NCBI GenBank assembly: GCA_900551705.1
Contig: URWY01000002.1
Coordinates: 18,053-82,052 of the forward strand
Source: an uncultured Bacillota bacterium
Lineage (GTDB): Bacteria > Bacillota > Clostridia > Christensenellales > UBA1242
Reading direction: 5' to 3'
DNA length: 64,000 nt
Shown here: piece by piece, positions 1-64,000 of the stretch
Position numbering within the stretch: position 1 is the first letter of the stretch
Layout: every line of letters starts with the position of its first letter
The notes under the pieces: generated by a model
Told to the model about the DNA's origin: nothing
What the model saw: only the letters and a program-made list of their open reading frames with translations
Database searches by the model: none
Position numbers and translations under genes: made by a program

Positions 1-1746
1 CATTTCTCCAAGACCTTTATATCTTTGAATTTGATAACCTTTTCCAATACGCTTGATTGCGTCTGGAAGTTCAGCGTCTGAATAGACATATTCGATCGTG
101 TCTTTCTTGTAAACCTTGTAAAGTGGTGGCAATCCAATATAAACGCAGCCTTCGTTGATTAACGCTCTCATATATCTGAAAAAGAATGTAAGCAAGATTG
201 CACGAATATGCGCACCATCTTGGTCAGCATCGGATAAAATGATAACTTTTCTATATCTCAAATTGTCAACATTGAAATCTTCGCCGATTCCCGCTTCAAG
301 TGCAGAAATAATTGTTCTGATTTCTTCATTTGCCAAAACTTGATCTAAACGCTTTTTCTCTGCATTTAAAGGTTTACCTTTAAGCGGCAAAATGGCTTGA
401 AAGTTTCTATCTCTGCCTTGTTTTGCACTGCCACCAGCAGAATCGCCCTCAACGATAAATAATTCAGAAAGTTCTGGCTTTCGACTTGTGCAAACTGCAA
501 GTTTGCCCACCAAGTTGTATTTGTCAACGCTATTTTTTTGCCTTGTAAGTTCTTTTGCTTTTCTTGACGCTTCCCTAGTTTTTGCAGCGCCTTTTGCTTT
601 GTTGATGATTGCTTCAAAAGTTGCATTGTTTTCTTTTTTATCAAAGAATTTAATAAGTTCATTATATGCAAGGTTTTCCATATCAACACGGGCTTCTGGA
701 TTTCCGAGTTTAGTTTTTGTTTGACCTTCAAACTGAATGTTACGCATTTTAATTGCGATAACCGCAGTCATGCCTTCTCTGAAATCTTCACCCATCAAGT
801 TTTGCTCTTTTTCTTTTAAAAAGCCTTCGCGTCTTGCAATTTCGTTCATTGCACGAGTGAGTGCAGATTTAAAGCCTGTTTCGTGTGTTCCACCTTCTGT
901 TGTTGGAATATTGTTAACATACGAGAATGTGTTTTCTGTGTAAGAATCAGTGTGTTGAATTGCAACTTCCATTTTTAAAACTTTGCTTTCGCCACTAATA
1001 AAAATTGGATCTTTATACAAAGCAGTTTTGCTTTCGTTTAAATACTTAACAAAGTCTACAATTCCGCCTTCATAGCAATACATCTGTTTGATGTTTGCTC
1101 TTTCATCCACAAATTCGATAAAAATCCCTTTGTTTAAAAGTGCAAGTTCTTTCAAACGCTTCATAATTGTTTCGGCATTAAAATTTACGCTTTCAAAAAC
1201 GCGTTTATCAGGCATAAATGTAACTTTTGTTCCGCTTTTTGCTGTGTCTCCCAAACAAATAAGTGGCGATGTTGGAATTCCGCTTTTTATTTTTCCATTT
1301 ACAATGGGTGAAGCAAAATCCATTTCGTATTTCTTTTTATCTTTACAAACAACAACTTTAAGCCACTCAGACAATGCGTTTGTAACCGATGCCCCAACGC
1401 CGTGAAGACCACCAGAATAACCATAATTTTCGTTGTTAAACTTGCCCCCTGCATGTAACTGTGTGAAAACAACTTCCACACCAGATTTTTTAAGTGTCGG
1501 GTGCTCGTCAACTGGAACGCCACGGCCATTATCTTCCACGCTTGCGCTTCCGTCTTTATGAAGAGTAACTGTCATTTTATTGCCATAGCCGTTTGTGATT
1601 TCGTCTATTGCGTTGTCCACAATTTCCCATAATATATGGTGCAAACCTTTAATTCCTGTTGTTCCGATATACATACCAGGACGCATTCTAACCGCGTCTA
1701 AACCTTCAAGAACAACAATATCTTTTGAGTCATAACTTTTTGCCAT
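1..1746 (-). CDS. gyrB: Type IIA topoisomerase B subunit (DNA gyrase subunit B; parE not excluded); C-terminus runs off the window
   Basis: Absent from the ORF track because it is cut by the window edge. My minus-strand translation from ATG 1746 gives MAKSYDSKDIVVLEGLDAVRMRPGMYIGTTG, and bases 39-1 give GYQIQRYKGLGEM. Both are GyrB/ParE hallmarks, and 1746 nt is in frame. Confidence 0.85.
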   Translation of the reverse strand, partial: MAKSYDSKDIVVLEGLDAVRMRPGMYIGTTGIKGLHHILWEIVDNAIDEITNGYGNKMTVTLHKDGSASVEDNGRGVPVDEHPTLKKSGVEVVFTQLHAGGKFNNENYGYSGGLHGVGASVTNALSEWLKVVVCKDKKKYEMDFASPIVNGKIKSGIPTSPLICLGDTAKSGTKVTFMPDKRVFESVNFNAETIMKRLKELALLNKGIFIEFVDERANIKQMYCYEGGIVDFVKYLNESKTALYKDPIFISGESKVLKMEVAIQHTDSYTENTFSYVNNIPTTEGGTHETGFKSALTRAMNEIARREGFLKEKEQNLMGEDFREGMTAVIAIKMRNIQFEGQTKTKLGNPEARVDMENLAYNELIKFFDKKENNATFEAIINKAKGAAKTREASRKAKELTRQKNSVDKYNLVGKLAVCTSRKPELSELFIVEGDSAGGSAKQGRDRNFQAILPLKGKPLNAEKKRLDQVLANEEIRTIISALEAGIGEDFNVDNLRYRKVIILSDADQDGAHIRAILLTFFFRYMRALINEGCVYIGLPPLYKVYKKDTIEYVYSDAELPDAIKRIGKGYQIQRYKGLGEM

Positions 1747-1901
1747 AATTTCTCCGCTTGTTATTTTTCCTACAAAATAAGGTATCACAAATATAAAAAA
1801 ATAACAACAAATTTTTTAAAATTGCCGTAAATAAAAATTGATTGCAATTTGAATAAATATTTAAAAGAAGGAAAATATAATTTGTAAAGCGAGGAAACAA
1901 A

Positions 1902-2675
1902 ATGGCAAATAAAGTGGCTGTCACAGGCGTTAACACGGCTAAACTGCCAAAACTTTCAAACAACGATTTAATGGCTTTATTAAAAAAAGTCAAGGAAGGT
2001 GACGAATTAGCGCGTGACGAATTTTTGCTTGCCAATATGAGATTGGTTCTTAGCGTTGTTCAAAGATTTGGTGGCAAAAAGGACAAAGCAGACGACATGT
2101 TTCAAGTTGGCTGCGTGGGACTTATTAAAGCCATGAATAATTTTAACATGGACTTAAATGTTAGATTTTCAACTTACGCCGTTCCAATGATTATCGGCGA
2201 AATTAGAAGATTTCTGCGTGACAACAACTCAATCAGAGTTAGCCGAAGTCTTCGCGATACCGCTTACCGCGCATTGCAGTCAAGACAAAAATTAAGTTCG
2301 TCTGGCGACTATGAACCAACGATTGATGAAATCGCTGCTGACATGAATGAAGACATTAAAGATGTTGCATTTGCTCTTGATGCAATTTCAGACACAATTT
2401 CACTTTCTGAACCAGTTTTTAGCAACGGCTCTGAAACAGTTAGAATTATGGATCAAGTTGCCGACACCAAAAACGACATTGATTCCCTTTTGGAACGCTT
2501 TGCTCTTAACGAAGCAATAAACAAATTAAACCCAAAAGAACGCAAGATTTTGATGATGAGATATTATATTGGAAAAACGCAAATTGAAGTTTCCGAAGAA
2601 GTTGGAATTTCTCAAGCGCAAGTATCAAGGCTAGAAAAAAACGCACTTGAACATATAAGAAAAAAAATAACTTGA
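1902..2675 (+). CDS. sigG: Forespore RNA polymerase sigma factor SigG
   Basis: KVAVTGVNTAKLPKL..NMRLVLSVVQRF..FQVGCVGLIKAMNNF..FSTYAVPMIIGEIRRFLRDNNSIRVSRSLRD matches the SigG/SigF family, closest to SigG. RBS GAGGAA lies upstream. Confidence 0.85.
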   Translation: MANKVAVTGVNTAKLPKLSNNDLMALLKKVKEGDELARDEFLLANMRLVLSVVQRFGGKKDKADDMFQVGCVGLIKAMNNFNMDLNVRFSTYAVPMIIGEIRRFLRDNNSIRVSRSLRDTAYRALQSRQKLSSSGDYEPTIDEIAADMNEDIKDVAFALDAISDTISLSEPVFSNGSETVRIMDQVADTKNDIDSLLERFALNEAINKLNPKERKILMMRYYIGKTQIEVSEEVGISQAQVSRLEKNALEHIRKKIT

Positions 2676-2769
2676 AAAATAGTTATTTTTTTTGTTTTTT
2701 ATTTAATTTATTTTTGTAATTTTTATTTAATTTATTTTTTAATTATTTTTTTTAATTATTTTGTTTAAA

Positions 2770-3288
2770 TTATTTATTAAAATATTTTTTGATTATTTTT
2801 GGACAAGCAATTAAAAACCAATAAGAATATTTTTGCGGATTTTTTTCCAAGTCTTGTGCAAGGTCTTCTAAGTTCACCCACTTCACCTTTTCAACTTCGT
2901 CAGGATTGAATTTGATAAGAGAATTGGACTGCGCCGTGAAAACATTATCATATTCATACTCAATCAAATTGTTATCAAATTTATTTCTATAAATAAACGG
3001 AAACTCAAAGTTTAAGTTTTCAATTTCAATGCCTAATTCATCAAAAGTTTTTCGTTTTATGTTTTCAAAAATATTTTCTTCAAGTTGCGGATGTGAGCAA
3101 CAAGCATTTGACCAAAGACCGCCCGAATGATATTTATTTTTTGCTCGTTTTTGAATTAGCATTTGATTGTCTTTTAAAATAAAAACAGAATATGCTTCAT
3201 GAAGCACGCCTTTTTTATGCGCTTCAAGTTTTTCCATTTCACCCTTTTTATTTCCAAAAATATCAACTATAACAACCTTATTATTCAT
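2770..3288 (-). CDS. idi: Isopentenyl-diphosphate delta-isomerase, type 1 (Nudix fold)
   Basis: GVLHEAYSVFI..LIQKRAKNKYHSGGLWSNACCSHPQ resembles the type 1 IDI core containing the catalytic Cys. Confidence 0.7.
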   Translation of the reverse strand: MNNKVVIVDIFGNKKGEMEKLEAHKKGVLHEAYSVFILKDNQMLIQKRAKNKYHSGGLWSNACCSHPQLEENIFENIKRKTFDELGIEIENLNFEFPFIYRNKFDNNLIEYEYDNVFTAQSNSLIKFNPDEVEKVKWVNLEDLAQDLEKNPQKYSYWFLIACPKIIKKYFNK

Positions 3289-3309
3289 GAAATTCCCCCC
3301 GCCCCAATT

Positions 3310-4029
3310 TTATGATGATTTAAGCAAATCTTTCTTCAATCTATCCAAAATTTTCTTTTCAATTCGACTTATGTAACTCTGTGAAATGCCCATCATATCG
3401 GCAACTTCCTTTTGCGTTCGCTCTTCTTTACCTGCAAGACCAAAACGCAAAATCATGATTTCTTGTTCTCTCTCATTTAGCCTTTTTATCGCTTCCCAAA
3501 GCAGTTGTTTTTCAACTGATAAATCCAAGTTTTTAGATACGCTATCTTCTTCGGTATATAAAACATCTGAAAGCAAAAGTTCGTTGCCGTCCGAGTCAAA
3601 GTTTAAAGGTTCGTCAATACTAACTTCCGCTTTTGTTCTCGACACTTTTCTAAGTTGCATCAAAATTTCATTTTCAATGCACCTGCTCGCATAGGTGGCT
3701 AGTTTTATATTTTTGTCAAACTTATATGTTTGCACCGCTTTGATAAGTCCAATCGCTCCAATGGAAATTAAATCTTCAAGTTCAAGACCTGTGCTTTCAA
3801 ACTTTTTTGCTATGTAAACAACAAGCCTTAAATTATGCTCAACAAGCCTAACTTTTGCATTTTCATTCCCTTTGTTCATTTCTTCAATCAAAATTTTTTC
3901 TTCTTCACTATCAAGCGGATTTGGTAACGCTTCATTTCCGCATATATAGCAAACAATATCTTGAATATCTAAAAAATTAATTCCCCTAGAAAATATTTTT
4001 AATAATTTTTTTATTAATTTTTTAATCAT
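3310..4029 (-). CDS. sigE: Pro-sigma-E (mother-cell sporulation sigma factor)
   Basis: Pro-sequence followed by [60 protein letters not shown]. It sits directly downstream of spoIIGA. Confidence 0.9.
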
Positions 4030-4082
4030 TTTTTTCTCCTTTTTTTGTTTTTTATTTTTTATTTTTTATTTTTTAATATTTT

Positions 4083-4928
4083 TTAAATTAAATTTGGACT
4101 AATTAAAGCGTCACAATTAAAATTGTTTTTAAAGTTTACAAATGATAATCCTATCGCTGCATTTTCCTTTTTTAGTCTATTTTTCACCAAGTCGACTTCA
4201 ATTTTGTCAACGCTAAAAACAAGCATTTTTTGACTAGTTTTGTTAATTGTTTTGTAGTCTATGTAATGAGCATTTGAAAGCGAAGCCGTATCTTTTGCAA
4301 GCAGTTTTTCCATTGGCAATTTAAAAATTTTATTAAATGTTTCAAAATTTATTATTATCACCGATTGATTAGTTATTGGGTCAATTAGGTTGTGCGCGCT
4401 ATCCAAATATGCGGCAATTTTATAAGTTTTATCTTTATAAAAAATCTTCATTTCGTAAACAAATTTTTTGGTCTTCTGCTTTTTTATGATGTAGTTTATC
4501 ACGCCAATAGTCACATAACAGTAACACGCAACAATGCCCACAATAAGCCCAACTGGAAAGTTTTTTGAGTAAGACAAATTCATAATTTCCAGGCTGCCAT
4601 AAGCGAGATATGAAATCATAAAAGTTATTCCACCAAATAACGCTGTTGCAGATAAAAAAGTCAAAAAATGAAGCAAAAAAGATTTTAAATTCTTTGTTTT
4701 ATAAGCAATTAACACCATGATAACACCTACCAAAAGTTTTAAAATTATCATGAGATAGCCAGGCAGATTTAATAGTGGAAATACAAACGACATCGCCGTT
4801 CCAAAGGTATTTGCAATCAAAATTCGCCACCAAATGAACCTGCTTGCAAGAACTTTTGCAGATAAAAAAAGAATTAGAAAATTAATCACCAAATTGTCTA
4901 TAAGAACATATTCAATAACAATTTCCAC
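4083..4928 (-). CDS. spoIIGA: Sigma-E processing peptidase SpoIIGA
   Basis: N-terminal polytopic membrane domain (MEIVIEYVLIDNLVINFLIL...) and a C-terminal domain with LDSAHNLIDPITNQSVIII. GTG start; immediately upstream of sigE. Confidence 0.8.
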   Translation of the reverse strand: MEIVIEYVLIDNLVINFLILFLSAKVLASRFIWWRILIANTFGTAMSFVFPLLNLPGYLMIILKLLVGVIMVLIAYKTKNLKSFLLHFLTFLSATALFGGITFMISYLAYGSLEIMNLSYSKNFPVGLIVGIVACYCYVTIGVINYIIKKQKTKKFVYEMKIFYKDKTYKIAAYLDSAHNLIDPITNQSVIIINFETFNKIFKLPMEKLLAKDTASLSNAHYIDYKTINKTSQKMLVFSVDKIEVDLVKNRLKKENAAIGLSFVNFKNNFNCDALISPNLI

Positions 4929-4966
4929 AAGTCAATTATATATTGCATCATAAATTTGAATAACAT

Positions 4967-4998
4967 AAAAAAAACGACTAAACTGCAAAATTTAGTCG
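4967..4998 (-). terminator. Rho-independent terminator after ogg
   Basis: CGACTAAA (4975-4982) pairs with TTTAGTCG (4991-4998). The plus-strand A-run at 4967-4974 is a T-run on the minus strand. Confidence 0.7.
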
Positions 4999-5005
4999 AA
5001 AAAAG

Positions 5006-5866
5006 TTAAATATGATTGTTTTCTCTTTTTGAGTAAAACAAATACTGCTGAGCGTAGCCTGAATTTGTGCCATACCTTGCAATTAAATTGTCTCCAATCT
5101 GATTTGCGTTCAATTTGTTTTCCCCGAAAATGTCTTGATAAATTTTTTTAATCCATGTGTCGACTGGAAAAACATCTTTTTTGCCATAGCCGAAAAGCAA
5201 TATGCACTCCGCAACTTTTCTGCCCACTCCTTTCAATTTAAGAAGTTCGTTTAATAAAACTTTCGTTTCAATGCTGCTTGCTTTTTCAAATGAATAATCG
5301 TTTAAAAAATCATTCAATTTAGAAATTGTATATGTAAGATACGGCGCTCTATAACCTGCTCCAACACTTTTGAAAAAACTTTCGTCCAGCGTTGAAAGTT
5401 CTTCAAGCGAAGGAAAAGCATAAATTTCAGCACCGCAAGAATTTTCTATCTTTTTATTAAAGTGAAGCCTTATTTTATCAAGCGTGCCAGTTATACGCTT
5501 AATGTTATTGTTAGCGGAAATCATAAAACTGATTATAGTTTCTAATAGGTCTTGTTTTAAAATCCTAATACCGCCGCCAAAAGACAAAGGAAATTCCAAT
5601 TCTTTATAGCCAGCAAGTTGGTTTTTAATGTCTTTATAATCTGTTGTTAAATCAAAAAATTTTTCAAAATACTGAGTGTCATTCGTTTTAATTTCGTAGC
5701 CATAGTCTGTTTGATTAACCACGCAACACTTATCTTGTGGATATACCAAATAACTTTCGCCAACTTTTTTATAGCAAAAAACTTGCCCACATTCTAAAAT
5801 ATGTTTTGGGCAAAATTCTTCGCTTTCATAAATTTCAATTCTATCGTTAAACTTCTGATATTTCAC
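5006..5866 (-). CDS. ogg: 8-oxoguanine DNA glycosylase / AP lyase (HhH-GPD family)
   Basis: LKGVGRKVAECILLFGYGKKDVFPVDTWIKKI is the HhH-GPD motif with the Lys/Asp pair. Confidence 0.75.
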   Translation of the reverse strand: MKYQKFNDRIEIYESEEFCPKHILECGQVFCYKKVGESYLVYPQDKCCVVNQTDYGYEIKTNDTQYFEKFFDLTTDYKDIKNQLAGYKELEFPLSFGGGIRILKQDLLETIISFMISANNNIKRITGTLDKIRLHFNKKIENSCGAEIYAFPSLEELSTLDESFFKSVGAGYRAPYLTYTISKLNDFLNDYSFEKASSIETKVLLNELLKLKGVGRKVAECILLFGYGKKDVFPVDTWIKKIYQDIFGENKLNANQIGDNLIARYGTNSGYAQQYLFYSKRENNHI

Positions 5867-5902
5867 AAATACATTATATCAGATTTTTTAAATATTTCAA
5901 CA

Positions 5903-6298
5903 TTATAACGCTTTTAAATTTTCCTTAAAATACCTATCGCGCATTTCAAGGTATTTGTCTTTCATATTCATAATGTATCTGTCGCGTTCAAAACTGTTCA
6001 TATTTTCAAGTTTTGATTTGTCAACAATTTTCCCAATCGGATTTGTAATGTCAACATTTTCATTCAAAATTTCCTTAACTTTGTTATATAACTTCTCATC
6101 TTCGGTGTCAGAAAGCACAACTAATTTGTAATCTGCCACAATTCCACCCTCATAAACTTTGAATACTGAACTATATCTTTCTGGCTGTTTGTAGCCGCCT
6201 GATGATAGCCTTTCTTTTGCTTGCCTTGCAAGTCTCCTAAGTGCATCGTTTTTTTGATTTCTCTCCATATTCATCCTCCATCGCTCTGTTTGAGCCAA
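5903..6298 (-). CDS. Hypothetical protein (start may be the internal MNMERNQ)
   Basis: ORF of 131 aa with a charged composition and no recognisable motif. Confidence 0.55.
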   Translation of the reverse strand: MAQTERWRMNMERNQKNDALRRLARQAKERLSSGGYKQPERYSSVFKVYEGGIVADYKLVVLSDTEDEKLYNKVKEILNENVDITNPIGKIVDKSKLENMNSFERDRYIMNMKDKYLEMRDRYFKENLKAL

Positions 6299-6476
6299 TG
6301 CGAGTATAAAATAATTAAATGAGCCAAAAAGTGGGAAAATATCGTGATTTTTAGGGCTTTATAGCAGGTTTTGTCGGAAATAAAAAATTTGCCAATTAAA
6401 TCGACAAATTAACAAAAATATAACAAATTATTTGTGGAAATAATGCGACATTAAACGCGAAAGTTCGCCCTTATTA

Positions 6477-6893
6477 TTACATTAAACTTAAAAAAGTCTT
6501 GGAAATATAAGATGTGGCAAGAGTAACACCAAACGCTATTGCTGCCCCAACAATAAAAAATAAAAAATATCTAAATTTGACGCGTTTTCTAAATTTCTTT
6601 TCATCTTGTTCAACTTCAAACATTCTCCTTCCGCGTGGAAGTGGCGAAACACAAAATACTTGTTCATCGCCATATTTGACGGAAACATACTCACCGCTAG
6701 AAAGATAACCCATAAGTTGTGCAATGCCTTCGCTGTCAATTTTATACTTATGTGGCATAGCACGAATTAGGTCATCAACTTCTAAAACTTTGTATGACCC
6801 TTCCCTACATTCTTCGTTTACAATTCTGAGCAATGCTTCGCTTCGTTTGTCTAACATATCTTTATTATTTGCAATGCCCCGTTTTTTAAACAT
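6477..6893 (-). CDS. Hypothetical protein with a soluble N-terminal domain and one C-terminal TM helix
   Basis: ORF of 138 aa. The C-terminal FLFFIVGAAIAFGVTLATSYI segment is hydrophobic. Confidence 0.6.
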   Translation of the reverse strand: MFKKRGIANNKDMLDKRSEALLRIVNEECREGSYKVLEVDDLIRAMPHKYKIDSEGIAQLMGYLSSGEYVSVKYGDEQVFCVSPLPRGRRMFEVEQDEKKFRKRVKFRYFLFFIVGAAIAFGVTLATSYISKTFLSLM

Positions 6894-6929
6894 AAAAAAA
6901 CTCCGTAAATAACGGAGTTTAATTTAATT

Positions 6930-7577
6930 TTATAATGAATATTCTTCGTATGGAACATTCCTTTCACGCAATACACTTTCAGCAGCTTCTGATTTTATTT
7001 GGTGTTTTGTTGAAAAATTATTTGCCATCTTATAAACTGCCATATTAAATTTTCTTGATATTGCAATGCCAAATGCCATTGAGAACGAACCTAGTCCTGT
7101 CCAAATTCCACCAAAGTTTTTGCAAAATGTTGCTGGATCTCCACCTACTAATAAATCAGCCAAAAAGCCAGAATCTGATGCAATAGCGTCCATTATTAAT
7201 GGATTTTTTGTAAGCATTAATACTCCGCCCGCAAGGAACGCTGCTCCTGCAAGAACTAATACACCAACTCCAATTGATTTTATTGGGTGACATGCTTCTG
7301 CCATTTCTTCTGCTGGACCTGCAAATAAGTCGTGTATTCCAGACATAATCACTTGACTTTTATAAGCGTTTTTTACCATTTTTGTTGAAAGTTTAGAATA
7401 TTTCTTTTCGTATTTTTCTCTTTTTGCTTCATATTTTTTTGTGCTCTCGTCTTGGTAATCTGACATTTTGTCATAAAACTTTTGTTCTCTTTTTTGTGCT
7501 AATGTCATTTTCTTTTCTTCCATATAAGTTCCCTCCATATACATCAACATTATATGGCATGAAAACTCGCAAGTCAA
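6930..7577 (-). CDS. Hypothetical membrane protein (true start probably internal)
   Basis: Charged N-terminal region followed by hydrophobic segments (SIGVGVLVLAGAAFLAGGVLML; GIWTGLGSFSMAFGIAI). Confidence 0.55.
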   Translation of the reverse strand: MTCEFSCHIMLMYMEGTYMEEKKMTLAQKREQKFYDKMSDYQDESTKKYEAKREKYEKKYSKLSTKMVKNAYKSQVIMSGIHDLFAGPAEEMAEACHPIKSIGVGVLVLAGAAFLAGGVLMLTKNPLIMDAIASDSGFLADLLVGGDPATFCKNFGGIWTGLGSFSMAFGIAISRKFNMAVYKMANNFSTKHQIKSEAAESVLRERNVPYEEYSL

Positions 7578-7629
7578 TAGTTATAACATATCGAAATTTT
7601 ATACTTAAAATAGAGAGAATTTATAAATA

Positions 7630-9813
7630 TCATTTTGCACAAGACAAAATTGTGGATAAACAATAATCAAAATATCTTGCTGGAATACTGCCTGTTGTGA
7701 GCGCATCACCTGCTGAAAAATTGTATTTACCATTATTCTCAATGAGGTCAGAAAGTTTATAAAAACTAATTGTGCTAAGCACTGCATATTCTTGATTTCT
7801 AACAACTGGCCTATCCAAATTTACTATGCAAGCCAAGTTTAATTCTTTGTTTATATTGATGAAATTTGAAAAAGTATAATTGCCATTTTCAACATTTTTC
7901 ATAAAGCCAGAGTCTGCCATTTTTTCAACATAACTATCAATCAAAATAAACATTCCAGCAAAAGTTGAAAGTTCAGAAACTTGTGCGTTGAAATCCTTAA
8001 CATTATATCTTCCAAAATTAAATTGTTCAAAGAGTGGCTCGATTGGTGCGGAAAGCACGCTTTCAAAACGCTCATCTAAATCTAACGCATGAACAATTCC
8101 GATTTCAAATTCTGATGCGTTTTCTTCAACATTTAAAATATTGTCTTGTGTGAGTTTTACAAGATATTTTCTTTCGCCGTCTTTCATATAAAAGGCATTG
8201 TTTAACCTGTCAAACCTATATTCTCCAAACACAATATGTTCAAACAAGGTTTTGAAAGGTTCATTTTTGTTAAGGAAATCAAAATATTCACTTTTAAAGC
8301 GTCTATTGTTGATATATGCTCTAAACAACCTGCTTGATTGTTCTTCCATTGTCGTTTCGTCATTTTTGCCAATAGCCAAGAAATCTCCAACAACATCTTC
8401 ACCAAGACCAGATTTTTTAACAAGCATTGACATTAATTCGTCATGCCAATCTTCTTCCAAAATTTCGTTGGATTTAGGATCGTTGAAAAAGTCTAACGCT
8501 TCAATTTTGCCCGAATAGCACAAACATTCAACCAAATATTTAGCTTCTTTAACGCGCTTTTCATACATCAAAACAACTGCAAATTCTGCCAAGGCTTTTG
8601 CTTGATTTTCATCACACAAGAGTGCTGCCATTCTAACCGCCCACTTAGCAGATTTGATGTCGTCTTTCTTTTTCAAAACTTCAAAAACGCTTTGTGCATA
8701 ATTGTTCAAACTATCTTTGTCAAAAATATCATATAAATATTCAAGATTCTTTAAGTTATAAAGACCTTTGTCTTCCTTAAATAAATCAATTATATATGTG
8801 TAAGTTGCATTATCCGCTTTGACGCCACTTTTATATGTCAAATTGAGCCTATCAAATGGCAAGCCAAGAGTGCGCTCTTGTGGTTCTTTCACTTTTCTGC
8901 GAACAAGATACATAAATTGCTTTTCTGTCTTGTTAGAAACATTTTCAATTATATCTAACCTTTCAGCAATCTGATTTTTAATTTCAACATCTTCTTCTCT
9001 TTCGTAAATTTCTTTTAATCTTGAAATTGCTTCGGTGTCTGAACCAAAAATGAACAAAATTTGAATCAAATCTAACTTGCTTGCTGCGTTATCTAAAAGC
9101 CTTCTATCAAGTTCAAAGAATGTTTCGCGCTTATACTTTTTCAAAATATGGCCAATCCTATTCTCGTCTGAATTTTCACCAGAGATGAAATCGTCAACCA
9201 ACATTTTAATGCCGCGTGGCGTGTTAAAGTCTGTTATCATTGCCAAAATGCCATATTTTTGCTCTGGGTGCATTGCTAAATAGGAAATTGTCCATTCTTC
9301 GTTTTCGTTGAAAAATCTTTGCATAAACTCGATTGCTGGCCTTTTCCAAACAAAAAGCGAGTCTGACTTATCACTTTCAAAGGCAGACAAAACAAAAGGA
9401 AGATACAACTCCTTTTCAATTTCGCAATTTTTAACAATTTCAACAAATCTATCAAAATATTTTTCGTCAAAAGTGTATGCTTGCTTGTTGCTTACATATT
9501 TTATTTGTCCAATTTGACCAACAAACATTCTCTTAACAAAATGATAAAGTTCAATTTGCAAGTTGCAATGAAGCAACAATCTCACAAAATTTGAAAGTGC
9601 AAATATGTAATTTTTTAATTGAAATAAAAGATCCGAAAACTCAAAAATATTTTTTTCTCTTTCTTCTTGTGAAATCTCCTTAACTTTTACATTTGCAAGT
9701 TCGTTTAATTTAATTTGCCTTGAAATAAAACCTTCAAAGTCAAAACTGTCTTCAAAATCAAAAATCGTTTTTAATGCTTTCTCTATTTGGCTGATGTCGC
9801 GTAAAATTTCCAT
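7630..9813 (-). CDS. Large cytoplasmic hypothetical protein, possibly DUF4132-like at the C-terminus
   Basis: Uninterrupted 727-aa ORF. The C-terminal part (IVFGEYRFDRL..GIVHALDLDERFESVL..PLFEQFNFGRY) is reminiscent of DUF4132; this is from memory only. Confidence 0.75.
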   Translation of the reverse strand: MEILRDISQIEKALKTIFDFEDSFDFEGFISRQIKLNELANVKVKEISQEEREKNIFEFSDLLFQLKNYIFALSNFVRLLLHCNLQIELYHFVKRMFVGQIGQIKYVSNKQAYTFDEKYFDRFVEIVKNCEIEKELYLPFVLSAFESDKSDSLFVWKRPAIEFMQRFFNENEEWTISYLAMHPEQKYGILAMITDFNTPRGIKMLVDDFISGENSDENRIGHILKKYKRETFFELDRRLLDNAASKLDLIQILFIFGSDTEAISRLKEIYEREEDVEIKNQIAERLDIIENVSNKTEKQFMYLVRRKVKEPQERTLGLPFDRLNLTYKSGVKADNATYTYIIDLFKEDKGLYNLKNLEYLYDIFDKDSLNNYAQSVFEVLKKKDDIKSAKWAVRMAALLCDENQAKALAEFAVVLMYEKRVKEAKYLVECLCYSGKIEALDFFNDPKSNEILEEDWHDELMSMLVKKSGLGEDVVGDFLAIGKNDETTMEEQSSRLFRAYINNRRFKSEYFDFLNKNEPFKTLFEHIVFGEYRFDRLNNAFYMKDGERKYLVKLTQDNILNVEENASEFEIGIVHALDLDERFESVLSAPIEPLFEQFNFGRYNVKDFNAQVSELSTFAGMFILIDSYVEKMADSGFMKNVENGNYTFSNFININKELNLACIVNLDRPVVRNQEYAVLSTISFYKLSDLIENNGKYNFSAGDALTTGSIPARYFDYCLSTILSCAK

Positions 9814-9871
9814 GAAAAACTCCTATGCTTATACTTTAGCATAACTTTTTATATTTTCAAATTATATTTTT

Positions 9872-9895
9872 AAAAAAACTCTCGCTTGGAGAGTT
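9872..9895 (-). terminator. Terminator after the PucR-like gene
   Basis: AACTCTC (9877-9883) pairs with GAGAGTT (9889-9895). The T-run on the minus strand corresponds to 9872-9878. Confidence 0.65.
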
Positions 9896-9902
9896 GATTT
9901 TT

Positions 9903-10253
9903 TTAATTGCAGGCGTTCAACATTTTAAAAATTTCGCGCGCGTTAATATACAAAACACAGTCTTCAAAACTTTTAAGGTCAAGACCAATGGTCTTCTTTA
10001 TTTTCCCAATACGATAAATCAATGTGTTACGATGAACATACGAGTTTAAACTTGCTTTTGTCAAATTTAACCCACCGTTCAAAAACGCGTCAACGCTTTC
10101 ATTAATAGCATCGTTGCAAAATATCTTTTTTAACTCGTGATTTTTCACAATATCACAATACTTTTTTGCGTTAAAATGCTTGCCTATCAAATTTTCGGTT
10201 TTAAATAAATTCCTTATTTCAGCAGACTGAAAAATTAGTTCTTCGCTGTCCAT
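9903..10253 (-). CDS. Small PucR-type C-terminal HTH domain protein
   Basis: GLNLTKASLNSYVHRNTLIYRIGKIKKTIGLDLKSFEDCVLY fits the PucR_C HTH pattern (iHrnTl.YRl.ki). Confidence 0.7.
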   Translation of the reverse strand: MDSEELIFQSAEIRNLFKTENLIGKHFNAKKYCDIVKNHELKKIFCNDAINESVDAFLNGGLNLTKASLNSYVHRNTLIYRIGKIKKTIGLDLKSFEDCVLYINAREIFKMLNACN

Positions 10254-10316
10254 AAATTCTCCTATAAGTAGTCCCCCAACAAATTTCTTGTCTTCTGTTT
10301 GTCTATTTTATGTTAA

Positions 10317-10964
10317 TTAATTATTTTCAATGCTTCCTAGATTAAACTTTATTGTTCTTTTTGTCAAAATTTTAGCAATATCTTCCGATGTTGTGGCAAC
10401 AAGTGTTGTGACTTTATTTTGAACATATTCTTTAACAATCATCGACTCAATAATTTCAAGTTGTTCTTGTTGCAATTTCTCAAATATGTTGTCAATCAAT
10501 ATTATATCAAGTTTTCTAAACGAAAGCCTTGCGATTGAAAGCACATATTGCTCAAATAATGTCAAATTACAAACTTTTTCGTCTCTTAATTTTTCCATAT
10601 TGTAATTTATCAAGAGTTCGTTTATCTTTTCTTCAATTTCAGAATTTGAATATTTTCTTGTTTTTAAAATATATTTCAAATTTTCATAAACAGTTTTTTT
10701 AGGAAAGAAAACTGGCGTTGCAGGAATGTATCCCATTTCAACATCGCAAGAAAAATCTATTTTTTTAAGCGGAACATCTTTGATATAAACTTCGCCGCTG
10801 TTTGGCTTTTCAAGCCCAGCCAAAACGCGAAGCATTGATGTTTTACCGCTGTTTTCTTCGCCCAAAAGAGCCACTGACTCGCCCTTTTTGACTTCAAAAC
10901 TCACATCATAAAGTGCGTAATATTCTTTCGTATATTTCAAACACAAATTTTTAACTTTAATCAT
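10317..10964 (-). CDS. ABC-type ATPase-like protein with degenerate signature and Walker B motifs
   Basis: Start moved to MIKVKNL, which has an AAGGAG RBS. Walker A is GEENSGKTS. LTLFEQ stands in place of LSGGQ, and IILIDN in place of hhhhDE. Confidence 0.7.
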   Translation of the reverse strand: MIKVKNLCLKYTKEYYALYDVSFEVKKGESVALLGEENSGKTSMLRVLAGLEKPNSGEVYIKDVPLKKIDFSCDVEMGYIPATPVFFPKKTVYENLKYILKTRKYSNSEIEEKINELLINYNMEKLRDEKVCNLTLFEQYVLSIARLSFRKLDIILIDNIFEKLQQEQLEIIESMIVKEYVQNKVTTLVATTSEDIAKILTKRTIKFNLGSIENN

Positions 10965-11138
10965 TATTTCTCCTTGCCTACACTTGGCAATTAAATTGCA
11001 AACCAATTTGCAGATATATAATACTATAAAAAAATAAAAAATCAACTCTTTTTTAAGAATTTGTTGTTTTTAAAAATCACTTGCAAATTGAGAAATATTG
11101 CGATATACTGCAATCACACTTTGTCTAAGGAGGATAAA

Positions 11139-12314
11139 ATGGATTTATTTAAAAAATGTCAAGACTTCACAAGAATTGAAGATTTAAAATCAATAAACTT
11201 GTATCCATATTTTCATAAACTTGAAAGTAAGCAGGATACTATTGTTGAAATGGAAGGTCATAAAACAATTATGATTGGTTCAAACAACTATCTCGGCTTA
11301 ACTTCTCATCCAGAAGTTATAGACGCAGGAGTTGAAGCACTTAAAAAATATGGCAGCGGCTGTTCTGGTTCAAGATTTTTAAACGGAACTCTTGATTTGC
11401 ATGTCAAACTAGAAAAAGAACTTGCAGAGTTTTTACATAAAGAAGAAGTTGTAACTTTTTCAACAGGTTTTCAATCAAATTTAGGCATTATCAGCGCTAT
11501 TGCCGGTAGAAACGACTATATTGTTTGCGATAAAGAAAACCATGCAAGTATCTATGATGCCTGCAAATTGAGTTATGCAAAAATGTTGAGATATGAACAT
11601 AATAATATGGAAGATTTGGAGCGCCAACTTCAATCTATCCCACAAGATAAAGGTATTTTAATTGTCACAGACGGCGTTTTCTCAATGAGTGGAGAAATCT
11701 GCAACTTGCCAAAAATTGTTGAATTAAAACATAAATATGGCGCAAGAGTTATGGTTGATGACGCGCACGGCTTCGGTGTTATTGGTGAAGGTGGACGCGG
11801 AACAGGTTCGCATTTTAATCTTGAAGACGAAGTTGACATCATAATGGGGACATTTTCAAAATCACTTGCAAGTTTAGGCGGATATATGGCTTCAAGCGAA
11901 CGAGTAGCGAATTATGTCCGCCACAATTCAAGGCCATTTATTTTCAGCGCAAGTATTCCACCTGCAAATGTTGCGTGCGCAAGAAAAGCGTTGGAAATTA
12001 TCAAACGCGAACCAGAAAGAGTTAAAAATTTGCAAGATAACGGCGCGTATGTCCGTGCAGGTCTTGAAAAACGAGGTATTAAATACATTCCAAGCGAAAC
12101 TCCTATCGTTGCCATCTATACTTACGATGATGAAAAAACATTCCTAGCATGCAAAATGCTTTTTGAACGCGGAGTTTATGTAAATCCAGTTGTATCACCT
12201 GCCGTTCCGGTCGGTTCAAGTCTGATAAGAACATCATACACCGCAACACACACTCATAAACAACTTGACGAAGCCATGGACAAAATCAAACAAGTGCTAG
12301 ACGAGATATTATAA
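11139..12314 (+). CDS. PLP-dependent alpha-oxoamine synthase (serine palmitoyltransferase / Kbl / BioF family)
   Basis: Start at MDLFKK with an AAGGAGG RBS. Motifs: LYPYFHKLES, GSNNYLGLTSHP, GSGCSGSRFLNGTLDLH, STGFQSNLG, DDAHGFG, GTFSKSLAS (PLP lysine). Confidence 0.85.
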   Translation: MDLFKKCQDFTRIEDLKSINLYPYFHKLESKQDTIVEMEGHKTIMIGSNNYLGLTSHPEVIDAGVEALKKYGSGCSGSRFLNGTLDLHVKLEKELAEFLHKEEVVTFSTGFQSNLGIISAIAGRNDYIVCDKENHASIYDACKLSYAKMLRYEHNNMEDLERQLQSIPQDKGILIVTDGVFSMSGEICNLPKIVELKHKYGARVMVDDAHGFGVIGEGGRGTGSHFNLEDEVDIIMGTFSKSLASLGGYMASSERVANYVRHNSRPFIFSASIPPANVACARKALEIIKREPERVKNLQDNGAYVRAGLEKRGIKYIPSETPIVAIYTYDDEKTFLACKMLFERGVYVNPVVSPAVPVGSSLIRTSYTATHTHKQLDEAMDKIKQVLDEIL

Positions 12315-12316
12315 AA

Positions 12317-12338
12317 AGAGCCCAACCGGCTCTTTTTT
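12317..12338. terminator. Bidirectional hairpin terminator; left copy of a 22-nt direct repeat
   Basis: AGAGCC-CAAC-GGCTCT followed by T6, between the convergent AOS and SLOG genes. It is 21/22 identical to 13211-13232. Confidence 0.7.
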
Positions 12339-12777
12339 AAATTTCAATTATCTTTTTATTTTTCTTTTGGGCATATTTTACCATTTTATATGCTCCGCTT
12401 TTGTATGGCATCTCAATGTGACAAACTAAAACATCGCAGTTATTAACTATCCATTCATTACGCTTAGTTATTCGCTGCTTTGGGTAATATTGCTCAATCG
12501 GCGGAAATATTGTTTCATCGACAGCCTTTGACAAAAAGAAATTTTCTTTATTATGTTGATAGTGCAACAAAATTCTAACAATTTTTATATAAGGATACTT
12601 TTCTTTTAACTCAACAATAGCATTAAAACATTTTTCGTCAAACGCCCCCTTGTTGCCATCATAAAAAATTGTATAGCCTTGCTGAATAAGTCCTTCAATA
12701 GTTTGAAGAAGTTTTTCTTTAACCCCAATACATCTCCACGAATCACGATGTCCCGCAAACGCAACTACTTTTTCCAT
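12337..12777 (-). CDS. DUF1273/YpsA-like SLOG-domain protein (paralog 1)
   Basis: Start moved to MEKVVAFAGHRD with an AAAGGAG RBS. GHR motif near the N-terminus and a C-terminal NEWIVNNCDVLVCHI..SGAYKMVKYAQKKNKKII segment. Confidence 0.65.
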   Translation of the reverse strand: MEKVVAFAGHRDSWRCIGVKEKLLQTIEGLIQQGYTIFYDGNKGAFDEKCFNAIVELKEKYPYIKIVRILLHYQHNKENFFLSKAVDETIFPPIEQYYPKQRITKRNEWIVNNCDVLVCHIEMPYKSGAYKMVKYAQKKNKKIIEI

Positions 12778-12899
12778 ATAATTCTCCTTTTTGCTCAATA
12801 ATTGTGAAGTAATTATACAACTAAAATGAATTAAATGCAAAATAATAGCCAACTATAATAATGAATAGAAATTGAGTAAAAAGTAAAAAGGAGTTGAGT

Positions 12900-13211
12900 A
12901 TGGATTATTTTAGAAAGATTGATAAAATGCGTGTTGCTCGTGGTTGGTCATTTTATAGACTTAGCCAAGAATCCGGTTTATCTCAACAAACTTTCACTAA
13001 ATGGATGAATGGTAAAACAACACCAACATTACTAGCGTTACAGGCAGTTTGTGACGCATTTGAAATTAGTTTGGCAGAATTTTTTGCCGAAGATGAAATC
13101 ATTGTTGTAACGCCAGAAGTCAAAGAATTATTTAACGATTGGCAAGTCCTAACAAAAGAAGAAAAGGCATCAGTCATGGCAATAGTCAAAAACTATATTA
13201 AAAAAAGATAA
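12900..13211 (+). CDS. XRE-family HTH transcriptional regulator
   Basis: ATG 12900 follows AAGGAG. WSFYRLSQESGLSQQTFTKWMNGKTTPTLLALQAVCDAFEISLAEFF is a Cro/C1-type HTH. Confidence 0.8.
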   Translation: MDYFRKIDKMRVARGWSFYRLSQESGLSQQTFTKWMNGKTTPTLLALQAVCDAFEISLAEFFAEDEIIVVTPEVKELFNDWQVLTKEEKASVMAIVKNYIKKR

Positions 13212-13232
13212 GAGCCCAAGCGGCTCTTTTTT
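13211..13232 (+). terminator. Hairpin terminator; right copy of the 22-nt direct repeat
   Basis: AGAGCC-CAAG-GGCTCT followed by T6, directly after the XRE stop codon. Confidence 0.7.
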
Positions 13233-13234
13233 AT

Positions 13235-13262
13235 TTGCTAATTAGATAAAAAATGCTATCAT
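13235..13262 (+). promoter_or_regulatory. Candidate promoter of truA (TTGCTA-16-TGcTATCAT)
   Basis: Extended -10 TGC TATCAT at 13254-13262. The ATG starts 7 nt after the -10, which implies a leaderless mRNA. Confidence 0.4.
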
Positions 13263-13268
13263 AAACAC

Positions 13269-14042
13269 ATGAACAAAATAAATGTGTTGTTTACAATCAG
13301 TTACAAAGGAACCATTTACAGCGGTTGGCAAGTTCAACCTGTCAAACAAACAATTCAAGGAGAAATTGAAAGCGTTCTTGAAAGGCTTTTTAATGAAAAA
13401 GTTGAAGTTGTTGGCAGCGGAAGAACAGACGCTGGCGTACATGCTCTTGGCACAAAAGCAAATGCCCTTTTAAATGCTGATTTTTTATCAAAACACTTTT
13501 CAAAAAATGGCAAATTGGATTTCATTAAGTTTAGAGATGCAATTAATCAACTTTTGCCTGAAAATATTCAAATTTTATCAATTAAAAGAGTTCCAATAAC
13601 TTTTAACGCTAGGTTTTCGGCAAAGAAAAAAACTTATGAATACAAACTTCAAAATGGCGGAATTTTATCACCTTTTGACAGCGAAACGACCGTTTTGGTG
13701 CGTCAAAAACTTGACATTGATGCAATGATTGCTGCTAGCAAATATCTAATTGGCGAGCACGATTTCACATCATTTTGCAGTGCACAAACGCAAACAAACG
13801 ACCATATTAGAACAATTTATGATATAAAAATCACAAAAAAATCTAATAAAATTTTAATCGAAATAACCGGTAACGGCTTTTTATATAACATGGTCAGAAT
13901 TATTGTTGGCACGCTTGTTGAAATCGGTTTAGGAAAGAAAAATACAAGCGAAATGAAAGCAATTTTAAGCAGTAAAGACCGTTCAAAAGCAGGCAAAACA
14001 TACCCTGCTCACGCACTCTTTTTAAAAAAAGTTTTATATTAA
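13269..14042 (+). CDS. truA: tRNA pseudouridine(38-40) synthase TruA
   Basis: FTISYKGTIYSGWQVQP and GSGRTDAGVHALG (catalytic Asp). Confidence 0.9.
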   Translation: MNKINVLFTISYKGTIYSGWQVQPVKQTIQGEIESVLERLFNEKVEVVGSGRTDAGVHALGTKANALLNADFLSKHFSKNGKLDFIKFRDAINQLLPENIQILSIKRVPITFNARFSAKKKTYEYKLQNGGILSPFDSETTVLVRQKLDIDAMIAASKYLIGEHDFTSFCSAQTQTNDHIRTIYDIKITKKSNKILIEITGNGFLYNMVRIIVGTLVEIGLGKKNTSEMKAILSSKDRSKAGKTYPAHALFLKKVLY

Positions 14043-14070
14043 AATTTATTAAATAATTTTCAAAAAATTC

Positions 14071-14099
14071 TTGACATTATCAGCAAATTATAATATATT
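14071..14099 (+). promoter_or_regulatory. Sigma-A-type promoter of rplM-rpsI (TTGACA-17-TATATT)
   Basis: TTGACA at 14071-14076, a 17-nt spacer, then TATATT at 14094-14099. Confidence 0.6.
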
Positions 14100-14103
14100 A
14101 TTA

Positions 14104-14131
14104 TCGTCTAATGTTTTTAGGCGATTTTTTT
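14104..14131 (+). terminator. Hairpin plus T-run (truA terminator or leader attenuator)
   Basis: TCGTCTA (14104-14110) pairs with TAGGCGA (14118-14124), including one G:U pair, followed by T7. Confidence 0.5.
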
Positions 14132-14261
14132 GTGATGCTAGCCCCTTCACAAATGGTTGCTTTAAAGGTAGCGGATAACTTAATCAAGTTTGCAACTGCA
14201 AGCGCGAACTGCATTTGCTAGAAGATTGTAATTTTTAAAATATTATTCGGAGGAAAATTCA

Positions 14262-14705
14262 ATGAAGTCATATATGGCAAAACCAGAAACTGTTGAAAGA
14301 AAATGGTATTTAGTTGATGCTGCTAACACTCCTCTTGGACGCGTTGCAAGCCAAGTTGCTTCAATCTTGCGTGGTAAAAACAAACCAACATTCACACCAC
14401 ATGTTGACACAGGAGATTATGTTATCGTTATCAATTCTGATAAAATCGTTTTAACAGGTAAAAAATTAATTCAAAAGAAATTCAAAACATATTCAGGATA
14501 TCAAGGCGGACTTAAAGAAGTTCAATACAAAAAAATGATGGAAGAAAAATCAGATGTTGCACTTTTAAGAGCAATTAAAGGAATGCTTCCAAAAAATGCT
14601 CTTGGTAGAGATATGGCAAGAAAAGTTAAAATCTACAAAGGTGCAGAACATCCACACGAAGCACAACATCCAGAATTAATTTCATTAAAAGGAGAAATTA
14701 AATAA
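14262..14705 (+). CDS. rplM: 50S ribosomal protein L13
   Basis: [45 protein letters not shown]; GGAGG RBS. Confidence 0.95.
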
Positions 14706-15139
14706 TGGCAGAAACAAAGAAAGCTGTTAAAGCTACTTTAAAATCAAAGAAAATTCAATTTTGCGCAACTGGTAGAAGAAAAAAATCTATCGCACGCGTT
14801 AGATTAATTCCAGGCGGAAACGGAACAATCGTTATCAACAAAAAATCTATTGACGAATACTTCCCACAAGACCTTTTAAAATTAATTGTTAAACAACCAT
14901 TAGAACTCACAAACAGTGCAGATAAATATGATGTTTATGTTAATGTTATCGGTGGTGGCATTGCTGGTCAAGCAGGTGCTATTTGCCACGGTATTTCAAG
15001 AGCACTTGTTAAAGCCGAAGAAAATCTTAAATCAGAAGTTAAGAAAGCTGGCTTGTTAACTCGTGACCCAAGAATGAAAGAGCGTAAAAAATATGGTCTT
15101 AAAAAAGCAAGAAAAGCATCTCAATTCTCAAAGAGATAA
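14705..15139 (+). CDS. rpsI: 30S ribosomal protein S9
   Basis: [59 protein letters not shown]. Confidence 0.95.
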
Positions 15140-15161
15140 TTTGCAATCAGACTTACAAAAA

Positions 15162-15187
15162 GCAAGGCAATATGCCCTGCTTTTTTT
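15162..15187 (+). terminator. Terminator after rpsI
   Basis: GCAAGGC-AATAT-GCCCTGC hairpin with one mismatch, followed by T7. Confidence 0.6.
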
Positions 15188-15237
15188 ATTTTGCAAGATT
15201 TATTGATTTTTTTGTAAAATTGTGCTACATTAGAAAT

Positions 15238-16482
15238 ATGGAAATGCAAGCCGAAAATATTGAAGTTAAAAAACAAATATGGAAAGACCATCTCAGCGGC
15301 GAAGAATACTCTGACCCACTTGATATTTTATATTATAAAAACACACTCAACGAAGAAAAATATTCAAACTTGCTTTTAGGCACTTTCAACGCAGAAGGCA
15401 ACTATTCAATTGAAAAAGAACTTTTGCAAGAACTTATCAATGTCAACAAATTTATTACAGACAATGTCGAAGGCGTATATCACCTAACCGCAAAAACAAC
15501 TTCGCCAGAATTTGATCTTCATTTTCTTTTAAAAATTAAAAACGATGACGAAAACAACAAAAAAATCGCTTCATTAATTTTGCTTGAACCTTTTAAAAGT
15601 TTAGACGAGCAAACATCATCAGAATTTGCAACAACAATTGCTCGTTATCGCGATGAAAATGATATTTATTTCATGCCAAAAGTTGCAAAAGTTTTTCATA
15701 TTTTTGATAAACGCGATGAAGACGGCAGAGAAAGCGAAAATGACGAAATATTGTTAAATGTTTTAAAATCAAAAAAACAACTCAAAATGCTGAAAAATAA
15801 ACTAGCTGAGTCAAACGAATATTTATCTCAATATTATATCGACAATGTCATCGCAATCTTGAAAAAATATCCAGGCAAGTATTCTGAGTATATTTTAAGA
15901 AAATACGATATGCTTTTGTTGGAACATAAAGGCAATTTAAACAAAAAAAATTATTACAAAATGTTGCGTCTTGAACTAGATAAATTGCTGATGGCATCAA
16001 GGCACATGTGCGACAATCCTGACCTGCTTAAGGCGTTGGGCGAACAAAAACAAATCTTTGTAAACAACATGGAAAAGTTTGAAGAAACATTAAAAGCCCC
16101 ACCTATCGCTGCACCTAAAAAAGAAGAAGCGAAAAAATCCGCAGCAAAAGCCGCGCCTGCTAAAAAAGCGGCAGCAAAGAAAAAGGCCGCAGCAAAGAAA
16201 AAAGCCGCACCTGCAAAGAAAAAAGTTGATCCACAATTCAAATGGCTTGTTGAGAGAGAAGAACCAACCTTGCCACCAGTTATTCCAGAAGTCAAGCAAG
16301 AAACACAAACGGAAAAGCAAGATAGTAAGTCAATTATTATCCCCCCAGGTTTATTCTTAGATAGTATGATAGATGACAATATAAATGTCCCACTAACAAT
16401 TAGTGAGAAGTTTATACCAGAAAAGAATAAAACAACGGTCGTAAATATTTCAGAACTTACAAATGCCGAATTTGAAATGTAA
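15238..16482 (+). CDS. Hypothetical protein with a histone-H1-like Lys/Ala-rich segment
   Basis: The track start (15172) lies inside the rpsI terminator, so the start was moved to MEMQAENIE. Contains AAPKKEEAKKSAAKAAPAKKAAAKKKAAAKKKAAPAKKK. Confidence 0.6.
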   Translation: MEMQAENIEVKKQIWKDHLSGEEYSDPLDILYYKNTLNEEKYSNLLLGTFNAEGNYSIEKELLQELINVNKFITDNVEGVYHLTAKTTSPEFDLHFLLKIKNDDENNKKIASLILLEPFKSLDEQTSSEFATTIARYRDENDIYFMPKVAKVFHIFDKRDEDGRESENDEILLNVLKSKKQLKMLKNKLAESNEYLSQYYIDNVIAILKKYPGKYSEYILRKYDMLLLEHKGNLNKKNYYKMLRLELDKLLMASRHMCDNPDLLKALGEQKQIFVNNMEKFEETLKAPPIAAPKKEEAKKSAAKAAPAKKAAAKKKAAAKKKAAPAKKKVDPQFKWLVEREEPTLPPVIPEVKQETQTEKQDSKSIIIPPGLFLDSMIDDNINVPLTISEKFIPEKNKTTVVNISELTNAEFEM

Positions 16483-16510
16483 AAAAACGCACAATTTTGT
16501 GCGTTTTTTT
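16481..16510. terminator. Bidirectional terminator
   Basis: A7-CGCACA-ATTT-TGTGCG-T7 between convergent genes. Confidence 0.7.
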
Positions 16511-16522
16511 ATAATTCAATAA

Positions 16523-16897
16523 TTAAAAATCAAATGAGTTATTTTTTTGCATCTTAGGTGTCATTCTAGATGTACGACGAATTGCTTCACGAATTTCAGC
16601 AGTTTTCTCTGGATTTAATTCAACAATTTCATTAATATATGCTTTTGTTTCTGAAACCAATGCAACTACTTCTTGCTTAGAATTTGGCAATGCAAGCCAT
16701 TTATTCCAATCAATAGAGCACAAACCGTTTAATTGATAAGTAAATAAAATGCTTATATGTTTTTGTAAATCTCTTGACAATTTAAACTTTTCTACAACTT
16801 TTTTTGCAAGTTCGGTTTGTCTATTGTATTCAGAAGTATTTTCTCTAATTTGTTCACAAGCTTGAATTGTAATAACATTATCTAATAGATTTGCCAT
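16523..16897 (-). CDS. Hypothetical protein
   Basis: ORF of 124 aa with no motif recognised. Confidence 0.5.
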   Translation of the reverse strand: MANLLDNVITIQACEQIRENTSEYNRQTELAKKVVEKFKLSRDLQKHISILFTYQLNGLCSIDWNKWLALPNSKQEVVALVSETKAYINEIVELNPEKTAEIREAIRRTSRMTPKMQKNNSFDF

Positions 16898-17045
16898 AGT
16901 TCTCTCCTTAATATTTCATGGTTATTATAAAGCATATAAAACCACTTGTCAATATGTTTTGTCAAAAATTTTTTCAATTTTTTGTAAAATTAGGGTTGTA
17001 TTTTACTCACTTATATTGTATAATAAACTCAATAAAGAGGTGAAT

Positions 17046-17279
17046 ATGCAATATTTATTAAGTTTTAGCGATTTCTGGGCAAAAGTTCAATTGTTTTTCC
17101 ATGAAATGAACCAGGTAGTCAAAATTTTAATTATTTCAGTTTTACTTGTAGTTGCCTTGCTTTGCCTTATCAGGTTTTTAAAACCAAAATACTCAGCAGA
17201 TAAAAATAAGCTCAGAATATTCCCATTAATTTTATTTGCAATATTCCTAGGTCTTGCCTGCTTTGTAATTTTCATTTAA
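17046..17279 (+). CDS. Small hypothetical membrane protein
   Basis: ATG 17046 follows AAAGAGGTG. Two hydrophobic helices are present. Confidence 0.5.
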   Translation: MQYLLSFSDFWAKVQLFFHEMNQVVKILIISVLLVVALLCLIRFLKPKYSADKNKLRIFPLILFAIFLGLACFVIFI

Positions 17280-17342
17280 TTGTAAAAATCGTTTGCAATT
17301 TAATATTTTTATGCTATAATACCCAAGTTTAAAGGAGATTTT

Positions 17343-17651
17343 ATGTTTAATTTTATGTTAGATTCATTGCCACCAGATTGGATCGTTGCTTCATTCCCAA
17401 TTATCAGATATGTATTAATGTTCATAATCGCAGCAGCAGCTATCGTTTTAATTATAGTAACACTTATGCAAGAACATGATGATAACGGAAGCGCAAATGT
17501 TATCACTGGTGCATCAGAAAGTTATTACACACAAAACAAAGGCGAAACAACACAAGGCAAATTGAAAAAAGTTACAATCGCTATGGCTTCAATTATTGCA
17601 ATTTCAATCGTTCTTTTCTTTGTAACTTTGCTTGTATACGCTGGCGCTTAG
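17343..17651 (+). CDS. secG: Probable preprotein translocase subunit SecG
   Basis: Two-TM protein of about 100 aa with ...IVTLMQEHDDNGS..G...KKVTIAMASIIAISIVLFF, a SecG-like layout. AAAGGAG RBS. Confidence 0.55.
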   Translation: MFNFMLDSLPPDWIVASFPIIRYVLMFIIAAAAIVLIIVTLMQEHDDNGSANVITGASESYYTQNKGETTQGKLKKVTIAMASIIAISIVLFFVTLLVYAGA

Positions 17652-17665
17652 AAAGAATCAAAAAT

Positions 17666-17693
17666 AAAACTAGCCGAATTGGCTAGTTTTTTT
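17666..17693. terminator. Bidirectional terminator between secG and cdd
   Basis: CTAGCC-GAATT-GGCTAG flanked by an A-run and a T-run. Confidence 0.7.
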
Positions 17694-18075
17694 ATAACTT
17701 AAAATGATGTGTAAGAAGTTCGCTTGCTTTATAAACTTGATAATCACTTGGCGACCTAGCAACTATTACATCCATATCGGCGTTAAATTCAACAATTAAT
17801 TGCCTGCACATTCCGCACGGAAAACAATATTCGCTCAAATCGCCACCAATTATTGCTATGGCCACAAAATCTTTTTCACCTTCGCTTACCGCTTTGCAAA
17901 TTGTTGTCCTTTCCGCACAACTTGAAACCGGATATGACGAATTTTCAACATTGCAACCCGTAAACACTTTTCCGTTTTTACAAAGAACTGCCGCTCCAAC
18001 TTTAAAATTTGAATAAGGTGCGTAAGCATATTTTTGTGCGTTTATTGCTTGTTCAATAAGTTTTGAATATTCCAT
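17692..18075 (-). CDS. cdd: Cytidine deaminase
   Basis: Start moved to MEYSKL with an AAGGGGA RBS. Zinc ligands CAERTT and PCGMCRQ. Confidence 0.85.
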   Translation of the reverse strand: MEYSKLIEQAINAQKYAYAPYSNFKVGAAVLCKNGKVFTGCNVENSSYPVSSCAERTTICKAVSEGEKDFVAIAIIGGDLSEYCFPCGMCRQLIVEFNADMDVIVARSPSDYQVYKASELLTHHFKL

Positions 18076-18240
18076 ATCATTCCCCTTATTTTTATAATAA
18101 CCAATTTTCGTCACTTTACAAAATAAATTATAGCAAAAAAACTAGGCTTATAACCTAGTCTTTTATTGAGCAAATAGAAATTCAATATCTGTTTTAGTTG
18201 TCAAATTAACATTTTAAAAAACTGTAAAGTCCGAAAAAAC

Positions 18241-18265
18241 AAAAAAACTCAGCGTTGATGCCGAG
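18241..18265 (-). terminator. Terminator after tRNA-Asn
   Basis: CTCGGC-ATCAAC-GCTGAG on the minus strand (one G:U pair only on that strand), followed by T7. Confidence 0.65.
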
Positions 18266-18271
18266 TTTATT

Positions 18272-18346
18272 TGGCGCCCCCTGTAAGATTCGAACTTACG
18301 ACCTATCGGTTAACAGCCGAGTGCTCCACCGCTGAGCTAAGGAGGC
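18272..18346 (-). tRNA. tRNA-Asn (anticodon GUU)
   Basis: Manually folded cloverleaf. Acceptor GCCTCCT/AGGGGGC, anticodon loop CTGTTAA, T-arm GTAAG-TTCGAAT-CTTAC, encoded CCA. Confidence 0.9.
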
Positions 18347-18368
18347 ATATTTCATGCTTGCATGGAGC

Positions 18369-18397
18369 ATTTTAATACATTTCTGCGCCCATGTCAA
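18369..18397 (-). promoter_or_regulatory. Sigma-A-type promoter of tRNA-Asn (TTGACA-17-TAAAAT)
   Basis: Minus-strand TTGACA at 18397-18392, a 17-nt spacer, then TAAAAT at 18374-18369. Confidence 0.6.
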
Positions 18398-18424
18398 GCA
18401 TTTTATGAAAATATTTTTTATTTT

Positions 18425-19666
18425 TTAACTTCTTTTTCTCAAACTCTCTTGAACTGCATTTTTCCAATCTTCGGTTGCTGGAATAAATTGACCTGTTGCT
18501 GTTCTAATTTGAGTTCCCGTGGCAGTTGTTGTCAAGTCCATATTTGATGCATTAAATCCATAGATTGTTACTGTCATTTTGATTTCACTGGTCAAATAAC
18601 TTTGGTCTTTTGCCAAAAATCCAATTAAAACTGAATATGGATCTTCGCCTTTCGCAAGAACATTTGTGAAATAAATATATTTGCCATTTTCTTTTGCAAG
18701 GTCGACATATATTTGATTTCCTGGCAAGCCATCAAGTTGCCCGTTTGCTATTTCGTTAATATTTGACACATTGTATATATCAGATTTATGAGTTTCGTCA
18801 AGCCTAATGAAAAATTTACTTGATATGTCATTTCCTGCTGCATCAGTGAATTTGACTGACATTGCAAAACTTGTATAGCCTGCAAAACTTGAACTCAATG
18901 GGTTTTCAATCGTAATTGCCTTTTTAAAAGTAACAATGTTACCCGTCACTTCTTCCGAATAAATTGAGTGCTCTATTTGCGTTACCGCTGGCACTGCATC
19001 AAAAGTTAAATCGTATTTTGCTTCAACTTTTTGCTCTGCTGGCCAGAAAATGATAATTATCAAAGCAATAACAAGCAAAAGTACAACTGCGGACATCGCA
19101 TAAGTTGCATTTCTGATACGGCGTTGTTTCCTTTGGTTTAACTCTTCAACGCTCATCGCTTTTTCAACGACATTCAAGTTTTTGTCGTCAACTTTTTCTT
19201 TCGCTAGGTTTTCAGCATTCTCCGCCGCTGCCGCATCTGGTTTTTTAGGCGCTGCTTTTGGTGGCTCTGGCTTTGTTGGTTTTGTGTTTTCCGCCTTCGC
19301 GACTTCTGGTTTAGCGGGTTTTACTTGCTCAGGTTCTATTTCCTTTGGAGTTTCAACTTTTTGCGCTTTTTCAGGTTTAGGTGCAGCGTTTGGAGTTTCT
19401 TTCTTTGGAGCAGATTTAGGCGCGGCTTTTGGCATATCCGCCTTTGGTGCTGCTTTTGGAGCGGTTTTTGGAGCAGTAGGCTTTTGTGGAGCATCTGCTT
19501 TTGGCGCTGCCTTTGGTTTTGGTGGTTGAACAGGAGGTTGAGGTGACTTTGGCGCTGCTGGCTTAGGTGCTGCCACAGGCTTTTGAGGTGGTTTTGGTGC
19601 AGCCGCTTGAACTGGTGGTTTACCAGGTGCTTTTGGCGGCATTTTATTTTCCATATTTTCAGCCAT
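18425..19666 (-). CDS. Membrane-anchored hypothetical protein with a Pro/Ala/Lys-rich N-terminal region
   Basis: About 150 aa of PKPxAAPK-type low complexity, one TM helix (AVVLLLVIALIIIIFW), then a domain of about 200 aa. AAGGGGGA RBS. Confidence 0.7.
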   Translation of the reverse strand: MAENMENKMPPKAPGKPPVQAAAPKPPQKPVAAPKPAAPKSPQPPVQPPKPKAAPKADAPQKPTAPKTAPKAAPKADMPKAAPKSAPKKETPNAAPKPEKAQKVETPKEIEPEQVKPAKPEVAKAENTKPTKPEPPKAAPKKPDAAAAENAENLAKEKVDDKNLNVVEKAMSVEELNQRKQRRIRNATYAMSAVVLLLVIALIIIIFWPAEQKVEAKYDLTFDAVPAVTQIEHSIYSEEVTGNIVTFKKAITIENPLSSSFAGYTSFAMSVKFTDAAGNDISSKFFIRLDETHKSDIYNVSNINEIANGQLDGLPGNQIYVDLAKENGKYIYFTNVLAKGEDPYSVLIGFLAKDQSYLTSEIKMTVTIYGFNASNMDLTTTATGTQIRTATGQFIPATEDWKNAVQESLRKRS

Positions 19667-19773
19667 ATAAATCCCCCTTTTATCTTTTTCTTAATTTTAC
19701 AAAATTAAAATTGTTTTGTCTACTAATTTTAACAAAATTGAATATATACGCCCAAATTCTTCAAAATAAAACT

Positions 19774-20970
19774 ATGAGAAGTTTTATAATTACTTTAATA
19801 TTTATAAGCGTTGTTGGCGTGCTGTTTGCCCTTCCGCTCACAATAAATTCGTTCATTAGCGATAGTCCGCTTTACAAAGAAGAAAAGCAAGAAATCATCG
19901 ACCATGAATACACAAACGAAGAAAATGCAGATTTTGGGCAAATCAAAAGCGTTCAAAAAGTTGAAAAAGTGCCTTATTATGGACAAATTGAGCATATATT
20001 CACCCACTGCTTAATCGCTTATCCAAAACTTGCATTTGACAATAGCAATCCAATGGCTTACAACTACGCTCGCGATTGCATTACATCAACAGAATTTTTA
20101 AACTTATTAAACGAACTTTACAAAAACAACTATGTTCTTATTAATATAAACACGCTTTTTACAAATAAAAATGGAAAAATAGAAAAATGTAAAATTTATG
20201 TTCCAAAAGGTAAAAAACCGCTGGTTATGTCGTTTGACGATGTCGTTTACGACCATAGGAAAATGAAAAACGGAATGGTTGATAAAATAGCAATAAACGC
20301 TAACGGCAAAGTTGTGAGTGAAACATTTGAAAATTGGCAAAACGGCAGCGGAAAACTTGTTCAAAGTTATACAAGTGAATTTATTTCGATTTTGGATAAA
20401 TTTGTTGAAAAACACCCAGATTTTAGCATAGATGGCGCAAAAGGAACGATTTGTTTAACTGGATTTGACGGCGTTTTAGGCTATAGGACATCATCAAATA
20501 ACACTGAAAATCGAGAAAGCGAAATTGAAAAAGCCAAGAAAGTTGTTCAAAAACTTAAAAATAATGGCTGGACTTTTGCTTGCCATTCCTACGGACATTA
20601 TCACATGAACAAAATAACTGACGAAAAATTTAAAGAAGAAATTGCACTTTGGCAATCGGAAGTTGAACCTATAATTGGCAAAACAAAGATTTATGTCTAC
20701 CCTTATGGCGAATGGCAACTCAACAACAATGACAACAGTTTCACAAACAAACATCAGATGTTAATAAATGCTGGATTTGAATTATATTGCGGCGTTGGAA
20801 GCAAACAATTTTTTGGCTATTTACCATTAAATCAAACAGCAAACAAAACGCTTTTCATGGACAGAATACCAATCGATGGTTACAGTTTGGAAAACAACCA
20901 AAAATATCTATCTCGAATTTTCGATGCTGACAAAGTCATTGATTATAAGTCAAGAAAAAATTTTGCATAA
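19774..20970 (+). CDS. Putative polysaccharide deacetylase-family protein with an N-terminal signal/anchor
   Basis: Start moved to MRSFIITLIFISVVG. PLVMSFDDVVYD and FACHSYGHYHMN resemble NodB-type motifs. Confidence 0.5.
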   Translation: MRSFIITLIFISVVGVLFALPLTINSFISDSPLYKEEKQEIIDHEYTNEENADFGQIKSVQKVEKVPYYGQIEHIFTHCLIAYPKLAFDNSNPMAYNYARDCITSTEFLNLLNELYKNNYVLININTLFTNKNGKIEKCKIYVPKGKKPLVMSFDDVVYDHRKMKNGMVDKIAINANGKVVSETFENWQNGSGKLVQSYTSEFISILDKFVEKHPDFSIDGAKGTICLTGFDGVLGYRTSSNNTENRESEIEKAKKVVQKLKNNGWTFACHSYGHYHMNKITDEKFKEEIALWQSEVEPIIGKTKIYVYPYGEWQLNNNDNSFTNKHQMLINAGFELYCGVGSKQFFGYLPLNQTANKTLFMDRIPIDGYSLENNQKYLSRIFDADKVIDYKSRKNFA

Positions 20971-20997
20971 AAAAACCGCTTTAAAAGCGGCTTAAAA

Positions 20998-21228
20998 TTA
21001 TTTCTTATTTGCTTCGATATAATTGATTATATCTCCAACGGTTTTTAAATTCATTGCATCTTCGTCTGGAATTGAAAGACCAAATTCTTCTTCAACAAGC
21101 ATTAACATTTCTACCATATCAAGTGAGTCTGCACCCAAATCTTCAATTAATTTAGCGTTTAATTGAACCTTGTCTTTTGAAATGTTAAGTTGAGATGCAA
21201 GCATTTCAATAACTTTTTCTGAAACCAT
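20998..21228 (-). CDS. acpP: Acyl carrier protein
   Basis: Start at MVSEKV with a GGAGG RBS. LGADSLDMVEMLMLVEEEFG contains the phosphopantetheine Ser. Confidence 0.85.
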   Translation of the reverse strand: MVSEKVIEMLASQLNISKDKVQLNAKLIEDLGADSLDMVEMLMLVEEEFGLSIPDEDAMNLKTVGDIINYIEANKK

Positions 21229-21327
21229 TTTTTCCTCCAAATAATATTTTACTTGCATAGTGTAACATATATTCAAAAGTTTTCAAACTAATTTTACAAA
21301 TATAAAATTTTGTGTTAATATCAAATC

Positions 21328-21975
21328 ATGAGCGACAAAAAACAGATTCTTGAAATTCTAAAAAATAAATTTCCAGCGGCAGATTGCGAATTGCATTTTA
21401 ACAACAATTATGAACTTATTGTTGCTGTTATTTTGTCCGCGCAATGCACAGATAAACGCGTTAATCTTGTCACTCCTAACCTATTTAAAAAATATCCAAC
21501 TGTTAAAGATTTGGCAAATGCTGACGAACAAGAACTAAAAAATATTATTCATAGTTGCGGATTTTACAACAATAAATCAAAAAATTTAATCGCTATGGCA
21601 AAAGATGTTTGCCAAAAATTTGGCGGAGAAATTCCATCAGATTATGACGATTTAATATCCCTAAGTGGTGTTGGAAGAAAAACTGCGAATGTTGTTATGG
21701 CTGTCGGCTTTGGAAAAGATGCAATCGCAGTTGACACGCATGTTTTCAGAGTTTCAAATAGGCTTGGAATAAAAAGCAAAAACCCTTTAGAATGTGAAAA
21801 ACAACTTCAAAAAATTTTTGACCAAAAAGATTGGACGCATCTTCACTATTTATTAGTGCTGTTTGGAAGATATTATTGCAAGGCAATTAAGCCAGAATGT
21901 TCAAACTGCGAACTTAAAGAATTTTGCAAATATAATAAAAATTTGCAAAAAATGGAGAAAAATAGCAAAAAATAG
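21328..21975 (+). CDS. nth: Endonuclease III
   Basis: VAVILSAQCTDKRVN, HhH motif LSGVGRKTANVV, and the 4Fe-4S cluster CKAIKPECSNCELKEFC. Confidence 0.9.
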   Translation: MSDKKQILEILKNKFPAADCELHFNNNYELIVAVILSAQCTDKRVNLVTPNLFKKYPTVKDLANADEQELKNIIHSCGFYNNKSKNLIAMAKDVCQKFGGEIPSDYDDLISLSGVGRKTANVVMAVGFGKDAIAVDTHVFRVSNRLGIKSKNPLECEKQLQKIFDQKDWTHLHYLLVLFGRYYCKAIKPECSNCELKEFCKYNKNLQKMEKNSKK

Positions 21976-22040
21976 TTGTTTTTTATAAATTTCTTTGCTA
22001 TTCTCTTAAAGAAAATTGAAATATCCAATTTTCCTGGTTT

Positions 22041-22080
22041 GCGAAATTACTTTTGCGGGTTGCAGTAATTTCGCTTTTTT
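22041..22080 (+). terminator. Terminator after nth
   Basis: GCGAAATTACT (22041-22051) pairs with AGTAATTTCGC (22064-22074), followed by T6. Confidence 0.7.
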
Positions 22081-22138
22081 AATTGATATTTTATTGTAAT
22101 ATGTGTTATACTTTTATAGAAAATTCAATGAGGTTTAT

Positions 22139-23416
22139 ATGTTTTTAGATAAAGTTAAAATCAAAATTCAAGCAGGAAATGGCGGCGATGGCGCTGTTTC
22201 TTTTCATAGAACAAAATTAACAATGAATGGCGGACCAGATGGCGGCAATGGCGGTAAAGGCGGCGATATAATTTTTGTTGCAAAAAACGACTTGAACACC
22301 CTTTACTCTTTCAAATTCCAAAAAAAATTCAAGGCTGGCGATGGCGAGCGTGGTGGCAAACAACTTTGCCAAGGTAAAGACGGCGAAGATGTTATCATTC
22401 CAGTTCCATGCGGAACAATAATCAAAGATGCCGAAACAGAAAAAGTTCTTGCCGACTTAACTAAAGAAAACGAAAAAGTTAGAATTTTGCGTGGTGGCAA
22501 TGGCGGTCGTGGCAACAATTTTTACGCAACTCCAACAAGGCAAGCGCCACACTTTTCTCAAAGCGGAGAAAGAACAAAACAATATGAAGTTGTTTTGGAA
22601 TTAAAAACAATCGCCGATGTCGGCTTGGTTGGCTATCCAAATGTTGGCAAATCAACTCTCCTGTCCGTTATAACAAATGCAAGGCCAAAAATTGCAAACT
22701 ATCATTTCACAACACTCACACCTAACCTTGGCGTGGTTGATTATTTTGGAAACACTTTCGTTCTTGCAGACATTCCAGGGCTCATTGAAGGCGCAAGCGA
22801 AGGCGTTGGCTTAGGGCACGAATTTTTAAAGCATGTCGAACGCGTAAGGCTTATTCTTCACATGATAGACATTTCAGGCTTTGAAGGTAGAGAACCTTTT
22901 GAAGACTATGAGAACATAAATCGCGAACTTAAAAATTACAGCGAAAAACTTGCTTCTCTTAAACAAATCATCGTTTTCACAAAATGCGATTTGCTTCCAA
23001 ATGATGTTTTAAACGAAAAAATTGCAGATTTTAAATCAAAATTGAATGACAAAAACGCTATTATTTTAACAATTTCTTCAATCACCAGCCTTGGTCTTGA
23101 CGAACTTAAAAAGACAATCTGGGAAAACATCAAAGATATTCCAAAACCAACTCCAATGGAAATTGAACTTGAAGAACTAGACAAACGCGACACATCAAGT
23201 TTGACAATCACAATTGAAGAAGACGGCGCTTATAGGCTTGAAGGCGGACTCATTGACAATCTTTCTCGCGGCATAATCTTAGACGATATGGAAAGTTTTG
23301 CTTACTTCCAAAAACGCTTAAAACAAGACGGAATTTTAGATAAATTAAAAGAATATGGCGCACAAGACGGCGACACAATTCGAATTAAAGACATTGAATT
23401 TACAATGGTAGATTAA
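22139..23416 (+). CDS. obg: GTPase Obg
   Basis: Start at MFLDKVKIKIQAGNGGDGAVSFHR with a GAGG RBS. G1 motif GYPNVGKST, and DIPGLIEGAS. Confidence 0.9.
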   Translation: MFLDKVKIKIQAGNGGDGAVSFHRTKLTMNGGPDGGNGGKGGDIIFVAKNDLNTLYSFKFQKKFKAGDGERGGKQLCQGKDGEDVIIPVPCGTIIKDAETEKVLADLTKENEKVRILRGGNGGRGNNFYATPTRQAPHFSQSGERTKQYEVVLELKTIADVGLVGYPNVGKSTLLSVITNARPKIANYHFTTLTPNLGVVDYFGNTFVLADIPGLIEGASEGVGLGHEFLKHVERVRLILHMIDISGFEGREPFEDYENINRELKNYSEKLASLKQIIVFTKCDLLPNDVLNEKIADFKSKLNDKNAIILTISSITSLGLDELKKTIWENIKDIPKPTPMEIELEELDKRDTSSLTITIEEDGAYRLEGGLIDNLSRGIILDDMESFAYFQKRLKQDGILDKLKEYGAQDGDTIRIKDIEFTMVD

Positions 23417-23420
23417 TAAA

Positions 23421-23445
23421 ACGCTCCGAGATTTGGAGCGTTTTT
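23421..23445 (+). terminator. Terminator after obg
   Basis: ACGCTCC-GAGATTT-GGAGCGT followed by T5. Confidence 0.7.
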
Positions 23446-23455
23446 AAATTTGATA

Positions 23456-23484
23456 TTGACAATCAACATAATGTATTGTATCAT
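23456..23484 (+). promoter_or_regulatory. Sigma-A-type promoter (TTGACA-17-TATCAT)
   Basis: TTGACA at 23456-23461, a 17-nt spacer, then TATCAT at 23479-23484. Confidence 0.55.
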
Positions 23485-23519
23485 ATAAATAAATATATAC
23501 TCAAATTTAAGAGGTGCTT

Positions 23520-24293
<774 letters not shown>

Positions 24294-24306
24294 ATCACCA
24301 AATAGA

Positions 24307-25263
24307 ATGGCGTTTGTTGTTAACAATTATTCAGTTTTTGATGTTAACTATGACGGCAAAAATTTTGTTGTTAGTGCATACATGTCTGATCTCGCAGATT
24401 TAGAATACGAAAATTATGTTCAAGATAACTTATATTTAACTGAGGGTGCAACAGAACTTCTAGCAAGAATGTTCGATTGCCAATACCAAAACAAAGATTT
24501 AATTTCAATGTGTGCATATAACATGAACACAAAATATTGCGAACTTTTGTATCGCATATATGGTGATGAATTCTTTGAAGCCTTTTTTGGACAATCAAAC
24601 GAGCATCTCAGAGACTTAATGGGGCTTGAAGATGAAGAATATAATTTATTCACAGCAAATATAAACATGTTGTTAGAATCAAATTCAAAAGAAGAAATGG
24701 AAACTCTTCACTCATTGATTATGGACACAATCATTTCATGTTTTGCAGATCACTTGATAAACAATATAATCAACAACACAGACATGTTCTTTAATTCAAG
24801 AGAAATTGAAGTAGCAATCGAAAAGTCAATTTTGGAATTTAGCACAAGTATGTATGACGGACTTGGGAACAACCCAGCATACTATCAAAAGTATTTAAGA
24901 CAAAGCAGTTTGGCAAATTTATATAACGATTGCGTAGAAGCCTTGCAAAATGTTATTCAACTTGACGAAGTCGCAAATATAATTGGCTACGAAGAAGTTG
25001 CTAAAATTCAAAATGTTGGATATATGTCAGAAAAGCGCGCAAAAGACTTTTATTCAGACATAAATTTCATGAACGACAACTCTTACTTCTTCACTAAAAA
25101 CAATCTCACTCAAATTAATCCAACCGACTACTTGAATGGTAAAGAATTGGAAGTCTGCGATGTCAACAAACAAGAATATTTGCGCAAAAAAGCAAAATTG
25201 CCAACAATGCGACAAATGAATACTTGGTATCAAAATTATAACAATTCGTTAAATAAAGATTAA
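24307..25263 (+). CDS. Hypothetical protein; probably the 3' part of the split gene
   Basis: 318-aa ORF with no Shine-Dalgarno upstream. Its reading frame stays open back through the whole AG tract to 24223. Confidence 0.55.
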   Translation: MAFVVNNYSVFDVNYDGKNFVVSAYMSDLADLEYENYVQDNLYLTEGATELLARMFDCQYQNKDLISMCAYNMNTKYCELLYRIYGDEFFEAFFGQSNEHLRDLMGLEDEEYNLFTANINMLLESNSKEEMETLHSLIMDTIISCFADHLINNIINNTDMFFNSREIEVAIEKSILEFSTSMYDGLGNNPAYYQKYLRQSSLANLYNDCVEALQNVIQLDEVANIIGYEEVAKIQNVGYMSEKRAKDFYSDINFMNDNSYFFTKNNLTQINPTDYLNGKELEVCDVNKQEYLRKKAKLPTMRQMNTWYQNYNNSLNKD

Positions 25264-25267
25264 ATAA

Positions 25268-25288
25268 ACAGCCATTTGGCTGTTTTTT
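25268..25288 (+). terminator. Terminator
   Basis: ACAGCC-ATTT-GGCTGT followed by T5. Confidence 0.7.
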
Positions 25289-25289
25289 A

Positions 25290-25318
25290 TTTACATAATG
25301 CATAATAAATGCTATAAT
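25290..25318 (+). promoter_or_regulatory. Sigma-A-type promoter (TTTACA-17-TGcTATAAT) abutting the start codon
   Basis: TTTACA at 25290-25295 and TGC TATAAT at 25310-25318. The ATG at 25326 is 7 nt after the -10. Confidence 0.6.
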
Positions 25319-25325
25319 CAAATAC

Positions 25326-25937
25326 ATGAAAAAAGTATTAATTGCAACCACAAATTATGGTAAATATCAAGTCTATAACGCCATTTTTAGCGAACTTGGC
25401 ATCGAAACTTGCAACCTTAACGACTTAGATTTGTCAGCCAAAATTGAAGAAAACGGCGCAAATGAACTTGAAAACGCGGTTATCAAAGCCAAAGCATATC
25501 ACGAATTAACCGGACTCCCTGTCTTGTCTAACGACAGCGGTCTAATCATTAACAAATTTGCTTCAAAAGACCAGCCAAAGGAACTCGTCAGACGCTACAA
25601 CGGCAAAGAACTCACCGACCAAGAACTTCTCAATGTCTACATAGAAAAACTAACAAATGTTGGCGGCAAAAGCAAAGGACATTTCGTTGTTGCCCTTGCA
25701 CTTATAGACGAAAACGGCAAACTTCACACAAAATTGTTTAACCCAAAGCGTTACTTCATTAATAAACCAAGCCTAGTAATGGTTTCAGGCATTCCTTTGT
25801 CTTCGCTTGCTTATGATAAACACACAAAAAAATATATGAGCGAAATGACAGCCGAAGAAATGAACACCTACGAAGGTAAAGCAATGAAAGCACAAAAGAA
25901 ATTTATACAAAAAGTGTTCAAAAAAACTGGGAATTAA
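25326..25937 (+). CDS. Ham1/RdgB-like (ITPase family) protein, divergent
   Basis: MKKVLIATTNYGK and LPVLSNDSGLII resemble the ATGNxGK and DDSGL motifs of non-canonical NTP pyrophosphatases, with substitutions. Confidence 0.5.
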   Translation: MKKVLIATTNYGKYQVYNAIFSELGIETCNLNDLDLSAKIEENGANELENAVIKAKAYHELTGLPVLSNDSGLIINKFASKDQPKELVRRYNGKELTDQELLNVYIEKLTNVGGKSKGHFVVALALIDENGKLHTKLFNPKRYFINKPSLVMVSGIPLSSLAYDKHTKKYMSEMTAEEMNTYEGKAMKAQKKFIQKVFKKTGN

Positions 25938-25949
25938 TCCAGTTTTTTT
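25926..25949. terminator. Bidirectional terminator between convergent genes
   Basis: ACTGG-GAATTAAT-CCAGT flanked by an A-run and T7. Confidence 0.6.
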
Positions 25950-27093
25950 AAATATGCATCTTACTCATATCTGGAAGTCCATTGCCTTCAAGATTGCGGT
26001 TAAATGTTAGCGATTTGCAACTCGCAAGCAATTTGTACTTGACCATATCCGGAGTTAATAAAGGATTTTTTTCAAAGATTAGCGCACATACTCCAGCTAT
26101 CATTGGTGTTGCAACACTAGTTCCGCTTAGAACTGTGTAATTCTTTGATGGCTCAATACTGCATGAGTTAATATTCACTGCTGGCGCAATTAAATCTGGC
26201 TTATATCGCCTTAGCGCAGGTCCGCGCGATGAGAAATTTGCAATTTCAAAAAAGTTTGTGTTAAATTCGTCATTGTCAAGTCTGTTGTCATTCATTCCGC
26301 CAACAGTTATTATCTTTGCACTCGTTCCTGGAGATTTGATTGTTTGATATTCAGGCCCGCTGTTCCCTGCCGCAGCAACAACCACAACACCCCTGTCCCA
26401 AAGTGCCTCTGCGCCTTTCATTATTGGGTCATTAATGCCAAGCGGTTCACTGCCAAAACTCATGCAAACAACTTTAATATTATATTTTTTATAGTTGTCA
26501 TATACCCATTGCATCGCTTCCAAAATTACAATCGCACTCGCTTCGCCGGCATTGTTCAATGCTTTTATTGAAATTATGTTGCTTTCAGGTGCAATACCTT
26601 TAAATTTCCCGCCACTCAAACAGCCATTACCGCTTCCTACACCCGCAACAAATGTTCCGTGGCCGTTGTCATCGTATGGTGTTTTTCTATCATTAAACAA
26701 GTCTATAAATTTAATTATTCTGTTTTTACAAATTGTGAAATCTCCGTGCGGTTTAATTCCAGTGTCTATATAACAAATCGTCACGCCCTTACCTGTCAAT
26801 TTTTCATCAATGTTAAGCACTTTTCGCGCCACATTCATCAGTGCCATAACGCTCGACTGCTTGGTTATAAACTTCACCCAACTGCGATTACATAGGTCAA
26901 TGATTTCACTCGGATTTGCCTCAATCGCCACTGCCTTTATAAATGGAAATTCGGCAACAACTCGATGTTTGCCTTTAAAATATCGTTTTGCTGACACCAA
27001 ATTTTCAACATAGGCAATGCAATTTATGTGCATATTATCACTCATTGCCATCACAGAAAATAAATCTTTGTCCAACTTGTTTAAATTTTTCAC
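25948..27093 (-). CDS. Subtilisin-like S8 serine peptidase with no obvious signal peptide
   Basis: Catalytic triad contexts ICYIDTGI, NGHGTFVAG and GTSVATPMIAG. GTG start. Confidence 0.85.
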   Translation of the reverse strand: MKNLNKLDKDLFSVMAMSDNMHINCIAYVENLVSAKRYFKGKHRVVAEFPFIKAVAIEANPSEIIDLCNRSWVKFITKQSSVMALMNVARKVLNIDEKLTGKGVTICYIDTGIKPHGDFTICKNRIIKFIDLFNDRKTPYDDNGHGTFVAGVGSGNGCLSGGKFKGIAPESNIISIKALNNAGEASAIVILEAMQWVYDNYKKYNIKVVCMSFGSEPLGINDPIMKGAEALWDRGVVVVAAAGNSGPEYQTIKSPGTSAKIITVGGMNDNRLDNDEFNTNFFEIANFSSRGPALRRYKPDLIAPAVNINSCSIEPSKNYTVLSGTSVATPMIAGVCALIFEKNPLLTPDMVKYKLLASCKSLTFNRNLEGNGLPDMSKMHI

Positions 27094-27103
27094 ATCGCCC
27101 CCG

Positions 27104-27397
27104 CTATTTTATTCTATTCAGTAAATTTTGAAGTGTTCGTTGTTGGTCAGGCGTGAGATAATCTTTCACCATTTCCACCGAAGATGAAATTTTGTTGAAA
27201 TCAAATGTGCCGTTGGCCTTTGAAGATTGAACTTCACTAAGAAGTTTATGCATCATTTCACCTTGACTCATCGATGAATATTCTTGAACTTTGCTCTTAA
27301 CAAACTCTTCATTCATTGAATTTTTTTCGCTTTTAAGGCAACTTTTTTGCTCACATTTACCATTTTCTTCTGCAAAATCATAAAGATTTTTCGCCAT
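27104..27397 (-). CDS. Small hypothetical protein
   Basis: Start moved to MAKNLYDF with an AAGGAG RBS. Confidence 0.5.
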   Translation of the reverse strand: MAKNLYDFAEENGKCEQKSCLKSEKNSMNEEFVKSKVQEYSSMSQGEMMHKLLSEVQSSKANGTFDFNKISSSVEMVKDYLTPDQQRTLQNLLNRIK

Positions 27398-27464
27398 ACC
27401 CGCTCCTTTTTTAACTAAATTATTATATGCCGCATATATATTTATTGTTAGAAAGGGAGTAAAT

Positions 27465-27857
27465 TTGAATTTCAATAATTTATTTAATTCCAATAATTCA
27501 CAATTTCAAGAAAATAGCGTTGACAAAAGTTCAAACGCTAATTTATCACTCTATCCTGAGTGCCAAAATTGCGGTTATAACAATCAAAATAAACAATTCG
27601 AGCAAATTAACGAGACAAATCAAAATCAAGCTCAGAATGCAAATTTGAGCAGCATTTTACAATTATTAAGTCTGTTCAATGCAAAAAAAATGGACATGAC
27701 CACTCTGCTTGCATCTCCACTTGGCAAAAAACTTGGCATAAATGAAAATTTGGCATCAATGCTGTCGCTTTTAAACACTAAAAATCAATCAAAAACATTA
27801 TCAAACACTCAGAAAGAGACATTGCCTAAAATAGACTCACTAGGACGCCTAAAATGA
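27465..27857 (+). CDS. Asn/Gln-rich hypothetical protein
   Basis: TTG start 5 nt after GGGAG. ATGA overlap with murG. Confidence 0.5.
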   Translation: MNFNNLFNSNNSQFQENSVDKSSNANLSLYPECQNCGYNNQNKQFEQINETNQNQAQNANLSSILQLLSLFNAKKMDMTTLLASPLGKKLGINENLASMLSLLNTKNQSKTLSNTQKETLPKIDSLGRLK

Positions 27858-28951
27858 GCCAAAATTATAGTATACATTCAATAAAAGTCGCACAAACTAC
27901 AAATATGAAAACAATAGTATTCACAGGTGGTGGCACCGCCGGTCATATCATGCCAAATGTGGCGCTTTTCCCAGAAGCAAAAAAACATTTTGACAAAATC
28001 GCCTACATAGGTTCTTCTGGCATGGAAAAACAAATCATCGGCTCAGAGAAAGATGTAGATTTCTATGAAATAGATGCTGTCAAATTGGTAAGGAGTTTAA
28101 CACTTAAAAATTTGGCAATTCCTTTCAAATTGCATAAATCAATAAGGCAAGCAAAAAAAATACTCAAAAAATTGCAACCAAATGTTGTATTTTCAAAGGG
28201 CGGATATGTATCATTGCCAACAGTTATCGCCGCAAAAAAACTAAAAATTCCGGTAATAAGTCACGAATCAGATATGACAATGGGATTGGCGAACAAAATC
28301 ATCTATCGCTATTCAGATAAAATGTTGACAACTTTTGAATGCACGGCGAAAGGTAAATCAAAATGCGTGTTTGTGGGGTCGCCTATCCGCGAAAAAGTCT
28401 TGAAAGGAAATAAGAATAACCTAAATTTACATTTTGGCAATAAACCAAATATTCTGTTCTTCGGCGGTAGTCTTGGTGCAAAAAAAATCAATGACGCAGT
28501 GGAAAATGCCTTGCCAGAATTAACAAAAAAATACAACATCATTCATCTAACCGGCAAGGGTAAAAAAATTAATTTAAAAACAATTTATCCGAATTATTAT
28601 CAACAAGAATATGCCAACAATATTGAAGACTTTTTTAATCTCGCCGACTTAGTTGTTACTCGTGGGGGTGCGAATGCCCTATTTGAACTTTTAGCGATTC
28701 AAAAACCAATGTTAATTATACCATTACCAAAAGCTGAAAGTCGTGGCGACCAACTTGACAATGCTAAATATTTTTCTGAAAAAGGCTACGCAAAAGTGCT
28801 GTATCAAGAAAACTTAACAACAAAAACTTTACTAAATGCACTTGACGAACTTGAAAAAGATAAAGAAAAGATAAAAAAGGCAATGGAAAAAGCACCACAA
28901 AAAAACTCAAATCAAAAAATCATGGAAATAATAGCCAAAACAGCAAAATAA
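27854..28951 (+). CDS. murG: Lipid II synthase MurG (UDP-GlcNAc transferase)
   Basis: KTIVFTGGGTAGHIMPNVAL, plus the C-terminal ADLVVTRGGANALFEL. Confidence 0.9.
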   Translation: MSQNYSIHSIKVAQTTNMKTIVFTGGGTAGHIMPNVALFPEAKKHFDKIAYIGSSGMEKQIIGSEKDVDFYEIDAVKLVRSLTLKNLAIPFKLHKSIRQAKKILKKLQPNVVFSKGGYVSLPTVIAAKKLKIPVISHESDMTMGLANKIIYRYSDKMLTTFECTAKGKSKCVFVGSPIREKVLKGNKNNLNLHFGNKPNILFFGGSLGAKKINDAVENALPELTKKYNIIHLTGKGKKINLKTIYPNYYQQEYANNIEDFFNLADLVVTRGGANALFELLAIQKPMLIIPLPKAESRGDQLDNAKYFSEKGYAKVLYQENLTTKTLLNALDELEKDKEKIKKAMEKAPQKNSNQKIMEIIAKTAK

Positions 28952-28953
28952 AA

Positions 28954-28978
28954 ATGCTCAAAGTAATGAGCATTTTTT
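28954..28978 (+). terminator. Terminator after murG
   Basis: ATGCTCA-AAGTAA-TGAGCAT followed by T5. Confidence 0.7.
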
Positions 28979-28998
28979 ATTTTTCCTGGTTTTAAGAT

Positions 28999-31689
28999 TT
29001 ATGCTATCGCGCCAGAATATTTGTAATATTTTCCGCTTGCATCAACAATTCCGTTTTCATTATAAAGCGTGTCATCTACTTTTGTGAAGCCTAAACCTGT
29101 AATTGCTGTCGCATCTGCACTGTCAACATAAATTGTTGTTAACTTGCTGCAACCACTAAATGCACCATATTTAATTGTTGTAACGCTTGCAGGCAATACA
29201 ATACTTTCCAAACTTGTGCAACCATTAAAACAAGAACTTGGTATTGAAGTAATATTTCCTTTAATAACCACTGATGTTAAACCACTGCAATTTCGGAATG
29301 CATAATCTCCAATGCTGGTCACGCTGTTTGGGATTGTGATTGTTGTTAAACCACTGCAACCAGAGAATGCACCATTTCCAATACTAGTTACGCTGTTTGG
29401 GATTGTGATTGTTGTTAAACCACTGCAACCAGAGAATGCCCAACCTCCAATGCTGGTTACGCTGTCTAGGATTGTGATTGTTGTTAAATTACTGCAATTT
29501 CCGAATGCGCCGTCTCCAATACTTGTTACGCTGTTTGGGATTGTGATTGATGTTAAACCTTTGCAAGAGTGGAATGCATAGTTTCCAATGCTGGTCACGC
29601 TACCATCAGTAGGAATAACACTATTTTTACAACCAATAATTAGAGTTTTGCTTGCTGTTTCAATCAAACAATTTCCTGCACTATGATAGTTTGCATTTCC
29701 TTCTGCAACTTTTATTTCTTCTAAAGCACTGCAATATAGGAATGCATTCGTTCCAATGCTGGTTACTTTGTCTGGGATTGTGATTGAGGTTAATCCGTTG
29801 CAACTTTCGAATGCATTCTTTCCAATGCTGGTTACGCTGTCTGGGATTGTGATGGATTTTAAACCGCAATTATAGAATACACGATTTCCAATACTGGTTA
29901 CGCTGTCTGGGATTGTGATGGATTTTAAATCAGTGTAACTAGAGAATGCTCCATCTCCAATGCTGGTCACTGAAAGACCATTTAGTTTTGCAGGAATTTC
30001 ATAAGTTGTACCTGCTGAAATATATCTTGACACACTTAATTCACCATTAGATTTTGCAAATATTGCTTTACTGTCTGTTGCTAAATATGGATTGTTTTCT
30101 GAAATTGTAATAGTAATGCTTGAAACATTAGTTGGCAACCAAGAAGCGTCATTTATTCCAGCGCCAATGCACATTGATGTTAAACCACTGCAATTTCCGA
30201 ATGTCCATTGCCCACCAATGCTGGTTACACTGTCTGGTATTGTAATAGATGTTAAAGCATCGCAACCTGTGAATGCATAATCTCCAATGCTGGTTACGCT
30301 GTTTGGGATTGTAATAGATGTTAAATCAGAGCAATTTTTGAATACTTGATAAAGTTCAGTCACTGCATATTTATTTGAATCCTGACTAATGCCAATAAAT
30401 TTTGGAATATTTACTATTGTTACACCATCGTTAGGAACAAATTTTCTGAGTTTTGCTGTGTAGGTGTTTGTATTTGCATAAGTTGAAGCGCTGAGAGTTG
30501 AAACACTATTTGTTGGAATTGATGAAAGTGTTACGGTATTTCCATTTGAATCTAACAGGTCAAAATACCATGTTCCTTGGTCGTCTGTGTATTGGTATTT
30601 GCCATAAGATGTGTTTGTTGAGTTTTGTGTTACGCCTGTAGGCAAGAAAACTTTAAGATTTGGTTCTGCAACCCTCCAAGCATTGTCTTTACCTGCGGTT
30701 TTGCCTGTTGTGTCTGCATTGATTAATAGATTTGTTGCTTCGGCAGCACCATACCAAATTTTTGCACCTGTAGAAAAAGCATCTGATGCAATTATATATG
30801 TTATATTAGTGCTATTATTAAGTTTTAACCTTAAATTTGTGCAGCCTTCAAACGCTCTTGAACCAATTAATATTGTTTTCATAGCTGTTGGGTCACCTGA
30901 AATTGTGATTTCACCATCTTTTTTGCCTTCTGAGATGATGTCGTCAATATTAATTTCTGGTTTTTCTTCTGTTGTAACATCAACTTCAATTGGTTTAACA
31001 ACTTCTGTTATTTTCCAACCTTCTGCTGCTGCGTCTGCATCGCCTTGGAGCGTTTCGAGTGTGAGATAAACTTCAATTTTGTTGATTGATGTTGTTCCGT
31101 CAACAAAACCGCCACCTTCTAGGTCGTTAGAACCTTTAAAGCCTTCACCTTCAATGACAAACTTTGCATCTGTTGCAAACAAATCTACAAATGTTGTTGC
31201 TGTTTTTGCAAACTTGTTTAGAGTTGAACCTGTTGCGTAGTAAAAGTAGCCGTCACCGGACCCTACCCAGTTTGTGCCAAAGAAACTTGAACTCGTTTTT
31301 ATTAACTTTGTTGCGTCAGCGAGTTCAACTGGCGTTTCTCCGTTGTAAAACTTATACGATAGTTTTACTCTTGCATAAAAGTTGACAGATTTCTCGTTCG
31401 CTCTTATGCCTGCTGCATTGACTGTAATCTCTTCACCTGGTTGGGCGTTTGTTTCGTCAAACAACAAAAATGTGGTTGTTGTTTCGCGCGTCCAAATGCC
31501 TTCGTCTGGTGTTTTGCCAAAACCTTTGTAGTCAATGATGATACCTTGATCCATGCTCAATGTACCTGTGGCTTGACGCTTTGCTTGATAGAAAGCTCCA
31601 GTGATACCAATTGCGAGCGCCAGGCACAACAAAAGCGCTACTGCAATGATTGCCACTTTTAGGCTTCTTGTTTTTGTTTTATTATTCAT
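28999..31689 (-). CDS. Large secreted/surface protein with BspA-type leucine-rich repeats
   Basis: Start moved to MNNKTKTRS with an AAGGAG RBS. N-terminal hydrophobic signal followed by ITGAFYQAKRQATGTL. Many 23-aa units of the form LTSITIPNSVTSIGDYAFxGCSG. Confidence 0.85.
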   Translation of the reverse strand: MNNKTKTRSLKVAIIAVALLLCLALAIGITGAFYQAKRQATGTLSMDQGIIIDYKGFGKTPDEGIWTRETTTTFLLFDETNAQPGEEITVNAAGIRANEKSVNFYARVKLSYKFYNGETPVELADATKLIKTSSSFFGTNWVGSGDGYFYYATGSTLNKFAKTATTFVDLFATDAKFVIEGEGFKGSNDLEGGGFVDGTTSINKIEVYLTLETLQGDADAAAEGWKITEVVKPIEVDVTTEEKPEINIDDIISEGKKDGEITISGDPTAMKTILIGSRAFEGCTNLRLKLNNSTNITYIIASDAFSTGAKIWYGAAEATNLLINADTTGKTAGKDNAWRVAEPNLKVFLPTGVTQNSTNTSYGKYQYTDDQGTWYFDLLDSNGNTVTLSSIPTNSVSTLSASTYANTNTYTAKLRKFVPNDGVTIVNIPKFIGISQDSNKYAVTELYQVFKNCSDLTSITIPNSVTSIGDYAFTGCDALTSITIPDSVTSIGGQWTFGNCSGLTSMCIGAGINDASWLPTNVSSITITISENNPYLATDSKAIFAKSNGELSVSRYISAGTTYEIPAKLNGLSVTSIGDGAFSSYTDLKSITIPDSVTSIGNRVFYNCGLKSITIPDSVTSIGKNAFESCNGLTSITIPDKVTSIGTNAFLYCSALEEIKVAEGNANYHSAGNCLIETASKTLIIGCKNSVIPTDGSVTSIGNYAFHSCKGLTSITIPNSVTSIGDGAFGNCSNLTTITILDSVTSIGGWAFSGCSGLTTITIPNSVTSIGNGAFSGCSGLTTITIPNSVTSIGDYAFRNCSGLTSVVIKGNITSIPSSCFNGCTSLESIVLPASVTTIKYGAFSGCSKLTTIYVDSADATAITGLGFTKVDDTLYNENGIVDASGKYYKYSGAIA
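29130..30330 (-). repeat. Tandem in-frame repeats of about 69 nt encoding the LRR units
   Basis: CGCTGTTTGG recurs at 29322 and 29391 (period 69), with long near-identical stretches (GGGATTGTGATTGTTGTTAAACCACTGCAACCAGAGAATGC). Confidence 0.85.
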
Positions 31690-31841
31690 ACATTTCTCCT
31701 TTTGTATTTTCATTCATGGGAATTATAACACACCATTTGTGAAAACTACAAACTTTTTTAACAATTTTTTTACGAATTTCCTTAGTAACAAGTAAAATGA
31801 AATTAGAAAACAAAATTATTATTCTCAAAGGTTAAGTTTTT

Positions 31842-32171
31842 ATGAGCGAATTTAAGAAAATCTTACTTGATTTAATGAAACTTAATAATATTTCCACTTT
31901 TGTTGAATTAAGCGCTTGCACAGGAATTCCAATTAGCACGATGTCGCATTGGTTTAATGAAGATAAAATTCCAAGCGTTTCAAACTTAATTACTTTGTCC
32001 AAATTCTTTCAAGTTTCCATTGATAAATTGTTGGGTGTGGAAGAAATTAAAAGCGAGCAAGCGATAACAGAAGATAAGAAAATAGAAAGCGAGTTGTTTT
32101 ACAAATTTAGAAAATTATCACAAAATGAAAAAAGACTAATAATCGCCTATTTAGACGGATTATTAGCCTAA
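31842..32171 (+). CDS. XRE-family HTH regulator, divergent from the LRR gene
   Basis: LSACTGIPISTMSHWFNEDKIPSVSNLITLSKFFQVSIDKLLG. Confidence 0.75.
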   Translation: MSEFKKILLDLMKLNNISTFVELSACTGIPISTMSHWFNEDKIPSVSNLITLSKFFQVSIDKLLGVEEIKSEQAITEDKKIESELFYKFRKLSQNEKRLIIAYLDGLLA

Positions 32172-32219
32172 TTTAATTTGATTTTAATTAATCCATTATT
32201 TACTTGTTAATACGAACAT

Positions 32220-34013
32220 TTATGCAGTTTCTTCTGTGTATTTACTTGAAAATTGACTGTTATACAAATCTGCGTAGAAGCCGTTTGCTGCTAAAAGTTG
32301 TTTATGTTTACCCTTTTCAATAATGTTGCCGTCTTTCATAACCAAAATTAAGTCGGCATTTTTTATTGTTGAAAGTCTATGAGCGATAACAAAACTTGTT
32401 CTATTTTTTGTCAATTTATCCATTGCTTTTTGTATTAATTCTTCCGTTCTGGTATCAACTGAACTTGTTGCTTCATCAAGGATTAACATTGGTGCATTTT
32501 GTATCATTGCCCTTGCAATTGTCATAAGTTGTTTTTGTCCCGCAGAAATTGCTGTGTTATCATCAAGAACCATATCATAGCCATTTGGTAGTGTTCTAAT
32601 AAAGTGGTCTACGCCGCATGCTTCGCAAGCCTTTACAATTTCTTCATCAGAAACATTTTCCTTGTTGAAAACCAAATTTTCTTTAATTGTTCCTTCAAAC
32701 AACCATGTATCTTGCAAAACCATTCCAAAAAGGTTATGTATATTTTCACGCGTCAAATCGCTGGAGGGAATACCATCAATAGTTATTTGTCCATCGTTTA
32801 ATTCATAAAATCTCATAAGCAAGTTAACAAGTGTTGTTTTACCTGCACCTGTTGGGCCAACAATTGCTATTTTTTGCCCTGCTTTCACTTTTGTGCTGAA
32901 ATCTGGAATGATAATTTTATTTTCATCGTATCCAAATTTAACATTTTTAAATTCAATATTTCCTTTAACTTGGCTAGGCTCTAAAACAAGAGTTTTTGAA
33001 CTTTCGTCAGATAATTCTTGCTCTTCTAAGAAAGAGAATACTCTTTCACTTGCCGCCGCCCCAGATTGAATGTTTGTGAACGCTTGGGCGATTTGTGACA
33101 ATGGTTGCGTGAACAAACGGATATAAATCATAAATGACACGATTGAGCCAATTCCGATTGTTCCGTTCATAACAAGAAGTGCACCAGAAATACACACTGC
33201 AACATAGCCGAAATTTCCGATAAATCCCATTAATGGTCCCATAAGTCCTGAGAAAAATTGAGATTTCCATGCATTTACATACAATTTTTTATTGATTTTT
33301 CCGAAACTTTTAATAGTTTCATCATTTGCGTTTGAAACTTTAACAATGTCATGTCCGGAATAAATTTCTTCAATATGTCCGTTTAATTCTGCTAATGAAT
33401 TTTGTTGTGCATTAAAATATTTTTGCGATTTTGCCATGATAACTGCCATAATAACAAAACCAACCAAAGTTGCTGCAATAGCGATAAATGCCATTATCCA
33501 GTTTGTGATAAACATCATAACAAGCGAGCCAATTAAAAGCGCTGAGGAACTTATGATTGTAACAACGCTGTTGCTGATTGTATATCCTAATGTGTCAACA
33601 TCGTTAACGATTGTGCTTAAAATTTCTCCATAAGTTGTTTTATCATAATATTTGAATGGAATATTATTCATTTTTTTAGAAATATCTTGCCTTAATTCTT
33701 TGCTTAATTTATTTGAAACAACAACGGTGATGTAGTTTTGTAAATAGTTAAATAAGAAACCAGCCGAATAAAATGAAACCAAAATCAAGCCGATTTTTAA
33801 TACAAAATCAAAATCAATTCCAATCATCATGTTGTTGGTTATATGATTTGTTAAATCTGACAAATAGTTAGGTCCTAAAATTATAAGCACAGTTCCAGCG
33901 ACTGCTAAGAAGATTGCGCAAAAAATTAAAGGAAAATATTTTTTGCTATATTTCATTAATTTGACAAGAGAGCCTTTAAAATCTTTTGCTTTTTCAGTCT
34001 TATGTTTTGGCAT
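32220..34013 (-). CDS. ABC exporter half-transporter (TMD-NBD) with a consensus catalytic site
   Basis: Walker A GPTGAGKTT, Walker B MLILDEATS, H-loop IAHRLST, and a degenerate signature ISAGQ. Confidence 0.9.
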   Translation of the reverse strand: MPKHKTEKAKDFKGSLVKLMKYSKKYFPLIFCAIFLAVAGTVLIILGPNYLSDLTNHITNNMMIGIDFDFVLKIGLILVSFYSAGFLFNYLQNYITVVVSNKLSKELRQDISKKMNNIPFKYYDKTTYGEILSTIVNDVDTLGYTISNSVVTIISSSALLIGSLVMMFITNWIMAFIAIAATLVGFVIMAVIMAKSQKYFNAQQNSLAELNGHIEEIYSGHDIVKVSNANDETIKSFGKINKKLYVNAWKSQFFSGLMGPLMGFIGNFGYVAVCISGALLVMNGTIGIGSIVSFMIYIRLFTQPLSQIAQAFTNIQSGAAASERVFSFLEEQELSDESSKTLVLEPSQVKGNIEFKNVKFGYDENKIIIPDFSTKVKAGQKIAIVGPTGAGKTTLVNLLMRFYELNDGQITIDGIPSSDLTRENIHNLFGMVLQDTWLFEGTIKENLVFNKENVSDEEIVKACEACGVDHFIRTLPNGYDMVLDDNTAISAGQKQLMTIARAMIQNAPMLILDEATSSVDTRTEELIQKAMDKLTKNRTSFVIAHRLSTIKNADLILVMKDGNIIEKGKHKQLLAANGFYADLYNSQFSSKYTEETA

Positions 34014-34014
34014 A

Positions 34015-35763
34015 TTATAACTCCTCCTTGCTTAATTGTGACAAAGCAATTTCTTTGTAAACTGGGCAATTTTTTAACAATTCTTCATGTTTACCAATTC
34101 CCACCATATTGCCGTTGTCCAAAACGATAATTTTATCTGCATTTTTGATTGTTCCAATTCTTTGAGCAACAATCAAGCAAGTTGTGCCTTTGAGTTCTTT
34201 GTTAATCGTTCTTCTCAATGCTTTATCTGTCTTATAGTCAAGTGCTGAGAATGAGTCATCAAAAATGAGTATTTCTGATTTTCTCGCAAATGCACGCGCT
34301 ATTGACAAACGCTGTTTTTGACCGCCAGAAACATTCTTCCCCCCTTGCGAGATGTGAGAATCGTAGCCGTCTGGCATTTTTTCAACAAAGTCTTTGGCTT
34401 GTGCTTGTTTAATTGCAAGTTGAATTTCTTCTTGACTTGGTTTGCCTTGTTTACTTTCACCAAAGCCAACATTTTCATTTATTGTCCCTGTAAACAAAAC
34501 CGACCTTTGAGCAACATAGCCAACAATATTATATAAGTTTTCAAGTTTATAATTTTTTACATCAACTCCATCAACTAAAATTTCACCTTCGGTGGCATCA
34601 TAGAATCTTGGCACAAGGTCAATAAGTGTGCTTTTACCGCTACCAGTTGAACCAATAAAGGCTATCGTTTCGCCTTTATTTGCTTTAAATGAAATGTTTT
34701 TCAATACATATTCATCAGCGTTTGGATATTTGAAACAAACATTTTTAAATTCAACTGTTCCTTCTTCGGTAGGCTTAGCACCTTCGCCGTCTTCAATGCT
34801 TGACTTTGTTTCTAACACTTCGTTGATACGCTTTGCTGATACAGATGCTCTTGGAAGCATGATAAATATCATGACAAGCATAATAAATGACATAATAACT
34901 TGAACTGCATACGACATAAATACAACCATGTCACTAAACAATGCAATTTTGTCCATGCCAGACGCCGCTTCAATGATATACGCTCCAACCCAATAAATCG
35001 CAAGTGAAATGCAGTTCATAACAAAATACATCATTGGGTTAAAAAGCGACATTCTTTTATCAAGATAAAGATATGTATTTGTTAAATCTGTGTTCTTTTC
35101 TTCAAACTTATTTTCTTCAAATTGTTCGGCATTAAATGCTTTAACAACTCTAAGCCCTGTAAGATTTTCTCTTGCAACCCTGTTGATATCATCAGTTTGT
35201 TTTTGCATTTTTTTAAATTTTGGAAGGCAAGCAATCAAAATTGCAATAATCGTTGTAAGCAAAACAACAACTGCAATTGCTGTTACAACGCTCCATTGCC
35301 AACTTTTTCCAACAATTTTTACAATTGCCCAAACGGCCATTATTGGTGCTTTAACAAGCATTTGAAGCCCCATTGCAATAAAGTTTTGAACTTGAGTTAC
35401 ATCGTTTGTTGTTCTGGTTATCAAACTTGCTGTTGAAAAATGCTTCATTTCGCTTTTTGAAAATTTTTGAATTTTTGAATAAACTTTTCCCCTGATTATA
35501 AGTCCAAGTTTTGCAGCAATTCTTGCAGCAAAAAATCCAACGACAACGCTCATCAATGCGCTGCCAACCGCGCAGGCAATCATGAAACCGCCGTTTTTCC
35601 AAATTTCACTCATATTGTCGCTGCCAGTTGTTAAAAGCGAGGTTATTTGCGACATATATTCAGGAAGTTTCAAATCTAGCCATACTTGTGCCACGATAAA
35701 AACAATACTGACCGCAGCCATAAGCCATTCTTTCCAAGTTAAATTTTTTAACATTTTTAACAT
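34015..35763 (-). CDS. ABC exporter half-transporter (TMD-NBD) with a degenerate catalytic site
   Basis: Walker A GSTGSGKST and canonical signature VSGGQKQR. Walker B is IFDDSFSALD (Asp in place of the catalytic Glu) and the H-loop is VAQRIGT. Confidence 0.9.
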   Translation of the reverse strand: MLKMLKNLTWKEWLMAAVSIVFIVAQVWLDLKLPEYMSQITSLLTTGSDNMSEIWKNGGFMIACAVGSALMSVVVGFFAARIAAKLGLIIRGKVYSKIQKFSKSEMKHFSTASLITRTTNDVTQVQNFIAMGLQMLVKAPIMAVWAIVKIVGKSWQWSVVTAIAVVVLLTTIIAILIACLPKFKKMQKQTDDINRVARENLTGLRVVKAFNAEQFEENKFEEKNTDLTNTYLYLDKRMSLFNPMMYFVMNCISLAIYWVGAYIIEAASGMDKIALFSDMVVFMSYAVQVIMSFIMLVMIFIMLPRASVSAKRINEVLETKSSIEDGEGAKPTEEGTVEFKNVCFKYPNADEYVLKNISFKANKGETIAFIGSTGSGKSTLIDLVPRFYDATEGEILVDGVDVKNYKLENLYNIVGYVAQRSVLFTGTINENVGFGESKQGKPSQEEIQLAIKQAQAKDFVEKMPDGYDSHISQGGKNVSGGQKQRLSIARAFARKSEILIFDDSFSALDYKTDKALRRTINKELKGTTCLIVAQRIGTIKNADKIIVLDNGNMVGIGKHEELLKNCPVYKEIALSQLSKEEL

Positions 35764-35774
35764 ATTTTTTTCTC

Positions 35775-36209
35775 CTAGTCCCTACTTGCTATTTCTTTGA
35801 TTTTCTTTTGAAGTTCTGATAGTAATTTTCCACATTGCTCAATTTCTTCTTCGCTGAAACAACTAAAAATCTCGTTTTCAACTTTTTTCTTTTTTGCGTT
35901 GATTTTACGCTCTATTTCATGCGCCTTTTCAGTTGGTAAAATGATATTCACTCTGCTGTCTTTTTCAGATGGTTTTCTAACAATAAAACCACTTTTCTCC
36001 AAATTAGATATTATGCTGGAAACGGAAGATTTGCGAACATTGCCAAAATTTTCTATATCTTTTTGAGTTATTTCTCCCTTTTTGCTTTGTTTCAAAACAA
36101 ACCCCAAAATAAAAAATTGTTTTCCAGTTAGCCCATATTTTAAAGCAACAGAGCCAAAAATTCTATTCAAACTGTTTTCAATTTTCCTTAAATTTTCAAC
36201 TATCAACAT
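35775..36209 (-). CDS. MarR-family transcriptional regulator
   Basis: Start moved to MLIVENL with a GGAG RBS. ITQKDIENFGNVRKSSVSSIISNLEKSGFIVRKPSEKDSR is a winged HTH. Confidence 0.8.
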   Translation of the reverse strand: MLIVENLRKIENSLNRIFGSVALKYGLTGKQFFILGFVLKQSKKGEITQKDIENFGNVRKSSVSSIISNLEKSGFIVRKPSEKDSRVNIILPTEKAHEIERKINAKKKKVENEIFSCFSEEEIEQCGKLLSELQKKIKEIASRD

Positions 36210-36358
36210 TTCAAACTCCAAAATAGTTAGAATTCGAACCAATTATATACAAAATTTTGCCAATGTCAAGTGTTTTTTTGTAGAAATTTTAAAATTTTTT
36301 TAACTATTTATTTCATAAAATCATAATAAAAATTTATAAATGACAAATAATAGATTTT

Positions 36359-38638
36359 GTGAAAAAGGTTTTTAAGTTGACCAGTATAATAGTTGCGTGT
36401 TTGCTAGCGCTTATGCTAATAGCGTTTGCTATTATTTTTGTCATTTTTTCAACACAAGCAAAGAAAGAAGTTTTTGACAGCACAAAACTTGCAACTTCAT
36501 CTTTCCAAATTGAAGTTTATGATGAAACTGGTAATTTAATTACAGATAAAAACCAATTTAATAACCAACATATCAGCATAAAAGACCTTAACCCGAATAC
36601 AATCGCCGCGTTTATATCCATAGAGGACAAAAATTTCTATAATCATTCTGGCGTAAACTATAAAAGAATGTTAAAAGCACTTGTTAAAAATTTAACCAGC
36701 GGCAAAGTTAAAGAAGGTGCATCAACAATTTCTCAACAATTAATTAAAAACACACACTTGTCAAGCGAACGAACCTATGAAAGGAAGATAAAAGAAATCT
36801 TTTTAGCAAAAGAAATGGAAAGACAGGTGTCCAAAGACGATATTTTGGAAAGTTATTTAAATATTATTTATTATGGAAACAATATTTATGGCATTGAAAA
36901 TGCTGCAAGATTTTATTTTTCTAAGCCAGCAAGCGAATTAAATTTACAGCAAAGCGCAACACTTGCTGGAATGATAAAATCGCCAGGCAACTACTGCCCC
37001 ATCACCAATGCTGAAAAGTGCAAAAACAGGCGCAATTTGGTGCTAAGCGAAATGCTAAAAGATGGCAAAATCAGCCAAGACGAGTACGAAAAAGCAAAAA
37101 ATACGGATTTGGAGCTCAACATTGATGAAAATTTCAATAATGGTCAAAATTCATATAGCCAAGCAGCAATAGATGAAGCACGCAAAATTTTAAATATTCC
37201 AACAAAACAAATTGCACTTGGGAAATACAAGATTTATACATATCAAAATCCAAACAAACAAGCCGCACTCGAAAAAGCACTCAAAAATCAGTTCTCCGAA
37301 GTTGGAAAACACGACATTGCTGGCATTTCAATAAATAATTCAACATTTGGCGTTGAAGCATATTTTGGCAAAAGTTCATTTTCAATTTTAAATTCAAAAC
37401 GCCAACCAGGGTCAATTATAAAACCAATTTTGGTGTATGGCCCTGCAATGAATGAAAATAAAATTTCCCCTTCGACAATGATTTTAGACGACAAAATTGA
37501 CATCAACGGCTACAAACCAGAAAATGTCACCAAAACATACTCTGGCTATGTTTCTGTCCGCGAAGCCGTTGCAAAATCAATGAACATTCCAGCAGTCAAA
37601 ACTTTGTCGTATATCGGCATTGACAAAGCAAAACGCTATGCTGAAAGATTTGGCATTGAGTTTGACGAAAACGACAACGGTTATGCTCTTGCTCTTGGTG
37701 GCATGACCTACGGAACAAATCTTTTGACACTGACAAACGCCTATGCAAGTTTTGCTAACAACGGCAAATTTAAAACTGCCTGTTTTATAAAAGAAATAAA
37801 AGATAAGAACAATAAAACTATTTATACTAGTCAAAAACCCTACGACCAAATCCTGCGTGAAGATGCAAACTATTTAACTCTTGAAACATTGTTTGAAAGT
37901 GCAAAAACTGGAACTGCAAAAAGGCTATCCGACTTGCCTTACCAGATTGCTTCCAAAACTGGAACAGTTGGTAAAGGCGCATCAAACGGAGACGCCTATA
38001 ACTTGGCAGTCACCACCGAAGATAGTGTTGGAGTTTGGGTTGGCAACTTAAAAGGCGAAGAAATTGGTTCAATAACTGGCGGCATCTTGCCAACCTATGT
38101 TGTGAAAGATTATTTCAAAGACATCTATAAAAAACATACGCCAAAAGATTTTGAGATTCCTTCTTCAATCGCCGAAGTTGAGATTGATAGTTTGGAACTT
38201 GAAAACAATCACATCGTTGTAAAAGCAAACGATTATATTCCAGAAAGATATAAAACAACGGCTCATTTTTCAAAGTTTAATTTGCCAAGTGAAATGTCGA
38301 ATAACTTTTTAGAAATACAATCTCCAACGCTAACTGGCAAAGTTGAGAACGGAAATGTTGTGCTCGAATTTGACGCAGAAAATTATTTAAAATATGATTT
38401 ATATAAAATCGAAAATAATAATGAAAAATTAATAAAATCATTTGATGGAATTAGTGGAAAATTAAATTACACAGCACCATTTGGAAAAAATAAAAGCGAA
38501 AAATATTATTTAAAAACAAAAATAAAAAATTATGCAACTGGTCAAGAAATTGAAAGCGAACCATCAAAAATAATTGAATTAATAAAAACTTCTAAAAACG
38601 CTGTGGCCACTGATAATTCTAATAAATGGTATATTTAA
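36359..38638 (+). CDS. Class A penicillin-binding protein (glycosyltransferase plus transpeptidase)
   Basis: SIEDKNFYNHSGV, GASTISQQLIKN, RQPGSIIKP (SxxK) and ASKTGT (KTG). GTG start and an N-terminal TM helix. Confidence 0.9.
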   Translation: MKKVFKLTSIIVACLLALMLIAFAIIFVIFSTQAKKEVFDSTKLATSSFQIEVYDETGNLITDKNQFNNQHISIKDLNPNTIAAFISIEDKNFYNHSGVNYKRMLKALVKNLTSGKVKEGASTISQQLIKNTHLSSERTYERKIKEIFLAKEMERQVSKDDILESYLNIIYYGNNIYGIENAARFYFSKPASELNLQQSATLAGMIKSPGNYCPITNAEKCKNRRNLVLSEMLKDGKISQDEYEKAKNTDLELNIDENFNNGQNSYSQAAIDEARKILNIPTKQIALGKYKIYTYQNPNKQAALEKALKNQFSEVGKHDIAGISINNSTFGVEAYFGKSSFSILNSKRQPGSIIKPILVYGPAMNENKISPSTMILDDKIDINGYKPENVTKTYSGYVSVREAVAKSMNIPAVKTLSYIGIDKAKRYAERFGIEFDENDNGYALALGGMTYGTNLLTLTNAYASFANNGKFKTACFIKEIKDKNNKTIYTSQKPYDQILREDANYLTLETLFESAKTGTAKRLSDLPYQIASKTGTVGKGASNGDAYNLAVTTEDSVGVWVGNLKGEEIGSITGGILPTYVVKDYFKDIYKKHTPKDFEIPSSIAEVEIDSLELENNHIVVKANDYIPERYKTTAHFSKFNLPSEMSNNFLEIQSPTLTGKVENGNVVLEFDAENYLKYDLYKIENNNEKLIKSFDGISGKLNYTAPFGKNKSEKYYLKTKIKNYATGQEIESEPSKIIELIKTSKNAVATDNSNKWYI

Positions 38639-38642
38639 AAAA

Positions 38643-38687
38643 ATCATTAATTATTAATTTAATTAATGATTTTATTTTTATTTTTTT
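38643..38687 (+). terminator. Terminator after the PBP gene
   Basis: ATCATTAATT (38643-38652) pairs with AATTAATGAT (38661-38670), followed by a T-rich tail. Confidence 0.6.
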
Positions 38688-38818
38688 ACATAATTAATTA
38701 TTTATTTAATTATTTATTTTTAAAATATTTATTTTATTTTTTTGAAATATTTTTATTTATTAATTTTTTATTTTATTTTTTATTTTATTTTTTATAATTT
38801 TTTAATATTTTTTTCAAA
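38671..38818 (+). repeat. Almost pure A+T, T-rich low-complexity tract
   Basis: Only a few G/C in about 150 nt. TTATTT/TTAATT-type units recur. Confidence 0.8.
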
Positions 38819-39877
38819 TTATAAAGCGATGGTAGGTTTTGCGGTTAATGATAAATCTGACAAACCTTCACCTGCTTTAATCATAAAATAACCAGCCGAG
38901 CCAATCATCGCGCCATTATCTGTGCAATATTTTAAACTTGGGAAGAAAACATCAATTTGATTTTTCTTGCACTCTGCTGTAAGTGTTTCTCTTAAAAAAC
39001 TATTTGCAGATACGCCGCCAGCAACAACAAGTTTTTTCATACCTTTTTCTTTGCAAGCTTTAATTGCTTTTGTAGCCAATTCTTTTACAACCGCAGTTTG
39101 AAAACTTGCACAAATATCATCTATTGGCAACTTTTCATTTGGATTTTTTTGTTTCAAATTATGAACATAATTTATAACTGCAGTTTTAATTCCACTAAAA
39201 CTGAAATTCAAACTATCTGTCATAATGTCGTGCGTAAATTTGATGTTGCTTTCTCCATTTTTCGCATGTTTGTCAACTTCTGGCCCGCCAGGATAACAAA
39301 GCCCCAAAACACGAGCAACTTTGTCAAACGCTTCTCCAGCGGCATCGTCAACAGTTGTTCCAATTAGTTCGTGATGTGTGTAGTTAACTATATTTAAAAG
39401 CGCAGTATGTCCGCCACTGACCATTAAACAAATAAATGGTGGTTCAAGAGTTTTTTCAGTTATATAATTTGCTGCAATGTGCCCTTTTATATGACTGACC
39501 GCAATCAAAGGAAGTTGAAGACTGAACGCCAAAGTCTTTGCAAAATTCACTCCAACCATAAGTGCCCCAACAAGACCTGCGCCATAAGTGACAGCAATTG
39601 CATCAATATCTTTTTCCGAAACATTAGCGTCAGCAAGTGCCTGTTTATAAACATTTGAAACTGCTAAAATATGATTTCTTGAAGCAATTTCTGGAACAAC
39701 GCCGCCGTAAAGTCTATGAATTTCAATTTGGCTAGCAACAACATTTGAAAGCACTTCCCTGCCGTTTTTAACAACTGCGATTGATGTTTCATCGCAAGAA
39801 CTTTCAACCGATAATACAATTATGTCTTTCTTGTCCTTTAACTTTTCAAATTTTTGTTTTGCTATTTCAAAATACAT
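38819..39877 (-). CDS. tsaD: tRNA N6-adenosine threonylcarbamoyltransferase TsaD
   Basis: Start moved to MYFEIAK with a GGGGG RBS. VESSCDETS, HIKGH and VAGGVSAN. Confidence 0.9.
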   Translation of the reverse strand: MYFEIAKQKFEKLKDKKDIIVLSVESSCDETSIAVVKNGREVLSNVVASQIEIHRLYGGVVPEIASRNHILAVSNVYKQALADANVSEKDIDAIAVTYGAGLVGALMVGVNFAKTLAFSLQLPLIAVSHIKGHIAANYITEKTLEPPFICLMVSGGHTALLNIVNYTHHELIGTTVDDAAGEAFDKVARVLGLCYPGGPEVDKHAKNGESNIKFTHDIMTDSLNFSFSGIKTAVINYVHNLKQKNPNEKLPIDDICASFQTAVVKELATKAIKACKEKGMKKLVVAGGVSANSFLRETLTAECKKNQIDVFFPSLKYCTDNGAMIGSAGYFMIKAGEGLSDLSLTAKPTIAL

Positions 39878-39878
39878 A

Positions 39879-40469
39879 TTATTCCCCCATTTCTGCACTT
39901 TTTCGTTCAATAATTAAGTTTAAGTCTTGCGATTTTTTAATTAAATTTATGTCTACATTTTTATTTGAAACATAATAAGCTTTAATGGACGAAATATTAA
40001 TATGTGGCACCACAATTAACGAATCGTAAAAACTTTTTGGCTTGCAAATTTCTGATAATTGTTTTTCTTCATATTGATTGAACTTAACGGCTGCATTGAT
40101 AAATTCTTCGTCACTTGCCCCACGAGCTTTTTGAAATAATGTTTTGTCCATGTCAATTTTTTTCTTCACATAATTGTAAAACTCGTCAGCATCTATTTTT
40201 AAGTAATCGTTATCATTATGCTCAAAAGCTATCATAACGCTGTCATCATCTAAATAATTTTTACATTCAGCAGGAGTTGCGAAAGCACAAATTGAATCTT
40301 CCATCCATTCTTCTTTGTCAAGATAAGATAACACGCTTGGCAAGTCATAAGTAAAATTATCATGATAAGTCCCGGCTAAGTCGTCACATTCAATACTGCC
40401 AAATTTATTTTGATTTTTTGCTATTTTTTCAAAAAATACATAGTTTGGAATCAAACAATATAATCTCAT
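39879..40469 (-). CDS. Hypothetical acidic protein
   Basis: 196-aa ORF with a GGAGGAG RBS, packed between prfB and tsaD with 1-nt gaps. Confidence 0.6.
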   Translation of the reverse strand: MRLYCLIPNYVFFEKIAKNQNKFGSIECDDLAGTYHDNFTYDLPSVLSYLDKEEWMEDSICAFATPAECKNYLDDDSVMIAFEHNDNDYLKIDADEFYNYVKKKIDMDKTLFQKARGASDEEFINAAVKFNQYEEKQLSEICKPKSFYDSLIVVPHINISSIKAYYVSNKNVDINLIKKSQDLNLIIERKSAEMGE

Positions 40470-40470
40470 A

Positions 40471-41593
40471 TTACTCCTCCGTTTTTTTATTGCTTTTTAT
40501 CAAATAATCGTTAATAAATGGTTGCAAGTCGCCGTCCATGACGCCGTAAACATCGCTGGTTTCATAGTTTGTTCTATGGTCTTTAACCATTGAATATGGG
40601 TGAAAAACATACGACCTGATTTGACTGCCCCACTCAATTTTTTTGAGTTCTCCACGAATTGATGAAAGTTTTTCCATCTCTTCACTTTCTTTTTTATCTG
40701 CAAGTTTTGCTCTAAGCATTTTCATGCAAGTTTCACGATTTTGAATTTGACTTCTTTCGGTTTGGCAAGAAACAACAATCCCAGTTGGAATATGTGTAAT
40801 TCTTATCGCTGACTCTGTTTTATTAATATGTTGACCGCCTGCACCACTGCTACGATATGTGTCAATTTTCAAATCTTCGCTGCGAATTTCAGGCATTTCG
40901 CTTTCTTCAATCTCTGGCATAACTTCAACACTGGCAAAACTTGTATGCCTACGAGCATTCGCATCAAAAGGAGATATTCTAACAAGCCTATGCACTCCCT
41001 TTTCGCATTTTAAATAACCATAAGCATTTTCGCCATTAATAGAAAAAGTCACACTTTTAATTCCCGCTTCATCACCATCAAGCAAATTTAAAACTTCCAT
41101 TTTAAAACCTTGCTTTTCGGCATACATGGAATACATTCTAAAAAGCATTTGTGCCCAGTCCTGTGCTTCCGTGCCACCTGCCCCAGAATGAATTGTCAAA
41201 ATAGCATTGTGCGAATCATATTTTCCATTTAGCATTGTTTCAATTCTGAGTTCTTCTTTCTTTTTTGTTAAATTTTGAAGCTCATTCAAAAGTTCGTCAT
41301 AGAACTCTTTCGCTTCACTATCTGAACAACTTTCGCTTAACTCAATTAAAGTTTCGCAGTCGTTTAACTTACTTTCAAAATTCTTAATGCCTTCAAATTT
41401 ATCTTCAACATATTTGAGTTCTTTGCCAACACGCTCTGCCGCTTTCATATCTTGCCAAAAGCCGTCACTTTGTTGTTCTTTTTTTAATTCATCAATTTTG
41501 TTTTTTAAACCGACTGGGTCAAAGACACTCCTTAATATACTGGAATTGTTCTCTTAACTCTTTAAGTTTTAATTTTTCATTTTCAACAATCAT
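40471..41593 (-). CDS. prfB: Peptide chain release factor 2, requiring a +1 programmed frameshift
   Basis: Frame 0 reads MIVENEKLKLKELREQFQYIKECL-TGA (41593-41519). The +1 frame continues DPVGLKNKIDELKKEQQSDGFWQDMKAAERVG... into the 325-aa ORF, which contains SGAGGQHINKT (GGQ). Confidence 0.9.
41518..41524 (-). promoter_or_regulatory. RF2 autoregulatory +1 frameshift site CTT TGA C
   Basis: Minus strand reads AAGGAG TGT CTT TGA C, an internal SD-like AAGGAG 3 nt before the slippery CTT. Confidence 0.9.
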
Positions 41594-41639
41594 TTTACAC
41601 CTAATATAATTATATAATTTTTGACATTAAAGTCAACAT

Positions 41640-43619
41640 TTAAAAATTTTGCTTTTCCGACTGCAAAACAAGTTTGTTTGTTGCTCTTGTGACTATGTTA
41701 TATAGAATGTTTTTATCAAGTTTATTTTTTAAATCATAGTCGTCTAAATTTGCAACAATAACTTCTTCAAATTCAATACCTTTTACATTGTTTACACTTG
41801 CAACTAAAAGCTTACCATTTTCAAATTTGTTCAAAGTGCAATCAATTTGATTTTTTAATTTTGAGTAAAATTCATTCGCCGATCTTTCGTCTTTACACAA
41901 AATTGCCCTGCTTTCAAATTTTGAATTTCCCAAAAATTTAATAAGTTCAGTTGATTTAACAAACTCAACTTTGTCGCCATCTCTATCAAAATTTTTACTG
42001 CCAACATCTTTAACCTTGCTTGCAAATTCAGAAATCTGATTTGTCATTCTGTATGATTTTGTAAGATAAATCACTTCGCCAAGATTGCAAAATTCTGACA
42101 ATTTCTTTAAATAGATTTCATCTAAGTTTTTAAAAATTGATTGGTTTACATCGCCCAACACAATCCAATTACACGAGCAAATTTCTTTCAATAGTTCAAA
42201 ATGTAGAGGGCTGTATTCTTGAAATTCATCAACTATTAGAACTTTGACTTCATTCTTTTTTTCAAGTCCATAAAAATAATTTGCTAAATATAAAATTGCA
42301 ATCAAATCATCAAAATTAACTGAAATTTTGCCATTTTTATAATTTTTTTCTAGTTTTTTATTAATTTTTTCATTATTTTTATAAAATTCAACCAAAACAT
42401 CGTAAATATTTCCAAATGTATACATTGAATATAAATTGCTAAGCGCCCTGCTTTTTGCTTGGCTTGGGATATTTAAAATATCGCAAACATACTCGCTAAT
42501 ATTCGCAAGCCTTTCCGCTGGTTGCAATGCGCTAAATTTGTTCGTGAAGATATTCTCAATATCAGAAGCAGAAAAAACATCTTCTCCAAGTTTGATATCA
42601 GTTGCAACAAAATATTTGTTTTCATTTTGTTTCAAAAACTTTTTTAAATCACAAACAAATTCAAATGAGTTCTTATATAAATAATCTTGCAATGCGACAT
42701 TGTCTTTCAAAAGTCTTTCGCTCATTTCTTGACTTGATTCATAAGAAAATCCTTCCAACTGCTCATGTGCGAAATCAACAAAAGTTATACTGTTAATTGA
42801 ATGTTCGCCAAGTTCTGGTAAAACATTTTCAATATATTTTGAAAACAAGTCCGAATGAGAAATTACAAGCAAGTTTTCACTTGTCAATTCCTTTCTCATT
42901 GAATACAACAAAAATGCAGCGCGGTGAAGTGCTATTGAAGTTTTTCCGCTTCCAGCAACACCTTGAACAAGCATATTTTTCAAATCTGGTTCACGAATTA
43001 TAACATTTTGCTCTTTTTGAATTGTTGCAACAATGTCTTTCATCTTGTCAGTTTTCGCACTTGCAAGTTCACTTTTTAAAATCTCATCGCCAACAGTTAA
43101 GGAACTATCAAAGGCATAAATGATTTTATCTTCCTTAACTTTATACTGCCTTTTTGCTAAAATTTCACCTTCAACTCGACCTTCTTCACAATTATAACCC
43201 GCATGACCAAGTTCATAATCGTAATACATCGATGAAATCGGAGCACGCCAATCGCAGACAAGTGGATAAGAATTTTGACCAACAAAACCAGTTTTACCAA
43301 CATAAACATTATGGAAGCCATTGTCAGAAGTAAACTTAAAACTGCCAAAATAGCAAGATTTTTTCAAAATTTCAAGCAACATCTTTCTTCTTTTCAACAT
43401 TTCTGATGCAAGTTCAAGATTTTCAAAATATAAATCAGTTGAAGTTTCTTCTTCAACATCCATATCATATATGCTGTCATCTTTATAAGCATAATGCTCT
43501 TTTAACGCATTTTCCGCTTGCCCTACCCTATCAGCCGTATCTTCAATTGCGGTGCAAACTTGTTTATAAACATCTTCAAGATGCTTTTCTTCAACTTTTA
43601 ATTGTTCTTCATTTATCAT
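41640..43619 (-). CDS. UvrD/Rep-family helicase, HelD-like
   Basis: Coiled N-terminal region, Walker A GVAGSGKTSIALHRAAFLLY, and a C-terminal VKGIEFEEVIV segment. Confidence 0.7.
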   Translation of the reverse strand: MINEEQLKVEEKHLEDVYKQVCTAIEDTADRVGQAENALKEHYAYKDDSIYDMDVEEETSTDLYFENLELASEMLKRRKMLLEILKKSCYFGSFKFTSDNGFHNVYVGKTGFVGQNSYPLVCDWRAPISSMYYDYELGHAGYNCEEGRVEGEILAKRQYKVKEDKIIYAFDSSLTVGDEILKSELASAKTDKMKDIVATIQKEQNVIIREPDLKNMLVQGVAGSGKTSIALHRAAFLLYSMRKELTSENLLVISHSDLFSKYIENVLPELGEHSINSITFVDFAHEQLEGFSYESSQEMSERLLKDNVALQDYLYKNSFEFVCDLKKFLKQNENKYFVATDIKLGEDVFSASDIENIFTNKFSALQPAERLANISEYVCDILNIPSQAKSRALSNLYSMYTFGNIYDVLVEFYKNNEKINKKLEKNYKNGKISVNFDDLIAILYLANYFYGLEKKNEVKVLIVDEFQEYSPLHFELLKEICSCNWIVLGDVNQSIFKNLDEIYLKKLSEFCNLGEVIYLTKSYRMTNQISEFASKVKDVGSKNFDRDGDKVEFVKSTELIKFLGNSKFESRAILCKDERSANEFYSKLKNQIDCTLNKFENGKLLVASVNNVKGIEFEEVIVANLDDYDLKNKLDKNILYNIVTRATNKLVLQSEKQNF

Positions 43620-43684
43620 GTGATATATATTATCACTTTTAGCACTTTAAGTAAATAAAAATTTAAAATTAATTAATTAAATTG

Positions 43685-43713
43685 TTGACAACTAAATTAG
43701 ATTGTGCTATTAT
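43685..43713 (+). promoter_or_regulatory. Sigma-A-type promoter of tRNA-Arg (TTGACA-17-TGcTATTAT)
   Basis: TTGACA at 43685-43690, a 17-nt spacer ending in TGC, then TATTAT at 43708-43713. Confidence 0.65.
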
Positions 43714-43729
43714 ACCAATGTTTTGAAAT

Positions 43730-43806
43730 GCGCTAGTAGCTCAGTTGGATAGAGCAGTGCCCTTCTAAGGCAAAGGTCAGGGGTTCGAATCCCTTCTGGC
43801 GCACCA
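43730..43806 (+). tRNA. tRNA-Arg (anticodon UCU)
   Basis: Manually folded. Acceptor GCGCTAG/CTGGCGC, anticodon loop CTTCTAA, T-arm AGGGG-TTCGAAT-CCCTT, encoded CCA. Confidence 0.9.
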
Positions 43807-43809
43807 AAC

Positions 43810-43957
43810 GCAAATTGTCGGGCTTTTAGCTCGATTTTTTGTTTATGCAAAAAATGCAGCGCATTGATGCCCGCAATTTGCTTATTACCGACCAAACGCG
43901 AAATTGTATTACAATTTCGGTCGGTACTCTCATGCGAAGTGATTGCTACGAAGATAT
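43810..43957 (+). repeat. Copy A of a ~148-nt structured element (candidate ncRNA or dispersed repeat)
   Basis: Near-identical to 45246-45392. It forms two long helices and contains a terminator-like hairpin TCGGGC-TTTTA-GCTCGA followed by T6. Confidence 0.85.
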
Positions 43958-44057
43958 ACAATAGGAAAAATTATTTAGTTGCGGGGCTTGAACGGAGAGT
44001 TAAAAAACTTGCCACTGGCAACTTTTTTTTACGCTTAGTTCAAATCCTAATATGCAA

Positions 44058-44081
44058 ACAAAAAAAGCCTTTCGGCTTTTC
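44058..44081 (-). terminator. Terminator after tRNA-Gln(UUG)
   Basis: The minus strand reads AAAGCC-GAAA-GGCTTT followed by T7. Confidence 0.7.
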
Positions 44082-44156
44082 TGGCTGGGGTGGCAGGATT
44101 TGAACCTACGCATGCGGGAGTCAAAGTCCCGTGCCTTACCGCTTGGCTACACCCCA
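44082..44156 (-). tRNA. tRNA-Gln (anticodon UUG)
   Basis: Acceptor TGGGGTG/CACCCCA, anticodon loop CTTTGAC, T-arm GTAGG-TTCAAAT-CCTGC, encoded CCA. Confidence 0.9.
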
Positions 44157-44168
44157 ATAACAAGTTGC

Positions 44169-44197
44169 ATTATAACATAGTGTTTTGTTAAATGCAA
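44169..44197 (-). promoter_or_regulatory. Sigma-A-type promoter of tRNA-Gln(UUG) (TTGCAT-17-TGtTATAAT)
   Basis: Minus-strand TTGCAT at 44197-44192 and TATAAT at 44174-44169. Confidence 0.6.
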
Positions 44198-44231
44198 GAA
44201 TTTTTATCAAATTTATTTAAAAACTTTTTTA

Positions 44232-44260
44232 TTGACTACTTTTTTTATATATGTTATCAT
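44232..44260 (+). promoter_or_regulatory. Sigma-A-type promoter of the phosphorylase gene (TTGACT-17-TGtTATCAT)
   Basis: TTGACT at 44232-44237 and TATCAT at 44255-44260. Confidence 0.55.
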
Positions 44261-44276
44261 ACCCATGGAGAAAATT

Positions 44277-45038
44277 ATGCTTTTAGAAGAATTTGATGAG
44301 AACAAAATCGCCGTTTTAAACGCAAGTAATATAGTTAAAAAAAATGATGAAATGCCAAAAACAATCGTTTCATTTTTTGAACATAAGTTATTTGATATGT
44401 TTTTAGAGAAATTTAAGCCAGAACAAATCACGGAAATTGGTTGTGCTGTGAAAATCCACCCAATTTATAAAGTAAATTTTGAAGGCAAAGAAATTGCAGT
44501 AATACAAGCAGGCATTGGCGAACCTTATTGCGTTTCAAACTTTGAAGAAATTATTGAACTTGGTGTTGAAAATATTTTACTTTTTGGTTCGTGTGGTTCA
44601 TTGATACCATTAAATGCATGCTCAGTTATTGTGCCTTACGCCGCACTTAGAGATGAAGGCACAAGTTTTCACTACGCTCCACCTAGCGATGAAATCGAAC
44701 TTGATGCTAAATTAGTAAAAAATCTTTGTGCTTTCTTTAAAAATAAAGGCATAAAATATGAACTTGGTAAAACCTGGACTACCGATGCTTTTTATAGAGA
44801 AACACCAAAAAAAGTTGAAAGTCGCAAAAAAATGGGTGCAATTTGTGTAGAAATGGAATGTGCAGGCATGACAGCAATGTGCAAATTCAGAAATGTAAAT
44901 TTCGCAACATTTTTCTATACAGGCGATAGTTTGGCAACTGGTGAATGGGACAAAGGTAGTCTTTCGCATTTAAAACTTGAAGGTAAAGATATTTTAGTTC
45001 CTTTGGCATTTGAAGCCGCAAACACTATTTTTGATTAA
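44277..45038 (+). CDS. Nucleoside phosphorylase, PNP/UDP family 1 (uridine phosphorylase-like)
   Basis: ATG 44277 lies 6 nt after GGAG. IAVIQAGIGEPYCV, LFGSCGSL, ALRDEGTSFHY and ICVEMECAG. Confidence 0.75.
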   Translation: MLLEEFDENKIAVLNASNIVKKNDEMPKTIVSFFEHKLFDMFLEKFKPEQITEIGCAVKIHPIYKVNFEGKEIAVIQAGIGEPYCVSNFEEIIELGVENILLFGSCGSLIPLNACSVIVPYAALRDEGTSFHYAPPSDEIELDAKLVKNLCAFFKNKGIKYELGKTWTTDAFYRETPKKVESRKKMGAICVEMECAGMTAMCKFRNVNFATFFYTGDSLATGEWDKGSLSHLKLEGKDILVPLAFEAANTIFD

Positions 45039-45043
45039 TTTTA

Positions 45044-45072
45044 TTGCAACATATTTTTAAAAGTGATAAAAT
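45044..45072 (+). promoter_or_regulatory. Sigma-A-type promoter of tRNA-Val/tRNA-Gln (TTGCAA-17-TGaTAAAAT)
   Basis: TTGCAA at 45044-45049 and TAAAAT at 45067-45072. Confidence 0.6.
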
Positions 45073-45084
45073 ATTGTTGCAGTC

Positions 45085-45161
45085 GGACAATTAGCTCAGT
45101 TGGTTAGAGCGTCTCTTTCACATGGAGAAGGTCGGGAGTTCGAGTCTCTTATTGTCCACCA
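45085..45161 (+). tRNA. tRNA-Val (anticodon CAC)
   Basis: Acceptor GGACAAT/ATTGTCC, anticodon stem TCTCT/GGAGA with loop TTCACAT, T-arm GGGAG-TTCGAGT-CTCTT, encoded CCA. Confidence 0.85.
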
Positions 45162-45165
45162 ACAT

Positions 45166-45240
45166 TGGGGTGTCGCCAAGCGGTAAGGCATGGGACTCTG
45201 ACTCCCACATTCCTAGGTTCGAATCCTAGTACCCCAGCCA
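45166..45240 (+). tRNA. tRNA-Gln (anticodon CUG)
   Basis: Acceptor TGGGGTG/TACCCCA (G7:U66 wobble), anticodon loop CTCTGAC, T-arm CTAGG-TTCGAAT-CCTAG, encoded CCA. Confidence 0.9.
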
Positions 45241-45245
45241 GAAAA

Positions 45246-45392
45246 GGAAATTGTCGGGCTTTTGGCTCGATTTTTTTATGCAAAAAAATGCAGCGCTTTT
45301 TCGCCCGCAATTTCCTTCTTACCGACCAAACGCGAAATTGCTTAACCAATTTCGGTCGGTACTCTCATGCGAAGAAATTGCTACGAAGATAT
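45246..45392 (+). repeat. Copy B of the ~148-nt structured element
   Basis: Aligns along its whole length with 43810-43957, apart from a few substitutions and small indels in loops. Confidence 0.85.
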
Positions 45393-45398
45393 TAAAAA

Positions 45399-45632
45399 TT
45401 AATCGTCTATATTTTTAAAGATTGGATCTGAGAAGAATTCTTCTAATGTAATCTCCAATGTGCAACATATTTGATAAACCGTATCTGTGCTAACTCTATT
45501 TTTCTTATTATTTATTACATCACAAATCGTTGAACGAGGAATTCCGCCTCTTTTGTATAATTCATATTGCGAAAATCCCCTTTCTGCTAATAAATTTTTA
45601 ACTTTTATTCCTATTGCTTCTGATAATTTCAT
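45399..45632 (-). CDS. XRE-family HTH transcriptional regulator
   Basis: FSQYELYKRGGIPRSTICDVINNKKNRVSTDTVYQICCTLEITLEEFF; AGGAG RBS. Confidence 0.8.
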   Translation of the reverse strand: MKLSEAIGIKVKNLLAERGFSQYELYKRGGIPRSTICDVINNKKNRVSTDTVYQICCTLEITLEEFFSDPIFKNIDD

Positions 45633-45771
45633 TTTATAACTCCTATAACGCTCGCTATTTAGAATTATAAAATTTGTACAAAAATATTCAGTCCGCTAGT
45701 CAGAACGCTTTGTATTTTTTTAATTATAGGTTAAAATACCATAGTCCGCTATGCGGAATTATGGTAGAATT

Positions 45772-46251
45772 ATGGATATAAAAACAACATTTATAGGTCA
45801 CCGCAATGTTTGCACGGATATTGTTCGTGATAATTTAAAAAAAGTAATTGAAGACGAAATAAAAAATGGTTGCGTGCACTTTATTGTTGGTTCGCATGGT
45901 AATTTTGATAGAATGGTATTGAGTGTATGCAAAGAATTAAAAAATAAATACCAAAATCTTATAATTGAAGTTGTTATAACAAGTTTAAATTCAATCAAAA
46001 AACATATTGAATATGATATGTTCGGTAAAATTGTATACGAACCTTATGAAAATATAAATACGATTATGTATGAAATTGAACAAGAATATTTTAAAAAACA
46101 AATAATAGTTAGCAACAAAAAAATGATTGAAGAATGTGATTTGCTAATTTGTTATGTTGACACATCACGCGTTAGAAGTGGCGCAAAAATTGCATATAAT
46201 TATGCTAAAAAATTAGGAAAACGTATCATTAACTTATATACAACAAAATAA
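45772..46251 (+). CDS. DUF1273/YpsA-like SLOG-domain protein (paralog 2)
   Basis: MDIKTTFIGHRN..HFIVGSHGNFD..NKKMIEECDLLICYV..SGAKIAYNYAKKLGKRII is collinear with 12337-12777. The start could instead be 45751. Confidence 0.65.
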   Translation: MDIKTTFIGHRNVCTDIVRDNLKKVIEDEIKNGCVHFIVGSHGNFDRMVLSVCKELKNKYQNLIIEVVITSLNSIKKHIEYDMFGKIVYEPYENINTIMYEIEQEYFKKQIIVSNKKMIEECDLLICYVDTSRVRSGAKIAYNYAKKLGKRIINLYTTK

Positions 46252-46277
46252 CCCCTTTAACTAAGGGGCTATTTTTT
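46252..46277 (+). terminator. Terminator after the SLOG paralog 2 gene
   Basis: CCCCTT-TAACT-AAGGGG followed by a T-run. Confidence 0.65.
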
Positions 46278-46286
46278 ACTTAATAA

Positions 46287-46949
46287 TTAAGTGTTTGGAT
46301 TTGCTGCAACTGCGGTTGGGAACAATGGCAAGTCTGCAATTCCTGGACAAACTGTTGTTTGTGTTTGTTGACATGGTGGGATTACTGGGTATCCGTATGA
46401 TGGCACAAGCATATCAACTGTTGCAACAACTTTTAAGATAACTTGAATACAACCTGTCATTGTTGCTGTGTTACCTTCTGTATTGATTGAACCAATCGTT
46501 GATGAGAATGCACCAAATGCGGTTATTTCAATAGGTGTAACTGAAGGTTGTGGCACAAACAATACAACATTTCTTGTTTCCGTTACAACTCCGTCTGCTG
46601 TTCCGAGAACACCATTTGCATCACGATAAGATACAACTACCGGAATATTCACAGTTGCTGAAACATTGGCAAAGTTTGGTCTATTGTCAATTCTATCAAT
46701 GACGACATCAGTAACTGTTGCTGGATTTGTTGGGTCAGAAGACGCTGAAATGAATGTTAATGGATTTGTTGGTGCTGCTGGGTCAAAATTTGTAAGCGTT
46801 ACTGTAACGCCTGTGTTTGTTATAATTGACCTACACGCATCAAACACTTTTCTAACTTCTATAAGTGCTTTTTCACAAAGCCCAGATGTTGGATTTCCGC
46901 AAATTGGGCCGGGTCTGCATTGGTTATTATTATTGATATAAAAAGACAT
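46287..46949 (-). CDS. Cys-framed, Thr/Val/Pro/Asn-rich beta-type protein; candidate spore coat or appendage structural protein
   Basis: ATG 46949 lies 5 nt after AGGAGG. N-terminal CRPGPICGNPTSGLCEKALIEVRKVFDAC, a beta-rich body, and a C-terminal TGC..LVPSYGYPVIPPCQQTQTTVCPG. No signal peptide. Confidence 0.8.
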   Translation of the reverse strand: MSFYINNNNQCRPGPICGNPTSGLCEKALIEVRKVFDACRSIITNTGVTVTLTNFDPAAPTNPLTFISASSDPTNPATVTDVVIDRIDNRPNFANVSATVNIPVVVSYRDANGVLGTADGVVTETRNVVLFVPQPSVTPIEITAFGAFSSTIGSINTEGNTATMTGCIQVILKVVATVDMLVPSYGYPVIPPCQQTQTTVCPGIADLPLFPTAVAANPNT

Positions 46950-47017
46950 TTCCACCTCCTACACGAAAACTGCGATTTTTCTATCAATAATAAAATATGT
47001 AAGAGTGTGAAAATGTG

Positions 47018-47362
47018 TTACAAAACAATTATAGTTATTCCAGGATTTTGTTTACCCAAGTCTTCGTCAAGCGAAGCAAATTTACAATTCGTAAGAAATT
47101 CAAAGCAATCTGAATTTTGAATTGCCCATTCAGCACCAGTGAAAACATTTTTAATTTTCTTTTGATGTTTCAGTCTTGTGGCGTATTGTCTTAAATTGAT
47201 ACAAATTTTTCCGCCCTGTCCATGCGAGCCATAACCATGAATGATTTTAAAGCCCTTTACGCCTTGTGCTTTTGCTTTTTCAATTTCCATGTCTAAATAA
47301 ATACCTGCATCTTCTGCGGCAAAAACTATTTCCTTAAAGTTGACTGTGTAAAAATCATTCAT
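47018..47362 (-). CDS. Smr-domain-like protein
   Basis: GFKIIHGYGSHGQGG and the C-terminal NPGITIIVL resemble the Smr core. The N-terminal DLHG motif is not evident. Confidence 0.45.
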   Translation of the reverse strand: MNDFYTVNFKEIVFAAEDAGIYLDMEIEKAKAQGVKGFKIIHGYGSHGQGGKICINLRQYATRLKHQKKIKNVFTGAEWAIQNSDCFEFLTNCKFASLDEDLGKQNPGITIIVL

Positions 47363-47855
47363 TTACTTTTCTTTCCATTGACCATCTTATTGTATCAAAT
47401 TTATCGCATTTTGCAAGATTATATATTGTGATTGGCAAACATTTGATTTTTTTATTTGCCACTTCGGTTTTGTCGAACCAATGGTAAACTATGTGAGCTT
47501 TATCGCATGAGCCGAAATCTTGCTTGTGAGCAAGTTCGTCATCGTCTGTCAACTTGATGTGATACATAAAGTTGAGTTCGTGAGAGTTTATGTTGTCGTA
47601 AACAAAAAACATTTCATTTATTTGAAAGAGTTGTAACCTTTCAGGTTCAAATTTATAACCCAATTCTTCTTCAAGTTCTCTTATCAAGGCTTCTTTTGTG
47701 GTTTCGCCACATTTAACTCTTCCGCCAACCAAATTCCAAAAATTATCAACTTTGACATTTCTGTGCAAAAGCATTTTATCTTTATATTCAAAGAAACATG
47801 CCACGCGGAAATTAAATTTGGTATCTCCTAACATTATGCTGATATCTTCTTTCAT
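47355..47855 (-). CDS. NUDIX hydrolase
   Basis: Nudix box GGRVKCGETTKEALIRELEEELG. Confidence 0.85.
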   Translation of the reverse strand: MKEDISIMLGDTKFNFRVACFFEYKDKMLLHRNVKVDNFWNLVGGRVKCGETTKEALIRELEEELGYKFEPERLQLFQINEMFFVYDNINSHELNFMYHIKLTDDDELAHKQDFGSCDKAHIVYHWFDKTEVANKKIKCLPITIYNLAKCDKFDTIRWSMERKVNE

Positions 47856-47875
47856 TTTTCCTCCTGATATATATC

Positions 47876-47900
47876 AAAAAATGCTTGACCTGCAAGCATT
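47876..47900 (-). terminator. Terminator after efp
   Basis: AATGCTTG (47880-47887) pairs with CAAGCATT (47893-47900). The T-run on the minus strand corresponds to 47876-47880. Confidence 0.65.
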
Positions 47901-47908
47901 TGTTTGAA

Positions 47909-48469
47909 CTATTTAATTCTTTCCATGTATGTTCCAGTTCTTGTATCAACTCTGATTTTTTCGCCGCTGTTTACAAACAATGGAACATTGATTACATAAC
48001 CTGTTTCAAGTGTTGCTGGTTTATAACCTGCTTTTGATGTGTCGCCTTGAATCCATGGTTCTGTGTCTGTGATTGTCAATTCAACAAAGTTTGGTGCTTC
48101 AACTGAGAATGCTGAACCTTTATAGAATTGAATATTTGCCATCATGTTTTCTGTTATGAAATTGAGAGCGTCTTCAACTTGGCTTTTATTAAGTGGAATT
48201 TGGTCGAATGTTTCCATATCCATGAAGTAGTAAATATCGCCTTCGTTGTAAAGATATTGCATTTCTTTTCTTTCAATAACTGCAACTTGGAATTTATCTG
48301 ATGGGTTGAAAGTTCTTTCTTGAACTTGTCCAGTTACGATATTTTTAATTTTTGCTCTTACGAATGGTGAACCTTTACCTGGTTTAACATGCATAAAGTC
48401 TGTTACTAAATAAATGTTGCCTTCCATTTCAAAAGTTGTGCCTTTCCTAAAATCACCTGCTGTTACCAT
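47909..48469 (-). CDS. efp: Elongation factor P
   Basis: [38 protein letters not shown]. Confidence 0.95.
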
Positions 48470-48540
48470 AAAATCTCCTAAAATTAATAAATTTGCTTTA
48501 AAAATATATCATATTAAACATGATTTGTAAAGTATTTTTT

Positions 48541-49395
48541 CTAAATATTATTATATATATTTTGATATATGAGGGAATCTTGCGACATGTGACCAGCCGA
48601 TTCGCAAATAACTGTTGGCGTCAATTTTAAATCTTTAATAGCCTTTGCACATGGTGCAAATTCTGGTCCATAACCTTCGTCTGTATAATTTAAGTGTTTA
48701 ATTTCACCTTTATTGCCATACATAATTCTTGAAAAATGAATGTGGCAATTTTTCACTCTGTCATAGCCGAGTTTTTCAATCGCATAATTGAACACTTCCA
48801 TATAATCTTCATAATTGCCAAAAGTCCCTTGATTTAATGAATAAATATGGCCAAAATCAAAGGTTGGAACTAATATTTTATCTTTCGTGCAAAAATCAAT
48901 AATTTCTTTCCAAGTTCCAATTTGCGCCTGTTTACCCATTGTTTCAGGACAAATAAACATATCTTGATAACCCGCTTCGTAGATTTTTTTGATTAAAATA
49001 TCCAAGCGTTTAGAAATCAAACCAACTGCAACGCTTCGCTCTTGCTTCGTTTCCGTTCCCGCATGAAAAACCAAATGTTTTCCGCCCATGGCACGCAAAA
49101 GTTTTAGACCTGTTAAAATATATTGATATGATTTTTCTGCCATTTCGTCATCTGGATTTGCAAAATTGATATAATAAGGCGCGTGAATACTAAGCAAAAT
49201 GCCATTTTCTTTTGCGTTTTTGCCAAGTTTTTCAGCAGTTTGTGATGACATTCTATAACCACGACCGAACGAATATTCGTAAGCAGTCAATCCTTGACGC
49301 GCAAGCCAAGCTGGTGCGTCACAACTATCTTTTAAACCTTGCTCATAAAAACTGTCGTCATTGCCTGATGGCCCAAATCTTACTTTTTCTTCCAT
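48541..49395 (-). CDS. TIM-barrel AP endonuclease family 2 protein (endonuclease IV-like)
   Basis: LSIHAPYYINFANPDDEMAEKS..GGKHLVFHAGT parallels the Nfo HxxYLINL..FHPGS layout. Confidence 0.6.
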   Translation of the reverse strand: MEEKVRFGPSGNDDSFYEQGLKDSCDAPAWLARQGLTAYEYSFGRGYRMSSQTAEKLGKNAKENGILLSIHAPYYINFANPDDEMAEKSYQYILTGLKLLRAMGGKHLVFHAGTETKQERSVAVGLISKRLDILIKKIYEAGYQDMFICPETMGKQAQIGTWKEIIDFCTKDKILVPTFDFGHIYSLNQGTFGNYEDYMEVFNYAIEKLGYDRVKNCHIHFSRIMYGNKGEIKHLNYTDEGYGPEFAPCAKAIKDLKLTPTVICESAGHMSQDSLIYQNIYNNI

Positions 49396-50346
49396 TTAAT
49401 CCTCTTTCAAAAACACTTCTATTTTAAGTTTGCCATTTTTACCACTTGCCAGCCCCAAAAACTCACCATTTGAATATAATTTTTTCAAATTCTCAAATGG
49501 CTCGGTTTTTACAAGTTGCCCACAAATAAGTTTATTTCCTTCCTCGCTTGTGATTTCAATTTTTTCTAAGTTTACAACTTCATCAGTTTTTAAAACTTTA
49601 AATGATTGATTTTCAATTTGCTCAAAAGTATAGCAATTATTAATATCAAAATTGCCACATTTTGTTCTTGTCAAACTTGCCATTGTGCCAAAAGTGTTGA
49701 GTTTATAAGCGATATCTCGAACGATACTTCGAATGTATGTTCCAGCGCCACAAGTGATTTCAAATTCAAACAAATTTTTATGAAAATCATTTTTTATTTC
49801 ATCAATATTGTCATTCAAATTCACATCTTTATTTACTGATACAAAAAAGTTAAAAAGTTCTTCAATTTTAGTTAAATCATTAATTTTTTTGAATTTTATA
49901 TCAAAAATTTCAATTTTTCTAGGTTGCAAAGTCACTTTTTCGCCACTTCTAGCAATGTCATACGCTTTTTTACCATTGACTTTTAATGCTGAAAATTGTG
50001 GTGGCAACTGCTCTACCACGCCTATAAAATTTTGCAAAATTTGATTAATATCTAACTCAGAAATTTCTGATTTTTTCAAATTAACAACTTTGCCTTCGCT
50101 ATCCAAAGTGTCAGTTTCAAAACCAAAAACAAATACTGCTTTATATGTTTTTTGTTTGGTCAAAAAGAAATCAAACAAGCGAGTTGCTTTACCAAATGTA
50201 ACAGGTAAAACGCCGCTTGCGAGTGGGTCAAGCGTGCCCAAATGACCTGCTTTTTTTGCGCCAATTAAATATTTAACTTTATTGACTGCTGAATTCGAAG
50301 AAATCTTAACCGGCTTATTTAAAAGTATAACGCCACTATTTTGCAT
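49396..50346 (-). CDS. truB: tRNA pseudouridine(55) synthase TruB
   Basis: Start moved to MQNSGVILLNKP. Catalytic motif AGHLGTLDPLASGVLPV. Confidence 0.9.
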   Translation of the reverse strand: MQNSGVILLNKPVKISSNSAVNKVKYLIGAKKAGHLGTLDPLASGVLPVTFGKATRLFDFFLTKQKTYKAVFVFGFETDTLDSEGKVVNLKKSEISELDINQILQNFIGVVEQLPPQFSALKVNGKKAYDIARSGEKVTLQPRKIEIFDIKFKKINDLTKIEELFNFFVSVNKDVNLNDNIDEIKNDFHKNLFEFEITCGAGTYIRSIVRDIAYKLNTFGTMASLTRTKCGNFDINNCYTFEQIENQSFKVLKTDEVVNLEKIEITSEEGNKLICGQLVKTEPFENLKKLYSNGEFLGLASGKNGKLKIEVFLKED

Positions 50347-51316
50347 TTTCTTCCCCAACTTTTTTAATTTGCTCATTGCAATATGCAAAAACTTCTTTCT
50401 TTAATTTGCCGATTTTACCATTGACTGTGCAGCCAGCGGCATTAACATGACCGCCACCACCAAATTTTGAAGCCACATCATTTACATCATAATTTGCACA
50501 TGACCTGAAAGATACGCTCCACAAGTTTTTGCCTTTTTCTTTGAAAATTGCTGTGATTTTTGCTCCTGCGATATCAACAATAAGAGTTAAAAATTTAGAA
50601 ATATCGCTAAACATACAATGTAATTTCTTGCAATCGCGTTGCGTCACAACCAAATATGCAACTTCGCCATTAAGTTTCACATTTTTAGACATAAAACTTG
50701 CCACGCGCACTTGATTTAAAGTTTTTTTCTTTTGAGTTGCATACACAACTTTTTCAAAATCTGCTTTCAAAGTCATCAATTTACTTGTAACTTCAAAAGT
50801 TTCATTCGTAACATCACTATTTGTAAAATTGTTGGTGTCCGAAATTATTGCAGCGAGCATAGCAGATGCCATATCTGGTGTTATTTCAAAATCGCATTTT
50901 TCCAAAAAGTTAAACAAAACTTGTCCACAAGCAGGCGCATGTGGCTCAATATAACAAAGTTTTGCATATTTGCTATTTGAAACATGATGATCAATTAATA
51001 ATGTGTTAGGAAAGCTTTCAAAAACTTCTCCATATTTTCCAAGTTTGAAAGTTGTTGCCGTATCCAAAGAAATTAACAAGTCAAACTCTGAAATTTCAAG
51101 TTCTGATGTGTTAATTTTGTCGCTATATGGTATAAAAGTTAAATAATGAGGAATTTCACTATCCACAAACGCTTTAACATTTTTACCAAGTTTTTCAAGC
51201 AACATTGCCATCGAACAAAGCGAGCCAACGCAATCGCCGTCAACACTTGCATGCCCAAAAACGGCAACATTTGTTGCTGACAAAATTTTATCTTTCATTT
51301 GACCAATTAAGTCCAT
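50336..51316 (-). CDS. nrnA: DHH-family oligoribonuclease / pAp phosphatase NrnA
   Basis: GHASVDGDCVGS, LLIDHHVSN and GGGGHVNAAG. Confidence 0.85.
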   Translation of the reverse strand: MDLIGQMKDKILSATNVAVFGHASVDGDCVGSLCSMAMLLEKLGKNVKAFVDSEIPHYLTFIPYSDKINTSELEISEFDLLISLDTATTFKLGKYGEVFESFPNTLLIDHHVSNSKYAKLCYIEPHAPACGQVLFNFLEKCDFEITPDMASAMLAAIISDTNNFTNSDVTNETFEVTSKLMTLKADFEKVVYATQKKKTLNQVRVASFMSKNVKLNGEVAYLVVTQRDCKKLHCMFSDISKFLTLIVDIAGAKITAIFKEKGKNLWSVSFRSCANYDVNDVASKFGGGGHVNAAGCTVNGKIGKLKKEVFAYCNEQIKKVGEENAK

Positions 51317-51359
51317 AAATTTCTCCTATTTTAAACAAAAATTAGATATAAATCTATAT

Positions 51360-51686
51360 CTAATTTCTGATTTTTCGCAAAAGTTCTTCAATTTTATTTG
51401 CATTTGCTTCGGTATTATCCGCAACAAAATTTAATTCTGGTGTGTTTTTCATAATCAACTTTTTTGCAAGTTCGCGTCTGATAAAACCTTTTGATGAGTT
51501 CAAAAGTTTTATAATTTCCTTTGAATTGTCGCACTCAACACCAACTTTTGCAGTTTTTAAATCTGGTGCAGTTTCAACATAAGTCAATGTGATTATGTTT
51601 CCAGAAATACGCTTGTCATTCATGTTTTGAATGATTTGTAAAAGCGCTTTCATAACTTCTGAATTAACTCTTTCCATTCTATACAT
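51360..51686 (-). CDS. rbfA: Ribosome-binding factor A
   Basis: RVNSEVMKALLQII..ITLTYVETAPDLKTAKV..LNSSKGFIRRELAKKL, positioned after infB. Confidence 0.9.
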   Translation of the reverse strand: MYRMERVNSEVMKALLQIIQNMNDKRISGNIITLTYVETAPDLKTAKVGVECDNSKEIIKLLNSSKGFIRRELAKKLIMKNTPELNFVADNTEANANKIEELLRKIRN

Positions 51687-51697
51687 ATTTGTGCCCC

Positions 51698-54214
51698 CTA
51701 CTTCTTAATCGGCTCATTAACATAAAATTCAAGAGTGTCACCTTCTTTAACAAGATTGCCTTCTTCAAGTCTAATTCCACATTCAAAACCTTTTGCAACT
51801 TCCGCTTTGTCGTCTTTAACAATTTTTAAACTTTCAACAGGTGTTTCAACAACAAGTTCGCCATTTCTAAACACTCTTGCAATGCTGTTTCTTGTTGCTT
51901 TACCATCAGTGATATATGAACCAACAACAAAACCAACGCTAGAAAGTTTGAACATCGCTCTAACTTCGGCATGGCCAATAACAACTTGTTCATATTTGAT
52001 TGTTTGCATGCCGTTAATTGCTGCTGTTACATCGTCAACAACATCGTAAATGACTGAATATGACTTGATTTCAACATTTTGCGTTTTTGCAAGCATTTCT
52101 GCTTTTGGTCCAACTTTAACATTGAAAGCAATAATAACTGCATCAGATGCCTTAGCAAGAAGAACATCGGATTCTGTTACAAATCCAGCAGCACTATGAA
52201 TACAAACAACTCTAACTTCATCATTTTCAATTGTTGTAAGTGTTTGTTTTAATGCTTCAACTGAGCCTTGGACATCGGCTTTGATAATGATATTAAGTGA
52301 TTTCAACTTGCCTTCGTTGACTTTGCTCATGAAATCGTCAAGAGAAACGCCAGATGTTGTGTTTGCTCTATCTTCTTTAATCTTATTCTTTCTTTCTTCA
52401 ATAACTTGTTTTGACAATTTTTCATCAACTGCAACAACAATATCGCCCGCATTTGGAACATCTTGGAAGCCCAAAACTGAAACCGCTTCTGATGGTCCAG
52501 CAGATTTGACTTGTTTGCCGTTATCGTCAAACATTGCTCTTACTTTACCATAAGTTAAACCACAAACGATATTGTCGCCAACTTTGAGTGTTCCGTTTTG
52601 AACGAGAACTGATGCAACAGGGCCTCTGTTTTTATCAAGTTCGGCTTCAATAATAACGCCGTTTGCCATTCTATTTGGATTTGCTTTTAATTCTTGAACA
52701 TCTGCAACAAGTATGATTGTTTCTAAAAGTTTGTCAATTCCCATACCTTGTTTTGCTGAAATTGGAACTAAAATTGTATCGCCGCCCCATTCTTCTGGAA
52801 GCACATTGTGTTCTGCAAGTTGTTGTTTAACTCTTTCAGGATTTGCACCTGGCTTGTCCATTTTGTTAATTGCAACAATCATTGGAACGCCTGCCGCTTT
52901 GATATGGTCAATAGCCTCTATTGTTTGTGGCATTATACCATCATCAGCGGCGACAACAAGCACTGCAACATCTGTTACTTGTGCACCACGCGCTCTCATT
53001 GATGTGAAGGCTGCGTGTCCTGGTGTATCAATAAATGTGATTTTTCTGCCTGCGGCTGCGATTGTGTATGCACCAATTCTTTGTGTGATCCCGCCTGCTT
53101 CGCCAGAAACGACATTTGTTTTTCTAATTGCATCAAGAAGTGAAGTTTTACCATGGTCAACATGCCCCATAACTGTGACAACTGGTGGTCTAACAATCAA
53201 TTCTTCATCTTTATCTTCAACTGTTAAATCTTTTAATTGTTCTTCAAATGTTTTATCAAGTTTAAGTTCAAGTGTTACTCCCATATCAGAAAGAGCAAGT
53301 TCTGCTGTTTCAAAATCAACAACGCTATTAATTGTTGCCATAACGCCAAGCATCATCAATTTTTTGATAATCTCAGTTGCTGGTTTTCCTGTTTTTTCAG
53401 AAAGCGTTTTAACTGTAACAGTTTCAGAATTGATAACTGCATGATCAATAACTGGTGCAACAAATGTTGGTTTTTCTTTCTTTGTTTTTATGAGTTTTCT
53501 TGAACCCATTGTTGTTTCTTCAAAGTCATCTCCATCGTTGACATAAACAACTTTATTACTTAAATTGCGTTTATTTGGAATTTGTTGTTTCTTTTCTTCC
53601 AAGTTTTGTCTGTTTGGAGATTTATTTTTATTACCAAAAGTTCTTGTTTGCTCTGGCATAACAATAGGTTCTGCTGTGAATGACTTAAAATTATTGCCTT
53701 TACTTGCTGCGAATGAACCTTTTGGACCGTTAAATTGTCTATTTCCATAAGGCTTTTGGTCATTTCTTTGATTAAAGTTAGGCTTTTGACCTTGATTATT
53801 CCTATTTTGGTAATTTGGATTTTTATTAAAGTTACCATCTTTATTAAATGGTCTTTGTTCTCTATTGAAAGGCCTATTTTGAGAATTATCTCTCATTGGT
53901 CTGCGGTCTTGCCTATCAGTTTGCCTATCAAAAGTTTTGTTGAACTCTTGTTTTTTGTTATAAGAGATTTCTTCCTTTAAAGGAGTAATTTCTGGCTCTT
54001 TTTCAACTACTTCAACAACTTTTTCAACAACAACTTCGGCGGCTTTTTTCTTTTCTTCCAAATTTTTCTTTGCCACCGCCATATCTGTTTGAAGTTGGTC
54101 AAGTTGAACTTTTGAACTTCTAATATTTCTCAAAAGTGATTGGATAGAACCACCAACTTGAAGTTCGTGTATTGCTCTTAAATTTACAAATCCTTGATTT
54201 TTACTTTCTGCCAT
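51698..54214 (-). CDS. infB: Translation initiation factor IF-2
   Basis: G domain [30 protein letters not shown]. Low-complexity N/Q/R-rich N-terminal region. Confidence 0.95.
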
Positions 54215-54468
54215 TAAATCTCCTTTAAATTTTCCTGAATACTTTCGTATATTTTATCTTCAACTGGCATTTTAAATGCCCTGCTTAAAGCCTTTGTTTT
54301 TTTAAGTTTTGACAAGCAATCTTCACACTTGCAAACATAAGCGCCGCGGCAATTTACTTTCTGTGATTTATCTATAACAATTTGATTATTTGATTTAATA
54401 AATCTAATCATTTCCGCTCTGTCTTTCATTTGTTTGCAAACTATGCACATTCTCAAAACTTGTTTCAT
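54214..54468 (-). CDS. ylxR: YlxR/RnpM-family RNA-binding protein (DUF448)
   Basis: RMCIVCKQMKDRAEMIRF..RGAYVC, positioned between nusA and infB. Confidence 0.85.
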   Translation of the reverse strand: MKQVLRMCIVCKQMKDRAEMIRFIKSNNQIVIDKSQKVNCRGAYVCKCEDCLSKLKKTKALSRAFKMPVEDKIYESIQENLKEI

Positions 54469-54469
54469 T

Positions 54470-55636
54470 TTACTCCTCGTCTAAATTGATTTCTTCAAGG
54501 TCGTCCATGCTGTCAAAAGAGTCAAAATCTGAAAGTGAATTATCGTCTGCAATATCTGTGATTTCATATTCAACTTCTGGGCTTATTTCTTCTTTTGCAA
54601 CTTGTGATTCTGGTTTAACATCAATTTTCCAGCCTGTAAGTCTTGCTGCAAGCCTTACATTTTGACCACTCTTACCGATTGCAAGTGAAAGTTTATCGTC
54701 TGGGACAATAACTCTTGACGCTTTCAAACTGTCATTTGTTTCAACGCTAATAATTTTTGCTGGGCTTAATGCTCTTGCGATATATTCAAGTGGATCATCT
54801 GAATATAAAACTAAATCTATCTTTTCGCCGTTAAGTTCAGAAACGATTGTGTTTATTCTAACTCCACGATTTCCCACGCAAGCGCCAACAGCATCAACAT
54901 TTGGTTTATCACTAAAAACTGCAACTTTTGTTCTATTGCCAGCATCTCTTGCTATATTTTTGATGACAACTTCACCAGATGCGATTTCTGGAACTTCAAG
55001 TTCAAACAATTTTCTAACAAATCCGATATTGCTTCTTGAAACTTGAATTTGTGGTCCATGAAGGCCATCTTTAATGCGTTTAACATAAACTTTAATTCTG
55101 TCACCTTCGTGGAATTTTTCACCTGGAATTTGGTCTGTTTCAAGCATAACGCCTTCTGAATGAGAACCTGCAATTTGAACATAAATAACGCCGTTGTCTA
55201 TTCTTTTTACAACTGTTGTTAAAAGTTCGTCTTCCTTTTCAGAAAGTTCGCTTGTTGCAATTTGTCTTTCCATTTCTTTTAATTTTTGCATAACAACTTG
55301 TTTTGCTGTTTGTGCTGCAATTCTTCCGAAATCTTTTGGACTTTCTTCTTCAACAACATTGTCGCCAATATTGTATGATTTTTTAATTTTTCTAGCGTCT
55401 TCAAGTGAAATTTCCTTGTCTGGGTCTTCAACTTCTTCAACGATTGTTTTATAAGAATACACTTTGATTGTATTCTTTTCTGGAACTAATTTCACAAGAG
55501 CGTGTTTTGCTTCGCCGCAAGATTTTTTATACGCTGATGTCAATGCTGCTTCCAACGCTTCAATGAAACTTTCCTTGTTTATTTTCTTTTGCATTTCTAA
55601 TTCGTCAAGTGCTAAAAAGAAGTCTTTATTTATCAT
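54470..55636 (-). CDS. nusA: Transcription termination/antitermination factor NusA
   Basis: DFFLALDELEMQKKINKE.., S1 and KH regions (GACVGNRGVRI; AIGKSGQNVRLAARLTGWKIDV). Confidence 0.95.
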   Translation of the reverse strand: MINKDFFLALDELEMQKKINKESFIEALEAALTSAYKKSCGEAKHALVKLVPEKNTIKVYSYKTIVEEVEDPDKEISLEDARKIKKSYNIGDNVVEEESPKDFGRIAAQTAKQVVMQKLKEMERQIATSELSEKEDELLTTVVKRIDNGVIYVQIAGSHSEGVMLETDQIPGEKFHEGDRIKVYVKRIKDGLHGPQIQVSRSNIGFVRKLFELEVPEIASGEVVIKNIARDAGNRTKVAVFSDKPNVDAVGACVGNRGVRINTIVSELNGEKIDLVLYSDDPLEYIARALSPAKIISVETNDSLKASRVIVPDDKLSLAIGKSGQNVRLAARLTGWKIDVKPESQVAKEEISPEVEYEITDIADDNSLSDFDSFDSMDDLEEINLDEE

Positions 55637-55698
55637 GTTTTTCTCCTATAATTTTGTTTTTTATATATATTTTAATTACTTTTTCAAGTAAGAAAAAT

Positions 55699-56160
55699 CT
55701 AGAAATCTAAATGAAGCGCAACATTGCCAACCATTTTTCTTGGAAGTGATACCTCAACTTCATTTTCCTTTATCACTATATTTTCCTCGTCAAAGCCTTT
55801 TAATAAGCCAGTGAAAGATTTTTTCTTGTTGATTGGTGCATACAACTTTACATCAACAAGCCTGCCGATATTTCTTTTCAAGTCTTTATCTGTTTTGATA
55901 GGTCTATCAAGCCCACAAGATGACACTGAAAGTATATATGGAACATCGTCTGTTGGATTAAGTTCGTCCAAAGGTTCGTCTATCAATTTGTGAACTTTTT
56001 CGCAATCGTCTATTGTTATTCCATTTGGACTGTCGATATAAAAGCACAAATTCATACCATCAACTTTTTTTGCATATTCAACTTCAACAACTTCGTAACC
56101 AAGATTTTCAATTATTGGATTGATATGTTCGCTGACCACTTCAACAATTTTTCCAGCCAT
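55699..56160 (-). CDS. rimP: Ribosome maturation factor RimP
   Basis: LGYEVVEVEYAKK..ITIDDCEKVHKLIDEPLDE..YILSVSSCGLDRPIKT. Confidence 0.9.
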   Translation of the reverse strand: MAGKIVEVVSEHINPIIENLGYEVVEVEYAKKVDGMNLCFYIDSPNGITIDDCEKVHKLIDEPLDELNPTDDVPYILSVSSCGLDRPIKTDKDLKRNIGRLVDVKLYAPINKKKSFTGLLKGFDEENIVIKENEVEVSLPRKMVGNVALHLDF

Positions 56161-56291
56161 TAAAACTCCTTTAACTAATAAGAGCGAGCCTCTCGGCTCA
56201 CTCCCTAAATTTCTAGTAACAAGATTATTCTATTACATACAAACCGCTATGTCAAGCATTTTTTTCAAATTTTAAAATAAAAAAGTGAAGA

Positions 56292-56489
56292 TTACTCTTC
56301 ACTTGCTACGATTGTGCCATTAAAAATTTCTTCTGCTGCCATAGTAATAGCTTTTTTATCGCTTTTTTCAATTTCTTCTGGAATTCTTTTTTCCAATTCT
56401 TTTGCACGCTTTGCAATTACTGTGCAAAGTTTGTATTTATTGCCATCTGTTTTTGCTGCAAGTTCGTCAATTGGCGGTTGATTCATCAT
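56292..56489 (-). CDS. rpoZ: DNA-directed RNA polymerase subunit omega
   Basis: PPIDELAAKTDGNKYKLCTVIAKRAKEL. Confidence 0.8.
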   Translation of the reverse strand: MMNQPPIDELAAKTDGNKYKLCTVIAKRAKELEKRIPEEIEKSDKKAITMAAEEIFNGTIVASEE

Positions 56490-56546
56490 AATTATTCACC
56501 TCATTTATTAAATTCTTTGCGATTATATCACACTTTTTTAAATTTG

Positions 56547-57587
56547 TTAACTATTTTTTAACAATTTATTTCTAAGTTGTCCGCAAGCACCTTCAATATC
56601 TGCTCCTAAACTGCGTCTAATGCTTGCTGATGCACCATATTCTTCCAATTTATCTTTAAATGCATAAATTTGTTTTTTGTTTGTTGCTATCAAATTTTTC
56701 TCTTTAACGCTATTCAAAGGAATTAAATTGATGTGAGTTGGATAGCCACTTACAAGTTTTGCAAGTTGTTTTGCGTGCTCAAAACTATCATTCACGCCGC
56801 TAATCATAGCGTATTCAAACACAACTCTCCTGCCAGTTTTCTTGAAATAATATTTTGTTGCATCAATTAGCGATTTTAAATCGTAAGCATTTGCAATTTT
56901 CATAATTTGCTTTCGTGTTTCATCATTCGGAGCATGAAGAGAAATTGTGAGAGTTATTGAAAATCCATCATCTGCAAGTTGTTTAATTTTTGGCACAAGA
57001 CCGCAAGTTGAAAGTGAAATATTCCTTTGACTTATGCCAAGTGTGTCTGGACTTGTAACTTTTTTTAAAAAGTCTGTAACATTTTCATAATTATCAAGTG
57101 GCTCGCCACTGCCCATCAACACAATATTTGTGATTACTCTTTCTGTTGCACCGCCACTTATATCACGATTTACAGCCAAAATTTCGCCCAAAATTTCACC
57201 GCTAGACAAATTTCTAATAAGTCCGTTTAACCCAGAAGCACAAAATGCACAACCCATTCTGCAACCAACTTGAGTTGACAAACAAATTGTTCTGCCATAT
57301 TTATAACTTAAAACCACACATTCAATAATTTCATCATCTTGAAGTTTAAGAGCATATTTCAAAGTGCCGTCCTTACTTTCAAATTTTTTATAAATTGAAA
57401 CAGGGTTTGCAACATAATCTTCTTTTAACTTTTCACGAAGTTGTTTTGAAATATTTGTAATTTCATCAATTTGTAATCCAGAAAAAACAGCAGAATAAAT
57501 TTGACCAGCTCTATATTTGGGCTGACCTAACTTTTCCACAAGTTTGTCAAAATCTTCTTTTTGTAAATCTAACAAACATTTTTTCAA
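56547..57587 (-). CDS. rlmN: 23S rRNA/tRNA m2A methyltransferase RlmN (radical SAM)
   Basis: QPKYRAGQIYSAVF, radical SAM cluster CRMGCAFCASG, and GSGEPLDN. Confidence 0.9.
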   Translation of the reverse strand: MKKCLLDLQKEDFDKLVEKLGQPKYRAGQIYSAVFSGLQIDEITNISKQLREKLKEDYVANPVSIYKKFESKDGTLKYALKLQDDEIIECVVLSYKYGRTICLSTQVGCRMGCAFCASGLNGLIRNLSSGEILGEILAVNRDISGGATERVITNIVLMGSGEPLDNYENVTDFLKKVTSPDTLGISQRNISLSTCGLVPKIKQLADDGFSITLTISLHAPNDETRKQIMKIANAYDLKSLIDATKYYFKKTGRRVVFEYAMISGVNDSFEHAKQLAKLVSGYPTHINLIPLNSVKEKNLIATNKKQIYAFKDKLEEYGASASIRRSLGADIEGACGQLRNKLLKNS

Positions 57588-58552
57588 TATAACATTTCTC
57601 CCACATTAAAACTTTTTCCGTTTAAGTAACTTTTGATATCCATTTTTTTACCATTTGGTGCTTGAATAACTGTTGGCATAAAAAATCCATTTTTTGCTTT
57701 AATCACAAGTCCAAAAGGTTTGCATGACGAATAAACTATTTCCCCATTTTTAAATTCATTATTTTTCAAAAATGAACATATTTTCATATATTCTTTACTA
57801 TTATGCCAAGCATATTTCCCTTCAAACACTTTATATTTTTCATTATGATAATGAAAATATGCAACTGGACTTGGATTGTATGCTCTAGTAATATTAACTA
57901 ATTTGTTACAACTTAAATTAAAATCTAATTTTGCATCTTCTTTCATTATTTTTGAACAAAAAGTTACTTTTTCTTCGTTCTGTTCAGTTAAAACTGCTTT
58001 ACCACTGACAATTTTTTCTATCGTTTCAAGAAGTAGTTGACTTCCTAAATTAAATAACCTTTCGGTCAATTCTCCTGCTGTTTCATTTTCGTTAATTTTC
58101 ACTTTCTCAATAACATAAGTAGCACCTGCATCCATTTGTAACACCATTTTCATAATTGCAACACCAGTTTCTTTATCGCCATTTAAAATTGCTGACATAA
58201 TCGGCGATGCTCCTCTATATTTTGGAAGCAAAGAAGGGTGAATATTAAGGGTTTCGTATTTTGGAATATCTATAATTTCTTGACTGATAAGTTGACCATA
58301 AGCAGCAGAAATCAAAAAATCTGGTTTAAAATTAACTAAATCTTGCACACCTTCTTTTCTAATATTATCATATTGCAAAACAAGAATGTTTTTAGAATAT
58401 GCAAATTTTTTAACTTCGCATATTTCAATTTTATTATTTCTGCCATTTGGTTTATCAGGTTGACAAACAACAGCAACCACTTCGTGTTTGCTGTTACATA
58501 AACTTTTTAAAACTGAAATTGCTGTGTCGCTCCCCAAAAAAACAATTCTCAT
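57584..58552 (-). CDS. fmt: Methionyl-tRNA formyltransferase
   Basis: MRIVFLGSDT..VVCQPDKP..NIHPSLLPKYRGASPI. Confidence 0.9.
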   Translation of the reverse strand: MRIVFLGSDTAISVLKSLCNSKHEVVAVVCQPDKPNGRNNKIEICEVKKFAYSKNILVLQYDNIRKEGVQDLVNFKPDFLISAAYGQLISQEIIDIPKYETLNIHPSLLPKYRGASPIMSAILNGDKETGVAIMKMVLQMDAGATYVIEKVKINENETAGELTERLFNLGSQLLLETIEKIVSGKAVLTEQNEEKVTFCSKIMKEDAKLDFNLSCNKLVNITRAYNPSPVAYFHYHNEKYKVFEGKYAWHNSKEYMKICSFLKNNEFKNGEIVYSSCKPFGLVIKAKNGFFMPTVIQAPNGKKMDIKSYLNGKSFNVGEMLY

Positions 58553-59013
58553 TAATTCTTTCCTTCTTTATATCCTTTTTCAACTTTATCTATAAAAAGT
58601 ATTCCGTCAAGGTGATCAATTTCATGACAAAGCACGCGCGCCAAATATTTTTCGCCAGTGATTGTAAAATCATATCCCAACCTATCTTGCGCCTTAACTG
58701 TCACTTGCATTGGGCGTTTAACATATTCATAATTTGTTCCAACAGATAAGCAACCTTCTTTTTCAATATCACTGCCACGCTCTGAAATTATTTCTGGGTT
58801 TACAAGTTCCATAAACATATTATTTGCTTCAATAATGATAACTCTTTTCAAAACACCAACTTGAACGGCTGCCAAACCCATGCCGTTGTTTTTATACATC
58901 GTTTCTTTCATATCATCTAAAAGTTCCCATAAATTTTCATCAAAATCATGAACAGGTTTGCTTTTTTTTCTTAAAAGGTCATCTCCAACTTTTACAATAT
59001 TTCTAATAGCCAT
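58552..59013 (-). CDS. def: Peptide deformylase
   Basis: GLAAVQVG, EGCLSV and HEIDHLDG. Confidence 0.95.
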   Translation of the reverse strand: MAIRNIVKVGDDLLRKKSKPVHDFDENLWELLDDMKETMYKNNGMGLAAVQVGVLKRVIIIEANNMFMELVNPEIISERGSDIEKEGCLSVGTNYEYVKRPMQVTVKAQDRLGYDFTITGEKYLARVLCHEIDHLDGILFIDKVEKGYKEGKN

Positions 59014-59076
59014 AATATCTCCTAAGTATTTATTACTTATTTTTAATATACAATTAAATCAATAAAAAATCAATAT

Positions 59077-61272
59077 TTATGATAAATTTTGAGGGTTTAT
59101 TTCAACAAAAAGTGAAATTTTTGAGTCTTTTTCGTTGTCACAAAGTGAATAAACTTGTTTTCTTATCTTTTCCCAATTTACAACACGCATCAAAACTTGA
59201 AATCTAAATTTGTTTTTAACTCTGCCAACTGGCGATTTCATTGCGTCAAGATAAACAAAATTTTCTTTTTCTTGTTCTTTAATTTCTCTAACTTTTTGAA
59301 TTATATTTTTTGTTTTTTCATAAGCAACTTCTTCGCTATCTGCACTTATTAGCAAACGAACAATCGTTGAATATGGAGGAAAGCCTGTCGCTTTTCTCAA
59401 ATTAATTTCTTTATCAAAAAATCCTTTGTAATTATATAATTTTGCAAATTTATAAACATAATGCTTTGGATTATATGTTTGCAAAATTACTTTCCCAAGT
59501 TTATCACTTCGTCCTGCTCTGCCACTTACTTGCGTGATAAGTGCAAAAGTTCTTTCCGCACTTTTATAGTGACTTTGATACAAACTTTGGTCAGCGTCAA
59601 CAATTCCCACAAGAGTTACATTTGGAATATCGTGACCTTTTGCAATCATTTGTGTGCCAACCAAAATTGATGGCTTATGATTTCTAAATTCGGACAATAT
59701 TTTTTCGTGTCCATTTTTGTTTCGCGTTGTATCGTTGTCCATTCTAAAAATTGGAATATCTGGAAAATATTTTTTCAACTCCAAAACAACTTGCTCTGTT
59801 CCGATTGCCCCTTGTTTGATTGCTTTGCTGCCACATTCTGGACAAACATCTAGCACATGAAAACGCTTGCCACAATAATGACATTTTAATTTATTTTCTG
59901 CTTTGTGATAAACGAGCGAAACATCGCAGTCCGAACATTTTGCAACATAGCCACATTCTCTGCACATCATAAACGAAGAATAACCGCGGCGATTAATAAA
60001 AATCATTGCTTGATTTTTTTCACTCATACATTCTTCCAAATTTGCCAAAAGCGAACGAGAAAATATGCCTGTATTTCCGCATCTGATTTCTCCCAGCATA
60101 TCCACAATTTGAATTTCTGGCATATCTTTACCATTTGCCCTAACTGGCAATTCAAAAAGTTTGTATTCGCCGTCAATAACCTTGCTATAACTTTCAAGCG
60201 ATGGCGTTGCACTTCCAAGCACAAGTGGACAACCATTTTGCTTGGACCTAAATTTTGCAATTTCTATTGTGTTATATCTCGGATTGCTTTCACTCAAGTA
60301 AGAGCCGTCATGTTCTTCGTCAATTATAATAATTCCAACATTTGTTAGCGGTGCAAAAATGCAAGAACGCGCCCCAACGGCAATTTTAGCATTGCCTGAA
60401 AGCAACCTTCGCCACTCATCAAAGCGCTCACCAGCAGATAAACCGCTATGCAAAATTGCAACATTTTCACCAAATCTTTCTGTGAAATGTTGAAGCACTT
60501 GCGGAGTTAAAGAAATTTCTGGCACAAGCATAATCGCCGTTTTGTTTTCTTTTAAAATTCTTTCAATAAGGTGCATATACACTTCGGTTTTACCGCTTCC
60601 AGTTACACCATGAAGAAGATATGTGCCCACAGAAGTTATGCCGTCAACTGCTTTTTGCTGATAATTGTTTAATGTAATTTTTGCATTTTCAATTTGTAAA
60701 TTAGATTTTGGTGTCCTGTATTTCTCTTGCGGAATTTTTTTAATAACACCCAAATTTACAAGAGTTTTTATAGCGCTGTCAGAAAAATTTTTAACCTGCT
60801 CGGCTTCAATAATTTCGTTATTTTTCAAAAAATCAATGATTTCTTGCTGTTTTTTTGCATTTTTTTTGCAAATATATGAATTTAAATCGAAATTTTCAAC
60901 TTTTTGATAAGCATTTACATAAAGTGGTTTTATTTTTTCACCACGCATTTCTGATGGAATAAAAAGCCTTAAAACATCAACTTTTTTAAGATTGTATTCT
61001 TCCACCATGAATTGCATGAGATTTAACATCTCTGGCAAAATAACTGGATTTTCATCTAAAAACTTTATTATTTCTTTTAATTTTGAACTATCTAAATTTG
61101 AACTTTCTTTTATGTTAATTATGTAGCCTTCAATTTTACGATTTCCAAAAGGAACTAAAACACGCCTTCCAACAAGCACGGAAAAACTTTCCAACGCAAA
61201 ATTTGGAATTAAATAGTCAAACACTTTGTCTACATTACTACTTGTTATTTCAACAATAACTTCTGCTATCAT
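59077..61272 (-). CDS. priA: Primosomal replication restart helicase PriA
   Basis: GVTGSGKTEVY, IIIDEEHD, and Cys-rich zinc fingers CRECGYVAKCSDCDVSL..CHYCG..CPECG. Confidence 0.95.
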   Translation of the reverse strand: MIAEVIVEITSSNVDKVFDYLIPNFALESFSVLVGRRVLVPFGNRKIEGYIINIKESSNLDSSKLKEIIKFLDENPVILPEMLNLMQFMVEEYNLKKVDVLRLFIPSEMRGEKIKPLYVNAYQKVENFDLNSYICKKNAKKQQEIIDFLKNNEIIEAEQVKNFSDSAIKTLVNLGVIKKIPQEKYRTPKSNLQIENAKITLNNYQQKAVDGITSVGTYLLHGVTGSGKTEVYMHLIERILKENKTAIMLVPEISLTPQVLQHFTERFGENVAILHSGLSAGERFDEWRRLLSGNAKIAVGARSCIFAPLTNVGIIIIDEEHDGSYLSESNPRYNTIEIAKFRSKQNGCPLVLGSATPSLESYSKVIDGEYKLFELPVRANGKDMPEIQIVDMLGEIRCGNTGIFSRSLLANLEECMSEKNQAMIFINRRGYSSFMMCRECGYVAKCSDCDVSLVYHKAENKLKCHYCGKRFHVLDVCPECGSKAIKQGAIGTEQVVLELKKYFPDIPIFRMDNDTTRNKNGHEKILSEFRNHKPSILVGTQMIAKGHDIPNVTLVGIVDADQSLYQSHYKSAERTFALITQVSGRAGRSDKLGKVILQTYNPKHYVYKFAKLYNYKGFFDKEINLRKATGFPPYSTIVRLLISADSEEVAYEKTKNIIQKVREIKEQEKENFVYLDAMKSPVGRVKNKFRFQVLMRVVNWEKIRKQVYSLCDNEKDSKISLFVEINPQNLS

Positions 61273-61313
61273 GCAAGTATTATATCAGCAACTTTCAACA
61301 AAATCAAACTAAA

Positions 61314-62414
61314 TTAAATTTTAAGCGGAATAATTTTTTCCCATGGAAATTCACTTCTTCCAAAATGTCCATAACAAGCAGTTGGTTTGTAAATTGGTCT
61401 AAGCAAATCTAATTCATCAATTGTATTTTGGGGTGAAAAATCAAAATTATTTTCAACAATTTTATATATTTTTTCTTCTGATATTTTGTTTGTTCCAAAA
61501 GTGTCTATATAAAGCGACAAAGGTTTTGAAAGTCCAATAGCATACGAAACGCCAATCTCACATTTATCGCATAAGCCCGCTGCCACCAAATTTTTTGCAA
61601 CATACCTGGAATAATATGCCGCACTTCTGTCAACTTTTGTTGCATTTTTACTGCTAAAACAACCGCCGCCAACTTTTGCCATGCCGCCGTAAGTGTCAAC
61701 TATGATTTTCCTTCCCACGCAGCCGCTGTCACCATAAGCGCCCCAAATTGTAAACTTGCCGCTCGGATTGATTATGTATTTTATATCATTCTTGTTATAT
61801 TTTTCGTATTCTTTCAAAACAACATCAATAACATTTGTTTTAATGTCATTAACAATTTGCTCTTGACTTAACTTCTCTGAGTGCGAAACGCTCATCAAAA
61901 TCGTATCTATCCTTTCAGGCTTATCGCCGTCATATTCAATAGTCACCTGACTTTTCGCATCTGCAAAATACTCATTTTTATGTTTTCGTCTAAATTCTTC
62001 ATACACTTTCATTAACTTATGAGCAATCATAATTGTGAGAGGCATATATTCTTCTGTTTCATTTGTTGCATAACCAAAAATAATACCTTGGTCGTTTGCT
62101 TGCAAAGTTTTCTTAACCACCGCTTGATTTATATCTGGGCTTTGTTTCGTCAACTCTTTAATAATTTCAAATTTGTTTGAATCATAACCCACTTCATCTA
62201 AAACTTCTTTTGCAATCTTGTCATAATCAATATTCGCTTTTGTTGTTGCTTCACCATACACAAAAAGTTTGTTTGATTTAATTGCACATTCCACTGCCAT
62301 TTGGCTAAATTTGTCTTGCCTTAATGCTTCGTCCAAAAAGGCGTCTGCGATTGTGTCGCAAGTTTTGTCTGGGTGTCCAATATTTACACTCTCAGATGTT
62401 AAAAATTTTTTCAT
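61314..62414 (-). CDS. metK: S-adenosylmethionine synthetase
   Basis: FLTSESVNIGHPDKTCD, GDSGCVGRKIIVDTYGG. Confidence 0.9.
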   Translation of the reverse strand: MKKFLTSESVNIGHPDKTCDTIADAFLDEALRQDKFSQMAVECAIKSNKLFVYGEATTKANIDYDKIAKEVLDEVGYDSNKFEIIKELTKQSPDINQAVVKKTLQANDQGIIFGYATNETEEYMPLTIMIAHKLMKVYEEFRRKHKNEYFADAKSQVTIEYDGDKPERIDTILMSVSHSEKLSQEQIVNDIKTNVIDVVLKEYEKYNKNDIKYIINPSGKFTIWGAYGDSGCVGRKIIVDTYGGMAKVGGGCFSSKNATKVDRSAAYYSRYVAKNLVAAGLCDKCEIGVSYAIGLSKPLSLYIDTFGTNKISEEKIYKIVENNFDFSPQNTIDELDLLRPIYKPTACYGHFGRSEFPWEKIIPLKI

Positions 62415-62454
62415 TTCCTTTCCCTTCTTTTGTTAAACTCATTTAGATTTGCAA

Positions 62455-62576
62455 TAAAAAATCCGCCATGATGGCGGATAAAATTTTATTATGCCATCAA
62501 TCAAGCATTAGCACCTTACCTTGCGGCAGGTTGCTGTGCGGTCATCAGGCTTGCCCCTCGCGCACTCTAAATGGTA
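62455..62576 (-). promoter_or_regulatory. SAM-I (S-box) riboswitch with an intrinsic terminator, in the leader of metK
   Basis: The minus strand reads ..UUAGAGUGCGCGAGGGGCAAGCCUGAUGACCGCACAGCAACCUGCCGCAAGGUAAGGUGCUAAUGC.., which holds the conserved GAGGG, GAUGA, AGCAACC and GGUGCUAA blocks. It is followed by AUCCGCCAUCAUGGCGGAU and U5. Confidence 0.85.
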
Positions 62577-62581
62577 ATTTT

Positions 62582-62610
62582 ATTGTAACGCAATGAACCT
62601 ATTTTGTCAA
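62582..62610 (-). promoter_or_regulatory. Sigma-A-type promoter of the metK leader (TTGACA-17-TACAAT)
   Basis: Minus-strand TTGACA at 62610-62605 and TACAAT at 62587-62582. The predicted TSS coincides with the 5' end of the riboswitch. Confidence 0.65.
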
Positions 62611-62682
62611 CAATTTTTATAATTTTTAAAAAAAGACTTTTTTTTTAATTCCGCATGTTGTATAATTCTTTCGGAGATTAAT

Positions 62683-63675
62683 ATGAAAGAAAGAATTTTA
62701 ACAGGCATTAAACCAACAGGTATTCCACATCTTGGAAACTATTTTGGAGCAATCAAGCCAGCGATTGAATTAAGTGAAAATCCAGATTATGATTGTTTGT
62801 ATTTTATCGCAGACTATCACGCACTTAACATTATTAAAAATAAAGACGACTTCAAAAAATACACTTATATAATTGCAGCAACATGGCTCGCTTGTGGCTT
62901 AAATCCTGAAAAAGTTATGTTTTATAAACAATCAGACTTACCAGAAGTTTTTGAACTTAACTGGATTATCTCCAATGTAACAGCAAAAGGTCTTTTAAAT
63001 CGTGCACACGCATATAAAGCCTGCGTTGAAAAAAACTTAGAATGTGGAAACGACCCTGATTTTGGCGTAAACATGGGCCTTTATAACTACCCTGTTTTAA
63101 TGGCAGCCGACATTTTGATTATGAACTCAAACAGAGTTCCAATCGGACAAGATCAAAAACAACATTTGGAAATTGCAAGAGATATTGCCACAGCGTTCAA
63201 CAGCACCTATGGTAATTGTTTTACTTTGCCACAAGACTATATTTCTGAAACGCTTGGGACATTGCCAGGTCTTGACGGCAGAAAGATGAGCAAAAGTTAC
63301 GGAAACACAATTACCCTTTTTGATGACGAAAATGTTTTGAAAAAACAAATCAACAAAATTGTAACAGACAGTAGAATGCCAGGCGAACCAAAAGACACAA
63401 ATTGCACACTTTTCCAAATTTATTCACTCTTTGCAAATGAAGAACAAAAGAAAGAAATGCAAGAAAAATTTGAAAACGGAATTGGTTGGGGCGAAGCAAA
63501 AAAACAAACTTTTGAACTTATTAATAGTTACCTTTCACCTATGCGCGAAAAATTTAATTATTATATGTCCAACACAAAACTTATTGATGAAATCTTGGAA
63601 AATGGCGCACAAAGAGCAAGGCTTATCGCAACTCGCACTCTAGAAAAAGTTAGAAAACTTATCGGCAAAATTTAA
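62683..63675 (+). CDS. trpS: Tryptophan--tRNA ligase
   Basis: GIKPTGIPHLGNYFGA (HIGH-type) and KMSKS. GGAG RBS. Confidence 0.95.
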   Translation: MKERILTGIKPTGIPHLGNYFGAIKPAIELSENPDYDCLYFIADYHALNIIKNKDDFKKYTYIIAATWLACGLNPEKVMFYKQSDLPEVFELNWIISNVTAKGLLNRAHAYKACVEKNLECGNDPDFGVNMGLYNYPVLMAADILIMNSNRVPIGQDQKQHLEIARDIATAFNSTYGNCFTLPQDYISETLGTLPGLDGRKMSKSYGNTITLFDDENVLKKQINKIVTDSRMPGEPKDTNCTLFQIYSLFANEEQKKEMQEKFENGIGWGEAKKQTFELINSYLSPMREKFNYYMSNTKLIDEILENGAQRARLIATRTLEKVRKLIGKI

Positions 63676-63700
63676 AGCAACTTTTTTAAGTTGCTTTTTT
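63675..63700 (+). terminator. Terminator after trpS
   Basis: GCAACTT-TTTT-AAGTTGC followed by T6. Confidence 0.7.
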
Positions 63701-63718
63701 GTAAAATAGAAGGAATTT

Positions 63719-64000
63719 ATGGAAAATTTAACAGAAAGCGGATACAGCATTAATTTCCCGCTCGAACTTAAAAATTTAGTTGAAAGTTCAATAGAAATTG
63801 CTAACTCAAATCGCGAATATCTTTATAATCTTTTTGAAATAAAAGAATTTGATACCATACTCGCAAGTTATTTTTCAAATCGTGAAGATTTTGTAAACCA
63901 TATTAAAAATCTAAGTGGCGGATTGGAGCCTCCAAAATTTGCTAGCGGTTGTTTTTATAATAATGAAATTCAAGTACTAGTTGACACAACAAACAACTTT
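63719..64000 (+). CDS. Hypothetical protein, 5' part only (runs off the window)
   Basis: My translation from ATG 63719, after AAGGAA, gives MENLTESGYSINFPLELKNLVESS..., which stays open to the window end. It is not in the ORF track. Confidence 0.4.
   Translation, partial: MENLTESGYSINFPLELKNLVESSIEIANSNREYLYNLFEIKEFDTILASYFSNREDFVNHIKNLSGGLEPPKFASGCFYNNEIQVLVDTTNNF

Follow-up and report, generated by a model that had tools for sequence, protein, structure and literature searches.

A divergent XRE-SLOG gene pair in gut Clostridia as a candidate conflict or regulatory module

Introduction

In the DicA-DicB pair of cryptic prophages, an XRE repressor faces a repressed cell-division inhibitor. 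Regulators also gate defence genes, as in C-protein-controlled restriction-modification (R-M), CapH/CapP-CBASS and BrxR/WYL-BREX, and XRE-HTH proteins are common antitoxins. We know of no biochemistry for the YpsA-type SLOG family. Overproduction of YpsA blocks cell division, and the substrate-binding signature of the protein is GxD/E after strand 2 (G53/E55) (PMC6459960). ShosA is the SLOG/DprA-like protein of the two-gene conflict module Shosta (ShosTA) (PMC11961720, PMC12961424). Phage SLOG domains are mostly YpsA-like and are predicted to counter cADPR-type signals (PMC9503650).

Here, we analysed a 64,000-nt stretch of DNA, referred to as the window (contig URWY01000002.1 of GCA_900551705.1, forward strand 18,053 to 82,052), which carries two divergent pairs of an XRE regulator gene and a SLOG gene. 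A literature search found no paper on SLOG together with XRE; an earlier mention in the 2015 SLOG survey is possible. The two-gene version, with its putative XRE gate, offers a clean experimental handle on the large YpsA-type SLOG family.

Results and discussion

The first XRE-SLOG pair

The first pair lies between an oxoamine synthase gene and truA, and has the following features.

12312..12339, no strand assigned: left terminator hairpin AAAAAGAGCC-CAACC-GGCTCTTTTTTA, direct-repeat copy 1 (fold energies)
12337..12777, minus strand: SLOG1, 146-aa YpsA/YoqJ-like SLOG protein (ATG-initiated ORF; Pfam, AF2, Foldseek)
12778..12899, no strand assigned: SLOG1/XRE1 divergent control region, 122 nt (repeat search and same-site comparison)
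12836-12841 and 12812-12817, minus strand: SLOG1 promoter, -35 TTTGCA and -10 TATAAT
12788-12799 and 12871-12882: 12-nt inverted repeat, TTTTTGCTCAAT and ATTGAGTAAAAA, adjoining both ribosome-binding sites
12900..13211, plus strand: XRE1, 103-aa Cro/C1-type HTH regulator with a C-terminal helical extension (Pfam)
13210..13236, no strand assigned: right terminator hairpin AAGAGCC-CAAGC-GGCTCTTTTTTATT, direct-repeat copy 2 (terminator scan, fold)

The original prediction described a 146-aa protein with a GHR N-terminus and an SGA C-terminus, and the SLOG1 ORF indeed carries AFAGHR at its N-terminus and CDVLVC...SGAY...KYAQKKNKKII at its C-terminus. The XRE gene placed divergently across 122 nt was likewise recovered. 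XRE1 scored above the Pfam cut-offs for HTH_26 (PF13443, 44.1 bits vs 22) and HTH_3 (PF01381, 35.9 vs 23), and it matched an RstR-type phage repressor model over its full length at a sub-threshold score.

SLOG1 has a predicted YpsA-like fold

The assignment of SLOG1 to the YpsA/DUF1273 branch of SLOG proteins was upheld at the level of fold. The AF2 model of SLOG1 (pLDDT 91.7, pTM 0.87) retrieved B. subtilis YpsA (2nx2) as the top Foldseek match (E 4.6e-8, TM 0.79), followed by ShosA (8zva, TM 0.71), DprA, MCP, LOG and the SLOG domain of ThsA. A PDB profile search also ranked 2nx2 first (E 1.6e-3), and an unrelated fold was not seen in the HMM and fold comparisons. As modelled, SLOG1 is a SLOG-type Rossmannoid whose nearest solved structure is YpsA. 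The Pfam YpsA/DUF1273 family (PF06908) scored 24.6 bits for SLOG1 and 27.2 bits for SLOG2, the SLOG protein of the second pair; both scores are significant, yet below the curated gathering cut-off of 27.7. Many homologues have a precomputed PF06908 match and some representatives exceed the cut-off (30.2 and 31.7 bits), which places the window SLOGs in a borderline, divergent subfamily.

The signature residues of the family, taken from 60 representatives, are F7, G9, H10, G41, G44, F46, D47, K58, N107, D115, G128, A129 and A136, with H10, D47, K58, N107 and D115 at least 90% conserved. SLOG1 shares with YpsA/YoqJ the fold, the G-H-R motif after strand 1, the SGA loop before the last helix and a stand-alone size of about 150 aa. 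Both also have a Gly-rich loop with a conserved acid: in the family motif G44-x-F46-D47, D47 aligns with YpsA E55, and the glycine is one residue off. The window proteins differ from YpsA/YoqJ in scoring below the curated cut-off and in having G-x-F-D in place of G-x-D/E. YpsA proper has conserved gpsB synteny, whereas neither window pair has it, and a divergent XRE partner is not among the four neighbourhood types described for the YpsA family (PMC6459960).

We found 7,619 clusters at 50% identity that match the SLOG profile, and one homologue is called 'phage-like protein YoqJ' in a public source. Among the 150 best family representatives, the ten longest showed no domain fusions, with YpsA matches close to the cut-off as their only hits. 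A family name beyond YpsA-like was sought in NCBIfam, PHROG and PADLOC and rejected, since these scans gave weak or sub-threshold matches (PRK13660, phrog_289 'GTP-binding domain', ShosA). PADLOC-DB v2 returned no significant system match for the window SLOGs, and none for SLOG2 at E <= 0.01. The PADLOC ShosA model matched SLOG1 weakly and partially (E 0.003, 52 residues in the C-terminal third). Rfam had no match within or beside either module.

ShosA is thus the second-best structural match to SLOG1 and its weak PADLOC match. It differs in being about 300 aa long and in acting as an antitoxin via ssDNA and RecA binding; the window SLOG is the only candidate effector of its pair, its partner being a transcription factor. 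These matches bear on one alternative, in which SLOG serves mobile elements in counter-defence by degrading or sequestering immune nucleotide signals, or is a DprA/ShosA-like ssDNA-binding mediator. Phage YpsA-like SLOG domains have been proposed to act on immune signals (PMC9503650), ShosA and DprA are close in structure, the window SLOG proteins are basic (pI about 9), and Bacillus and Streptomyces phages encode distant relatives under the annotation DUF1273 or DprA-like. However, the DprA/Smf family (PF02481) scored 14.4 bits against SLOG1, with a cut-off of 29.6, and covered the C-terminal 50 residues only. A ShosT phosphoribosyltransferase neighbour was absent in the window and in 33 related loci, and most modules are chromosomal, outside recognisable mobile elements. 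For an anti-defence gene of a lytic programme, silencing by a repressor of its own would also be a poor fit. Weighing both sides, we consider such a counter-defence or DNA-handling role quite unlikely.

A second pair in the window

The original prediction reported another copy of the gene pair 33 kb away, and this pair was found with its genes divergent across 139 nt.

45399..45632, minus strand: XRE2, 77-aa Cro/C1-type HTH regulator (Pfam HTH_26 46.3 bits, HTH_3 36.3 bits)
45633..45771, no strand assigned: XRE2/SLOG2 divergent control region, 139 nt (repeat search)
45772..46251, plus strand: SLOG2, 159-aa SLOG1 paralogue (31% identity to SLOG1, E 3e-14)
46252..46279, plus strand: SLOG2 terminator hairpin CCCCTT-TAACTA-AGGGG followed by a T-run, directly after SLOG2

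Public gene calls use an alternative upstream ATG for SLOG2 (45751). XRE2 belongs to the 77-91-aa XRE type, the commonest SLOG partner. The control region holds three copies of an (A)GTCCGCTA-type motif (45649-45664, 45690-45705 and 45743-45758). The neighbours of this pair are tRNAs and a 222-aa ORF of no assigned family, and both genes have a lower GC content (SLOG2 25.6%, XRE2 28.6%) than the window (33.4%). On the XRE2 side, the terminator of SLOG2 has no counterpart; the flank score for this pair (8) is at background level.

The pair recurs as an accessory cassette

We surveyed related loci, almost all of them in metagenome-assembled genomes and with crude ORF calls, and found a divergent XRE gene within 400 nt of the SLOG gene in 33 of 69. 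Among the 36 loci without it, 34 form one XRE-less branch; outside that branch, the XRE gene is present in 33/35. The adjacency that had been proposed from the window is therefore seen in other genomes. Orientation is divergent in all 33 XRE-SLOG modules, and 21 of 23 representatives of the XRE partners match Pfam HTH_3. The same layout is visible in the PGAP annotation of Monoglobus pectinilyticus. The other neighbour ORFs of XRE-SLOG loci (163) spread over 148 clusters, indicating that a third conserved gene is absent. SLOG copies are patchy in distribution, with several divergent copies per genome, such as the two window pairs and L053, L055 and L064 of one genome. Taken together, these loci show the XRE-SLOG pair as a recurrent, self-contained accessory cassette of gut Clostridia.

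XRE partners are exchanged, pointing to control at the promoter

The 12-nt inverted repeat in the SLOG1/XRE1 control region is a candidate XRE1 operator. It is perfect in L112 and L114, and the control region is kept among same-site relatives that are about 82-84% identical elsewhere, being more conserved than its flanks. In the modules with an 80-aa XRE, a common ACTC-N7-GAGT motif at the -35 and a TGnTATAAT -10 element occur between unrelated flanks.

The similarity of XRE proteins is not correlated with that of their SLOG partners (Spearman rho 0.09, 33 modules). In the sister strain locus L001, at the same site as the first pair, SLOG is 97% identical to SLOG1, and the XRE gene and the intergenic region are different. 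This block replacement has its breakpoints at the ATG of the SLOG gene and at the stop codon of the XRE gene, and the replaced region contains three GGGTTA(N4)TTAACC-type repeats. The lack of correlation and the swap of the XRE gene beside a nearly unchanged SLOG gene point to control at the promoter as the link between the two, rather than a protein-protein antitoxin, as judged from sequence comparison.

This bears on the toxin-antitoxin-like function that the original prediction had listed among its options. In a type II toxin-antitoxin system, the SLOG toxin would be neutralised by direct XRE binding, and addiction would maintain the locus. The small, mobile cassette would suit such a system, as would the toxicity of overproduced YpsA to cell division (PMC6459960) and the weak matches of XRE1 and XRE2 to the antitoxin models HipB, Y4mF, HigA and PezA. 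But binding partners are expected to co-evolve, and unrelated XRE types stand beside near-identical SLOGs. Moreover, the two genes are divergent and not co-transcribed, the entire sister branch has no XRE gene, and a natural deletion allele is present in one species. The free exchange of XRE partners speaks against the toxin-antitoxin reading, which we regard as improbable.

The flanking hairpins are terminators and look duplicated from the target

The 22-nt hairpins flanking the first pair were found as described: AGAGCCCAACCGGCTCTTTTTT (12317-12338) and AGAGCCCAAGCGGCTCTTTTTT (13211-13232) agree at 21/22 positions and point the same way. Both form stable stem-loops followed by T-runs (-10.5 to -14.1 kcal/mol) and abut stop codons. 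The left hairpin is bidirectional, folding at -12.3 kcal/mol on one strand and at -14.1 on the other; it is common to SLOG1 and the convergent oxoamine-synthase gene, and its T-run reaches into the stop codon of SLOG1. The right hairpin begins at the XRE1 stop codon and terminates XRE1 before truA. Both hairpins are intrinsic (Rho-independent) terminators. The cassette that they were proposed to bracket is supported, with a refinement: a flanked pair occurs at five loci and an empty allele exists, but the hairpins are ordinary terminators, not cassette-specific sites. Nor are they a terminator sequence common throughout the genome: the 64 kb contain two copies at up to 3 mismatches, and a related strain that lacks the pair has one.

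At five independent loci, namely the window, L074 (about 120 nt), L067, L046 and L076, the XRE-SLOG pair is flanked by terminators that are nearly identical to each other and specific to the locus, with flank scores of 19-110. In controls, the maximum was 16 among 1190 cross-locus pairs (trivial window/L001 pairs excluded) and 13 among 420 position-shifted ones. The original prediction had asked whether the 22-nt hairpin marks cassette boundaries elsewhere; near-identical terminators do flank pairs at other loci, but each locus has a different sequence. Because the hairpins are locus-specific and also occur once in alleles without the pair, they are not cassette-borne; they look target-derived and duplicated. 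An integron cassette with attC sites was also considered; the hairpins are 17-nt stems with T-runs, and the window has neither an integrase nor an array next to them. This reading was rejected, since the hairpins are target-derived terminators. Duplicated locus-specific terminators without a recombinase hint at an insertion/excision route outside the usual transposon or integron models. A hairpin pair at 16489/18026 was considered as a further example and rejected, being 79% identical with one copy inside a coding sequence.

It might be argued that two ordinary terminators resemble each other by chance and have no bearing on a cassette. Both are canonical intrinsic terminators, a flanking repeat is absent in 29 of 35 modules, and in the sister species locus L112 the flanking hairpins differ (AGAGCC-GAAA-GGCTCT vs ATAGCC-ACTC-GGCTAT). 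However, the 21/22 match is unique in the window and arose in 0 of 100 shuffles, the pattern recurs at the four other loci with scores above every non-trivial cross-pair, and a single hairpin of the same stem is found in alleles that lack the pair. Chance resemblance is very improbable.

The empty allele L085 has flanks 97.5-99% identical to those of the first pair and a single hairpin with the same stem. This observation shows that the XRE-SLOG pair is dispensable, as a presence/absence polymorphism within one species. The insertion at this site is old, being common to lineages about 82% identical in DNA; L085 has probably lost the pair by a secondary deletion. At this site, SLOG (77% identical) has co-diverged with TruA (80%), which indicates stable inheritance there, and a mundane physiological role also fits.

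Other sites were less clear. L074 was rejected as a second empty-site test, its closest RNA-ligase relative being 77% identical and not syntenic. At the L067 site, L122 has neither SLOG nor XRE and one copy of the same hairpin, but it is not a clean empty site because an M20 peptidase is also missing. Also at the L067 site, the occupied locus L124 differs in its EngB-side hairpin. Whether the two flanking hairpins are identical therefore depends on the lineage, and one old target-site duplication is not proven as a simple account.

Genomic context and a possible conflict role

The XRE-less sister branch shares 60-66% identity with SLOG1 and is embedded among restriction-modification, Abi and Gabija-like genes, close to a tyrosine recombinase. 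Its 97 neighbour clusters are mainly of R-M and Abi families and include methyltransferases, ResIII, GmrSD, AbiEii, AbiL, OLD-TOPRIM with UvrD, AriA, HipA, Fic, SIR2 and CRISPR-Cas genes. The XRE-linked modules are mostly among housekeeping genes, not defence genes, so the defence association comes from the sister branch only. A 13-nt inverted repeat lies upstream of the SLOG genes in this branch, and an inverton was also considered: a flipped copy was absent among 24 loci, and a pattern scan of viral contigs gave no matches.

This context has to be weighed against a physiological role free of conflict, in which SLOG would be a YpsA-like division regulator or a nucleotide-metabolism protein with a local transcription factor, and the defence neighbours would be incidental. 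YpsA proper is chromosomal and linked to cell division (PMC6459960), many XRE-SLOG loci lie between housekeeping genes, and the first pair has been vertically inherited at its site across the lineages mentioned above. Such a role accords less well with the patchy distribution and several divergent copies per genome, the presence/absence polymorphism inside a species, the position of some modules at prophage ends, the GC content of SLOG2 and XRE2 below that of the window, the lack of a GpsB neighbour and the strict defence-island context of the XRE-less branch. On this evidence, we think a purely physiological gene unlikely.

The recurrence of the pair as a cassette, together with a sister branch in phage-defence islands, makes it a credible candidate for a conflict or regulatory module. 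In our preferred reading, taken from sequence and given about an even chance, the SLOG protein is an effector of YpsA type that is gated by the repressor, moves horizontally and has a role in conflict or growth arrest. The small XRE repressor would bind repeated or palindromic sites, the putative operators, in the 120-140-nt divergent promoter region, and would keep the stand-alone YpsA/YoqJ-type SLOG gene off while probably regulating its own expression. A signal, possibly phage infection or stress, would lift repression and let SLOG accumulate. SLOG would then bind or process a nucleotide as its ligand, perhaps one of NAD/ADP-ribose type, and this action may lead to growth or division arrest or to interference with an invader. 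The module would move between genomes and settle beside intrinsic terminators, at several sites with the terminator then present as a direct repeat on both sides.

A bolder form of this reading is that XRE-SLOG is an unrecognised minimal single-effector conflict module, acting in anti-phage defence or abortive infection, or else in division arrest, and unleashed by derepression. It would spread as a recombinase-less cassette that lands at terminators and duplicates them, and in its sister branch the effector would sit in integrase-linked defence islands, under a candidate invertible or looping switch in place of a repressor. We put this forward tentatively, as possible but rather doubtful. A defence role can be tested, given the strict defence-island setting of the sister branch. 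If true, the pair would be among the smallest regulator-plus-effector systems in gut Clostridia, which are poorly covered by defence catalogues.

The proposed gating resembles DicA-DicB in that an XRE repressor is divergent from a small accessory gene with relatives that inhibit division when overproduced, as YpsA does (PMC6459960). The analogy is architectural only. DicB has no relationship to SLOG by sequence or fold; the DicA model matched XRE1 weakly (E 0.07). Regulator-gated defence genes and phage 'morons' similarly have a dedicated small HTH regulator adjoining a costly effector, and form an autonomous promoter-to-terminator unit between unrelated genes. XRE-SLOG differs from the regulator-gated defence genes in having no known defence effector, protease partner or PADLOC system match, but its XRE proteins gave weak PADLOC matches to capH and control-protein models. 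About six XRE-SLOG modules come after prophage holin/amidase cassettes. In a faecal phage-like scaffold, a SLOG homologue lies directly downstream of a WYL-WCX regulator, a further likeness to the regulator-gated defence genes.

Architecture of the two SLOG-XRE pairs

The original prediction described a 146-aa SLOG protein and a divergent XRE regulator at 12317-13232, separated by a 122-nt gap and flanked by hairpins, with a second copy of the gene pair elsewhere in the window. We found the layout of pair 1 (SLOG1 and XRE1) as described, and the second copy (pair 2, SLOG2 and XRE2) is present and likewise divergent.

Features of the two pairs and their flanks (window positions)
ending at 12314: alpha-oxoamine-synthase gene
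3' of the synthase gene: left stem-loop, AAAAAGAGCC-CAACC-GGCTCTTTTTTA, T-run entering the SLOG1 stop codon
12337-12777, minus strand: SLOG1 ORF, 146 aa, MEKVVAFAGHR...KYAQKKNKKIIEI
122 nt between SLOG1 and XRE1: intergenic region
12900-13211, plus strand: XRE1 ORF, 103 aa, stop codon overlapped by the right stem-loop
at the XRE1 stop codon: right stem-loop, AAGAGCC-CAAGC-GGCTCTTTTTT
starting at 13269: truA
45399-45632, minus strand: XRE2, divergent from SLOG2
45772-46251, plus strand: SLOG2, 31% identical to SLOG1

XRE1 and XRE2 both exceed the Pfam HTH_3 and HTH_26 cut-offs, and BLAST detected no similarity between them. The 22-mer hairpin sequence has exactly two copies in the window at up to 3 mismatches, and none of 100 shuffles had a match. 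Each copy forms a stable fold and has a T-run; folding predicts the left one to be effective on either strand.

Dispensability of pair 1 and origin of the flanking hairpins

The window site is also occupied at loci L112 and L113 (SLOG 77% identical) and L114 (87%), each with a 103-aa XRE. Locus L085 lacks the pair, and its two flanks match the L112 flanks at 99.0% and 97.5% identity. The pair is thus dispensable and polymorphic within a species. At L085 the synthase gene and truA are separated by, in order, a single hairpin of the same stem (AGAGCC-GAAA-GGCTCT) and about 60 nt. Pair and flanks are similarly diverged (SLOG 77%, TruA 80%), and some 15 nt similar to the 3' end of SLOG persist in the empty allele, which is probably the product of a secondary deletion and not a virgin site.

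The identity of the flanking hairpins varies by lineage: 22/22 at L114, 21/22 in the window and at L001 (a sister strain), and two different hairpins at L112 (right, ATAGCC-ACTC-GGCTAT). We found the same design at four more unrelated sites (L074, L067, L046, L076), each with its own sequence; the L074 repeat is about 120 nt long and takes in part of the XRE 3' end. Within-locus flank scores were 19-110; no position-shifted control out of 420 scored above 13, and the 1190 cross-locus terminator pairs reached at most 16 with trivial window/L001 pairs set aside. The L067 site has a pair-less relative with a single copy of its hairpin, and another occupied relative in which one side is different. 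By these comparisons the hairpins are host terminators, now present in duplicate on either side of the cassette, and the unit itself contains no recombinase gene. The duplication may have arisen at the moment of insertion, by excision and re-integration through the repeats, or through one terminator converting the other.

Fold and family of the SLOG protein

The Pfam YpsA (DUF1273) profile matched SLOG1 and SLOG2 with 24.6 and 27.2 bits, significant and just short of the curated cut-off of 27.7, and profile scans also gave faint echoes of DprA, nucleoside deoxyribosyltransferase and ShosA. The best PDB match to an AlphaFold model from 19 homologues (pLDDT 91.7) was B. subtilis YpsA (E 4.6e-8, TM 0.79); further matches were ShosA (TM 0.71), DprA, Moco carrier protein, LOG enzymes and the SLOG domain of ThsA. 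YpsA likewise came first in a sequence-profile search of the PDB. Since the model is confident and YpsA leads by both structure and profile, the predicted SLOG/YpsA-like fold is a sound assignment, in agreement with the original placement in the YpsA/DUF1273 branch.

Profile matches comprised 7,619 clusters (50% identity) at E <= 1e-3 and 2,652 at E <= 1e-10. Nearly all members are stand-alone proteins of 140-190 aa, and no fused domain was present in the ten longest sequences among the top 150 representatives. The conserved signature consists of F-x-G-H, G-x-x-G-x-F-D, K58, R-N-x-W, D115 and G-A. In the alignment with YpsA, SLOG1 D47 falls on E55, the acidic position of a GxD/E motif proposed to bind substrate (PMC6459960).

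Conservation of the two-gene unit

Scanning a single genome for each species yielded 230 relatives, the best 80 of which were examined as loci with crude ORF calls throughout; nearly all are from metagenome-assembled gut Clostridia. XRE neighbors were found by iterative search seeded with the two window proteins, with Pfam confirmation on representatives (HTH_3 in 21 of 23). The recurring SLOG-XRE pairing was borne out by this survey: 48% (33/69) of the loci with at least 600 nt upstream have a divergent XRE gene within 400 nt. The other neighboring ORFs are unrelated between loci (163 in 148 clusters), the largest recurrent group being a prophage holin/amidase cassette beside about 6 modules. 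The conserved entity is the two-gene unit, nothing larger.

RefSeq annotates two tandem 80-aa HTH regulators divergent from a "SLOG family protein" in Monoglobus pectinilyticus (L119, NZ_OY725739.1, 2308-3447), and tandem double XREs also occur at L048, L053, L057, L064 and L080. On a human-faecal phage-like scaffold (L117, MT835511.1 25580-32023), a 157-aa SLOG homologue (ORF 2989-3462) follows a WYL-WCX (BrxR/CapW-type) regulator (ORF 1981-2964) in the same orientation, 25 nt downstream of it; this is a further kind of dedicated regulator beside the SLOG family.

The SLOG-XRE pairing is absent from PADLOC v2 and was not found in the literature searched, a scope outside which the 2015 SLOG survey lies. 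A 2019 summary of YpsA-family neighborhoods lists GpsB, PRTase, NAD-salvage and mixed conflict contexts, with HTH pairing absent (PMC6459960).

The XRE-less sister branch

Most XRE-less loci (34 of 36) form a sister branch closest to SLOG1 (60-66% identity). The genes around SLOG vary here: those upstream are restriction-modification genes on its own strand, and those downstream lie on the opposite strand. The families seen most often in the 97 neighbor clusters are C5 and N6 methyltransferases, ResIII, GmrSD/HNH, AbiEii, AAA_21/AAA_15, OLD-TOPRIM with UvrD, HipA, Fic, SIR2 and T5orf172. PADLOC calls include AbiL, AriA and many methyltransferase models, the single most frequent neighbor is a tyrosine recombinase, and one island continues into a type II-A CRISPR-Cas locus. 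The case for a conflict-related role is built mainly on this guilt by association, which applies directly to the sister branch only.

Upstream of these genes (L002-L037 and relatives; e.g. L021:3740-3990) there is a 13-nt perfect inverted repeat, ATTCTAACGATAG ... CTATCGTTAGAAT, whose arms are 111-114 nt apart in 24 loci, with covarying variants TCAAACGATAG/CTATCGTTTGA and TTCTTATGATAG/CTACCATAAGAA. The repeat's left arm coincides with the loop and 3' arm of the upstream operon's terminator, and the segment between the arms has a forward promoter-like site. No flipped copy of the segment was seen in the 24 loci, and a viral scan was empty. The repeat is a candidate inverton or DNA-looping switch in place of the XRE repressor.

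Proposed regulation of the SLOG gene by the XRE partner

XRE and SLOG similarity are uncorrelated (Spearman 0.09, 33 modules), and up to five XRE clusters are paired with one SLOG cluster. At L001, which occupies the same site with flanks of about 97% DNA identity and a 97% identical SLOG, window segment 12780-13203 (SLOG start codon to XRE stop codon) is replaced, with an unrelated 79-aa XRE and a different intergenic region carrying three GGGTTA-N4-TTAACC-type repeats. Modules with an 80-aa XRE share a promoter with TGnTATAAT and ACTC-N7-GAGT over the -35 in otherwise unrelated contexts. The window control region is more conserved than the adjoining genes (relatives about 82-84% identical) and has a 12-nt inverted repeat next to both ribosome-binding sites. 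Judging from these comparisons, the repressor and its candidate operators move together and are exchangeable under an unchanged SLOG gene, which argues for control at the promoter rather than by a binding antitoxin.

The original prediction named a toxin-antitoxin-like module as one option; a classical toxin-antitoxin pair is unlikely, given the divergent genes, the shuffled XRE partners, the XRE-less branch and the natural deletion of the pair. The best-supported reading of the observed architecture and context is a repressor-gated stand-alone YpsA-type effector. The XRE protein would hold the SLOG gene off; upon a putative trigger, derepression would let a SLOG protein with a presumed nucleotide ligand, bound or processed, accumulate, and its accumulation would affect growth, division or an invader. 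There are precedents for such a reading: YpsA overproduction blocks division (PMC6459960), YpsA-like domains have a predicted role in nucleotide-centred conflict systems (PMC6459960, PMC9503650), and ShosA is the SLOG protein of Shosta (PMC11961720, PMC12961424). The SLOG-XRE unit may instead have a purely physiological role, or one in counter-defence or DNA handling.

Pair 2 and other features of the window

SLOG2 (25.6% GC) and XRE2 (28.6%) are clearly under the window mean of 33.4% and pair 1 (31.5%) is near it, which suggests that pair 2 was acquired later than pair 1.

Beside pair 2 we observed a direct repeat of about 150 nt (43806-43957 and 45242-45392, copies 84-96% identical). Each copy begins directly 3' of a tRNA gene, Arg-TCT (43730-43806) and Gln-CTG (45166-45240), and the second ends 7 nt from the XRE2 stop codon. 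Between them are tRNA-Gln (TTG, minus strand), a PNP_UDP_1 phosphorylase ORF (44232-45038), tRNA-Val and tRNA-Gln. Rfam gave no match for the repeat. It may have arisen by duplication of a tRNA-trailer region, or it may be a scar left by another insertion. Downstream, SLOG2 is adjoined by a 222-aa ORF (46287-46955, minus strand) with no Pfam match, and beyond it an ORF at 47018-47362 (minus strand) has a weak sub-threshold Smr-domain match.

Elsewhere in the window, a tandem-repeat array with a period of 69 nt (29130-30390; 9 copies of a 138-nt unit, 60-86% identical) lies within an apparent coding region for a repeat protein. A SAM riboswitch (S-box) at 62491-62577 on the minus strand scores 50.3 bits, over the Rfam gathering score.

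Follow-up and report, generated by a model that had tools for sequence, protein, structure and literature searches.

E148, a folded element of about 150 nucleotides directly 3′ of tRNA genes of many kinds in an uncultured Firmicute from the human gut

In an uncultured Firmicute of the human gut, tRNA genes of many kinds are directly followed by an element of about 150 nucleotides that forms a folded structure and is here named E148. The name covers the whole family, including both copies (A and B) within the window, i.e., the entire stretch of 64,000 nucleotides that was analyzed. It is proposed, with moderate confidence, that E148 is a lineage-specific module acting at the RNA level at the 3′ ends of tRNA operons, in which a compound terminator is combined with a conserved trailer hairpin, and that it is shuffled by recombination between tRNA loci. 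An earlier note on this DNA had described two structured copies, each trailing a tRNA gene. That observation is correct but understated: E148 is a modular element with many further copies, and it is tied to DNA rearrangement.

Copy A occupies positions 43810–43957 and starts 3 nt past the CCA of tRNA-Arg(tct) (43730–43806, plus strand; 67.8 bits with the Rfam tRNA model), with the spacer aac. Copy B occupies positions 45246–45392 and starts 5 nt past the CCA of tRNA-Gln(ctg) (45166–45240, plus strand), with the spacer gaaaa; this tRNA belongs to a tRNA-Val(cac)–tRNA-Gln(ctg) operon at 45085–45240 (plus strand). The tRNA genes were assigned by both ARAGORN and Rfam, and the positions and sequences given in the earlier note were confirmed. 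The two copies align end to end with 89% identity and have a 28-mer in common, the chance expectation of which in the window is 0.00. The similarity ends at approximately 43958 and 45394, respectively, and copy B ends 6 nt from the stop codon of a convergent HTH gene (45399–45632, minus strand). An ORF comparison of the window copies found none common to both. This agrees with the non-coding character claimed for the element and rules out a peptide gene.

Both copies adopt the same fold, as had been claimed, and all of the helices originally quoted are present. The plus-strand folds of copies A and B have z-scores of −4.5 and −4.0, respectively, with about equal values on the minus strand (−5.0 and −4.0). 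As both strands fold about equally well, a role as single-stranded DNA may apply. The claim that the element works as plus-strand RNA gains from G:U pairs that form on the plus strand only, one in the first hairpin, P1a, and others at alignment columns 2/78 and 132/140.

The 5′ part of the element is the P1 domain, which spans 43810–43881 in copy A and 45246–45315 in copy B (both plus strand) and is defined by the fold and, in copy A, by covarying pairs. Its closing helix in copy A is formed by 43810–17/43874–81 together with 43819–23/43869–73, and encloses a terminator hairpin and an A/T hairpin (43834–42/43847–55). The terminator scan places a hairpin and T-run at the start of both window copies, in line with the terminator-like hairpin reported earlier. 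In copy A this is P1a, GTCGGGC-TTT-GCTCGAT followed by TTTTTTGTTT (43817–43845, plus strand), and in copy B the hairpin lies at 45253–45271 and is followed by a T-run. The first hairpin and its U-run fall approximately 10–35 nt past the CCA. The 5′ arm of P1a in copy A is also used by the long-range P1 helix. That one arm can pair first with a near and later with a far partner is best understood as a pair of terminators with a common arm. In the earlier note, a terminator-like hairpin was placed inside helix 1. By the terminator scans, this helix is no free-standing RNA domain that also holds a terminator; P1 is essentially the terminator cluster itself, compound and partly bidirectional.

E148 resembles ordinary intrinsic terminators in that a GC-rich hairpin and U-run stand right after a gene, and this arrangement, downstream of the unit, is found both in the window copies and in a distant homologue (locus L029, described below). 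It differs from them in being far larger, in forming a near-identical multi-copy family and in having, beyond the terminator, another conserved hairpin, in which the bulge and the tail are invariant and there is no U-run.

This second hairpin, P2, spans 43886–43926 in copy A and 45320–45361 in copy B (plus strand). It consists of 15 base pairs with an invariant bulge, AAACGC (43894–43899 in copy A, 6 nt; 45328–45333 in copy B), and is followed by an invariant AUGCGAAG. In copy A, the outer stem is TACCGACC/GGTCGGTA (43886–93/43919–26), and the inner stem, GAAATTG/CAATTTC, carries a variable loop. The 3′ tail, CTCTCATGCGAAG..CTACGAAGATAT, is located by alignment at 43927–43957 in copy A and at 45362–45392 in copy B (both plus strand); in copy A it contains the conserved ATGCGAAG and a weak P3 hairpin. 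P2 and its tail have no U-run and so, judged by sequence, are not a terminator. Strict conservation among close copies, compensated stems in the distant copy, a freely varying apical loop and invariant unpaired bases together suggest that P2 is a hairpin made for recognition. Pairing may also be possible between the bulge (CGC) and the tail (GCG), both of which are invariant. An internal promoter for P2 was considered and ruled out, as the window scan predicted none inside E148. As P2 also lies downstream of the terminator, it would be transcribed only by read-through.

The number of copies and their genomic contexts were then assessed. Exact-protein look-ups led to the same locus in ten other human-gut metagenome strains. 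A scan of 185,579 species genomes, one genome per species, found an exact match to the invariant helix-2 21-mer in only one, a metagenome-assembled genome (MAG) listed as “uncultured Firmicutes bacterium”, which holds seven E148 copies on six contigs. A degenerate metagenome scan added three further E148 loci. Over the collected loci, nhmmer detected 34 full or partial copies, and all 34, along with every later model match, are on the strand of the tRNA. The earlier fallback explanation, in which there would be just two copies with a single base-pair swap produced by a local duplication, does not hold against these 34 copies and against covariation at 17 of 43 pairs.

E148 occurs in three settings. 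In the first, it lies 0–6 nt past the CCA of a tRNA (Arg-tct, Gln-ctg, Gln-ttg, Leu-caa, Ser-cga and Ser-gga). In the second, it is immediately 3′ of a duplicated tRNA 3′ fragment (Gln-ttg, Gln-ctg and Gly-tcc). The third comprises tandem arrays or partial copies that adjoin one of the other two. One partial copy is downstream of a 3′ fragment of tRNA-Leu-aag. Altogether, the element is found at no fewer than eight tRNA loci, on separate contigs, and in the collected loci it is absent after the tRNAs Asn, Gly-gcc, Cys/Leu-taa, Lys-ctt and Leu-tag. Alignment separates three subfamilies, which correlate with the last bases of the preceding tRNA; the type A copies at tRNA-Arg and tRNA-Leu-caa differ at approximately three positions. 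The left flank is the CCA plus 0–6 variable, purine-rich nucleotides. The two ends of the element, G[CGA]AAATTG... and ...CGAAGA, do not form inverted repeats.

Homologues of the neighboring UvrD-like helicase led to relatives at graded distances. The lineage with a 90%-identical helicase has E148 after tRNA-Gln-ctg, the lineage with a 76%-identical helicase has a partial copy at a contig end, and the lineage with a 51%-identical helicase (L029/L030) has a diverged copy directly after tRNA-Arg. The idea of a young repeat private to one species was dropped once the helicase homologues had led to loci L024, L025 and L029.

The diverged L029 copy scores 28 bits with nhmmer, i.e., by sequence alone, and 88.5 bits (E = 1e-19) with a covariance model, R1, that was built solely from close E148 copies. 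Folded independently, it gives the same architecture, with a z-score of −7.2. The outer P1 helix is GGAAATTG/CAATTTCC in close copies and GAAAAAACA/TGTTTTTTC in L029, the terminator hairpin is TCGGGC/GCTCGA in the former and TCGCCC/GGGCGA in the latter, and the distal arm reads GCCCG and GGGCG, respectively. Likewise, the outer stem of P2 changes from CCGACC/GGTCGG to CGTGCC/GGCACG and its inner stem from GAAATTG/CAATTTC to AATTTGC/GCAAATT. Every helix of E148 is thus, by this alignment, preserved in L029 through compensatory change, and the bulge AAACGC and the tail sequences AUGCGAAG and ATGCGAAG are identical in L029 and the close copies. The P1a hairpin and U-run persist in the same manner. 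The P1 closing helix of L029 is an A-tract/U-tract pair around two hairpins, and of the three terminators called there by the scan, two stand in tandem on the strand of the tRNA and the third is on the other strand.

In the alignment that includes the L029 lineage, both partners are altered in 17 of 43 pairs, with pairing in 98.5% of cells, a deep signal that rests on one distant lineage and on an alignment fitted to the model. As controls, 0 of 500 shuffles reached the observed covariation, and slid partners gave 1–4 pairs with 35–50% paired. Among the close copies alone, four pairs of helix 1 covary. The C:G to G:C compensatory swap originally noticed between copies A and B is real, and the same pair has a third state, A:U, in other copies.

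The claim of a conserved structure is upheld by this covariation, but variation within the species is close to that of other intergenic DNA. Across 11 strains, the orthologous copy B has a pi of 0.0315, compared with 0.016 for the adjacent PNP gene and 0.046 for another spacer. Since this diversity is near the intergenic level and above that of the PNP gene, the overall constraint on E148 is weak. It appears to be concentrated in the stems; on inspection of the alignment, most of the variable sites fall in loops and runs. Copies A and B show zero differences across P2, while the remainder of the element differs. For the MAG and metagenome copies, which were found with helix-2 patterns, the lack of variation in helix 2 is in part a matter of ascertainment; copies A and B were not ascertained in this way.

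Rfam 15 was searched both at gathering scores and at E ≤ 10. At gathering scores, the matches in the window are confined to tRNAs and a single SAM riboswitch, with no family covering E148. At E ≤ 10, the E148 region gives only chance-level matches of 17–22 bits, as do loci L011, L014, L029 and L024; the statement that no recognized RNA class is matched therefore stands. Collections of phages, plasmids and viral contigs hold no match to E148 or to the second repeat, X, described below. The K-turn, group II domain V, attC, retron, bridge RNA and omega-RNA were each rejected on inspection of the sequence, as their defining motifs are absent and no cognate protein gene is nearby. Literature searches on tRNA-trailing repeats returned nothing relevant, and one window protein that was looked up in a database had no match.

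Several other features of the window were recorded. The SAM (S-box) riboswitch lies at 62491–62577 on the minus strand (50.3 bits), upstream of the ORF at 61314–62414. A 904-aa ORF (28999–31713) contains, at 29203–30384, nine copies of a 69-nt-phased repeat (138-nt units, 60–86% identical) and encodes a repeat-domain protein. Extremely AT-rich intergenic stretches at 2674–2800, 3957–4105 and 38630–38840 have T-runs phased every 11–13 nt and may be curved DNA. The release factor 2 ORF (40471–41560, minus strand) begins without the N-terminus normally seen, and in strain L003 a short ORF upstream of it is predicted as a separate one. Programmed +1 frameshifting is known for prfB, and the layout is consistent with it.

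E148 is often adjoined by X, a second repeat made up of an inverted copy of the cognate T-loop/T-stem, the sequence GTTGCCAGTGGCAA, which is a terminator in both directions, and a conserved segment with AAAGCGGAG at its end. Directly after X there is always a 21–22-nt duplicate of the tRNA 3′ end, running from C56 through the CCA, and X is present at five tRNAs (Gln-ttg, Gln-ctg, Leu-aag, Leu-tag and Ser-gga). Copies are located in L003 (11579–11706 and 11881–12007), L004 (11721–11847), L011 (1139–1263), L015 (1762–1888 and 3554–3679) and L024 (1291–1416). The inverted T-loop copy changes with the identity of the tRNA and can pair with the duplicate. In the window, a degenerate palindromic remnant at 43971–44061, with inverted T-loop-like segments flanking GTTGCCAGTGGCAA, was detected by the terminator scan and by covariance model R2, which matches it on both strands (49.5 and 34.6 bits).

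Together, E148 and X form units of approximately 300 nt that are tandemly repeated. The composite units end in the duplicated tRNA 3′ end in L003, L004, L016, L015 and L024, and E148 on its own is without any tRNA 3′ fragment. L004 and L003 resemble, respectively, the empty and the filled site for one E148+X unit.

The DNA around these tRNAs is unstable in several respects. Partial E148 copies break in the loop of P1b, the A/T hairpin, which is the center of the palindrome. After the 3′ remnant of tRNA-Gly(tcc), type C copies form a tandem array with a period of 181 nt and one to three copies depending on the strain (L017 510–1021; L019 9877–10208; L013 175–328), the last copy being truncated right after the AAACGC bulge. 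The 3′ flank of tRNA-Arg is occupied, by strain or lineage, by E148, by either of two other terminators, by a 560-bp cassette with a single isochorismatase gene (L002, L004 and L005; L004 11936–12498) or by a larger island. The island encodes a large serine recombinase and an S24/LexA-like repressor (L016 5794–7302 and 4353–4952), and has an attP-like palindrome of its own, TTCAACTGAG..TTCTGGTCGCACCAAA..CTCAGTTGAA. The island and the cassette have common ends (CTCAGTTGAA) and a duplicated TTCTGG(T)CGCACCAAA, and together reconstruct a palindromic attP.

In the window strain, tRNA-Gln(ttg) (44082–44156, minus strand), which forms an inverted repeat with tRNA-Gln(ctg), is followed by an ordinary terminator; E148 follows it in L002, L004, L005 and L033. 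The 1.3-kb segment tRNA-Gln(ttg)–PNP–tRNA-Val–tRNA-Gln(ctg) is inverted in L024 (1–1460) and L033 (8205–9671) relative to the window (44082–45392), and the inversion is flanked by inverted repeats of approximately 230 bp that consist of tRNA-Gln and E148. Several of the relatives’ contigs end at a tRNA, probably because the repeat breaks assemblies. Further repeated modules were seen beside tRNAs (L015 3680–3900; L011 1264–1380; L025 85–194; L003 12060–12124), among them a terminator, AGAAAAAAAGAGAG..CTCTCTTTTTTT, and a unit of approximately 120 nt (..TGTCGTGCTACCGCG..), both of which also occur in the lineage with the 76%-identical helicase.

Under the proposed RNA-level module, the first hairpin and U-run of P1 (approximately 72 nt) would stop most tRNA transcripts about 30 nt past the CCA. 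In RNA that reads through, the same 5′ arm and U-run would re-pair with the distal arm and the A-run, thereby closing the long helix. In the divergent homologue, the long A-tract/U-tract helix would carry a second terminator working in both directions. The P2 domain (approximately 75 nt) would be recognized, as a hairpin within the 3′ trailer of read-through transcripts, by a protein, e.g., a processing or decay nuclease. Since the module is palindromic and multi-copy, it may also be shuffled as DNA between tRNA loci, through recombination at tRNA 3′ ends. New flanks would arrive with a duplicated tRNA 3′ segment that begins in the T-loop, and the module would in addition cause tandem amplification, truncation at palindrome centers and inversions.

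A different account, possible although somewhat unlikely, is that E148 is a non-autonomous mobile DNA element, the hairpins of which act as single-stranded DNA or recombinase sites. Models for such an element include a REP/REPIN- or IS200/IS605-like end, an oriT-like hairpin with a nick site, and the tRNA-proximal arm of miniature integrative elements. A trans-acting enzyme would target tRNA 3′ ends, with the terminator as a passenger that keeps insertions harmless. This would suit the near-identical type A copies at the unrelated tRNAs Arg and Leu-caa, the restriction of the exact 21-mer to one species genome and the plain terminator after tRNA-Gln-ttg in a related species. It would also suit the variation by strain in the presence, absence and copy number of E148, its high diversity within the species, and the approximately 300-nt composites bounded by the tRNA 3′ duplicate, with their empty and filled sites. 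HUH nucleases recognize a hairpin and an adjoining single-stranded motif, and the layout of P2 resembles such targets, as a resemblance only. However, no transposase, integrase or relaxase adjoins any copy examined, and the sole recombinase seen, the large serine recombinase of L016, is part of a distinct island at tRNA-Arg that has a palindromic attP of its own. The searches of phages, plasmids and viral contigs were also negative, E148 has neither terminal inverted repeats nor a constant target duplication, and the plus-strand-only G:U pairs and a working terminator design are retained in the distant homologue.

REP/BIME, REPIN, ERIC, BOX, Correia and bcr1 elements are multi-copy, lineage-specific and hairpin-forming, and occur at the 3′ ends of transcription units. 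They can terminate or stabilize RNA, form clusters and differ between strains. E148 is similarly multi-copy, hairpin-forming, lineage-specific and strain-variable, and as in MITE- or REP-like elements its insertions are polymorphic between strains. Unlike these repeats, it is strictly at tRNA 3′ ends and in one orientation, and no partner such as a RAYT or TnpA transposase was seen in the loci examined (approximately 300 kb of the lineage). Nor does E148 show the MITE/REP-like combination of terminal inverted repeats with a target duplication or conserved target motif.

Remnants of att sites and CIMEs are likewise small units bounded by duplicated tRNA 3′ segments that accrete in tandem, and a recombinase-bearing island is present at the same tRNA-Arg. 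The E148 units differ in being only 150–300 bp long and without genes, and, in contrast to CIMEs, one right-hand arm is found at four different tRNAs, each time with a matching 3′ end and inverted T-loop. A single integrase specificity is thus no explanation. The tRNA 3′-end direct repeats flank the X-containing units and not E148 at the tRNAs Arg, Gln-ctg, Leu-caa and Ser-cga. An autonomous integrase element with the same arms was not found in the phage, plasmid and viral collections, and the arms of the L016 island differ.

In a further reading, which is unlikely, tRNA-processing enzymes release E148, or just P2 with the tail, from the tRNA precursor in the manner of RtT/RttR of the E. coli tyrT operon, as a small RNA with a trans-acting or catalytic role; alternatively, E148 would be a self-cleaving motif of a new kind through which the tRNA 3′ end is freed. 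Its position is that of RttR, since in E. coli MG1655 rttR begins 7 nt past tyrV. Strong covariation combined with invariant unpaired nucleotides, as seen in E148, is typical of RNAs with tertiary or protein contacts. The layout of the E148+X units also recalls the E. coli tyrT locus, which served as the positive control and holds four RtT (RF00391) copies of 133–138 bits (gathering score 45 bits), of which three follow one another at a period of 178. Each of the four ends in AATCCTTCCCCCACCACCA, the duplicated tRNA-Tyr 3′ end, and holds an inverted GGGGAAGGAT. Against this stand the terminator upstream of P2, the lack of any RtT or ribozyme-class Rfam match at E ≤ 10, the failure to identify target complementarity, and flanks and downstream genes that are unrelated between copies.

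The similarity to RtT (RF00391, rttR; the 178-bp tyrT–tyrV repeats) extends to a structured element of approximately 130–170 nt right after a tRNA on the same strand, to the tandem arrangement of X and the E148+X units, with a tRNA 3′-end duplicate that starts in the T-loop, and to an inverted T-arm able to pair with it. E148 differs in following at least eight different tRNAs instead of one, and in occurring in Firmicutes. Motifs seen by eye in both X and RtT (GTTGCC..GGCAAC, CGACCCG and GCGAAG) had raised the prospect of homology. This was dropped, as local alignment of X with the E. coli RtT was not significant (z ≤ 3.3), RF00391 does not match E148 or X at E ≤ 10 and the X model does not match the E. 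coli repeats. The parallel between X and RtT is, on this comparison of layouts, an analogy only.

It is barely credible that the window copies are a recent, functionless local duplication of tRNA-flanking DNA, since they do lie just 1.4 kb apart but belong to a family with three subfamilies at eight or more tRNA loci on separate contigs and with a structurally conserved homologue in the lineage with the 51%-identical helicase.

E148 is a well-supported structured motif absent from Rfam, and the genomic rule that it follows is both unusual and strict, in that it always trails a tRNA. The tRNA 3′ flanks in its lineage consist of swappable modules, which include E148, X and at least three types of terminator. 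These modules drive inversions, tandem amplification and assembly breaks, and are therefore relevant both to the assembly of MAGs and to tRNA-linked islands. The architectural parallel with the tyrT RtT turns the origin of the RtT repeats into a testable comparative question. A bolder suggestion, regarded as quite unlikely, is that E148 and X represent a previously unrecognized class of tRNA-3′-end “patch” elements, in which P2, its bulge and AUGCGAAG are recognized, as RNA or single-stranded DNA, by a nuclease or recombinase. Such small non-coding units would equip a tRNA gene with a different terminator and trailer, and would themselves supply a copy of the tRNA 3′ end from the T-loop onwards. 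If this is true, the RtT repeats of E. coli tyrT would not be a one-off, but a case of this process in enterobacteria.
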